This document shows positions 1 to 36,974 of a stretch of DNA of 36,974 bases, one piece after another. Below the pieces are notes generated by a model that did not search any database, was not told where the DNA came from, and worked only from the letters and a program-made list of their open reading frames with translations. A program made the translations under genes and the position numbers. Where the stretch lies: the NCBI GenBank assembly GCA_017549265.1, contig JAFYVF010000008.1, positions 1 through 36,974 on the forward strand, given 5' to 3'. The stretch comes from Clostridia bacterium (GTDB lineage Bacteria > Bacillota > Clostridia > UMGS1840). Every line of letters starts with the position of its first letter. Within the stretch, counting starts at the first letter, position 1.

Positions 1-43
1 GAAAGACAAGACTTGAAAAAGATTTATTTATATTCATAATCTA

Positions 44-72
44 TTTACTTTAATTGCATTCTGTGTTATAAT
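44..72 (+). promoter_or_regulatory. sigma-A-type promoter (TTTACT-17-TATAAT, TGT extension) for the DUF4180-like gene
   Basis: -35 TTTACT at 44-49, 17-nt spacer, -10 TATAAT at 67-72, about 20 nt upstream of the RBS. Confidence 0.4.
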
Positions 73-92
73 CAATATGGAGGTAATTTTTT

Positions 93-464
93 ATGAATAT
101 TGAAAAAGTAGCAAAATCAAGTAAAACAGTAGCAATTATAACTAGTAATGACAAAGTGATTACTGATGTTCAATCAAGTTTAGATTTGATAATGACAGCA
201 AAATATGAAACAGAAACCAATTTAATTGCCATAGATAAAAATGCTATTGTTGATGAGTTTTTTGTCTTGAGTTCAGGTCTTGCTGGAGAGATTTTACAAA
301 AGTTTATAAATTATCAAGCAAAGATTGCTATTTGGGGTGATTTCTCAAAATACACAAGCAAACCATTAAAGGACTTTATTTATGAAAGCAATAAAGGTAA
401 TGATATTTTCTTTGTTGCTACCAAAGATGATGCTGTTGATTGTCTTGCTAGAACAGTCAAGTGA
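93..464 (+). CDS. DUF4180-like small protein of unknown function
   Basis: 123-aa ORF with GGAGG at 78-82 upstream of the ATG and a terminator hairpin downstream. The family assignment is from memory of DUF4180-type sequences. The gene lies in an AT-rich block unlike the rest of the window. Confidence 0.6.
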   Translation: MNIEKVAKSSKTVAIITSNDKVITDVQSSLDLIMTAKYETETNLIAIDKNAIVDEFFVLSSGLAGEILQKFINYQAKIAIWGDFSKYTSKPLKDFIYESNKGNDIFFVATKDDAVDCLARTVK

Positions 465-490
465 TAAATTATCTATGCTATAATGTTTTA

Positions 491-518
491 AGCAACCTTT
501 TCAAATGGGTTGCTTTTT
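491..518 (+). terminator. rho-independent terminator
   Basis: Stem AGCAACC/GGTTGCT (491-497 and 508-514) followed by a T run. Confidence 0.6.
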
Positions 519-521
519 AAT

Positions 522-550
522 TTGACAGAACTGAAAAACCATCTTATTAT
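522..550 (+). promoter_or_regulatory. sigma-A-type promoter (TTGACA-17-TATTAT) with no clean ORF behind it
   Basis: TTGACA at 522-527, 17-nt spacer, TATTAT at 545-550. Confidence 0.4.
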
Positions 551-691
551 GCTTTTAAATGATTAAAAGTGAATGATATAGTTTCTGTGTTCTATCAATA
601 ATCAAAAGCATAGCAAGAAATTATAAATGTATATAAAGAAAAATTACAAAGTGTTTTAAGTCAAATAACACTTCAAAACAATCAACTTGAA

Positions 692-1060
692 TTGTATGAA
701 AGCATTGATATTTCACAAGAAGAAAAAGAGTTGAGAAAGCAATTTGATTTATCACACCAAGACATTACATACAGAGATTTCCAAGACCTTTCAAGAGAGC
801 AATTAAAAGTATTTTTTAATTATATGATAGACCATATAGACATTAAAGAGATAGAAATTGGAGATGATGAAAGGGTTATATTGGCAATAGCAATTCACCT
901 TAAACTTGATGGTTATGCACCAAAATATTCTTTGGAATACCTTAAAAATATCAACACAGGAGCAGAAAAAAAGACAACCCCTTCTTTTTTTGATGAGGGG
1001 TTGCCAAATGGTGGCGGAGTGGGTGGGATTCGAACCCACGTCCCTCAAGGGGCATCATGA
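692..1060 (+). CDS. Doubtful hypothetical ORF or gene remnant
   Basis: TTG start with no convincing RBS. The in-frame region upstream is open back to a TAG at 611 without an ATG. The 3' end reads through the tRNA-Ser terminator hairpin and 49 nt into the tRNA gene. Confidence 0.25.
   Translation: MYESIDISQEEKELRKQFDLSHQDITYRDFQDLSREQLKVFFNYMIDHIDIKEIEIGDDERVILAIAIHLKLDGYAPKYSLEYLKNINTGAEKKTTPSFFDEGLPNGGGVGGIRTHVPQGAS
964..1003 (-). terminator. rho-independent terminator downstream of tRNA-Ser
   Basis: Stem CAACCCCT/AGGGGTTG (975-982 and 996-1003). On the minus strand it is followed by TCTTTTTTTC. Confidence 0.55.
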
Positions 1061-1100
1061 TTTCGAGTCATGTCCGTTATGACCACTTCGATACCACTCC
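1012..1100 (-). tRNA. tRNA-Ser (anticodon CGA), class II with long variable arm, CCA encoded
   Basis: Folded by hand. Acceptor GGAGTGG/CCACTCC, anticodon stem CATGA/TCATG with loop CTCGAAA, 17-nt variable arm, T arm GTGGG-TTCGAAT-CCCAC, discriminator G plus CCA. Confidence 0.9.
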
Positions 1101-1117
1101 GTATTGGAATCTTTCAT

Positions 1118-1146
1118 AGTTTATCAAATTTTTAAGATGTTGTCAA
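1118..1146 (-). promoter_or_regulatory. sigma-A-type promoter for tRNA-Ser (TTGACA-17-TAAACT)
   Basis: Minus-strand TTGACA (1141-1146), 17-nt spacer, TAAACT (1118-1123), about 18 nt upstream of tRNA position 1. Confidence 0.55.
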
Positions 1147-1165
1147 GATAAACCAAGATATTTTT

Positions 1166-1202
1166 GAAAAAAGAGAATCCGTACTCACATGGAGTACGGA
1201 TT
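1166..1202 (-). terminator. rho-independent terminator of the envelope operon
   Basis: 11-bp stem AATCCGTACTC/GAGTACGGATT (1176-1186 and 1192-1202). On the minus strand it is followed by CTCTTTTTTC, just after the stop at 1209. Confidence 0.7.
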
Positions 1203-1208
1203 TTAATA

Positions 1209-3413
1209 TTATTTTTCTTCTAACAGTTTAATCACATAATCAATATTGATTTTATTGCGTTCCCGAAGTTCGTGCAGGCGGACAGCTAAATCGGTGCGAA
1301 TCCGTTCCCGATTGGCAATGATTCTGTCTGCTTTGGAAGAAAAGCTCATTCTGGTGAATTCTAAAAGGCCCATGCAGGTATCCTGCCCAAAATATTTCAT
1401 CACGCTTTGCACCTTGGGGTCATAAGCAAGACCGATGGCAGGCACATTGGCGGTGAAGGCATAAATCAGAAGATGGAGTCTCATCCCCACAGCAAACAGA
1501 GAAGATTGTGCCAAAGCGATACAGGTGTCTGCCGAAAGCCGTTTGGTAACACAGGGGGAGTTGGTCAGTTTTGCATATTTTTGGTTGAGTGCCACATCCT
1601 GAGGGAACTGCATCGGAACAAAGAGCAATTCGCAGCCGTGTTTTTTCTTAATGTCTTTTAAGGCATCCAGCAGTTCTGCTTCAAAGAGGGGAACGGTTTT
1701 CCACTCACGAAGGGACACCATCACATAGGGTTTTCCGTTTAAATCGTAGCGGTACAGCAGGGAATCTGCCTGTTCGGTGTTAATATCGGTCAAGGCAAGA
1801 ACAGGGTCGCAGGTCACTGCGGTTTTGGGAGAAATGATACCCCATTCGTTCAACAAATCCTGAGAGTCTTCTTCCCGAAGGGTAATCACGTCCACCCGAT
1901 TTAAAACATTTTTGGTGCGTTTTAAGTTTTGTTTTTTGTTCACAGGACCGATACCGTTGGCATAGAGCATCACTTTGTTATTCTGTTTTTTTGCCATGCG
2001 GATTAAGGTGAGATAGTAAAGCAAAGATTTGGTGGAGGTGGCATCCTGGATAATGCTTCCTCCTCCCGAAATAAACAGACGGGATTCTTTTAACGCTTTA
2101 CGGATGGCAAACAGATTCCAGCGACTTACGGCATTTACCTGATAATTTCGTTTGGTATCGCCGGGGCGGTTGGATAAAATGGTGATGCCCATATCCGGGT
2201 CGTATTCTCTGATATCTTTGATAATTTTCTTTAAAATGGCATCATCACCGGAGTTACGGAACCCGTAATAGCCGGAAAGAACAATATCGCTCTTTTTCAG
2301 TTCAAAAAGAAGCTGTTGATACACGCCGATGGCATCCTCGGTCATTCGTTTGGCAGAATATTCGGTCAACACCAAATTCTGTAAGCCCGAAACGGTTTCT
2401 TCTTTCAGATTTTTTTCCATTCGGTAGGCATCGCAGATGGCACGTACCAGTTTATTCTCGGTGGGAGCTTCCAAGCCACGGCAGGTAAAGTTGGTGCTTC
2501 TCATATTGGAGAAATCTTTCACGGTAAGGATGCCGTGATGACCGTAGCTACCTGTCAATACCACGATTTTTCCTGCTGCCATTGCTTCCAATGCTGCACG
2601 GGAAATTCCCACAAACACGTCTGCCAATGCAATAATTTTGTTCACATCGTTTCGTTTGCCTGCCATAATGACGGTGCGGTTTGTTAAAGTGCGGTTGATT
2701 TCTTCTGCTTTTTGGGAAAGTTCCTCGTAGGCATCTCCGTCACCAACAATCACAATCTGCACGTCTTTTAATTTGCGGTTTAATTCTTCTGCACGTTGTA
2801 AAAGCAGATACGCACTGTCGCAGTTTCCCTTTTCCAAACGGCACACGCAAACGATTTTTTTGGAGTGTTCTTTGATTCCTAATTCGTTCATGAGCTCACG
2901 GTCAGGCTTTACTCCAACAAATTCCTTTTCGTTAATGCCGTTGACAGTGATGGTGATATCCTTACTTTTCATTTTGCTGTTTCGGATTAAGTGACGCTTT
3001 AAGTCATCCGACACAACCAAACATTTATCTCCCCAAACGGTGAATTTTTTCACAAAAGAATTTTTGGTAAAGGCAAAATGCAGGGTGGATACAAAACCGA
3101 ATTTCAGTTTTTTCTTCAGCATATGTACAATGAGATTGGGAATTCTGGCATGAGAATGCACAATGTCGAACTGTTCTTTTTGGATCAGTTCTTTCATGGT
3201 TTTGTAAGAAGTGATAATATCCTTGGGCGCTTTGGAGGAGAGGGGAGCATAGGTATGCTCAATGCCGCATTTTTTCAGCTCGTCCTCAAAAATACCGCCT
3301 TCGGAAATGACTTGTACCGTGTGACCTGCTGCCACCAGTCCTTTTGCCAGTTCTAAAATATGAGTTTCAGCACCGCCGATATCCATTTTCATGGATGCCA
3401 GTAATATTTTCAT
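1209..3413 (-). CDS. Fusion protein with an N-terminal GT4 glycosyltransferase and a C-terminal CsaB-like polysaccharide pyruvyl transferase
   Basis: 734 aa. The N-terminal half has the GT4 signature (MKILL..DIGGAETH.., ..ALEAMAAGK.VV..). The C-terminal half (from about residue 375, ISGYYGFRNSGDDAIL..GGGS.IQD..S) matches the pyruvyl-transferase/CsaB family as I remember it. Confidence 0.8.
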   Translation of the reverse strand: MKILLASMKMDIGGAETHILELAKGLVAAGHTVQVISEGGIFEDELKKCGIEHTYAPLSSKAPKDIITSYKTMKELIQKEQFDIVHSHARIPNLIVHMLKKKLKFGFVSTLHFAFTKNSFVKKFTVWGDKCLVVSDDLKRHLIRNSKMKSKDITITVNGINEKEFVGVKPDRELMNELGIKEHSKKIVCVCRLEKGNCDSAYLLLQRAEELNRKLKDVQIVIVGDGDAYEELSQKAEEINRTLTNRTVIMAGKRNDVNKIIALADVFVGISRAALEAMAAGKIVVLTGSYGHHGILTVKDFSNMRSTNFTCRGLEAPTENKLVRAICDAYRMEKNLKEETVSGLQNLVLTEYSAKRMTEDAIGVYQQLLFELKKSDIVLSGYYGFRNSGDDAILKKIIKDIREYDPDMGITILSNRPGDTKRNYQVNAVSRWNLFAIRKALKESRLFISGGGSIIQDATSTKSLLYYLTLIRMAKKQNNKVMLYANGIGPVNKKQNLKRTKNVLNRVDVITLREEDSQDLLNEWGIISPKTAVTCDPVLALTDINTEQADSLLYRYDLNGKPYVMVSLREWKTVPLFEAELLDALKDIKKKHGCELLFVPMQFPQDVALNQKYAKLTNSPCVTKRLSADTCIALAQSSLFAVGMRLHLLIYAFTANVPAIGLAYDPKVQSVMKYFGQDTCMGLLEFTRMSFSSKADRIIANRERIRTDLAVRLHELRERNKINIDYVIKLLEEK

Positions 3414-3446
3414 TTGGGGGATTCACCACCGTTCTGTTATGTATTT

Positions 3447-4085
3447 TTAGGAGGCAAAACCGTTGCCGTCCTTGTCATAAAAACCAAGTCTGGTTGCTAA
3501 AAATGCGGTGATTTGGATACCGCTGTCTGTCATTGCTTTCTTTAAAAGCAGGGGATTTAAGGTTTTTTCGTTTCCGCAGGCACAGTTTAAGGAGAGGTTC
3601 ACTCCTTCTTCGGTGTCGGTTAATTCGTAGCGGAACATGAGTTCTTTTAAATCAATGGTTTTGGTTTTCCCTTTGGAGAATTTTTCAAAAGGAATGGTTT
3701 CCTGTGCTAAAAAGTCACGGATTTTTTCTTTTTCGCAGGTGCGGATGGTAATACTGTATTCCGCATTGTGAGTATCGTTGAATTTCTTTAAATTTTCGGT
3801 GTAAATTTCCACGGGCACAATTCCTTCGGGACTTGCCAAACGGAGCTTTTCCTTCACTTCACCGAAGGAGAGGGAATCGGTTTTTAATTCAAAATCCAGA
3901 AACTCCTGTTTTCCCACAATGCCTAAGGGCAGCGGATTTGCAATATTTAATACCATATGGGGATTAAATCCTTCCGAGTATTTTAAGGGAAGGCCTGTGC
4001 GTTTTAGAATTTTCTGCACTGCCTTCATCAAATCCAGATGGGAAATATAGGGCATATTTTTTTCAAACTGTAATCTGATTTTCAT
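3447..4085 (-). CDS. TIGR03936/DUF2344-family (radical-SAM-associated) protein
   Basis: MKIRLQFEK..ISHLDLMKA..R.GLPL.YSEGFNPH is typical of DUF2344. I start at the internal ATG (4083-4085) with an AAGGAA RBS. The longer track ORF would overlap femX. Confidence 0.8.
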   Translation of the reverse strand: MKIRLQFEKNMPYISHLDLMKAVQKILKRTGLPLKYSEGFNPHMVLNIANPLPLGIVGKQEFLDFELKTDSLSFGEVKEKLRLASPEGIVPVEIYTENLKKFNDTHNAEYSITIRTCEKEKIRDFLAQETIPFEKFSKGKTKTIDLKELMFRYELTDTEEGVNLSLNCACGNEKTLNPLLLKKAMTDSGIQITAFLATRLGFYDKDGNGFAS

Positions 4086-4095
4086 AATAAATTCC

Positions 4096-5157
4096 TTATG
4101 CTTTGTTTTTTTTGCGGAGATAACGTTTTCTGCGCATTTCTCTGAAAATTTGTTCACCGCGGTGTACCGCCCAGTTGGTAAAGCGGGAGAAGACCACTTC
4201 AATTTCGCCTAGGAATTCGGTAAATTCACCGTTGAAGCCTTTTTTGAAGCGATACAGACCATATAAGGGGTTGTCTTCGCTCAAATCACCGGACACGCCA
4301 CGGAAATCGTAAATATCGCAGCCTTTTTCAATGGACCAGCGAATCATTTCCCACTGGAGCTGATAGTTGGGCATCACGTTACGGTATGCATTGCCGGATG
4401 CACCGTATAAGTACCACACTTTGTTGCCGTAGTAGATGGCAAGGGTACCTGCGATGGGTTTCCCTTCAAAATCCGCCATATACAGACGGGCATTGTCTCC
4501 GTAAACATCCAGCATTTTTTCAAAATAGGAAGCAGGACGTACCACAAATTCGTCACGAAGACCGGTTTCTTCCATCAAACGCTGGAAGTCTTTTACGTCT
4601 TCTTTGCCGCCTAAACGGACAGTTACGCCTTTTTTCACGGAAAGACGGATGTTGTAACGGGTTTTGGAATGAAAAATATCAAATACTTCTTCTTCGGTTT
4701 TTCCTGCCACGTCCAGACGGAACACAAAGCAAGGCTGAATCCCTTCAAAGTTTTTGCTTCCGGGAATGATTTTAAAGCCGGCATCGGTTAAATTTTGTTT
4801 GAATGCTTCGTTATCGCATTTTACGTCCGGGTCTGCCTTGAATACGTATGCCTTATGTTTTTTGGCAAGTTTTTTAATCCCGTCGTATAGTTCTTTTAAG
4901 GTTTCCTTATCGTCCAAATTGCAAACGGGACCTCTGGGAGAATACATAATGGTTCTTTTAATGACGGGAACGGGACGGATTAACACGCTCATAGCGCCTT
5001 TGATTTTATTGTTGCTATCGGTACAGATTAAAATCACGTTTTTCCAGTCCGGTTTCATCTGAGCCCAGAGAACAGACTGCATAAAGTGCCCCTTAGGATG
5101 ATTTTTATTAAATTCTTCGTATTCTTCGTATCTATCTTTTGTGAGTTCGGTTACCAT
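4096..5157 (-). CDS. FemAB-family peptidoglycan aminoacyltransferase (FemX/MurM-like)
   Basis: 353 aa. The N-terminus EEYEEF...HP.GHFMQS..WA..K and overall length are typical of the FemAB family. The start overlaps the gatD stop by 26 nt. Confidence 0.8.
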   Translation of the reverse strand: MVTELTKDRYEEYEEFNKNHPKGHFMQSVLWAQMKPDWKNVILICTDSNNKIKGAMSVLIRPVPVIKRTIMYSPRGPVCNLDDKETLKELYDGIKKLAKKHKAYVFKADPDVKCDNEAFKQNLTDAGFKIIPGSKNFEGIQPCFVFRLDVAGKTEEEVFDIFHSKTRYNIRLSVKKGVTVRLGGKEDVKDFQRLMEETGLRDEFVVRPASYFEKMLDVYGDNARLYMADFEGKPIAGTLAIYYGNKVWYLYGASGNAYRNVMPNYQLQWEMIRWSIEKGCDIYDFRGVSGDLSEDNPLYGLYRFKKGFNGEFTEFLGEIEVVFSRFTNWAVHRGEQIFREMRRKRYLRKKNKA

Positions 5158-5863
5158 AGTTTAAGACATATCCTTTCGCAAGTTTTTCATGTTCGCATGC
5201 AATGGGAGCAAGCTCCGGGAACGAACCGTATTTTTTTTGGATTGCTTTTCCGATGAGCAAGTCGCACACTTCCGGATTTTTTGGCAGGAGCGGACCGGAA
5301 AGGTGCGTGCCGATAAAGCTTTTTACGATGGCACCTTCCGTTTGGTCTTCCCCGTTGTTGCCGTGACCGCTTAAAACGGTTCCCAAGGGGTCAGCGCCGG
5401 GTGCCAGACGAGTTCTTCCCGTGTGGTTTTCAAAGCCTGCCAGAATCCCCAAAGGAGAATCAACAGCCACATTGCCGATCAGCTTTTCTGCTCCGGCTTC
5501 GGTGGTCATGGGAATAAGCCCAAGCCCTTCGTGGACAGCACCTTCTGCCACAAAGGAATGTCCCAGCAGGGGGAATCCCGTTGCCACCGCTAAGAGAACA
5601 CCTTCCTCATCACGGTAGCGAAGCAATTCTTCCCGATGGTTTTTTAGTTTTTCTGCAATTTTTTGCAAGTCTTTTTCACTTGCGCCACCTAAATAAACAA
5701 TATCTACATCTGTCAAGTCGATTTCTTCCGAAAAGGGGAGGGAAATCACCTCTAATTCAATGTTACGGAGACGGCACCGTTTTTCAAATACTTTCATGTT
5801 TCCCCGGTCGCCGTATAAATTCAAAAGTTCGGGGAATAAATGCAGTAATGTCAGTTTCATCAT
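5132..5863 (-). CDS. gatD: GatD-like (CobQ-type GATase) partner of MurT, with both catalytic residues substituted
   Basis: 243 aa, collinear without gaps with S. aureus GatD as I recall it (LNLY.D.GN, GFENH.GRT, G.GNN.ED..EG, GP.LPKN). It has A94 (GCA, 5582-5584) where Cys94 sits and S189 (TCC, 5297-5299) where His189 sits. Confidence 0.85.
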   Translation of the reverse strand: MMKLTLLHLFPELLNLYGDRGNMKVFEKRCRLRNIELEVISLPFSEEIDLTDVDIVYLGGASEKDLQKIAEKLKNHREELLRYRDEEGVLLAVATGFPLLGHSFVAEGAVHEGLGLIPMTTEAGAEKLIGNVAVDSPLGILAGFENHTGRTRLAPGADPLGTVLSGHGNNGEDQTEGAIVKSFIGTHLSGPLLPKNPEVCDLLIGKAIQKKYGSFPELAPIACEHEKLAKGYVLNYGNRTHKR

Positions 5864-7218
5864 ACTTCCCCTTTCTGAATGGTTTTTCCAAATGCTTTTT
5901 CTGCTTTTAGCAGTTCTTTCTTGGCATCAAAAATCAAAGTATAATTCACCAGAAGGTAAACCACTTCGCAGTCGGTTTCCAACAATTCCAGACCCAGTGT
6001 GACAGGATTTTCATTCACCTTCACGTCTTCCACATCTGCATAGAACCAGCGAACCGCCATATCGTGGCATCGTTTTCCTGCGGCACCGTGTGCCACGCAG
6101 TCGGATAACAGTTCAAAATCCACATCGTAAAGCCAGGAAATATCTATGCCGTCGGAGGGCATATCGTTGATGCCGACCACAACCGCTTTTTTACGGGGGT
6201 CATTTTTTAAGGTAGCAATCGCCTGATTGAAGCCTGCGGGATTTTTTGCTAAGTTCAAAATGACCGGTTTTTCTAAGAAAAATTCTTCCATGCGGGCAGT
6301 CTGGGTTTCGTAATCGGCAAAAATTTCGGTATAGTTATGAATTTTTAAGTTCACGGTTTCTGCCACCGCAATGGACGCCAGCGCATTGTATAAATTATAG
6401 AATCCCAATAAGGGGGTTTTTACTTCTTGCTTGCCGTTTAGCAGGAACGAAAGGGTGGGTGAAAGCTCCACGTTGCTTGCGCTAAAATCGGGTTCGGGAC
6501 GTTTGAAATCACACCCTTCGCAGAAGAAATCTCCCAACTGGTTATAGTGATAGAAGTTGTAAGACAATTCGCTTCCGCAAAACAGACAGGTTCTTCCTTC
6601 TTTGGTTTCGGTTTTGGGCTGATTGGTTTCTTCCGAAACACCAAAAATCACGTGAGGATTCTCCACACTCTTGGTGAAAGAAGCGCACATGGGGTCATCC
6701 CCGTTTAACACGAGCGTTGCATTGGGTGCTTTTTTTACAGCGATTTTCAGCTGTTCCAACGTTTCGGTGATTTCACCGTAACGGTCCATCTGATCACGGA
6801 ACAGGTTGGTGATTACAATCACGTCAGGTGTCAGATAATCAAACACGATTTTAGCACTGGCTTCATCAATTTCCAGCACAGCATAGTCTGCCTTCAGGGA
6901 GCCAAACAGCCCTGCAGTACTGATAAAAGCTGTGGCAATTCCGTCCAGCATATTGGCACCCACCGTATTACACACTGCGGTGTGCCCCGATTCTGTGACG
7001 AAGGTGTTAATCATATTGTTGGTGGTGGTTTTTCCGTTGGTACCCAGCACACAGATAATTTTTTCTTTCACTTTGGGTGCAAGCAGTTCTAACGCCTGGG
7101 GACAAATCTTTAAGGCAATTCTGCCCGGTGCGGAAGAGCTTTTGGTGCCCATCAGCTTTCCTGCCACGATGAGTAATTTGCAAACTATTACGGCTAACGC
7201 CAGTCGCAGTTGTTTCAT
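5860..7218 (-). CDS. murT: MurT, Mur-ligase-family lipid II isoglutaminyl synthase subunit
   Basis: 452 aa with P-loop GTNGKTTT, EIDEAS, TNLFRDQMDRYGE, a Cys4 ribbon (CLFC...CEGC) and the C-terminal DUF1727-like segment NDMPSDGIDISWLYDVDFE. There is an ATGA overlap with gatD. Confidence 0.9.
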   Translation of the reverse strand: MKQLRLALAVIVCKLLIVAGKLMGTKSSSAPGRIALKICPQALELLAPKVKEKIICVLGTNGKTTTNNMINTFVTESGHTAVCNTVGANMLDGIATAFISTAGLFGSLKADYAVLEIDEASAKIVFDYLTPDVIVITNLFRDQMDRYGEITETLEQLKIAVKKAPNATLVLNGDDPMCASFTKSVENPHVIFGVSEETNQPKTETKEGRTCLFCGSELSYNFYHYNQLGDFFCEGCDFKRPEPDFSASNVELSPTLSFLLNGKQEVKTPLLGFYNLYNALASIAVAETVNLKIHNYTEIFADYETQTARMEEFFLEKPVILNLAKNPAGFNQAIATLKNDPRKKAVVVGINDMPSDGIDISWLYDVDFELLSDCVAHGAAGKRCHDMAVRWFYADVEDVKVNENPVTLGLELLETDCEVVYLLVNYTLIFDAKKELLKAEKAFGKTIQKGEV

Positions 7219-7248
7219 AACAGTATCCTCGTTTGTTCTTTTTTTCAG

Positions 7249-8916
7249 TTACACTTCCATAATAATGGGGAGAATCATAGGAGAACGCTTGGTTTTTTTT
7301 GTTAAATAGGTACTCACCTGAGAACGCATTTCATTTTTTAAGGATGCCCAGTCGGTCACTTTTCTTTGGAGCATTGCTTCTAATGCTTCTTTGGCAACCT
7401 GACGGGTTTCTTCCATTAAATCCTCGCTGTCTCTCATATACACAAAACCGCGGGAAATAATGTCGGGACCGGAAAGAATCTGACCGGTTTCGGCAGATAA
7501 TGACACCACGATCACAATGAGCCCGTCCTGAGATAAATGCTTTCTGTCACGAAGCACAATGTTACCCACATCGCCTACCGATAACCCTGCCACAAACACT
7601 TTACCCGAGGGCACACTACCTGCAGGTTTTACTTGTGTTTTGGATACCTGCAACACATTTCCCAACTGAAGAATGTGAATACGGTCTTCGGGAATGCCCA
7701 CTTCCATCGCCAGGTTTTTATGATGAATCAAGTGCTTATATTCCCCGTGGATGGGCATAAAGTATTTGGGCTTGGTCAGTGCCAATATCAGTTTTAATTC
7801 TTCCTGACAGGCGTGACCTGAAACATGCACATCCGCTAAGTTATCGTACACCACTGAGGAACCGCGTTTGAATAACTCGTTCACTACGGTGGAAACTAAT
7901 TTTTCATTGCCCGGAATGGGATTTGCGCTTAACACTACCAAGTCGTTGGAAGTAATTTCCACTTTCCGATGGGCAGAGAATGCCATACGGTGCAAACCGC
8001 TCATAGGCTCTCCCTGACTTCCGGTGGTGATAATGGTTAAATGCTCATTGTTATAGTTTTTAATATTATCAATATCAATTAAGGTGCCTTTGGGAATCTT
8101 CATATAGCCCAGCTCCTGAGCAACCTGCACCACATTTTCCATACTTCTGCCCGATACCGCAACTTTACGGTTATAACGGACGGAAGCATCAATAATCTGT
8201 TGCACACGGTGCACGTTGGATGCAAAAGTGGCAATGATGATTCTCTTTTTGGGATTGGTGATGAAAATATCATTTAAAGCTTTTCCCACCGAGCGTTCAC
8301 TCTGGGTGTAGCCGTGGCGCTCTGCGTTGGTGGATTCACTCATTAAAAGGGTCACACCCTGTTTACCCAGTTGGCCGAATCGTGCTAAGTCAATCATATT
8401 TCCCGTCACGGGAGTGGTATCTATTTTAAAGTCCCCGGTGTGCAGAATAATGCCTTCGGGGGTGTGTACTGCAATGGCAACCGAATCCGCAATGGAATGG
8501 TTGGTATGGATAAATTCCACGGTGATGTCGCCAAATTTCAGGGTGTCTCCTGCAGTTACCTGATTTAAGGCAACTTTTGTGAGCAGATTGTGCTCTTTTA
8601 ACTTGAATTTTACAAGACCGATGGTCAGCTTGGTGCCAAACACGGGAATGGAACAATCTTTCATAAGATAGGGAATTCCACCGATATGGTCCTCATGACC
8701 ATGGGTTAACACCAACGCTTTAAATTTATGTTGATTTTTAATAATATACGAATAGTCAGGAATTACCAGGTCAACACCCAGCATATTCTCATCCGGAAAG
8801 GCAACTCCGCAATCAATTAAAATACCGATATCACCGTACTCGATAGCGGTCAGGTTCTTTCCGATCTCATGAAGTCCTCCTAAGGGAATTACCTTCAGTG
8901 TTTTCTTTTTTGCCAC
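7249..8916 (-). CDS. rnj: Ribonuclease J
   Basis: Metallo-beta-lactamase/beta-CASP protein with HGHEDHIGG. I start at GTG 8914-8916, with GGAGG 6 nt upstream, giving 555 aa. The ATG at 8976 lies upstream of the predicted -10 box. Confidence 0.9.
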   Translation of the reverse strand: MAKKKTLKVIPLGGLHEIGKNLTAIEYGDIGILIDCGVAFPDENMLGVDLVIPDYSYIIKNQHKFKALVLTHGHEDHIGGIPYLMKDCSIPVFGTKLTIGLVKFKLKEHNLLTKVALNQVTAGDTLKFGDITVEFIHTNHSIADSVAIAVHTPEGIILHTGDFKIDTTPVTGNMIDLARFGQLGKQGVTLLMSESTNAERHGYTQSERSVGKALNDIFITNPKKRIIIATFASNVHRVQQIIDASVRYNRKVAVSGRSMENVVQVAQELGYMKIPKGTLIDIDNIKNYNNEHLTIITTGSQGEPMSGLHRMAFSAHRKVEITSNDLVVLSANPIPGNEKLVSTVVNELFKRGSSVVYDNLADVHVSGHACQEELKLILALTKPKYFMPIHGEYKHLIHHKNLAMEVGIPEDRIHILQLGNVLQVSKTQVKPAGSVPSGKVFVAGLSVGDVGNIVLRDRKHLSQDGLIVIVVSLSAETGQILSGPDIISRGFVYMRDSEDLMEETRQVAKEALEAMLQRKVTDWASLKNEMRSQVSTYLTKKTKRSPMILPIIMEV

Positions 8917-8966
8917 AATAATCCTCCGATTCTTAATTTTTCCGAACATATAATAATAGTCATTAT

Positions 8967-8995
8967 AGTATAACATAATATTTTTATTCTGTCAA
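8967..8995 (-). promoter_or_regulatory. sigma-A-type promoter of the rnj operon (TTGACA-17-TATACT)
   Basis: Minus-strand TTGACA (8990-8995), 17-nt spacer, TATACT (8967-8972). Confidence 0.55.
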
Positions 8996-9072
8996 TTATA
9001 TAATGTATTATTTCTATCCCTTTTTGGAAATAATCAAAAGGAAGAAAAAAGTTTCCAATTTTAAAAAAAAAC

Positions 9073-9102
9073 TTTACAAATTGCATCCTTATGTGTTATA
9101 CT
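9073..9102 (+). promoter_or_regulatory. sigma-A-type promoter for nfnAB (TTTACA-18-TATACT)
   Basis: TTTACA at 9073-9078 and TATACT at 9097-9102, preceded by TGTGT. Confidence 0.45.
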
Positions 9103-9219
9103 GAAATAAAGAAAATATTATTGGAAGATTTTGCCTTTGCAAAAGAAAAAAACGCATCATTTTCCCTTAAAAATGAAACAGGTTGGTATTCATTTGAATA
9201 CGAAAGTGAGGTTTTTTAG

Positions 9220-10059
9220 ATGTTTCAAATTCAAAAACGGGAAGAGTTAAATCCCACCGTGACCAGAATTGCGGTGAAAGCTCCCCGCGTTGCAAAAAAA
9301 GCATTGCCCGGTCAGTTTATCATTTTAAGAGTGGATGAAAACGGCGAACGTATTCCTTTAACCGTTGCGGATACGGATCCCGTAAACGGCACCGTAACCG
9401 TGATTTTCCAGGTAGTTGGGGAATCCACCGAAATGCTCAACCACATTCCCGAGGGCGGATATCTCCATGATTTTGTAGGTCCTTTGGGTGTTCCCACCAA
9501 GATTGAAGGTTTAAAGAAAGTGGCTGTTGTGGGCGGCGGCGTAGGTTGTGCCATTGCATATCCCATTGCCAAAGCACTGCACAAACAGGGCACCGAAGTG
9601 CATTCCGTGGTTGGATTTCGAAACAAGGATTTAGTGATTTTAGAAGATGAATTCAAGGCAGTGAGCAGCCGCCTCTGCATGATGACCGATGACGGTTCTT
9701 ATGGAGAAAAAGGCTTAGTAACCGATGCATTGAAAGCCCTTATTGAAAGCGGTGAACAATACGATGAAGTGATTGTAATCGGTCCGCTTATTATGATGAA
9801 GTTTGTTTGTAAATTAACCAAAGAATACGGCGTAAAAACCACCGTTAGCATGAATCCCGTGATGATTGACGGAACGGGTATGTGCGGCGGTTGCCGACTG
9901 ACTGTTGGCGGCGAAACCAAGTTTGCTTGTGTGGATGGCCCCGATTTTGACGGTCATTTGGTGGATTTTGATGAAGCAATCCAGCGTTCCCGTATGTATC
10001 ATGGCTTTGAACGTCACCGTCACGAAGAAAGCTGTAATCTCTTTAAGGGGGTAAACTAA
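9220..10059 (+). CDS. nfnA: NfnA-type subunit: sulfide/dihydroorotate dehydrogenase-like FAD/NAD-binding protein with a 2Fe-2S cluster
   Basis: 279 aa, PyrK-like, with R.PLT, GGGVG and a C-terminal CGGC...C cluster. The gene ends immediately before the start of its GltD-like partner. Confidence 0.8.
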   Translation: MFQIQKREELNPTVTRIAVKAPRVAKKALPGQFIILRVDENGERIPLTVADTDPVNGTVTVIFQVVGESTEMLNHIPEGGYLHDFVGPLGVPTKIEGLKKVAVVGGGVGCAIAYPIAKALHKQGTEVHSVVGFRNKDLVILEDEFKAVSSRLCMMTDDGSYGEKGLVTDALKALIESGEQYDEVIVIGPLIMMKFVCKLTKEYGVKTTVSMNPVMIDGTGMCGGCRLTVGGETKFACVDGPDFDGHLVDFDEAIQRSRMYHGFERHRHEESCNLFKGVN

Positions 10060-10060
10060 G

Positions 10061-11446
10061 ATGCCGAATATGTCTTTACAAAAAAATCCCATGCCTCATC
10101 AGGAGGCGGATATCCGTAATAAAAATTTCTCTGAGGTAGCCTTGGGTTACACCTTAGAACAGGCAAAAGACGAAGCGGAACGTTGCCTGGGTTGTAAGCA
10201 TAAACCTTGTGTGGGCGGATGTCCCGTTGCCATTGATATTCCGGCTTTTATCCAGAAGATTAAAGAAGAAGACTTAGAAGGTGCTTATCAGATTTTAAAC
10301 AAATCCACTTCGTTGCCTGCAGTGTGCGGACGTGTTTGTCCCCAGGAAGTGCAGTGCGAAGCAAAATGTGTTCGTGGCATTAAGGGGGAACCCGTTGCTA
10401 TCGGCAGATTGGAACGTTTTGTGGCAGACTGGCACCGTGAACACAGCAAGGAAGAACACCTTGACACCAAATCCAACGGCAAAAAAGTGGCAGTAATCGG
10501 TTCCGGTCCTGCAGGACTTACCTGTGCCGGCGACTTAGCTAAAGGAGGCTACGACGTTACCGTGTTTGAAGCATTGCATGTTGCAGGCGGTGTGTTGGTA
10601 TACGGAATTCCTGAATTCCGTCTGCCTAAAGCCATTGTACAGGCTGAAATTGAAAAATTAAAACAGATTGGCGTTAAAATTGAAACCAACGTAGTTGTTG
10701 GGAAAACCTTAGCAGTTGACGAATTGTTTGAGGAAGGGTTTGACGCTGTGTTTATCGGCTCCGGTGCAGGTCTTCCCAGATTTATGAAGATTCCCGGCGA
10801 AAACTTAAACGGTGTGTATTCCGCCAACGAGTTTTTAACCCGTGTGAACCTGATGAAAGCCTATCGGGAAGATGCAAAAACTCCCGTTCTGCACGCGAAA
10901 AACGTGGCAGTGGTAGGCGGCGGTAACGTGGCAATGGACGCTGCCCGTTGTGCAAAGCGTCTGGGTGCGGAAAACGTGTATATTGTGTACCGTCGTTCTT
11001 TAGATGAAATGCCTGCCCGTAAAGAAGAAGTGGAACACGCGATGGAAGAAGGTATCCACTTTAAGGTGCTTTGCAACCCCAAAGAAATTTTGGGTGACGA
11101 AAATAAATTTGTTTCCGGCATGAAATGTGTGGAAATGGAGCTGGGTGAACCCGATGAATCCGGCAGAAGACGTCCCGTTGAAAAGAAAGACAGCGAATTT
11201 GTACTTCCTGTGGATGCGGTGATTATGTCTATCGGTACTTCTCCCAATCCGCTGATTAAGAGTACCACCCAGGGGTTAGAAACCAACTCTCACGGTTGTA
11301 TCGTAACCGATGATAACGGCAAAACCTCCCGAGAAGCTGTGTATGCCGGCGGTGACGCAGTAACCGGTGCCGCAACCGTAATTCTTGCCATGGGCGCAGG
11401 AAAAACTGCGGCAAAATCCATCATGGAATATTTAGAAAATAAATAA
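10061..11446 (+). CDS. nfnB: NfnB-type subunit: GltD-like NADPH-dependent oxidoreductase with 2x[4Fe-4S] and FAD
   Basis: 461 aa with two Cys clusters (CLGCK.KPC..GCP and CGRVCPQE..CE.KC) and VAVIGSGPAGL dinucleotide folds. Confidence 0.8.
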   Translation: MPNMSLQKNPMPHQEADIRNKNFSEVALGYTLEQAKDEAERCLGCKHKPCVGGCPVAIDIPAFIQKIKEEDLEGAYQILNKSTSLPAVCGRVCPQEVQCEAKCVRGIKGEPVAIGRLERFVADWHREHSKEEHLDTKSNGKKVAVIGSGPAGLTCAGDLAKGGYDVTVFEALHVAGGVLVYGIPEFRLPKAIVQAEIEKLKQIGVKIETNVVVGKTLAVDELFEEGFDAVFIGSGAGLPRFMKIPGENLNGVYSANEFLTRVNLMKAYREDAKTPVLHAKNVAVVGGGNVAMDAARCAKRLGAENVYIVYRRSLDEMPARKEEVEHAMEEGIHFKVLCNPKEILGDENKFVSGMKCVEMELGEPDESGRRRPVEKKDSEFVLPVDAVIMSIGTSPNPLIKSTTQGLETNSHGCIVTDDNGKTSREAVYAGGDAVTGAATVILAMGAGKTAAKSIMEYLENK

Positions 11447-11447
11447 G

Positions 11448-11476
11448 AAAAAGCACCCTCAGGGGTGCTTTTTTTA
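11448..11476. terminator. Bidirectional rho-independent terminator between convergent nfnB and the patatin gene
   Basis: AAAAAGCACCC-TCAG-GGGTGCTTTTTTT, with A and T runs on both sides. Confidence 0.75.
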
Positions 11477-12571
11477 TGCAAATGTGGAGAGGAAAATTCC
11501 GACTGTTTCTTTGGATAAAACTCCTGTATGAGAGCGAATATGGCGGAAATTTCGTGGTAGTCCTTTGCTTCTGCAATGTATTTTTCGACGGACTTCCTTT
11601 AGGAAAGAATCGGCGGTATAGATGCGGTAGGGGCTTAGCTTTAACAGTCTTGCCGTGATTTCTGCGGCATTTTTGACGACTGCTTCCGAGGAGGCATCTT
11701 CGGGGAACAATTTTTTGAAAACAGAATTCTGTGTTCTTTTCAGCAGATAGCGGCAACGTGCAAGGGCAACCTGTTTTCTTTGGGATAACACGCGAAAGGT
11801 GTTTGTTTGAAATGTGAACGCATCCCCTTCATATACGCCAAAGGTTTTCATGGCATCCAAATACCCCAGGCGAATATTGCGTTCCGTATTTTCCTTGCGG
11901 AACAGAAGCCAGTTTCCCAGGTCCCACTTTGGGAAAATGGGAATCACGGAGCTGTCATTGGCAAAGGGCGTTTTTTTCGTACCCCATTCGTCCAGACAAA
12001 CGGCAATCACATTGTGGGCTCCTTTTTTCTTTGCCAGGGCAATGGGCAAGTTATCAGAGTAACCTCCATCGATGTAATCAACTCCCCGGATATTATGGCA
12101 ACAAGCAGCAGGGAAGCAGGCAGTGGTTGCCATCAGGTAATCGGGCAACATTCCACTAGGGATATCCTCGGTAAACACCTGACAGGGAGAAAGGTCTTGT
12201 TTTTTTACCAATACCATTCCCAGGGGAATCTGAGAGGCACGGATTTTTTCTTCCTGAAGATGGTTTTTCAGAAGTTTCTGCAAGCCGTTTCTTTGGATTC
12301 CGCCTTGATGGAAAAATGCTTTGGCATACTCTAAAAAATGCGGTTCTTTCGGAAAATCAAAGATTGCCGTGGTATTTAAGCTTTTCCACAAATTTACTGC
12401 TGTGTCGTAGGAATTCTGAATGATGAGTGCGCCGTTTAAAGCCCCCACCGAAGTTCCTGTGATAATATCAGGACGGATGTTCAGTTCCCGTAGTGCCTTC
12501 CACACACCAATCTGATAGGAACCACGAGAACCTCCGCCTGCTAAAACCAGCCCTGTTTTCATTTTTTTCAC
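11474..12571 (-). CDS. Patatin-like phospholipase family protein
   Basis: GGGSRGSYQIG oxyanion motif, GTSVGA nucleophile elbow, IDGGYSDNLP catalytic Asp motif, and a C-terminal extension of about 130 aa of unknown function. Confidence 0.85.
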   Translation of the reverse strand: MKKMKTGLVLAGGGSRGSYQIGVWKALRELNIRPDIITGTSVGALNGALIIQNSYDTAVNLWKSLNTTAIFDFPKEPHFLEYAKAFFHQGGIQRNGLQKLLKNHLQEEKIRASQIPLGMVLVKKQDLSPCQVFTEDIPSGMLPDYLMATTACFPAACCHNIRGVDYIDGGYSDNLPIALAKKKGAHNVIAVCLDEWGTKKTPFANDSSVIPIFPKWDLGNWLLFRKENTERNIRLGYLDAMKTFGVYEGDAFTFQTNTFRVLSQRKQVALARCRYLLKRTQNSVFKKLFPEDASSEAVVKNAAEITARLLKLSPYRIYTADSFLKEVRRKIHCRSKGLPRNFRHIRSHTGVLSKETVGIFLSTFA

Positions 12572-12651
12572 TCCCGATTTTGATACTCTTTACAGTATGA
12601 TTTTTTTGCATCAAAAAAATTCGGATTCCTAAAAAATATCTGTATTCCTAT

Positions 12652-12680
12652 TTGACAGATTGACAGTTTTGTGTTATGAT
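12652..12680 (+). promoter_or_regulatory. sigma-A-type promoter for rsmA (TTGACA-17-TATGAT)
   Basis: TTGACA at 12652-12657, 17-nt spacer, TATGAT at 12675-12680. A second TTGACA lies 8 nt downstream. Confidence 0.5.
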
Positions 12681-12736
12681 GTATACAAGGGAATTTTAGG
12701 AATTTTTTGTAAACAGACAGAGAGGAAGGAAACGGT

Positions 12737-13531
12737 ATGGCAAAAATTGTGGCAAAAAAATCACTGGGTCAAAATTTTTTGCAGGATGATTCGGTGATTG
12801 ATAATATTGTAACGCAAGCAGGGGTAAACAAAGATACCGATGTTCTGGAAATCGGGCCCGGATTGGGTGCTGTGACCGATTTGCTGGTGGAACGTGCCAG
12901 AAATGTGGTCGCCGTGGAAATTGATGACCGTTTGTATCATAATCTGGTGAAAAAACACGGGCATCGTGATAATTTTACCATTATCAATGCCGATATTTTG
13001 GAAACCGATTTATCTAAAATTGTTACCGACCATATGATTGTGGTGGCAAATTTGCCCTACTATATCACCACGCCTATCATCACCAAATTGGTGGAAAATC
13101 CCTGCGGATTAAAAAGCTTAACTGTGATGGTGCAGTTGGAAGTGGCAAAACGAATCTGTGCAGACCATACCCAAAAAGATTACGGTGCCATTTCGGTGTT
13201 TTGCAATTATCATTGTGATACCGAACTTCTGTTTACTGTGCCGCCTGAAGCGTTCGACCCCGTTCCTAAGGTAACTTCTGCAGTAATGAAATTATCCTTC
13301 CGAGATGAAAAAGCAGTTGCCCCCAAAAACGAAAAACATTTCTTTTCGGTGGTGAAGGTGGCATTTTCCAACAGAAGAAAAACTTTGTCAAATTGTCTGA
13401 TGCAAGGTTTCTCGTTGTCCCGTGAGGAAGCAGTGGGTTTGATTACCGCTTGCGGATTGTCTGAAACCGTCCGTGGCGAAAAGCTTTCTCTTTCGGATTT
13501 CTGCAAGTTAAGCGACTTGATGTGTGAGTAG
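12737..13531 (+). CDS. rsmA: 16S rRNA (adenine1518/1519-N6)-dimethyltransferase RsmA/KsgA
   Basis: LGQNFL, SAM motif VLEIGPGLGA, and ANLPYYITTPI. Confidence 0.9.
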   Translation: MAKIVAKKSLGQNFLQDDSVIDNIVTQAGVNKDTDVLEIGPGLGAVTDLLVERARNVVAVEIDDRLYHNLVKKHGHRDNFTIINADILETDLSKIVTDHMIVVANLPYYITTPIITKLVENPCGLKSLTVMVQLEVAKRICADHTQKDYGAISVFCNYHCDTELLFTVPPEAFDPVPKVTSAVMKLSFRDEKAVAPKNEKHFFSVVKVAFSNRRKTLSNCLMQGFSLSREEAVGLITACGLSETVRGEKLSLSDFCKLSDLMCE

Positions 13532-13585
13532 GGAAGATAAGAGATTGAATTGGCTGCGCCCCTCGAAACAAACAAAATCAAAGAT

Positions 13586-13615
13586 AACCAAAAGAAACCA
13601 AAAGAAACCAAAAAA
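13586..13615. repeat. Three tandem copies of a 10-nt unit (AACCAAAAGA) inside an extremely A-rich tract
   Basis: Direct reading: aaccaaaaga aaccaaaaga aaccaaaaaa. Confidence 0.6.
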
Positions 13616-13638
13616 ATACAAAAAAATAAAAAAAACAC

Positions 13639-13667
13639 TTGCCAAATGAAAAAAAGTGTGGTATAGT
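13639..13667 (+). promoter_or_regulatory. sigma-A-type promoter for pckG (TTGCCA-17-TATAGT, TG extended)
   Basis: TTGCCA at 13639-13644 and TGGTATAGT ending at 13667. A duplicated GTGGTATAAT follows at 13670-13678. Confidence 0.45.
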
Positions 13668-13765
13668 GGTGGTATAATGGGTGGGAATAGGATTTTTCCA
13701 AAAATGCTACCCTTGGAATTGATTAAAAATATAGTTTATTATAGAATGAAAAAGGAGTTATTACG

Positions 13766-15514
13766 ATGACTGACAACAAATTTGTGTTAAGCTGGGTTGA
13801 AGAAATGAAAAACCTGGTAAAACCCGCTAATGTAGTATGGATTGACGGTTCCGAAGCACAGCTGGAAAGCTTAAGAGAACAGTCCTGCAAATCCGGCGAA
13901 ATGATCCGTTTGGACCAGGAAAAATTACCCGGATGTTTTTATCATAGAACTGCTCAGAATGACGTTGCTCGTGTAGAAGACAGAACCTTCATCTGTGCAA
14001 CCAGCGAAGAAGAAGCAGGCCCCACCAACAACTGGATGGACCCCAAAGCTGCTTACGAAAAATTAGGCAAATTATTCGACGGTTCCATGGCAGGCAAAAC
14101 CATGTATGTAATTCCTTTCATCATGGGCGTGTTAGGCTCTCCTTTCTCCAAAGTTGGTGTTGAAATCACCGACAGCATCTATGTTGTATTAAACATGGCT
14201 ATTATGACCCGTGTTGGTATCCAGGCTGAAAAACAGCTGGGTGACAGCGCAGATTTCACCAAATGTTTACACGCTTGTAAAGATGTAAACCCCGATGAAA
14301 GATATATTATGCATTTCCCCCAGGACAACACCATCTGGAGCATCAACTCCGCATACGGCGGAAACGTTCTCTTAGGTAAAAAATGCTTAGCATTAAGAAT
14401 TGCAAGCTACCTGGGCAGAAAAGAAGGCTGGATGGCAGAACACATGCTCATCTTAGGCTTAGAAAATCCCAAAGGCGAAGTGAAATACATTGCTGCAGCG
14501 TTCCCCTCTGCTTGTGGTAAAACTAACCTAGCAATGTTAATTCCTCCTGCTATCTTAAAAGGTTACAAAGTATACACCGTAGGTGATGATATCGCTTGGA
14601 TCCGTGTTGGTGAAGACGGCAGACTGTGGGCTATGAACCCCGAAGCTGGTTTCTTCGGCGTTGCTCCCGGTACCTCCAACAAAACCAACCCCAATGCATT
14701 GGCTACTACCATGAAAAACACCATCTTCACCAACGTGTTCCTAAAAGATGACAACACTGTATGGTGGGAAGGTATGGACGGTGACGCTCCTGCAACCGGT
14801 ACCGACTGGTTAGGTAACCCCTGGACTCCCGAATCCGGCGTAAAAGGTGCACATCCCAACTCCAGATTTACCGCTCCTGCTTGTCAGTGCCCCTGCATTT
14901 CTTCCGAATTTGAATCCACCGCAGGTGTACCCCTGTCCGCAATCGTATTTGGCGGCAGACGTGCAAAAACTGCTCCCCTGGTATACCAGTCCTTCAACTG
15001 GAACCACGGTGTATTCATGGGTGCTACCATGGCATCTGAAACCACTGCTGCAGCTGCAGGTGCAGTTGGCGTAGTTCGTCGTGACCCCATGGCTATGATT
15101 CCCTTCTGTGGTTACAATATGGGTGACTACTTCCAGCACTGGTTAGATATGGGCACCAAAACTGACAAACTGCCCTTAATCTTCCACGTTAACTGGTTCA
15201 GAACCAATGCAGACGGCAAATTCATCTGGCCCGGATTTGGTGACAACGTTCGTGTGTTAAACTGGATCTTAGCAAGATGTGCAGGCGAAGTTGATGCAGT
15301 AGAAACTGCAATCGGTTACCTGCCCAAGAAAGAAGATTTAGACTTAACCGGTTTAGATATTGCTGACGAAGTATTAGACGAACTGTTAAGCGTTGATAAA
15401 GAAGTTTGGTTAGAAGAAACCAAAGGTATCGGCGAATTCTTCGCAAAATTCGGTGACAGACTGCCCAAAGAATTAGCAGCTGAACTGGAAAATTTAAAAG
15501 CAAGATTAGCATAA
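13766..15514 (+). CDS. pckG: Phosphoenolpyruvate carboxykinase (GTP)
   Basis: 582 aa with the kinase-1a P-loop FPSACGKTN, WMAEHMLI, and the GDDIAW..G.DG motifs characteristic of GTP-PEPCK. Confidence 0.92.
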   Translation: MTDNKFVLSWVEEMKNLVKPANVVWIDGSEAQLESLREQSCKSGEMIRLDQEKLPGCFYHRTAQNDVARVEDRTFICATSEEEAGPTNNWMDPKAAYEKLGKLFDGSMAGKTMYVIPFIMGVLGSPFSKVGVEITDSIYVVLNMAIMTRVGIQAEKQLGDSADFTKCLHACKDVNPDERYIMHFPQDNTIWSINSAYGGNVLLGKKCLALRIASYLGRKEGWMAEHMLILGLENPKGEVKYIAAAFPSACGKTNLAMLIPPAILKGYKVYTVGDDIAWIRVGEDGRLWAMNPEAGFFGVAPGTSNKTNPNALATTMKNTIFTNVFLKDDNTVWWEGMDGDAPATGTDWLGNPWTPESGVKGAHPNSRFTAPACQCPCISSEFESTAGVPLSAIVFGGRRAKTAPLVYQSFNWNHGVFMGATMASETTAAAAGAVGVVRRDPMAMIPFCGYNMGDYFQHWLDMGTKTDKLPLIFHVNWFRTNADGKFIWPGFGDNVRVLNWILARCAGEVDAVETAIGYLPKKEDLDLTGLDIADEVLDELLSVDKEVWLEETKGIGEFFAKFGDRLPKELAAELENLKARLA

Positions 15515-15536
15515 TTTTGTTACTGTAATATTGCAT

Positions 15537-15585
15537 AAAAAAAGTCTGTGGGATTGGCGAATTTGCCAATCCCACAGTTTTTTTG
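15537..15585 (+). terminator. rho-independent terminator of pckG
   Basis: 13-bp stem CTGTGGGATTGGC/GCCAATCCCACAG followed by TTTTTTT. Confidence 0.8.
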
Positions 15586-15635
15586 TTACAGGAAGATAAC
15601 ATTTTGGTGACGTGGGGAATATTTTGGGAAAATGC

Positions 15636-15664
15636 TTGACTTTTTTAGGGGGGTATGCTATGAT
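15636..15664 (+). promoter_or_regulatory. sigma-A-type promoter (TTGACT-17-TATGAT)
   Basis: TTGACT at 15636-15641, 17-nt spacer, TATGAT at 15659-15664. It predicts a leader of about 155 nt. Confidence 0.5.
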
Positions 15665-15825
15665 GAAACCAAGAAAATTGTATGCATTTTTGGTATCGTT
15701 TTGATATTTTTTGGTGCTTTTTAGTAGCTTTTCATCCGCTGAAAGCATTCAAAAACAAGCATAAATTTTCAATGATTTGCATAAAAAATATCATATATTC
15801 ATTTTGACCATAGGAGGTTATCATT

Positions 15826-16881
15826 ATGGCATTTTGTAAGTATTGCGGCAAACAGCTGGCAGATGGTGAAGTTTGTGCTTGTCCCGGCGCTGCCAATGAA
15901 GTAAATACAGCACCTCAGGCAGCACCTGAAGCAGCACCTCAGGCGGCTCCCGAAGCAGCACCTCAGGCACCTTATCAGGCAGCTCCTCAGACGCCTTATC
16001 AGGCAGCTCCTCAGACGCCCTATCAGCAAGCTCCTCAGGCCCCCTATCAGCAAGCTCCTCAGGCGGGCTATCAGCAAGCTCCCGGTGGCTATCAACCTGC
16101 ACCCGGCGCAGCACCCATGGGTGGCGGTTATTATGCACCTGCAGCTCCGAAAGCTCCCAGTGCATTCGGCACCGCTATGAAAGACGTTTGGAATCTGTTT
16201 TTAAATCTATTTAAAAAACCGGCTTCCGCAGCTTCTGATTTTATCAAAAGTGGCACCAGAATTCATGCATTCATTCTGATTGGCATTCAGGCAATTGCAA
16301 TCACCTTGTTAATGATTGTTTTTGCTTGCCAGTTCAACGATATCTATAAGGACAATCCTTATTTTGCCTATGAAATCAATGTATTTGTGGTAATTTTGGT
16401 TGGCCTGATCAGTGTTGCTGCATTGAATCTGGCTTTCGCCGGAATTCTGATGGCGTTTATCAAGATGTTCAAGGGCAACATTACATTTGACGAAGCGCTG
16501 AAAGCAACTGCTGTAGGTGGTTATATCGCAGTTCCCTTTATTGTAGTTGGCATACTCTTCGCTTTGCTTTTCACCGGTGACGATAAAGGTATTGCCTATA
16601 AAGGGTTCTTTATGAATTCCGGGGCAGCAATGGTTGGTTTATCTTGGGGTCTCATTCTTTCCGGTATCGGCTACATCTTTGGCATGCTGATGATTATGGC
16701 AAACTTAAGCGATATTTGTAACTTAGACAAAGATAAACAGCTGTACGCTTTCTTCTTGTCCGTTGTTGCAATGATTTTAGTTTACTTGTTGTTTGCAGAT
16801 TTGATTACCGAACCTCTTCTCGAAGCGAAAGAAGTGCAAAAAGTTGTTAACAATTATCCGAATCCGTATTACGGCGGTTAA
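15826..16881 (+). CDS. Zinc-ribbon / Pro-Gln-rich repeat / polytopic (Yip1-like) membrane protein
   Basis: N-terminal CKYCG...CAC ribbon, about 65 aa of APQxPYQx repeats, then about 5 predicted hydrophobic helices. AGGAGG RBS upstream. Confidence 0.75.
   Translation: MAFCKYCGKQLADGEVCACPGAANEVNTAPQAAPEAAPQAAPEAAPQAPYQAAPQTPYQAAPQTPYQQAPQAPYQQAPQAGYQQAPGGYQPAPGAAPMGGGYYAPAAPKAPSAFGTAMKDVWNLFLNLFKKPASAASDFIKSGTRIHAFILIGIQAIAITLLMIVFACQFNDIYKDNPYFAYEINVFVVILVGLISVAALNLAFAGILMAFIKMFKGNITFDEALKATAVGGYIAVPFIVVGILFALLFTGDDKGIAYKGFFMNSGAAMVGLSWGLILSGIGYIFGMLMIMANLSDICNLDKDKQLYAFFLSVVAMILVYLLFADLITEPLLEAKEVQKVVNNYPNPYYGG
15910..16098 (+). repeat. In-frame 24-nt tandem repeat with 7 full units and 1 degenerate unit (APQAAPEA x2, APQ[AT]PYQ[AQ] x4, APQAGYQQ, APGGYQP)
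   Basis: Units read directly starting at 15910, 15934, 15958, 15982, 16006, 16030, 16054 and 16078. Confidence 0.9.
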
Positions 16882-16893
16882 GATTACATCTGA

Positions 16894-16923
16894 AAAAGGA
16901 GAGCAATTTGCTCTCCTTTTTTG
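16894..16923 (+). terminator. rho-independent terminator
   Basis: AAAAAGGAGAGC-AATTT-GCTCTCCTTTTTT. Confidence 0.8.
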
Positions 16924-17036
16924 TTTGCCGTTTTATTCACATTTTCCCAAAAACAGGAAACCTTTAAAAAACTTCAAAAAAACAAGAAAACAAAAGAAAT
17001 ATAAATATAAATTGCAATAAACATAATTATCTGTGA

Positions 17037-17065
17037 TTGCGATTCTTTCAAACCTCGATTATAAT
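17037..17065 (+). promoter_or_regulatory. sigma-A promoter of groESL (TTGCGA-17-TATAAT)
   Basis: TTGCGA at 17037-17042, 17-nt spacer, TATAAT at 17060-17065, immediately upstream of CIRCE. Confidence 0.6.
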
Positions 17066-17068
17066 AAA

Positions 17069-17095
17069 TTAGCACTCTAACCAAAAGAGTGCTAA
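17069..17095 (+). promoter_or_regulatory. CIRCE operator (HrcA binding site)
   Basis: TTAGCACTC-N9-GAGTGCTAA is a perfect match to the CIRCE consensus and is positioned between the -10 box and groES. Confidence 0.92.
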
Positions 17096-17121
17096 AATTG
17101 TCGAAAATCCTATGGAAATAA

Positions 17122-17430
<309 letters not shown>

Positions 17431-17499
17431 TTCTTTTAGTATTCGAACTTCAACAAAGAGTTCTTTTTCACAATTGTTTAACAGATAAAAAAGGAGTAG

Positions 17500-19134
<1,635 letters not shown>

Positions 19135-19170
19135 TTTTTTAGTATCTTATAACGCTACAAAGCATAAATG

Positions 19171-19210
19171 AAAAGGATTGGAATCTTTGAATAGATTCCA
19201 ATCCTTTTTT
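19171..19210 (+). terminator. rho-independent terminator of groEL (symmetric A/T flanks)
   Basis: AAAAGGATTGGAATC-TTTGAATA-GATTCCAATCCTTTTTT. Confidence 0.8.
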
Positions 19211-19224
19211 GTATTTGTGTTATT

Positions 19225-19253
19225 TGTAGGGGACGGTGCCCACACCGTCCCGT
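19225..19253 (+). repeat. REP-like hairpin element A (TGTAGGG-GACGGTG-CCCA-CACCGTC-CC)
   Basis: 9-bp perfect stem at 19230-19238 and 19243-19251, CCCA loop, TGTAGG 5' flank. Confidence 0.5.
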
Positions 19254-19277
19254 GTTTTGAATTGTACAATGAATGGA

Positions 19278-19308
19278 GCGGACAGATGTGGGCATCTGTC
19301 CCTACAAG
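19278..19308 (-). repeat. REP-like hairpin element B, inverted orientation (minus strand reads TGTAGG-GACAGATG-CCCA-CATCTGTC-C)
   Basis: 9-bp perfect stem at 19280-19288 and 19293-19301. Read on the minus strand it has the same CCCA loop and TGTAGG flank. Confidence 0.5.
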
Positions 19309-19321
19309 AAGATGGCCTTTC

Positions 19322-21520
19322 TTAAAACGGGACTTCTTCCGCTTCCAATAAAAATTCTGTTAAGTTGGTGTGCCGTTTTTGTTCGGTGTTATTGTGAATC
19401 ATTCCCGTCACACAGGATTTTCGTCCCACAATGCATACAAAGGTTTTGGCGCGGGTCACAGCGGTGTATAACAGATTCTGTGTCATCAGCTGGGGATAAC
19501 CGTACACCAACGGAATCACCACCGCATCAAATTCACTGCCCTGACTTTTATGCACTGTTACCGCATAGGAAAGCTCCAAATTTTCCAATTTCATAAAGTC
19601 GTAGCAGACAATTTTATCTTCATCAAAGAGGATGGTCATTTCTTTATTTTCTAAGTCGATATCGGTAATCACACCCATATCTCCGTTATAAATGCCTTGC
19701 CCGCGGTAACCGTCTTCGGTTTCCCATTCAATATCGTAATCGTTTTTGGTCTGCATCACACGGTCAAATTTGGAAAATACATACCCGTTTGCCGATTTCT
19801 GGGGTTGGTTTTTTCGGACGGGATTTAAGGTTTGTTTTAGGGCATTATTTAAAGCCACTGAACCCAGCACACTCTTTCGCATAGGCGTTAATACCTGAAT
19901 CTTATCGGGAGAGATATTTAAAAAGTTGGGCAGACGGTTTTCCACCAAATCACAAACGGTTGCAACCGTATCTTCTCCGTTTGGACTTCCCACAAAGAAA
20001 AAGTCGCTGTTTTCTTCATTATAAAGGGGTTCTTCGAAGTTTAAAATACGGTGAGCGTTTTCTACAATTCGTGAAGTGTTTTCCTGACGGAAAATCTGGT
20101 GAAAGCTGATGGTGGGAATCACACCCGATGCAATCATATCTTTTAGCACATTTCCTGCACCCACGGGTGGAAGCTGATCACAGTCTCCCACCATAATAAT
20201 TCTGGTTTTTTCGGTAAATGCCCGAAGAAAGGACTCAAACAATAAGGAATCCGTCATGGACATTTCGTCCACAATCACCACATCGCACCGCAGGGGATTC
20301 TGTTCATTTCTCTCAAACTGAGGACGGTCTCCGCCTGAATGGGTTACTTCCAGCAGACGGTGAATGGTTTTGGCGTTTTTGCCCGTCACTTCCGAAATCC
20401 GTTTGGCGGCACGGCCGGTGGGAGCAGCTAAAATCACTTTTTTATTTAAGGCATCAAAGGCAGTCAGTAAGCTTTTGATTACCGTGGTTTTTCCCGTTCC
20501 GGGGCCTCCTGTGATGATAAACACTTTTTGTTTTAAGGCTTCGGTGATGGCTTCTTTTTGTTCTTCGGAAAGGGAAACATCGCAAAGGTCATCAATATTC
20601 AGCTTGTTGGATAAATTCTCACATTTGCTTTGCTTTAGAATCTGAAGTCTTGCAGCAATATAGCTTTCTGCTAAGTAAAAATGGGGTAGGGAATAAAAGA
20701 TGATATCCTCTTTTTTCACGTTAATCAATCTGCCTTCCATTAAAAGCAGGGACAGCGTGTTTTCCACTTCGGTTTCGCCTACGTCCAAAAGTGTTTTCGC
20801 CTCGGTAACAAGTTCTTCTTTCGGGAAACAAGTGTGTCCGTTGTAAGCTACCTGATACATCAAGTATATCACGCCTGATTTGAGACGCTCCATGGAATTT
20901 TTGGGGATTCCCATTTCTTCGGCAATTTTATCCACCGTTAAAAATCCGATTTTTTCCACCTTTTCGCAGATGATGTAAGGATTCTGATTGCAGAGTTTAA
21001 TGGCACCGCTGCCCAGCGTGTTATACACTTTTACCGCAATAGTGGGGGAAAGGCCGAATTTCATAAAGTAGGACACCACATTCTGCACTTCGATTTTTTT
21101 CATATAATCTCTGTGGATATCCATTGCCTTCGGCAGAGAAATCCCTGAAATTTCGGATAACCGTTCGGGATATTTTTCAATGATTTCCAGGGTTTCTTCC
21201 TGAAATTTGTCCACGATTTTTTTCGCTGTGGCAGGACCGACGCCACGGATGAATCCGCTGGATAAAAATTTATAAATGGATGCCGTATCCTGCTCAAAAT
21301 GAGGCTCGTAGTATTCGCATTGAAATTGGGTGCCGAATTTGGGATGTTCCACCCATTTTCCGTAGGCAATAATGCTTTCGCCCTCGGCAATCATGGGCAG
21401 ATTTCCCGCCACATTCACATAGTCGTCGGAGGTTTCCAAAGCAATTACGCCATAGCCGTTTTCATCATTGTAATAGATCACTTCTTCCACCAGCCCCGTG
21501 ATTCGTTCCATAGCGTCCAT
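19322..21520 (-). CDS. recD2: RecD2-type SF1 ATP-dependent DNA helicase (RecD-like/YrrC)
   Basis: Walker A GGPGTGKTT, Walker B VIVDEMSM, a C-terminal AVTVHKSQGSEF motif and an N-terminal ..VIYYNDENGYGV OB-like start. I start at ATG 21518-21520 because the track's GTG start lies inside the predicted -10 box. Confidence 0.85.
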   Translation of the reverse strand: MDAMERITGLVEEVIYYNDENGYGVIALETSDDYVNVAGNLPMIAEGESIIAYGKWVEHPKFGTQFQCEYYEPHFEQDTASIYKFLSSGFIRGVGPATAKKIVDKFQEETLEIIEKYPERLSEISGISLPKAMDIHRDYMKKIEVQNVVSYFMKFGLSPTIAVKVYNTLGSGAIKLCNQNPYIICEKVEKIGFLTVDKIAEEMGIPKNSMERLKSGVIYLMYQVAYNGHTCFPKEELVTEAKTLLDVGETEVENTLSLLLMEGRLINVKKEDIIFYSLPHFYLAESYIAARLQILKQSKCENLSNKLNIDDLCDVSLSEEQKEAITEALKQKVFIITGGPGTGKTTVIKSLLTAFDALNKKVILAAPTGRAAKRISEVTGKNAKTIHRLLEVTHSGGDRPQFERNEQNPLRCDVVIVDEMSMTDSLLFESFLRAFTEKTRIIMVGDCDQLPPVGAGNVLKDMIASGVIPTISFHQIFRQENTSRIVENAHRILNFEEPLYNEENSDFFFVGSPNGEDTVATVCDLVENRLPNFLNISPDKIQVLTPMRKSVLGSVALNNALKQTLNPVRKNQPQKSANGYVFSKFDRVMQTKNDYDIEWETEDGYRGQGIYNGDMGVITDIDLENKEMTILFDEDKIVCYDFMKLENLELSYAVTVHKSQGSEFDAVVIPLVYGYPQLMTQNLLYTAVTRAKTFVCIVGRKSCVTGMIHNNTEQKRHTNLTEFLLEAEEVPF

Positions 21521-21556
21521 CTTTGGTTTTCTCCTTTCTTTTTGTTCGTCTTTTTT

Positions 21557-21585
21557 ATCATACACCTTTTCATTCTGTTTGTCAA
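21557..21585 (-). promoter_or_regulatory. sigma-A-type promoter for recD2 (TTGACA-17-TATGAT)
   Basis: Minus-strand TTGACA (21580-21585), 17-nt spacer, TATGAT (21557-21562). Confidence 0.5.
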
Positions 21586-21624
21586 CATTTTATGCGAATG
21601 TTTGTTCGTGTTTCGCGAGAAGGA

Positions 21625-21654
21625 TTGACAAAATCTTATAAATTGTGGTAGTAT
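21625..21654 (+). promoter_or_regulatory. sigma-A-type promoter (TTGACA-18-TAGTAT, TG extended) for the 21820 gene
   Basis: TTGACA at 21625-21630 and TGGTAGTAT ending at 21654. The predicted TSS is near 21661. Confidence 0.4.
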
Positions 21655-21660
21655 AAAAGA

Positions 21661-21754
21661 GCCAAACTCATTGAATATTGATTGACAAGAGCTTTTCTTT
21701 TTTAGGGATAAGTGTATTTTTGTATATCATCTTGTCGTAATCAATTAGTTTGGC
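21661..21754 (+). promoter_or_regulatory. Long imperfect inverted repeat, a predicted 5'-terminal stem-loop of the leader RNA
   Basis: Outer arms GCCAAACTCATTGA (21661-21674) and TCAATTAGTTTGGC (21741-21754) pair at 13 of 14 positions. Inner arms (T)GACAAGA (21683-21690) and TCTTGTC(G) (21730-21737) form 7 Watson-Crick pairs plus a terminal T-G wobble. The loop is 39 nt. Confidence 0.4.
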
Positions 21755-21819
21755 AACTATCGGAGTTTGCATTTTTTATGTAAAAAATAATTATATTTAT
21801 TATTTTGGAGGGATGTTCT

Positions 21820-22740
21820 ATGAAAATGACCAAAGAACAGTTATTTGAGGCAGCACTTGCCCTAAACGGAGACGACAAGAAATATCAGATTACTGTGGAA
21901 GGGGACACCATTGTCACCCGTGTGAAATGGATGGATGCCACTTTCTTTTCTCCAGATGCAATCACCACTGAGATGCAGGAATTTGAGTATCGTGTTCGGA
22001 TAGTTTCAAACGGCAAATATACAGAACTTGATAAGTCTGTTTCCAAGAAAAAGTCGGCAGGCCGGGGTGGAGTTGATATGAACAAAAGTGTCTTTGTGGG
22101 CAAACAAGTTTCTTTTAGCAAAACTATTGGCGTAGGGAAAGATCATCAAACGGGTGAAACAGGGATTATCAGCAACACCTTTTATTCTGAAGAATATAAA
22201 GCCCCTGTGAGAAACCTTTTAAAAGAATTTGGCTACAAGAAAAAAATGAGCACCATGGGAAAGATTCTGTTGATTGGTGGTATTGTTGCGGCAGTGATTG
22301 CTGCAGTGGTGATTGTTCTGTTTTGTCTGTTTGGAAATAAGCATCCTGTTTCGGTGGAAAACTTTGAATCCATAGCGAAAGACTATGGCTATCAGGTAGC
22401 TGTTGACAGAAATTTGGAAAGCCGGTATGATCATGTGCAATCAGTTCGTATTGCACTGGATAGCCCGGATGATTATCAAATTGATTTATATGTTTTAATC
22501 AACGAAGACTATGCGAAACAGGTGTTTGAAACCAATAAAATACAGCTGCAGCAACTTGCAGACAGTTCTTCTTCCAAAGTAAGCAGCAGTGTAAGCGTTT
22601 TTAATTATGATAAATATGCTGCATCCACATCAGACTCCTACCTGTATGTTGCAAGAATTGATAATACCGTTGTTTTTGCAAAAACCGGTATTGAGGATCA
22701 ATCGGAAGTGGAAGCATTTATAAACGCCATCGGTTATTAA
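21820..22740 (+). CDS. Single-pass membrane protein of unknown function (paralogue 1)
   Basis: 306 aa from the ATG with GGAGG 7 nt upstream. It has a cytoplasmic N-domain, KKKM followed by a TM helix (ILLIGGIVAAVIAAVVIVLFCLF), and an external C-domain. It is clearly homologous to the 24062 gene. Confidence 0.7.
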   Translation: MKMTKEQLFEAALALNGDDKKYQITVEGDTIVTRVKWMDATFFSPDAITTEMQEFEYRVRIVSNGKYTELDKSVSKKKSAGRGGVDMNKSVFVGKQVSFSKTIGVGKDHQTGETGIISNTFYSEEYKAPVRNLLKEFGYKKKMSTMGKILLIGGIVAAVIAAVVIVLFCLFGNKHPVSVENFESIAKDYGYQVAVDRNLESRYDHVQSVRIALDSPDDYQIDLYVLINEDYAKQVFETNKIQLQQLADSSSSKVSSSVSVFNYDKYAASTSDSYLYVARIDNTVVFAKTGIEDQSEVEAFINAIGY

Positions 22741-22753
22741 CTTGAATACTCTG

Positions 22754-22791
22754 AAAGCCGCAACTTTTGCTATGAAGTTGTGGCTTTTTTT
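22754..22791 (+). terminator. rho-independent terminator
   Basis: AAAGCCGCAACTT-8 nt-AAGTTGTGGCTTTTTTT. Confidence 0.7.
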
Positions 22792-22810
22792 CAAAAATTC
22801 ATAAAATATC

Positions 22811-22839
22811 TTGAAAATAGACAAAAATTATGGTACAAT
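22811..22839 (+). promoter_or_regulatory. sigma-A-type promoter (TTGAAA-17-TACAAT, TG extended)
   Basis: TTGAAA at 22811-22816 and TGGTACAAT ending at 22839. Confidence 0.55.
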
Positions 22840-22886
22840 CATATACAGAGATTTTAAATCTCAACTGATACTTGGAGGCAGAATGT

Positions 22887-24029
22887 ATGAAAATTCTGAT
22901 TACCACAGATTTATTTACAATTGAGACAAACGGAGTGGTCACTTCGGTAAAGAATCTTCTGAAAGAATTGAAACAGAAAGGGCATGAAGTAAAGGTTCTG
23001 ACCTTTTCTGAAAATATCCATAGTCATCAGGATGGAGACGAGTACTATATCCGTTCCATTCCTTTTGCGGTTTATCCCGATATTCGCATGCCTGTGGCAC
23101 TCCGAAAATATATCAGAGAGTTGGTTCGGTGGAAGCCGGATGTGATTCACAGCCAATGTGAATTTTTTTCTTTCCGTTATGCCAGATTGATTGCCAAGAA
23201 AACCGGTGCTCCCATTGTACATACCTATCACACGCTTTATGAGCAGTATTCCAAATATGTGTTGCCTTCCCAGCGTCTTGGCAACAGTGTGGCAAAAAAT
23301 TTTTCCAGAATTCGTTTAAGAAAAGTGCAAAACGTGGTAGCTCCCACACACAAGGTGGAAGAAACCTTGCGTGGATACGGTTTAAAGAACGATATTTCCG
23401 TGGTTCCCAGCGGCATTAAACTGGAGCAACATAAAATCCGAATTTCTAAGGAAGAGCGCCAAAAGAAACGTCGGGAACTGGGCATTTCGGATGACCAGAT
23501 TGTGCTGATTAACTTGGGCCGTTTAGGCAACGAAAAAAATCTTTGTGAATTGGTGGATTATTTTTCCCAAGCTGTAAAAACCAGAGACAATTTAGTGTTT
23601 ATGATTGTGGGAGACGGTCCTGCCAAAGAAGGGTTGGAAAAACAGGCAAAAGAACTTGGAATTTCTGATAAAGTGATTTTCACGGGAATGGTAAAACCTT
23701 CCCAGGTGCAGCTTTATTATCAGATGGGAGACATTTTTGTAAGTGCGTCCACCAGTGAAACCCAGGGACTTACTTATGTGGAAGCTTGTGCGAACTGTTT
23801 GCCGCTTTTATGCCGTCGTGATCAATGTCTGGAAGAAGTGTTGGTGCCCGGTGAAAACGGTTATGCATACGAGAATCAGGAAGAATTTCTGCAACATCTG
23901 GATACGATGATAAAAAATCCTCAGTGGCGTGTGTCTGCAGGAAATAAGAGTGAACAGGTTGCCGACACGTTCAGCACTACCGCTTTTGGTGATGCTATTG
24001 AAAAAATATATAAGAACGTTATCCGATAA
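22887..24029 (+). CDS. GT4-family glycosyltransferase, possibly a glycolipid (glycosyl-diacylglycerol) synthase type
   Basis: 380 aa from the ATG with GGAGG 8 nt upstream. It has MKILITTD...NGV.TSV and E..GLTYVEACA..LPLL (the EX7E region). The substrate cannot be read from the sequence. Confidence 0.8.
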   Translation: MKILITTDLFTIETNGVVTSVKNLLKELKQKGHEVKVLTFSENIHSHQDGDEYYIRSIPFAVYPDIRMPVALRKYIRELVRWKPDVIHSQCEFFSFRYARLIAKKTGAPIVHTYHTLYEQYSKYVLPSQRLGNSVAKNFSRIRLRKVQNVVAPTHKVEETLRGYGLKNDISVVPSGIKLEQHKIRISKEERQKKRRELGISDDQIVLINLGRLGNEKNLCELVDYFSQAVKTRDNLVFMIVGDGPAKEGLEKQAKELGISDKVIFTGMVKPSQVQLYYQMGDIFVSASTSETQGLTYVEACANCLPLLCRRDQCLEEVLVPGENGYAYENQEEFLQHLDTMIKNPQWRVSAGNKSEQVADTFSTTAFGDAIEKIYKNVIR

Positions 24030-24061
24030 AACAATGTTGATACATAAAGGAGGATATTCCG

Positions 24062-24889
24062 ATGAGATTGAATAAGAGTGCGTTGTTGGACGCTGCTCAG
24101 AAATTAAACGGAGATGATAAGAATTACTTGGTTCGTGTGGAAGGAAATAAAATCATTACCTCTGTAAAATGGCAGGATGAAACTTTCTTTTCTCCCGATT
24201 CGGTAACTGATGAAATGCGTTCTTTTTCGTATACTGTGCAGATTTTAGACAATGGGAAATATCAGGAGATGGCACAGGAAAAAGTGAGCAAAGCTTTTGC
24301 TGCAAATGAATATAAAACACCTGTGAGAACCTTGCTAAAAGAACACGGTTGTAAAAAGAAGATGGGAAAAGGCACGAAAATTTTCATCTGTGTTGCCATT
24401 TTTTTAGCGATACTGATTGCAACCGTGGGGGTATTGGTTTTCACTCTTATGAATAAAAAACCTATCAGTGCACAGGAGTTTCGTGCAAAATCGGAAGCTC
24501 AAGGCTATCAGGTGAGCGTTTTGGAAGATATGCAACGATTCGAAAACAAAGTGGGTGTGAAGTTTGAAACGCTTGGTGATTTTGAAGAATCTTCTTTGGT
24601 AGCTTATGACGAAGAAGATAAATTTCGGGTTGTATTTTTGGATTACGAAGATTCCCGTAGCGCTGAAGAAGTGGTAGTGGCATGTATGAACGAAATGGAA
24701 AGTGCTGCCTTGCGAAAAGGGAAACCGTCAAATGCCATCATTTTTTCTGAACATTATGATAGAGTCACCATGGATACCATCAAAGAATTCCGGCATCTTG
24801 TGAGAATTGATGATACCTTGATTTTAGTATCAACCAAGGCGGAAAACAGAGCAGAGGTAAAAGCATTTATTGAATCTTTGGGATATTAA
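24062..24889 (+). CDS. Single-pass membrane protein of unknown function (paralogue 2)
   Basis: 275 aa with an AGGAGG RBS and the same architecture as the 21820 gene. Shared blocks are LNGDDK.Y...VEG..I.T.VKW.D.TFFSPD, NGKY, EYK.PVR.LLKE.G.KKKM and a C-terminal RID.T......E.....V.AFI...GY. Confidence 0.7.
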   Translation: MRLNKSALLDAAQKLNGDDKNYLVRVEGNKIITSVKWQDETFFSPDSVTDEMRSFSYTVQILDNGKYQEMAQEKVSKAFAANEYKTPVRTLLKEHGCKKKMGKGTKIFICVAIFLAILIATVGVLVFTLMNKKPISAQEFRAKSEAQGYQVSVLEDMQRFENKVGVKFETLGDFEESSLVAYDEEDKFRVVFLDYEDSRSAEEVVVACMNEMESAALRKGKPSNAIIFSEHYDRVTMDTIKEFRHLVRIDDTLILVSTKAENRAEVKAFIESLGY

Positions 24890-24919
24890 GGATTATTTCA
24901 CACAATAGGAGGAACTATT

Positions 24920-25441
24920 ATGAAAAAAATAGCAGTATTATTAGCAATGATGTTCTGTGTAACCCTTTTGGCAGCTTGCCAAAGTCAGCCTGCCAAGACG
25001 GAAGAGGGAACTCAGGAAAATCCCTTAATGAGCGCAGTTTGGACTGGATATGACAAAATGCCGTTCCCCGAATTTTTAGGGACAGCAATGGAGAATATGC
25101 CTGCGGAACTTGGGGTGGTTGAAAGTTATGAAGTCACAGCTACCGCCGGCTGGCCGGAAGGTATGAATGATATTCCGTTGGAACCTGCAGAGGGAACCGT
25201 TCCCGTGACCTACACGTTTGTGGCAGAAGCATCCGAGGGCGGCAGTGATGTTGAACAAGGGATTATCGAGTTTGCTGTGGGATTAAATGAAGATACCAAT
25301 ACCTTTGAAATTGAATGCATTTTCCTAAACGGCGAATATTTGCCTTATGAATCTATCGAGCCCGGAATGAAACCGCTTTGCTTATTAGCAGATGGCGAAG
25401 CAGATAAAATTACTGAAACGCAAGTAATAGCGGAGCCGTAA
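24920..25441 (+). CDS. Acidic lipoprotein of unknown function
   Basis: Signal peptide with lipobox LLAAC (Cys20), AGGAGG RBS, and a mature part rich in E and D. Confidence 0.75.
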   Translation: MKKIAVLLAMMFCVTLLAACQSQPAKTEEGTQENPLMSAVWTGYDKMPFPEFLGTAMENMPAELGVVESYEVTATAGWPEGMNDIPLEPAEGTVPVTYTFVAEASEGGSDVEQGIIEFAVGLNEDTNTFEIECIFLNGEYLPYESIEPGMKPLCLLADGEADKITETQVIAEP

Positions 25442-25449
25442 AAGAATAG

Positions 25450-25482
25450 AAAAGCAAGAGAAAACAATCTCTTGCTTTTTTG
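25450..25482 (+). terminator. rho-independent terminator
   Basis: AGCAAGAG-8 nt-CTCTTGCTTTTTT. Confidence 0.75.
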
Positions 25483-25533
25483 TTTGATTATTTGCCCTCT
25501 CAGGCTTCGAGTCCCTCTGCGGCACTTACGCAA

Positions 25534-25566
25534 TAAAAAAAGCAGACACCATAAATGGCATCTGCT
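25534..25566 (-). terminator. Probable terminator downstream of tRNA-Arg
   Basis: On the minus strand an imperfect stem AGCAGATGCC/GGTGTCTGCT (two internal mismatches) is followed by TTTTTTT. Confidence 0.5.
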
Positions 25567-25574
25567 CTTTTCAT

Positions 25575-25651
25575 TGGCGCGCCTTGAGGGACTCGAACCC
25601 CCGACATTTCGGTTCGTAGCCGAACCCTCTATCCAGCTGAGGTAAAGGCGC
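25575..25651 (-). tRNA. tRNA-Arg (anticodon ACG), CCA encoded
   Basis: Folded by hand. Acceptor GCGCCTT/AAGGCGC, D arm CCTC-AGCTGGATA-GAGG, anticodon arm TTCGG-CTACGAA-CCGAA, T arm GGGGG-TTCGAGT-CCCTC (4 Watson-Crick pairs plus one G-T), G plus CCA. Confidence 0.92.
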
Positions 25652-25680
25652 ATACAAACTTTTATGTTTGCAACAGTGGT

Positions 25681-25709
25681 ATTATATCAAAAGAAAGTTG
25701 GTTTGTCAA
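25681..25709 (-). promoter_or_regulatory. sigma-A-type promoter for tRNA-Arg (TTGACA-17-TATAAT)
   Basis: Minus-strand TTGACA (25704-25709), 17-nt spacer, TATAAT (25681-25686). Confidence 0.6.
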
Positions 25710-25727
25710 TGTTTTTTTTGATTTCTA

Positions 25728-25756
25728 TTGAATTTTTTTGGAAAATATGCTACACT
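25728..25756 (+). promoter_or_regulatory. sigma-A-type promoter (TTGAAT-17-TACACT) for the yqeG-like operon
   Basis: TTGAAT at 25728-25733, 17-nt spacer, TACACT at 25751-25756. Confidence 0.5.
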
Positions 25757-25764
25757 TGGGAGTG

Positions 25765-25788
25765 GAAGTGAGAAATTTTTCTCACTTC
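25765..25788 (+). promoter_or_regulatory. 24-nt palindrome (11-bp arms) at about +2 of the transcript, either a 5'-terminal hairpin or an operator
   Basis: GAAGTGAGAAA-TT-TTTCTCACTTC read directly. No T run follows, so it is not a terminator. Confidence 0.5.
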
Positions 25789-25832
25789 TGAAAATCAAAA
25801 AAGCCTGAATCAGACTTTGAGAGGAATTTTTT

Positions 25833-26306
25833 ATGAGCATGCAACCGGATTTTCTTTTAAAGAATGTGGAGGAGGTTACTCCCGCATTTTTAAAATTGAA
25901 TAATGTCCGCCTTCTGATTTTCGATGCAGATGCCACCTTGATTTTGGCGCAGAGTGATTCCATTCTGCCCGAACGTGTTACACTGGTAGAAGAAATCCGA
26001 AAATCAGGCGTTCGCGTGATGGTTGCATCCAACGGGAAAACCACCCGTATTGAAAAAGCTTTCGGCGAGCACAAAATCGAGGCTCATGGGTATTCCTTAA
26101 AGCCTTTGCCTTTTCGCTTAAAAAAGCATCTGAAAGGTTATGATAAAAAAGAGGTGCTTTTGGTGGGAGACCAGTTTTTTACCGATATTTTATGTGCAAA
26201 ATTGCTTAGAATCCGATGTGCGATGGTGGAACCGTACGGTCCCGATCAGGGGCGAGGGATGAAACTTCGCCGATGGTTTGAGAAAAAAATAATCAAAAGG
26301 AAATAG
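25833..26306 (+). CDS. yqeG: YqeG-family HAD-IIIA phosphatase
   Basis: 157 aa with a DxDxT motif (FDADAT), SNG, and a LVGDQ.FTDI motif typical of the YqeG family. Confidence 0.8.
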   Translation: MSMQPDFLLKNVEEVTPAFLKLNNVRLLIFDADATLILAQSDSILPERVTLVEEIRKSGVRVMVASNGKTTRIEKAFGEHKIEAHGYSLKPLPFRLKKHLKGYDKKEVLLVGDQFFTDILCAKLLRIRCAMVEPYGPDQGRGMKLRRWFEKKIIKRK

Positions 26307-26313
26307 AGTTACT

Positions 26314-27165
26314 ATGAGTATTATCTTTGGTCCCGGCGGCAATAGTGAACAGTATTATGACGACGGATACAAATCTTCGTTAGACCGTCCCGAATATCTT
26401 GCTAAAATTGGCTTAAACGGCTATGAATATCAGTGCAATAAAGGCGTTCATATTTCTATGGACAGTGCCCGCATATTAGGAGAAGAAGCAAAAAAACACG
26501 GGGTGCATCTGTCTATTCACAGTCAGTATTATGTAAGTCTTTCTTCCACAGAAGCAGAAAAACGGGAGAAAAGCGTGGAGTACCTTTTGGCTTGTTTTCG
26601 GGTGGCAAAAGAAATGGGTGCCGACCGTATTGTGGTTCATTCCGGCTCCTGTGCCAAAATGACCAGAGCTAAGGCATACGAGCTGTCTTTGGATACCCTG
26701 CATAAAACCTTGGCACGAGCCAAAGAAGAAGGATACGAAGGAATTTATCTTTGTCCCGAGGTGATGGGAAAAATCAATCAGTTAGGGGATTTTGACGAAG
26801 TGATAAAACTTTGTACTACTCACGAAATGCTTCTTCCTGCCATTGATTTTGGACATCTTAATTGCAGAACTTTGGGAAGCTTGAAAACCAAAGAAGATTA
26901 CCTTACCTTGCTGAATAAAATGGAGAAAAAGTTGGGCAGAGAGAAAGCAAAAATCTTTCATTGTCATTTCTCCAAAATTGAGTATACCAATCAGGGGGAA
27001 AAACGGCATCTGACTTTTGAAGATACCCAGTTCGGTCCTGACTACGAGCCCTTTTTAGAAGCGGTTTATGAAAAAGGGTTCACACCCATGATTATCTGTG
27101 AATCTGCAGGCACACAGGATAAGGATGCCCTTAGTATGGCAAATTATTTTAACAATCTGAAATAA
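26314..27165 (+). CDS. TIM-barrel protein of the endonuclease IV / xylose-isomerase-like family
   Basis: 283 aa. The spacing of putative metal ligands resembles Nfo-type enzymes (..SIHSQYY.., ..VVHSG.., ..CPEV.., ..IDFGHLN.., ..HCHFS.., ..ICES..). The assignment was made by eye. Confidence 0.65.
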   Translation: MSIIFGPGGNSEQYYDDGYKSSLDRPEYLAKIGLNGYEYQCNKGVHISMDSARILGEEAKKHGVHLSIHSQYYVSLSSTEAEKREKSVEYLLACFRVAKEMGADRIVVHSGSCAKMTRAKAYELSLDTLHKTLARAKEEGYEGIYLCPEVMGKINQLGDFDEVIKLCTTHEMLLPAIDFGHLNCRTLGSLKTKEDYLTLLNKMEKKLGREKAKIFHCHFSKIEYTNQGEKRHLTFEDTQFGPDYEPFLEAVYEKGFTPMIICESAGTQDKDALSMANYFNNLK

Positions 27166-27175
27166 GGAATACGAT

Positions 27176-28237
27176 ATGAAACAGTTTTATGAATCACGTC
27201 TTCAGAAATTACGGGCACAACTGACCGAGCAGGAAGGAATTTTAGTCAGTGACCCGAAGAATTGTTTTTATTTTTCGGGAATCAATTCTTCCAATATTCA
27301 TTTGTATATCACCCATCATAAAGCATATTTGTTAACCGATTTTCGTTATGAAACGGCGGCAAAGGAAAATGAAGCAGGTTTTACTGTGGTAACCGAAGGG
27401 TCTTTGGTATCCAAGTTAAAAGAGTTGATGACAGAATCTACTGTCTATATTGAGCAACAGTTTTTAACCGTTCATTTTTATAAAATGCTCTTAGACCATT
27501 TTCCCAATACCAATTTTCCCAATGTGAAGTCTATGATTATGGATTTACGTTTGGTGAAAGATGCTTCTGAATTATTCAAACTTCAGCAGGCGCAACGAAT
27601 TGCGGACACCGCATATTTAAAAATGCTTTCTTTTGTAAAGAAAGGTGTCACAGAGCAGGATTTAAAAGCGGAGCTGGAATATCAGATGGCAAAATTAGGA
27701 GCACAGAAAACCTCTTTTGATACGATTATTTTATTCGGAGATCATGCGGCAATGCCCCATGGGGAACCTTCTCAGAGGAGGTTGGTGGCAGGAGATGCTC
27801 TGCTTTGTGATTTCGGATGTGTGTATGAGGGGTATTGCTCTGATGTGACAAGAACTGCATTTTTCGGACAAGTTTCCGAAAAAGCAAAACATGCTTACGA
27901 AACGGTATTGACCGCACATAAAATGGCTTGGGAATTTATCGGTGTGGGCAAAGCCTGCGCTGATGCAGATAAAATCGCCCGTGAATATATCGAGGGAAAA
28001 GGATATGTAGGTGTGTTCGGACATAGCTTGGGACACGGCGTTGGTGTGAAAATTCACGAACATCCTACCATAGGGCAATCCAGTACCGAAATTTTCGAGA
28101 ATGGAATGGTCTTTTCCAACGAACCCGGGATTTATCTGCCGGGAGAATTCGGCATCCGTATTGAAGATACCTGCTATCTGGAAGACGGGAAACTCTATTC
28201 CACCACCAAGCTGGAGAAGGAACTGACAATTTTATAA
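27176..28237 (+). CDS. M24-family Xaa-Pro aminopeptidase/dipeptidase
   Basis: 353 aa with pita-bread metal ligands in CDFG..Y.GYCSDVTRT, GHSLGHGVG, SNEPGIY and IRIED. Confidence 0.85.
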   Translation: MKQFYESRLQKLRAQLTEQEGILVSDPKNCFYFSGINSSNIHLYITHHKAYLLTDFRYETAAKENEAGFTVVTEGSLVSKLKELMTESTVYIEQQFLTVHFYKMLLDHFPNTNFPNVKSMIMDLRLVKDASELFKLQQAQRIADTAYLKMLSFVKKGVTEQDLKAELEYQMAKLGAQKTSFDTIILFGDHAAMPHGEPSQRRLVAGDALLCDFGCVYEGYCSDVTRTAFFGQVSEKAKHAYETVLTAHKMAWEFIGVGKACADADKIAREYIEGKGYVGVFGHSLGHGVGVKIHEHPTIGQSSTEIFENGMVFSNEPGIYLPGEFGIRIEDTCYLEDGKLYSTTKLEKELTIL

Positions 28238-28240
28238 GAT

Positions 28241-28272
28241 AAAAAAGCTGTTGCGATTGCAACAGCTTTTTT
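28241..28272. terminator. Bidirectional rho-independent terminator between convergent genes
   Basis: AAAAAAGCTGTTGC-GATT-GCAACAGCTTTTTT. Confidence 0.8.
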
Positions 28273-28276
28273 GTTG

Positions 28277-28666
28277 TTACTTTTGTAATTTTCCGTCACA
28301 TCTTGTCTGAAATTTTTCTTTCATAACAATGAAACGAGTGTGAGTTCCCTCTGCGATTTTTTCCACTTCGTCGTGTGCTTCCATAGAGAACACGATTTTT
28401 CGTCCTTCCCATTCGGTCACGGTGGCGGACACGGTCACATTCATTCCAACGGGGGTGGCGGCTAAGTGTTTTACATTCATTTCGGTGCCCACCGTGGCGG
28501 TGCCGTCTTCCAGATAGGGGAAGCATAGCTCATGTGCTGCTTTTTCCAGCATTGCCACTAAATAGGGTGTGGATAACACCCGTGCATTTCCGCTTTCCAA
28601 GGTGATTGCGGTATGGTTTTCGGTTACGGTGAACTGATGTTTGTTGGTTACGCCGATTGCATTCAT
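28277..28666 (-). CDS. Hotdog-fold thioesterase family protein
   Basis: 129 aa. Its size and pattern (..TVGTEMNVKHLAATPVG..V.A.V....GRK..F...A) are typical of small acyl-CoA thioesterases. AAGGAG RBS upstream. Confidence 0.7.
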   Translation of the reverse strand: MNAIGVTNKHQFTVTENHTAITLESGNARVLSTPYLVAMLEKAAHELCFPYLEDGTATVGTEMNVKHLAATPVGMNVTVSATVTEWEGRKIVFSMEAHDEVEKIAEGTHTRFIVMKEKFQTRCDGKLQK

Positions 28667-28680
28667 ATTAAAAAATCTCC

Positions 28681-31038
28681 TTATTTCATTTCACAAATAG
28701 TAACCCCTGCTTCGCCCTCGCCGAAGTTTCCTAAACGGAAGGATTTTACCGATTTGTTTTTCTTAAGCAACTGATGGATGCCTGCACGAAGCACTCCTGT
28801 GCCTTTCCCGTGAATAATCACCACGGAGGGAATGTTGGCTAATACTGCATCGTCAATGAATTTTTCGGTCACATATTCCGCTTCTTCCAGATTCATACCC
28901 CGAAGGTCTAATTCGGGACGAATTTCTTTGCCTCTTGCACTTGCATTCCGATAGGGACTGTGTTGCTGTTTTTGCTTTTTCGCTTCGCAGCGGGACAGAT
29001 TTGCGATGTTGGTTTTAATACGCATAATCCCTGCCAAAACTGTCAGATTGCCTTTGTCGTCCGGCAGAATATCCACGGTAACGGGGGTATCAAAATCATC
29101 CATCATCACCGTCATACCGATTTTTATTTCTTTGGTGGTTAAGGGGTTTTGCTTTTTCTTTTCTTCGTTGGCAAGTTTCTGCGCCTGTTTCTGCCGTTCT
29201 TCTGCCAGTTGTTTTCTGGCTTCCCCAACGGCTTTGGCACGGTCTCGCTGGTTTTTGGCTTCCTGATTTAATTTTTGAATAATGCCTTCTGCTTTTTCCT
29301 GGGCTTCTTCAATAATTTCCATCGCCTGCATTCGTGCTTTTTCAATAATTTCACGGTTTTTCGCCAACGCATCATCTTTTTTGGAAGACAATTCTTCTTC
29401 TAAAACACGAATCTTCTCTTTTAAAAGTTCCGCTTCCTGTTGGTCACGTTCTGCTTTGATTCTCTGCTCGTCAATCACGGTTAACACATCTTCAAAACGG
29501 ATGGCATCGGCGGAGAGCCGTTTTTCGGCTGCCTCTAAAACTTCGTCTGATAGGCCTAAACGCTTGGAAATAGCAAAGGCGTTACTTTTCCCGGGCATAC
29601 CCATAATGAGGCGATATGTGGGCATCAGCGTTTCCACAGAGAACTCTAAGGAGGCATTCTGCACGCCACTTTGGGAAAGTGCATATAATTTCAGCTCAGG
29701 ATAGTGAGTGGTTGCTGCCACGGTCATACCCCGTTTGCGTAAATACTCAATAATTTCAATGGCAAGAGCCGCACCCTCGGTGGGGTCGGTGCCTGCACCT
29801 AATTCGTCAAAGAGAGCAAGGCTTCCGAAGGTGGCATTTTTTAGAATAGACACAATTCTCGTCATATGAGAGGAGAATGTGGATAACGACTGTTCAATGC
29901 TCTGCTCGTCACCGATATCGGCAAAAATTTGTTCATACACTGCGATTTCGCTTCCCATAAATACCGGGATGGCAAAACCGCTTTGCACCATTAGCGTGAG
30001 AAGTCCCAATGTTTTTAAAGACACGGTTTTTCCGCCCGTGTTGGGACCTGTAATCACCAAAGTGTCACATCCGTCGCCGATTTCAATGTCAATGGGAACG
30101 GCGTTTTCGGGATTTAACAGAGGGTGACGTGCTTTTTTTAAATTGATTTTGCCCTGGTCATTTAACAGCGGAATTTCGCCTTTTACATGACGGCTGTATT
30201 TGGCTTTTGCAAAGATGAAATCCAAATCTAAAATCAGTCCGTAAGCAACTTCAATTTCTTCCCAGATGCCCGATAGCTGACCGCTTAAATAAATGAGGAT
30301 TTTTGCGATTTCTTCTTTTTCTTTGGATTCTAAATCACGAAGCTCATTATTTAAGGTGACGATTGCCATGGGTTCAATAAACACGGTGGCTCCTGAATCG
30401 GAAGAATCATGCACTAACCCCGGAATTTCGTTTCGGTATTCCTGCTTTACGGGTAACACATAACGGTCATTTCGTAAGGTAACTGCCGCATTTTGCAGGA
30501 ATTTTTTATAGTTTTGTGAATTGGTGAATTTCTGCAGAGTTTCTTTGATTTTGTTGTTGGCAGAAATTTTTTGCCGGCGGATTTTATAAAGCTCGTCGCT
30601 GGCATTGTCTGACACTTCGTCTTCCGAAATAATCTTCATAAAAATTTCGTCTTCCAACCGTTTTTGTGCGGTGAGACGATATTCGTAATCAGAGAAAATT
30701 TCGGTTTTGTTATCACCAAAATATTCTTTCAGTGAGCGGGAAGATTTTAGAAGACTGGCGGTGGATAACAGCTCTTTTTGAGACAGGGAACCACCGATGG
30801 ACAATCGTTTGATAATGGCTCTCATTTCTCCAAAAGCGTCAATGGGAGGACTTCCTGCTTTCACCAAAAGAGACATTGCCGCTTCTGTTTGGCTAAGCAA
30901 ACGGGAAACAGCGCCTAAAGATGTTTCTGCTTGGAGGGAACGAATGTTTTCTTTGGTTTCTTCCAACACGGCATATTCTTTGGCGCGGTTTAAAATTTTA
31001 TCAAATTCTAAAGTTTGAAATACAGTTTTTGTTTCCAA
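28681..31038 (-). CDS. mutS2: Endonuclease MutS2 (MutS-II ATPase with a C-terminal Smr domain)
   Basis: GPNTGGKTV, DELGAGTDP, a coiled-coil region and the Smr motifs LDLRG...HGKGTGVLR. I start at TTG 31036-31038 (AAAGGA 9 nt upstream), which gives LEFDKI near the N-terminus. The longer track ORF overlaps the upstream gene. Confidence 0.9.
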   Translation of the reverse strand: METKTVFQTLEFDKILNRAKEYAVLEETKENIRSLQAETSLGAVSRLLSQTEAAMSLLVKAGSPPIDAFGEMRAIIKRLSIGGSLSQKELLSTASLLKSSRSLKEYFGDNKTEIFSDYEYRLTAQKRLEDEIFMKIISEDEVSDNASDELYKIRRQKISANNKIKETLQKFTNSQNYKKFLQNAAVTLRNDRYVLPVKQEYRNEIPGLVHDSSDSGATVFIEPMAIVTLNNELRDLESKEKEEIAKILIYLSGQLSGIWEEIEVAYGLILDLDFIFAKAKYSRHVKGEIPLLNDQGKINLKKARHPLLNPENAVPIDIEIGDGCDTLVITGPNTGGKTVSLKTLGLLTLMVQSGFAIPVFMGSEIAVYEQIFADIGDEQSIEQSLSTFSSHMTRIVSILKNATFGSLALFDELGAGTDPTEGAALAIEIIEYLRKRGMTVAATTHYPELKLYALSQSGVQNASLEFSVETLMPTYRLIMGMPGKSNAFAISKRLGLSDEVLEAAEKRLSADAIRFEDVLTVIDEQRIKAERDQQEAELLKEKIRVLEEELSSKKDDALAKNREIIEKARMQAMEIIEEAQEKAEGIIQKLNQEAKNQRDRAKAVGEARKQLAEERQKQAQKLANEEKKKQNPLTTKEIKIGMTVMMDDFDTPVTVDILPDDKGNLTVLAGIMRIKTNIANLSRCEAKKQKQQHSPYRNASARGKEIRPELDLRGMNLEEAEYVTEKFIDDAVLANIPSVVIIHGKGTGVLRAGIHQLLKKNKSVKSFRLGNFGEGEAGVTICEMK

Positions 31039-31054
31039 ATCAAAAAATCCTTTC

Positions 31055-31996
31055 TTACGGGGTGGGCATGGTGAAGTGAATCGGTTCCACGCGGGAAGAA
31101 AGAGCTTCAAAACGGTAGCCTCTGTCTTTCATAATGTGGATATATTCTCTTACCAAATCAGCAATCCAGGGGTTTTTATCGGTATCGTGCATCAGCGCGA
31201 TGATGCGGGTTTTCTTTTCGGAATATTTTAACAGTGCTTCCAACTGCTCTTCATAGGTTTTGGCACTGGAAGCATCCTCACTTGTGACGTTCCAATCGTG
31301 GTACACAAATCCCCGTCCTTCCATTTCGGTAACCAAATCCCAAATGAGATGACGGTTATAGGAATTCACGCTTCCGCCGGGAAATCGGAAAATACGGGGG
31401 CGGTATCCCGTGGCACTCCAGATGTTGTGGTAGCTTCTTGAAAAATCTGCCAGGAAAGATTCCATATTCCAGTAAACATACTGATATGTATGACTGTCGG
31501 AATGTACGCCTAAGGTATGTCCGTCCTTATAAGCTTGCCTTAGAATTTCGGGATATTTGTCTTCTAAAATGAAGAAGGTGGCAGGAACACATTCTTCCCG
31601 TAACACATCTAAAAGAGCAGGAGTAGAACCGGACGGACCGTCATCAAAGGTCAGATAAATTGTGTATTCTTCCGAAACATCAAATTCCTGATTGGGGTTG
31701 TCTCCATATAACTCAGGATACGGGTCGTCCGGGATGGAAGAAACAAGCAATTCCTTTGGCTCTGCCGTGGGGAAAGGAGTGGGAGACGGAGTTTGCACCG
31801 GGGAAAGTGATGGTTCGGGAGTGGGTTCTTCCGGTGTGTGTGCATGGGGGGATGCATCTGCGGAAATGACGGTTACAGCTTCGCCGTTTGGAGGCAGTTT
31901 CAAACACTGTACCATGGCGGTAAGAAAGCAAACAAAAAGCAGTAACAAGACCGCAATCATCCAATATAATTTACGGGGTGGTGTTTTGTGGGTCAT
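31055..31996 (-). CDS. Membrane-anchored polysaccharide deacetylase (NodB domain)
   Basis: N-terminal TM helix, a Pro/Thr/Ser-rich linker, and all five NodB motifs (TFDDGP, HSDSH, RFPGG, HDWN, IIALMHD). Confidence 0.85.
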   Translation of the reverse strand: MTHKTPPRKLYWMIAVLLLLFVCFLTAMVQCLKLPPNGEAVTVISADASPHAHTPEEPTPEPSLSPVQTPSPTPFPTAEPKELLVSSIPDDPYPELYGDNPNQEFDVSEEYTIYLTFDDGPSGSTPALLDVLREECVPATFFILEDKYPEILRQAYKDGHTLGVHSDSHTYQYVYWNMESFLADFSRSYHNIWSATGYRPRIFRFPGGSVNSYNRHLIWDLVTEMEGRGFVYHDWNVTSEDASSAKTYEEQLEALLKYSEKKTRIIALMHDTDKNPWIADLVREYIHIMKDRGYRFEALSSRVEPIHFTMPTP

Positions 31997-32043
31997 TACA
32001 GGCTCCTTCGGATACCCCTATGAAAGAGGGGTGTTTTCAAAAA

Positions 32044-32073
32044 CAGTATACTACACTCAAGAAAATTTATCAA
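32044..32073 (-). promoter_or_regulatory. sigma-A-type promoter (TTGATA-18-TATACT) for the deacetylase-mutS2-thioesterase unit
   Basis: Minus-strand TTGATA (32068-32073) and TATACT (32044-32049). Confidence 0.45.
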
Positions 32074-32189
32074 TAGCTTTTTCGTTTTTCCTGTTTTTTT
32101 CTTTCACACGGTGAAAAACTTTCGCATAAAATGAATTATCAGCGCTACAGATAGGGCATTTTGGGAAGAAAAGCGGGGAGGCTGCAAAG

Positions 32190-32537
32190 ATGAGAGAAGC
32201 ATTTTTTTACGGATGCATGCTGTTTTTTTCGGCATATGGTATTTTTTCGTTGGTTTTCTTTTTGAGAGATTTTTACGCAGAGAAAAAGTATTTGCGGGGG
32301 AAGTGTATTTACACCCTTCTTGTGTTAGGGGAGGAGGAGCTTTATCCGGAAGAAATGATCAAGGCTTTGATATTTAAGGACTATAAGAATGACACGGGTA
32401 TTTGCGAACACAAAATCTTAGTAATTCCCGAGGAAGAATCAGGTTGTAACGCCAAGAGAATTCAAAGGATTTTTGAGAGAGAAACCGAGGTTTCTGTCAT
32501 TGGGAAGGAAGAACTGTTGGAGCATCTTTGCAGGTAG
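32190..32537 (+). CDS. Hypothetical membrane-anchored small protein
   Basis: 115 aa with GGAGG 8 nt upstream of the ATG. It has one N-terminal hydrophobic segment followed by an acidic soluble domain. I recognise no family. Confidence 0.5.
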   Translation: MREAFFYGCMLFFSAYGIFSLVFFLRDFYAEKKYLRGKCIYTLLVLGEEELYPEEMIKALIFKDYKNDTGICEHKILVIPEEESGCNAKRIQRIFERETEVSVIGKEELLEHLCR

Positions 32538-32590
32538 GAGATTTTTCCTTATTTTTCGGGAAATTTTCGGGAATTTTTTTGCAAAAACTC

Positions 32591-32619
32591 TTTACATTTT
32601 ACAGGTTTTGTGTTAGAAT
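32591..32619 (+). promoter_or_regulatory. sigma-A-type promoter (TTTACA-17-TAGAAT, TG extended) for remB-gyrB-gyrA
   Basis: TTTACA at 32591-32596, 17-nt spacer, TAGAAT at 32614-32619. Confidence 0.5.
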
Positions 32620-32710
32620 AATATAGGTGTATTGTTTTTATATTTTTTCATTTTTCCCGTAGGGAAAAATGAAAGTCTTTCCCAATAGAAAAAAGAGAGG
32701 TGGAGGAACG

Positions 32711-32965
32711 GTGTATCTTCATATCGGAAATGATTTTGTGTTAAACGAGCAGGATATTATCGGCGTATTCGATTTTGACCATATTTCCGAATCCCCCTCC
32801 ACCATGGAATATTTAAAATTATTGGAAGCAGATGACCGATTGATTCCTGTATCAGACGAAATCCCGAAATCCTTTGTATTAGCTGTGAAGGACGGGGTGG
32901 AAATCGGGTATTTATCGCCGTTGGCTTCCCGTACCATACAAAACAGAAAAGGTCTTATGTTCTAA
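32711..32965 (+). CDS. remB: DUF370-family protein (RemB-like) preceding gyrB
   Basis: 84 aa from GTG 32711 (GGAGG upstream). VYLHIGNDFVLNEQDIIGVFDFD is typical of the DUF370 family, and the position immediately upstream of gyrB is conserved in Bacillota. Confidence 0.75.
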   Translation: MYLHIGNDFVLNEQDIIGVFDFDHISESPSTMEYLKLLEADDRLIPVSDEIPKSFVLAVKDGVEIGYLSPLASRTIQNRKGLMF

Positions 32966-32994
32966 CGAATGAGAAATCCCATAAGAAAGGATGA

Positions 32995-34923
<1,929 letters not shown>

Positions 34924-34947
34924 TGTGTCAGAAAGGAAGAACAGTTT

Positions 34948-36974
34948 ATGGATACTCAAATGTTTGAAAATGAACATATTGTTCCGGTTGATTTGGTCCA
35001 TGAGATGAAATCTGCCTATCTGGCATATTCCATGTCGGTTATCGTGGCAAGAGCTTTGCCCGATGTGCGGGATGGTTTGAAACCGGTACACAGAAGAATT
35101 TTATATACTATGCACGAAGACGGGTTAACCCCCGAAAAAGCATACAGAAAATGTGCGACTACCGTTGGTGACGTGTTAGGTCGTTACCATCCTCACGGTG
35201 ACGCATCCGTTTATGATGCCTTGGTTCGTTTAGCACAGGACTTTTCCCTTCGTTATCCGTTAGTAGACGGTCAGGGGAACTTCGGTTCTATTGACGGGGA
35301 CCCTGCTGCTGCTTATCGTTACACCGAAGCAAGAATGGCTCGCTTAGCACAGCTGATGCTAAAAGAAATCGACAAAGAAACCGTTGATTTTGCGCCCAAC
35401 TTTGATGAGCGTTTAAAAGAACCCACCGTATTACCCTCCCGTTTCCCCAACTTATTGGTAAATGGTTCTGCAGGGATTGCGGTTGGTATGGCAACCAACA
35501 TTCCGCCTCATAACTTAACCGAATGTATTGATGCTATTTGTGCCACCATTGATAATCCTGAAATCACCATCGAAGAAATTATGGAATATATCAAAGGTCC
35601 CGATTTCCCCACCGCAGGTAACATTATGGGAAAAAGCGGCATCCGTTCCTATTTCCAGACAGGTCGAGGCAAGGTTATCGTTCGTGCTCAGGCAGAAATT
35701 GAAGATGACGGAAACCGTCAGAGAATTATTGTAACCGAACTGCCCTATCAGGTGAACAAAGCTCGTCTGATTGAAAAAATTGCAGAATTGGTGCACGAAA
35801 AACGTCTGGAAGGTATTGCAGACCTTCGTGATGAATCCGACAAGGATGTTGGCGTTCGTATCGTAATCGAAGTGAAAAAAGATGCGGCGGCAAACATTGT
35901 GTTAAATAACCTCTATAAATACACGCAGATGCAGGATACCTTCGGGGTAATTATGTTAGCCCTGGTTGACGGTCAGCCCAAGGTGTTAAACATCCGTGAA
36001 GTGTTGGATTGCTACATCAATCATCAGAAAGACATTATCGTAAGAAGAACTATTTACGATAAACGTAAAGCAGAAGCAAGAGCTCACATTTTGGAAGGCC
36101 TAAAGAAAGCATTGGATCATATCGACGAAGTTATCGCCACCATCCGTGCTTCCTATAACAATGCGAAAGAAAACTTGGTGGAAAAATTCGGCTTCACCGA
36201 AATTCAGGCTCAGGCAATTTTGGATATGAGACTTCAGAAATTGCAAGGCTTGGAAAAAGAAAAAATCGAAAACGAACTGGCTGAAATTATTAAGCAAATT
36301 GCTTATTACACCGAAATTTTATCTTCCGAACAGATGGTATTAGACATCATCAAAACCGAGCTGGGTGAAATCAAAGATAAATATGGTGACGCTCGTCGCA
36401 CCAAAATCACCTTTGATTATTCTCAGATTGATGATGAAGACTTAATCGAAGAAGAAGAAATGGTAATTTCCTTAACCCACTTAGGTTATGTGAAACGTCA
36501 GCCTACCGACACCTTCAAAAGTCAGCACAGAGGCGGACGCGGTATTGCAGGTCTGTCTACCCGTGAAGAAGACTTTGTGGAAGAGTTGTTTGTTACTTCT
36601 ACCCATAACTACATTCTGTTCTTTACCAATACAGGCAGAGTGTTTAAATTAAAAGCATATCAGATTCCCGAAGCATCCCGTACCGCAAAAGGTACCGCAA
36701 TTGTGAACTTACTCAATTTAGAGCCGGGTGAAACCATTTCGGCAACCATTCCTATGAGAGGCTTCGAAGAAGATAAATATCTGGTAATGACCACCAAAAA
36801 CGGTGTTATCAAGAAAACCGAACTGATGGAATACGACACCAACCGTTCCGGCGGTCTTCGTGCTATCGCAATGGACGAGGATGACGAGCTGATGCAGGTT
36901 AAGATTGTCACCGACGATCAGGAAGTGGTATTGACCACCTACTTAGGTATGTCTATCCGCTTTAAAATCAGCGA
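34948..36974 (+). CDS. gyrA: DNA gyrase subunit A (partial; continues beyond the window end)
   Basis: This gene is not in the ORF track because no stop falls in the window. The ATG at 34948 has an AAGGAAG RBS. Hand translation gives [53 protein letters not shown] and [13 protein letters not shown] (active-site Tyr region). Confidence 0.95.

Follow-up and report, generated by a model that had tools for sequence, protein, structure and literature searches.

Staphylococci, streptococci, and mycobacteria cannot do without MurT/GatD, the lipid II isoglutaminyl synthase, and it is being pursued as a drug target. The enzyme has been described from Staphylococcus aureus, Streptococcus pneumoniae, Streptococcus pyogenes, and Mycobacterium tuberculosis (6GS2, 6H5E, 6FQB, and 9SQ9), its two subunits encoded in an overlapping murT-gatD operon. 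The papers on its structure and biochemistry describe the catalytic Cys and His of GatD as conserved in the homologues compared (PMC6113224, PMC5871853), and MurT-Asp349 is likewise treated as conserved in published MurT/GatD papers. In S. aureus GatD, each of the single mutations C94A, H189A, and R128A abolishes glutaminase activity (PMC5871853), and with C94S or C94G glutamine no longer supports amidation (PMC6113224; C94G also PMC3266927). MurT/GatD_C94G, which has lost the use of glutamine, still amidates lipid II with NH3 at pH 8.5; on its own, neither MurT nor GatD shows activity, whatever the donor (PMC3266927). An ammonia-driven MurT thus needs a GatD, but a dead one will do. The S. 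aureus enzyme uses ammonia at pH 8.5 only, not at pH 7.5 (PMC3266927), and so physiological use of NH3 would need high ammonium or adaptation. Further afield is vertebrate CPS1, the glutaminase-like domain of which is inactive (Cys to Ser); it uses free ammonia, for which an alternative entry tunnel has been proposed (PMC4655335).

The gene we describe here, gatD*, comes from a 36,974-nucleotide stretch of DNA from a Clostridia bacterium (GCA_017549265.1 JAFYVF010000008.1:1-36974), which we call the window. It lies on the minus strand at 5132..5863 and, by ORF call, profile, alignment, and structural model, encodes a 243-residue GatD homologue of the GATase_3 fold that is without the glutaminase dyad and the glutamine-binding residues. 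A first-pass annotation had called it a GatD homologue in which Cys94 and His189 (S. aureus numbering) were lost, and both parts of that claim have held. The product matches Pfam GATase_3 (PF07685) at 3e-24 (86.1 bits against a cutoff of 27). Its best match among solved structures is S. aureus GatD (5N9M/6GS2; E=1.4e-39), followed by GatD of S. pyogenes (9SQ9) and of S. pneumoniae. An AlphaFold2 model, for which a 52-sequence alignment was the input, has a pLDDT of 92.3 and a pTM of 0.90. It shows the class I GATase fold with an extra C-terminal helix (residues 224-239), and Foldseek matches it to 6GS2_A, the GatD of the S. aureus MurT complex, with a TM of 0.90 and E=1.7e-26. The Pfam family is one that GatD* shares with the glutaminase domains of CobQ/CobB, and there are weak NCBIfam CobQ matches (36 bits). 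Unlike those proteins, it has no CobQ synthetase domain, it scores far under the cutoffs, and its partner is MurT rather than cobalamin genes. On the NCBIfam equivalog models GatD* reaches 156 bits for NF052463 (cutoff 450) and 137 bits for NF045636 (cutoff 400), and dead-clade members score about 90 bits lower than active relatives. Taking these failures as a sign of non-membership proved uninformative: the cutoffs are not diagnostic, because canonical, active Clostridia GatDs also fall under both of them (245 and 215-220 bits). By structure GatD* belongs to the GatD family, but it fails the defining catalytic features of the glutamine-hydrolyzing enzyme.

Ala94 (codon GCA, 5582..5584, minus strand) stands at the position of the nucleophile Cys94, Ser189 (TCC, 5297..5299, minus strand) at that of the catalytic His189, and Lys127 (AAG, 5483..5485, minus strand) at that of Arg128, which sequesters glutamine; the codons for the dyad and the suspected Lys were all as first read. 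The nucleophile elbow T-I-C-G-G has become A-V-A-T-G, and the HGP motif of His189 reads SGP. The loss is broader than first noted, for R64, E65, Q66, G95, and Q98, on each of which at least 97% of the 91 canonical homologues agree, are K, D, L, T, and P in GatD*. Thus Thr95-Gly96-Phe97-Pro98 (5570..5581, minus strand) replaces G95-G96-Y97-Q98, taking with it the oxyanion-hole Gly95 and the conserved Gln98, and Lys64-Asp65-Leu66 (5666..5674, minus strand) replaces the R-E-Q motif, which is 98-100% conserved in canonical GatD. Read with the S. aureus mutant data, these residue losses exclude glutamine hydrolysis by the known mechanism.

The register behind these assignments comes from a HMMER pairwise alignment and a 122-sequence MAFFT alignment (120 database homologues with S. 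aureus GatD), and the two agree on the loss of Cys94, His189, and Arg128. The first ~100 residues had initially been aligned without gaps; there are in fact two compensating one-residue gaps, at about 69 and 89, and the register was right at both catalytic positions. The scaffold motifs first listed, LNLYGDRGN, GFENHTGRT, GHGNNGEDQTEG, and GPLLPKN, are all found in GatD*. LNLYGDRGN (residues 13-21; 5801..5827, minus strand) is the channel-plug and interface motif, holding the equivalents of Sp Asn28/Tyr30/Asp32/Gly34, and is retained in the alignments. We also compared columns between 29 dead-clade sequences and 91 canonical ones (90 database homologues and S. aureus GatD). R64, E65, Q66, C94, G95, Q98, R128, and H189 are at least 97% conserved in the canonical set and replaced in the dead clade, and 54 scaffold columns, LNLYGDxGN, GFENH, and GPLLP among them, are conserved in both. 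With its fold (TM 0.90), its LNLYGDxGN plug, and its GFENH and HGP-to-xGPLLP interface motifs, GatD* resembles canonical GatD; without Cys94, His189, Arg128, Gly95, Gln98, and the R64-E65-Q66 motif, it does not.

The dead GatD is by no means confined to the window. It occurs in about 30 sequence clusters from NCBI, ENA, JGI, and Logan assemblies, at 54-98% identity, all of them intact ORFs of 241-243 residues. Among the 120 best homologues, P0001-P0030 (54-98% identical) have no Cys at position 94 (A, T, G, or S instead); all have Pro for Gln98 and Leu for Gln66, and most have Lys for Arg128 and S, T, or A for His189. Orthologues sharing the losses, which the first-pass annotation had proposed to look for, make up a whole clade. 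From P0031 downward (52% identity or less), every sequence has the Cys, Gln, and Arg, and His189 is found in all except P0063, which has Tyr; the canonical near relatives thus carry Cys94 in 90/90 cases and His189 in 89/90. In a neighbor-joining tree the dead sequences form a single clade, sister to the active P0031-33 group. On these alignments and this tree, such a pattern of catalytic-residue loss across a monophyletic clade is far beyond chance. When 1.84 billion representatives clustered at 50% identity were searched exhaustively with HMMER, the whole dead clade came down to one of them, P0004, with the score falling from 429 bits for P0004 to 208 bits for the next match.

Selection has kept hold of the gene. 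Taking the window together with three MAGs that represent species (L001-L003), we obtain a dN/dS (Nei-Gojobori) of 0.08-0.15 for gatD*, with dS of 0.66-1.8; in the same set murT gives 0.06-0.10, and RNase J and femX give 0.01-0.06. Shannon entropy tells us where that selection falls. The ten columns of the former glutaminase site have 0.83 bits in the dead clade versus 0.07 in canonical GatD; the 16 columns of the MurT interface and channel plug (the Sp Asn28/Tyr30/Asp32/Gly34 equivalents and the xGPLLP stretch) have 0.12 versus 0.15; the remainder of GatD has 0.97 versus 1.03. By this measure, the former active-site columns of the dead clade are relaxed to background level. Position 94 varies among A, T, G, and S, position 95 among T, S, N, and G, and position 189 among S, T, A, and H, with position 64 also free; Leu66, Pro98, and Arg84 are newly invariant, and Lys127 is found in 26/29. 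From the entropies, the dN/dS values, and the model together, we conclude that selection no longer holds the active site but still holds the fold and the surface that faces MurT. With its catalytic residues gone, its fold kept, and purifying selection acting on it, GatD* fits the description of a scaffold-type pseudoenzyme.

The surroundings of the gene are those of an ordinary gatD. Upstream lies murT (5860..7218, minus strand), identified from ORFs, domains, and alignments as encoding a 452-residue Mur-ligase-like synthetase subunit, its stop codon overlapping the gatD* start in an ATGA at 5860-5863, so that the two genes are coupled in translation. Downstream, by ORFs and domains, is a femX-like (FemAB family) gene for a peptidoglycan branching transferase (4096..5157, minus strand), the start of which overlaps the last 26 nucleotides of gatD*. 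The murT-gatD-femX order is kept in all relatives examined. The longer order RNase J - murT - gatD - femX - DUF2344 - GT4/pyruvyltransferase is the same in dead loci (the window, L001-3, L046-48, and the distant L038 and L041, 56% and 54% identical) and in the nearest active relative, L039/L040 (P0033). This identity of gene order, combined with the sister position in the tree, makes gatD* the positional orthologue of active gatD, its catalytic residues lost in place; a divergent paralogue is rejected at this locus on the same two counts. The window is otherwise ordinary chromosome, with genes for RNase J, KsgA, PEPCK, GroEL, RecD2, MutS2, and GyrB/ParE-like proteins, and an Rfam scan of it returned two tRNAs only. 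Its GroEL is ~100% identical to that of a 'Ruminococcaceae/Oscillospiraceae bacterium' MAG and 84% identical to that of Petroclostridium. The dead clade is carried by MAGs only, its GTDB species representatives being three 'Clostridia bacterium' MAGs. Recombination was considered on seeing GroEL at ~100% and MurT at 86% identity to one MAG contig; the whole region is 84-89% identical at the DNA level, and so GroEL is merely slow-evolving and there is no recombination signal.

The partner is intact. The product of 5860..7218 has MurT_C and Mur_ligase_M domains and matches 6FQB_A at 7e-67 and 6GS2_B at 6e-66. Like canonical MurT it has the P-loop, the Zn-ribbon, the DGxDxSW motif with Asp349, and the negative gate; in the window's own sequence the P-loop GTNGKT, E116, the loop RDQMDRYGE, the four Cys of the Zn-ribbon, the gate, and D359 (S. 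aureus D349) are all in place. We mapped the functional residues from two MurT/GatD structure papers onto 22 dead-clade and 79 canonical MurTs. The 20 tested positions are conserved in 22/22 dead-clade partners with the sole exception of W360Y, and Tyr at W360 is also seen in S. aureus and neighboring lineages, at least one of these with an active GatD. Invariant in the dead-clade MurTs are the P-loop Lys, the E108 equivalent, the DE pair, the R135-D136-D139-R140-E143 loop, the Zn-ribbon Cys4, the negative gate (E201/D355/D361), and K321-N322-P323; the Mg-binding acidic residues are present in the window's MurT and in 22/22 clade partners. Across the 22 partners and 79 canonical MurTs we found no dead-clade-specific change at substrate-, ATP-binding, or ammonia-gate residues. 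A co-evolved change in MurT, at Asp349 or elsewhere, was sought and rejected: the columns that differ are few and mostly common to neighboring lineages. One such lineage sharing differing MurT columns is P0147, the GatD of which is active. Asp359, the third residue of the triad, stays invariant in the dead clade despite losing its His partner.

How might such a complex work? We consider it rather probable that gatD* encodes a glutaminase-dead GatD kept as an obligatory structural or allosteric subunit, and that the intact MurT amidates with free NH3/NH4+. Glutamine binding and hydrolysis would have been lost from GatD*. MurT would activate the D-iGlu alpha-carboxyl on lipid II with ATP and then amidate it, free cytoplasmic NH3/NH4+ taking the place of glutamine-derived ammonia. 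We speculate that, with side chains now small at 94, 95, and 189, the old pocket may stay open and admit ammonia toward the conserved gate of MurT. Three things we infer here: MurT and GatD* form a complex, this complex acts on lipid II as an amidating enzyme, and its nitrogen comes from ammonia. A scaffold pseudo-glutaminase serving an ammonia-dependent MurT is the best reading because MurT/GatD_C94G keeps its NH3-dependent activity and MurT alone is inactive. That engineered complex (Munch et al. 2012, PMC3266927) likewise joins a dead glutaminase to an intact MurT. It differs in being a point mutant made in the laboratory, with the assay run at pH 8.5; the loss in GatD* is natural, spread over many residues, fixed in a clade, and under selection. 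CPS1 offers a similar likeness, being a class I amidotransferase without the catalytic Cys in which the dead glutaminase module is retained as a structural part. It is unlike GatD* in that its synthetase is an unrelated ATP-grasp enzyme and the dead module a fused domain rather than a subunit, and in that it is eukaryotic and serves nitrogen disposal rather than cell-wall synthesis. Two points weaken the ammonia model. One is the pH 8.5 that the S. aureus enzyme needs; the other is the conserved MurT Asp359, which without His189 lacks an obvious job and would make sense only if it served the structure or the handling of NH4+.

Could the ammonia still come from glutamine? A second active GatD, or another class I glutaminase, might be encoded elsewhere in the genome, leaving GatD* as a regulatory or spare subunit. 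There is room for one, the genomic context covered being the 37-kb window together with, for relatives, no more than 10 kb of flanking DNA. We nevertheless judge it unlikely. gatD* fills the ancestral operon slot that holds active gatD in the sister lineage, with the same murT and femX overlaps, and the residues with which it meets MurT are fully conserved; a genome scan with exact peptide patterns, which is weak evidence, gave only one GatD locus in each of three related MAGs that represent species. GatD* might instead remain an amidohydrolase by way of a rebuilt Ser/Thr set such as Thr95/Ser189/Lys127, and the clade does have Ser or Thr at 95 in 25/29, Ser or Thr at 189 in 26/29, and Lys at 127 in 26/29. 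Some members, though, have Asn or Gly at 95, Ala at 189, and Arg or Gln at 127. Because no candidate residue is invariant, we regard a rebuilt site as very improbable; moreover, the conservative C94S is inactive in S. aureus (PMC6113224), and the other glutamine-contacting residues (Q66, Q98, and R64/E65) have gone too.

Alternatively, the chemistry itself may have changed. MurT might ligate another amine (an amino acid, an amino-acid amide, or a diamine) to the D-Glu alpha-carboxyl, or use another acceptor, with the remodeled pocket of GatD* binding or presenting the new donor; we think this unlikely. The newly invariant Leu66, Pro98, and Arg84, and the near-invariant Lys127, speak for it. 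Schleifer and Kandler reportedly described, in 1972, peptidoglycan chemotypes in which the D-Glu alpha-carboxyl carries glycine, glycine amide, or a diamine, and we know of no genes assigned to these substituted-D-Glu chemotypes. A new specific site should not, however, look like the old pocket, in which positions 64, 94, 95, and 189 are free to vary at background entropy, and the substrate, ATP, and ammonia-gate residues of MurT are without any change specific to the dead clade. As for an error of sequencing or assembly, or a decaying pseudogene, the chance is negligible, and we found nothing in favor: the same losses in ~30 independent clusters, the intact ORFs, a dN/dS of ~0.1, and the high-confidence model refute both, and the original opinion that this was not a single sequencing error stands. 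We return, then, to an ammonia-driven MurT with GatD* as its scaffold. The pseudo-enzyme retained as a structural partner of MurT, as first proposed, is supported by the dead site, the selection, the fold, the conserved interface, and the ATGA overlap with an intact murT. It needs three additions: the loss is clade-wide, gatD* is a positional orthologue of active gatD, and the loss recurs in other MurT-linked lineages.

This recurrence deserves a closer look. Cys94 and/or His189 is missing in 21/145 well-aligned representatives nearest the query (14%, P0004 included), and Fitch parsimony on a rough neighbor-joining tree of the 145 requires at least 12 changes; the 14% and the 12 are indicative only, because the representatives were ranked by how closely they resemble a dead query, and because the tree is crude. 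The five of these lineages that we examined all have their gene directly after a MurT-like ORF: P0273 (Ala94, His189), P0249 (Gly94, Tyr189), P0271 and P0339 (both Gly94, Gln189), and P0365 (Ser94, Leu189). Their three full-length MurT partners (L043, L045, and L049) have intact P-loop, E108, and D349 motifs, and the two partial upstream MurT-like ORFs (L050 and L051) keep the D349 motif. Natural MurT/GatD enzymes may even fall into two classes, one hydrolyzing glutamine and the other recurrently glutaminase-dead, with GatD serving only as an activating scaffold or, at its boldest, as a remodeled donor-binding module. We offer this generalization as a long shot. In the boldest form, the dead GatD would let MurT load the D-Glu alpha-carboxyl with some amine that is not ammonia, and if true this could explain the peptidoglycan chemotypes in which D-Glu is substituted.

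Full-text literature searches (open-access papers and bioRxiv) returned no prior report of a natural GatD without the dyad. A dead GatD beside an intact MurT suggests that this uncultured, apparently gut-type Clostridia lineage amidates its wall with free ammonia, GatD acting mainly as a scaffold; lipid II amidation can probably run on free ammonia in some anaerobes. If so, wall synthesis would be tied to the ammonium supply rather than to the glutamine pool. The indispensable part of GatD would then be structural or allosteric and not catalytic, which agrees with the inactivity of S. aureus MurT alone even with ammonia. For dead-GatD lineages the homology-based annotation 'glutamine amidotransferase' would be wrong, and the inference that glutaminase-site inhibitors act broadly would fail. 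Dead GatD would be a bacterial counterpart to CPS1, and the lineages that carry it would be independent natural experiments on glutaminase loss in ammonia-channeling enzymes.

The proteins of the dead clade end in an invariant tail, KGY.LNYGNRTHKR, which we considered as an innovation of the clade and rejected, nearly the same tail being present in the nearest active relatives. Its coding sequence overlaps the region of the femX start codon.

Loss of the glutaminase dyad (Cys94/His189 in S. aureus GatD numbering) extends beyond the dead clade, the monophyletic group of gatD* homologues that have lost Cys94. Cys94 and/or His189 are absent in five further GatD lineages, whose genes lie in the loci L043:3794-4507, L045:1737-2462, L049:2027-2782, L050:307-1017 and L051:835-1548. 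These lineages are less than 50% identical to the dead clade and mostly less than 50% identical to one another, and the pairs of residues they carry at positions 94/189 are A/H, G/Y, G/Q, G/Q and S/L. In all five, a MurT-like ORF immediately precedes the dyad-less gene. The P-loop, E108 and D349 motifs (D349 in S. aureus MurT numbering) are unbroken in all three full-length partners, and both partial ORFs keep the D349 motif. Among the 145 GatD family representatives nearest the gatD* query, the dyad is missing in 21.

P0021, a dead-clade homologue from outside the window, retains His189; its residue 94 is Ser, and its signature reads KDLSTPKH. Arg128, the glutamine-sequestering residue of S. 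aureus GatD, is kept in two other members, P0023 and P0028. The residues of these three proteins look like the outcome of one ancestral loss followed by drift at unequal rates.

On the MurT side, Tyr364 (window 6127-6129) occupies the position of S. pneumoniae Trp360, where the W360A mutation abolishes GatD binding; every one of the 22 dead-clade partners carries Tyr there. We ruled it out as a mark specific to the dead state because Tyr is also found there in S. aureus MurT and in neighbouring lineages, at least one of them paired with an active GatD.

The window genes murT, gatD* and the femX-like gene overlap in series: an ATGA at 5860-5863 is common to the murT stop and the gatD* start, and the femX-like start overlaps the final 26 nt of gatD* (5132-5157). 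Dual coding with that start probably constrains, in part, the conserved GatD C-terminal tail YGNRTHKR, which is also present in the nearest active relatives.

Elsewhere in the window, an Rfam scan of its whole length matched two tRNA genes (1015-1100 and 25578-25651, both minus strand) and nothing else. Three plus-strand ORFs around a GT4 glycosyltransferase gene (311 aa, 21805-22740; 275 aa, 24062-24889; 173 aa, 24920-25441) matched nothing in Pfam at E<=1e-5. The DUF2344 gene is followed downstream by a 734-aa fusion of GT4 glycosyltransferase and polysaccharide pyruvyl transferase (1209-3413, minus strand), syntenic with murT-gatD-femX in all relatives and among the block's fastest-evolving genes (amino-acid identity 79%, dN/dS ~0.1). 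A patatin-like phospholipase gene (11474-12571, minus strand), between the NfnAB-like pair and ksgA, is shared with the distant dead-clade locus L038; the close relative L046, otherwise collinear, lacks it and has a gap of only ~180 nt there.

Follow-up and report, generated by a model that had tools for sequence, protein, structure and literature searches.

Which nitrogen donor, if any, serves a lipid II ligase whose glutaminase partner has lost its catalytic residues? This question is raised by a murT gene, a gatD-like gene and a femX-like gene that follow one another in a 36,974-nt contig (JAFYVF010000008.1, assembly GCA_017549265.1) of a Clostridia bacterium of the UMGS1840 lineage; the whole of this contig is hereafter called the window. 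An earlier note, made from the sequence alone, had proposed that the ligase either amidates the α-carboxylate of the stem-peptide D-Glu with free ammonium or attaches a different nucleophile, an amino acid or a diamine, as in group-B peptidoglycan. The canonical MurT/GatD synthase (EC 6.3.5.13) of S. aureus, S. pneumoniae and M. tuberculosis is likewise encoded by a two-gene operon with overlapping genes, and it hydrolyzes glutamine, whereas the window pair, judged by its residues, cannot. The locus is most likely a variant of this known system with a pseudoenzyme GatD, and on balance we think it probable that MurT and the pseudo-GatD amidate the D-Glu of lipid II with ammonia, GatD being an obligatory structural subunit.

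Locus layout and the residues of MurT and GatD

The three open reading frames described in the earlier note are indeed present on the minus strand (Table 1), with murT and gatD adjacent and in the same orientation, an arrangement repeated in genome loci L001–L008. The two genes share GTATGATG, which is the 4-nt ATGA overlap that had been claimed, in a junction reading ...GGGGAAGTATGATGAAA..., and this overlap is predicted to couple their translation. The femX start codon lies inside the 3′ end of gatD, and the overlap of these two genes, also noticed before, was read as 26 nt in the window and recurs in L001–L008 and L076–L078; the fusion of femX into the operon distinguishes the locus from the canonical synthase. 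A further overlap, between femX and the DUF2344 open reading frame, was rejected as an artefact of a TTG-extended call. The Pfam match to DUF2344 starts at residue 41 of that frame, i.e. at an ATG near position 4084, which is probably the true start of the gene.

Table 1 Features of the murT–gatD–femX locus (positions in the window)
Feature	Position	Strand	Details
murT	5860..7218	minus	452 aa; Pfam Mur_ligase_M + MurT_C
gatD-like pseudo-glutaminase gene	5132..5863	minus	243 aa; GATase_3 3e-24
femX-like FemAB-family gene	4096..5157	minus	353 aa; FemAB 4.7e-69
murT stop / gatD start overlap, ATGA	5860..5863	minus	direct sequence reading
gatD 3′ end / femX 5′ end overlap, 26 nt	5132..5157	minus	direct sequence reading
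RNase J gene, upstream neighbor	7249..8976	minus	Pfam RNase_J_b_CASP + RNase_J_C
DUF2344 / TIGR03936 radical-SAM-associated gene, downstream neighbor	3447..4084	minus	Pfam DUF2344 1e-41; NCBIfam TIGR03936

MurT shares with the canonical enzyme the Mur-ligase central domain (PF08245, Mur_ligase_M, 2.5e-20), the MurT_C domain (PF08353, DUF1727, 1.2e-25), the Cys4 ribbon and all residues probed in earlier mutagenesis or structural work, and its PDB matches are 6fqb_A (7e-67) and 6gs2_B (6e-66). The GTNGKTTT, EIDE and NLFRDQMDRYG motifs and the ribbon cysteines C211/C214/C233/C236 are invariant across the clade. The probed residues, whose roles were taken from PMC6085368 and PMC6113224, are K63, N89, E116, D118, E119, R141, D142, R146, E207, R309, K325-N326-P327, D352, D356, D359, W362 and D365, and each is retained in 22/22 clade members. 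The P-loop Lys, the Mg-binding acidic residues, the acceptor Asn, loop 135–143, the hinge Arg, the KNP loop and the Cys4 ribbon are complete (22/22), as is the "negative gate" E207/D359/D365. The dN/dS of MurT was 0.055–0.10 at unsaturated distances, clade-specific substitutions numbered just 12, all conservative and outside known functional sites, and no remodeling of catalytic, acceptor or gate residues was found relative to canonical amidating MurTs. As the earlier note had held, MurT looks catalytically competent from its motifs.

The note had also placed D352 near the position of the triad Asp349 of S. aureus. D352 is conserved, but the equivalent of Asp349 is D359 (in DGID359ISW), which is conserved as well; D352 aligns with D342, which begins the DNAAD motif of the S. 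aureus protein, and the second position of this motif is Met throughout the clade and in one independent Cys-less lineage. D359, corresponding to the described third member of the glutaminase triad, is invariant despite the loss of its His partner in GatD. This counts against the ammonia reading, in that the Asp would need another role, and it suggests that this residue does more than complete the triad.

The window GatD aligned over its full length with S. aureus GatD (1.4e-39) and retains the GATase_3 fold, its AF2 model (pLDDT 87) reaching TM 0.84–0.88 to the GatD chains of 6gs2, 9sq9 and 6fqb. Alignment to the solved GatD revealed that Cys94 is replaced by Ala (ltiCggyqflg in S. aureus versus llavAtgfpllg in the window) and His189 by Ser (gtylHgp versus gthlSgp). 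Among the 30 closest GatD homologues, spanning 98–54% identity, the catalytic Cys is absent from all 30 and the His from 29, and the glutamine pocket of the clade, assessed at G95, Q98, R128 and the DREQ motif, is altered at Q98 (Pro, 100%), Q66 (Leu, 100%) and R128 (Lys, 90%). With these replacements, and as the note had argued, GatD is predicted to be an enzyme that cannot hydrolyze glutamine to NH3. The former catalytic positions vary (A/T/G/S at 94; S/T/A at 189), G95 is substituted in nearly all members (T/S/N), and position 150 holds nine different residues across the clade; variation of this kind is what a vestigial pocket would show, rather than a new active site. The elements of GatD that contact MurT (N15/L16, D19, G21 and G190-P191-x-L193-P194), on the other hand, are invariant or nearly so.

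GatD is under purifying selection, with a dN/dS of 0.09–0.14 at unsaturated distances (dS ~0.5–1.2) and values of up to 0.25 in deep, saturated pairs. The ratio of GatD to MurT rates was 1.2–1.8 in the dead clade versus 0.7–1.1 in live pairs, and this faster evolution of GatD indicates a partial relaxation of selection. Both proteins score far below the NCBIfam equivalog cut-offs of the MurT/GatD synthase (273.7 bits versus 800 for MurT; 156.4 versus 450 for GatD). CPS1 appeared among the fold matches to the GatD model, at rank 25. Mammalian CPS1 (carbamoyl phosphate synthetase I) contains a domain of the class I amidotransferase fold that lacks the catalytic Cys and is kept for a structural or allosteric role, while its synthetase uses free ammonia. 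It is, however, a fused eukaryotic polypeptide with a different synthetase family and reaction, and the likeness is an analogy of evolutionary logic only, not a homology of systems.

Ancestry of the Cys-less clade and its FemX neighbor

The earlier note had allowed that the Cys-less GatD might be an isolated, strain-specific product of decay. This was ruled out by the purifying selection described above and by the tree of MurT and GatD, in which this Cys-less clade is monophyletic; the pattern is also far beyond chance, since it is common to 30 homologues and eight genome loci. In the same tree, the dead clade is nested among lineages with live GatD. The gene order RNase J–murT–gatD–(femX)–DUF2344–GT4/pyruvyl transferase is common to dead and live lineages: the sister lineage L076–L078, whose GatD has the canonical Cys and His, carries the RNase J–murT–gatD–femX–DUF2344 locus, and the RNase J and DUF2344 genes occupy the same positions in L076–L080. 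This shared synteny therefore makes the dead pair orthologous to the canonical pair that related lineages carry.

Relatives exhibit graded decay, with His replaced by Gln in the GatD of L079 and GGYQ lost in that of L080. Family-wide, Cys and/or His were lost in 22/149 scorable GatD representatives, a frequency that is probably inflated, the set having been drawn from the best 150 matches of a profile built from the dead clade. These losses include murT–gatD pairs in Syntrophomonadaceae and Oscillospiraceae MAGs and one MurT–GatD fusion with neither residue in its GatD domain. The members of the clade itself are all uncultured MAGs, and those with a named source come from the gut (deer rectum MAGs). 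Orphan GatD-like genes were also observed in other MAGs, for example beside purD in L082.

The femX product consists of a full-length FemAB domain without a coiled-coil insert, its PDB matches being S. aureus FemX (9e-53) and, over the full length, W. viridescens FemX (1.3e-40). Its K35, D109, R207, F304 and K305 align to K36, D108, R211, F304 and K305 of the latter (1ne9), which we take to be the key residues of that enzyme. It thereby resembles W. viridescens FemX and the FemX/MurM type, and differs from them in the start codon lying inside gatD and in a score of 187 bits, below the 500-bit NCBIfam equivalog cut-off for characterized FemX (L-Ala to Lys N6). The gene is constrained (dN/dS 0.04–0.07) and was found in 8/8 dead-clade loci. 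It was equally found in 3/3 live loci of the L076 type, where it accompanies canonical GatD, and the murT–gatD pairs of independent Cys-less lineages (L081 and L083) have no femX beside them. The comparison of Cys-less GatD with FemAB neighbors that the note had recommended thus yielded no specific association, and femX beside a dead GatD no longer hints at a new nucleophile or at group-B chemistry. FemX would instead be an enzyme in its own right that tailors the stem peptide and is coupled to GatD in translation, probably starting the bridge by attaching its first residue to the diamino acid at position 3, and femX would have entered the operon before GatD activity was lost.

The nitrogen donor and its alternatives

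In the mechanism that we favor, MurT would bind ATP, phosphorylate the α-carboxylate of the stem-peptide D-Glu and amidate it, with GatD, unable to hydrolyze glutamine, kept as its obligatory structural or allosteric partner. Given the loss of the GatD glutaminase beside an intact MurT, we consider free ammonia or ammonium the likeliest donor. These anaerobes live in the ruminant gut, an ammonia-rich environment, and MurT would take the nitrogen straight from their cytoplasm.

The free-ammonium option of the earlier note has a biochemical precedent in the S. aureus GatD(C94G)/MurT complex (Munch et al. 2012, PMC3266927), in which a Cys-less GatD likewise accompanies a MurT that is intact. This complex still amidates lipid II when NH3 is supplied, whereas MurT by itself is inactive whichever donor is offered, making GatD an indispensable partner (PMC3266927); by analogy, we infer that free ammonia may be the physiological donor here. 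The C94G protein was engineered, whereas the window clade is natural and conserved to ~54% identity, and its GatD goes beyond the mutant in also lacking His189 and several pocket residues. Against the ammonia reading, the mutant needed pH 8.5 to work, and at pH 7.5 the S. aureus enzyme was inactive with both NH3 and NH4Cl (PMC3266927). Efficient use of ammonia at physiological pH would require adaptation, and none was identified in MurT.

An intact ligase without a glutaminase leaves the nucleophile formally open, and it is conceivable, if unlikely, that MurT on a dead GatD scaffold ligates another amine to the D-Glu α-carboxylate, be it an amino or diamino acid (a group-B bridge) or a diamine such as cadaverine or putrescine; this is the second option of the earlier note, extended here to polyamines. 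The same carboxylate is targeted in group-B and in cadaverine- or putrescine-linked peptidoglycan (Selenomonas, Veillonella), the polyamine-bearing organisms, documented among rumen and gut Negativicutes, are anaerobes, and our literature search found no enzyme assigned to polyamine attachment or to group-B bridges. Furthermore, the conserved negative gate would suit any cationic amine, and the Met in the DNAAD motif is shared with an independent Cys-less lineage. Nevertheless, the catalytic, acceptor and gate residues of MurT are those of canonical amidating MurTs, its 12 clade-specific changes are conservative, and nothing at its known functional sites suggests a bulkier nucleophile; the GatD pocket positions vary and have not been re-fixed, giving no hint that another ligand binds there; the window contains neither a decarboxylase nor a racemase gene; and the graded decay in L079 and L080 resembles relaxed selection, not neofunctionalization. 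The distribution of femX, shared with the live-GatD sister lineage and missing from other dead-GatD lineages, also speaks against it, as does Fem chemistry: these transferases acylate amines from aminoacyl-tRNA and are unsuited to extending a carboxylate. The organisms known for walls substituted at the α-carboxylate are Actinobacteria, Erysipelotrichia, Eubacteriaceae or diderm Negativicutes, not members of this Clostridia clade. The narrower proposal that a cationic amine (cadaverine, putrescine or a D-diamino acid) replaces ammonia on lipid II is very unlikely; if true, Cys-less GatD/MurT pairs would be the enzymes so far missing for peptidoglycan of the polyamine-linked or group-B type.

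We also consider it improbable that MurT and the dead GatD are silent or nearly so, with amidation lost or reduced and the pair kept in a role other than catalysis, for instance to bind lipid II, to act as a scaffold, or to regulate FemX or wall synthesis. The failure of the S. aureus complex to use NH4Cl at neutral pH (PMC3266927), the faster evolution of GatD than of MurT in the dead clade, and the tight translational coupling with femX, which could reflect a complex, would fit such a role, but the strict conservation of the ATP-, Mg- and acceptor-binding residues of MurT (22/22) at its low dN/dS is hard to explain without catalysis, and some dead-GatD pairs elsewhere lack femX. A supply of ammonia from another glutaminase or amidase, in trans or docked, or a status of the pair as an extra paralog beside a canonical murT–gatD elsewhere, is highly doubtful: orphan GatD-like genes such as that of L082 would suit it, yet the pair sits at the ancestral locus held by the canonical pair in related lineages and the dead clade branches within those lineages, as expected of an ortholog, and none of the 67 canonical loci recovered by a scan, weak evidence given its limited patterns, came from the eight dead-clade assemblies.

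Implications for the MurT/GatD family

As part of an ammonia-dependent amidase, GatD would join the few glutaminase subunits that have turned into pseudoenzymes while their synthetase partner stays active, and the clade would corroborate, in a natural setting, the laboratory evidence that MurT depends on GatD as a structural partner as well as for ammonia. The loss of Cys and/or His in several lineages, together with the MurT–GatD fusion, therefore provides natural variants with which the scaffold role of GatD, itself a proposed drug target, can be separated from its catalytic role. The names "glutamine-hydrolyzing lipid II isoglutaminyl synthase" and "glutamine amidotransferase" would then be wrong here, and peptidoglycan amidation in some gut anaerobes would draw on ammonium directly, not on glutamine.

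The murT-gatD-femX locus and its surroundings

Three co-oriented minus-strand genes, murT, a gatD homologue and a FemAB-family gene (femX), were recovered exactly where the earlier note had placed them. The closest solved relatives of the window MurT are those of S. pneumoniae (7e-67) and S. aureus (6e-66), the window GatD aligned over its full length with S. aureus GatD (1.4e-39), and FemX was closest to the S. aureus (9e-53) and W. viridescens (1.3e-40) proteins. The murT stop and the gatD start share an ATGA, and the start codon of femX is inside gatD, giving an overlap of 26 nt; the apparent overlap between femX and the next ORF is an artefact of a TTG-extended ORF call, as the DUF2344 match begins at an ATG near 4084. 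The neighbourhood is ordinary core chromosome, with RNase J, GroEL, GyrB, PEPCK, KsgA, RecD2 and MutS2. After femX, the order of the DUF2344 gene and the GT4/pyruvyl transferase fusion is kept in all related lineages (loci L076–L080). This conservation suggests that the genes belong to a larger operon for the cell envelope, perhaps one devoted to a pyruvylated secondary wall polymer. Elsewhere in the window, two adjacent ORFs downstream of a GT4 glycosyltransferase gave no Pfam match.

Coordinates of the genes considered in the window and at comparison loci
Feature	Source	Position	Strand	Description
murT	window	7218-5860	-	452 aa; Pfam Mur_ligase_M + MurT_C
gatD homologue	window	5863-5132	-	243 aa; Pfam GATase_3
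femX (FemAB family)	window	5157-4096	-	353 aa; Pfam FemAB
DUF2344/TIGR03936 gene	window	3447-4084	-	after femX
GT4 glycosyltransferase + polysaccharide pyruvyl transferase, fused	window	1209-3413	-	after femX
ORF	window	24062-24889	+	275 aa
ORF	window	24920-25441	+	173 aa
gatD	L079	7380-8108		
gatD	L080	7340-8119		
murT	L081	3593-4996		
gatD-like orphan	L082 (GCA_045531355.1)	5001-5729		

A conserved GatD clade lacking the catalytic residues

Alignment to solved GatD placed Ala at S. aureus Cys94 and Ser at His189 in the window protein, bearing out the loss of catalytic residues previously read from the sequence. Further changes were evident when 29 members of the clade formed by this GatD and its closest Cys-less homologues (the dead clade) were compared with 91 canonical sequences: Gly95 is replaced by T/S/N, Gln98 by Pro (100%) and Arg128 by Lys (90%), and the DREQ motif is altered, with Gln66 replaced by Leu (100%). 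Published mutagenesis established that C94G or C94S ends glutamine-dependent activity (PMC3266927, PMC6113224). As predicted from these residues, the clade GatD is dead as a glutaminase. The replacements at the old catalytic positions vary (A/T/G/S at 94, S/T/A at 189), and position 150 is occupied by nine different residues. The MurT-contacting elements (N15/L16, D19, G21 and G190-P191-x-L193-P194) are invariant or nearly so, and an AlphaFold model (pLDDT 87, pTM 0.85) matched solved GatD chains with TM 0.84–0.88. A shifted nucleophile, Ser/Thr95 (25 of 29 members) with Lys127, is unlikely because four members carry Asn or Gly at position 95, the His is lost and the adjacent pocket positions are hypervariable.

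The decay of a single strain, which the earlier note had named as a possible source of the Cys-less protein, gave way to a conserved lineage: among the 30 best homologues, at identities from 98% to 54%, Cys was absent in all and His in 29, the canonical GGYQLLG and GTYLHGP motifs returning from 52% identity downward. The variant was found at eight reference-genome loci, all from uncultured 'Clostridia bacterium' MAGs, and the two with a named source came from deer rectum. MAGs belonging to the clade include JAZQUU01, JAZOQZ01, JAZQKB01, JAZQGY01, JAZNNT01, JAGBEY01, JAFUIN01 and JAZUBQ01. In a distance-method tree, the dead clade was monophyletic with 100% bootstrap. A decaying gatD pseudogene is ruled out by the full-length ORF at all loci and by pairwise dN/dS of 0.09–0.14 at unsaturated distances (up to 0.25 in deeper, saturated pairs); the corresponding unsaturated values for murT were 0.055–0.10, and those for femX, 0.04–0.05, were the lowest of the three genes. 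GatD evolved at 1.2–1.8 times the rate of MurT in the dead clade versus 0.7–1.1 times in live pairs. By these estimates, constraint on the clade GatD is partly relaxed, not lost.

Loss of these residues recurs across the family. In an exhaustive profile search over 50%-identity representatives, Cys and/or His were missing in 22 of 149 scorable top hits, a ranking biased to the query clade. Independent murT-gatD pairs without femX occur in a Syntrophomonadaceae MAG (L081; GatD Cys to Ser) and an Oscillospiraceae MAG (L083; Cys to Ala and Gln to Pro). None of 20 Cys/His-less representatives checked could be tied to a cultured organism whose peptidoglycan chemotype is known; every one was from a metagenome or MAG, and the only labels among them were Oscillospiraceae and Syntrophomonadaceae. 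The profile search also matched single-chain MurT-GatD fusions, including P0379 (674 aa), P0245 (737 aa) and others of 670–940 aa; P0379 comprises Mur_ligase_M, MurT_C and GATase_3, with both Cys and His replaced by Gly in its GatD domain. An orphan GatD-like gene at L082, with Gly in place of Cys but His retained, sits in a cluster for purine biosynthesis and overlaps the end of purD, with no murT within 5 kb.

FemX and the history of the operon

The overlapping murT-gatD-femX arrangement was kept at 8/8 dead-clade loci, and no femAB gene lay within 8 kb of 67 canonical loci, mostly from Coriobacteriia. The FemAB neighbour and the dead GatD had been read as a joint pointer to new chemistry, an argument that fails on two counts: sister-lineage loci L076–L078 combine the order RNase J-murT-gatD-femX-DUF2344-GT4/pyruvyl transferase with a GatD that is canonical throughout (Cys, His, Arg, GGYQ), and the independent Cys-less pairs lack femX. 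Loci L079 and L080 have the same layout minus femX, with a partly degenerate GatD. The dead clade and the L076–L080 lineages formed one group with 99–100% support in the distance-method tree. Given this grouping and the locus shared with a live GatD, the arrival of femX in the operon was separate from the inactivation of GatD, and the dead gene, still in the ancestral position, is the ortholog of canonical gatD. The L079 GatD keeps Cys, with His to Gln and GGYQ to GSAQ, and that of L080 keeps Cys and His, with GGYQ to DSCQ; these half-degenerate proteins look like graded glutaminase decay across the broader lineage.

FemX itself looks functional, since the W. viridescens residues K36, D108, R211, F304 and K305 all align in the window protein and its dN/dS is the lowest of the three. 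When the window was compared with the dead-clade loci L001–L008, femX also had the lowest dN, and its dS was well below that of murT and gatD from the same two genomes (window–L001, 0.62 versus 1.08 and 1.01; deep pairs, 0.9–1.3 versus 1.6–2.7), and FemX amino acid identity was 88–96% where that of MurT was 63–86%. The low dS may reflect strong constraint on codons or recombination between lineages.

MurT and a candidate ammonia-dependent amidase

We mapped residues probed in structural studies of the S. pneumoniae and S. aureus enzymes (PMC6113224, PMC6085368) onto 22 clade MurTs. All 22 keep the P-loop Lys, the Glu and the Asp-Glu pair that bind Mg, the acceptor Asn, and R141, D142, D145 and R146 of the loop. 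Equally conserved are the Asn residues that bind adenine, the hinge Arg, the KNP loop, the aspartates of the DNAAD motif, the triad Asp, W362 and the residues of the 'negative gate', E207/D359/D365. The clade MurT is, to judge from these positions, intact, in line with the original reading, although the triad Asp is D359 (S. aureus D349), not D352 as first proposed. Only 12 substitutions are clade-specific, all of them conservative and away from sites of known function; the single clear relaxation is at a GatD-contacting zinc-ribbon position, Phe/Tyr in 104/105 other MurTs and T/A/N/K in the clade. A search for convergent changes in the MurTs of L081 and L083 found none except Met at DNAAD position 2 in L083; at this second position of the motif (window MurT residues 352–356, DMPSD) the dead clade always has Met, and other MurTs have K, N or A. 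The L081 MurT has lost negative-gate and bridge residues (R141N, E207V and D365E in window numbering), changes absent from the window's clade.

The murT-gatD pair is probably an ammonia-dependent lipid II D-Glu amidase, the best-supported reading. MurT would carry out the ATP-dependent chemistry and GatD would have abandoned its glutaminase activity, being retained, we propose, because MurT on its own is neither active nor stable. S. aureus MurT/GatD(C94G) is a direct precedent for a Cys-less GatD with a working MurT: NH3-dependent amidation persists at pH 8.5, and MurT by itself is inactive with any donor (PMC3266927). Three points weaken this reading. Activity of the S. aureus enzyme with NH3 or NH4Cl was absent at pH 7.5 (PMC3266927), no adaptive MurT change for ammonia use was found in the clade, and D359 is invariant despite the loss of its His partner. 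D359, reported to complete the GatD-MurT triad, is also present in L081 and L083, which lack only the Cys, whereas the dead clade lacks Cys throughout and His in every member but one. With that partner lost, D359 must have another role; its invariance hints at a function independent of glutamine hydrolysis.

Attachment of another amine is unlikely, whether that of an amino acid or diamino acid, as in a group-B bridge, or that of cadaverine or putrescine. These two polyamines are documented on the same D-Glu carboxylate in Negativicutes, but the clade MurT has not changed, the GatD pocket varies rather than being re-fixed, and femX lends no support. No assigned ligase for the group-B bridge or polyamine attachment was found in the literature searched. 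Slightly less probable still are a catalytically silent complex and, equally, ammonia from a trans-acting source or an unseen canonical paralog.

No description of a natural inactive GatD was found in the literature searched, in which the putative system, a MurT/GatD with a pseudo-glutaminase subunit, is not previously described. An ammonia-dependent MurT/pseudo-GatD would follow a logic analogous to that of CPS1, which is ammonia-dependent and whose glutaminase-like domain is inactive.
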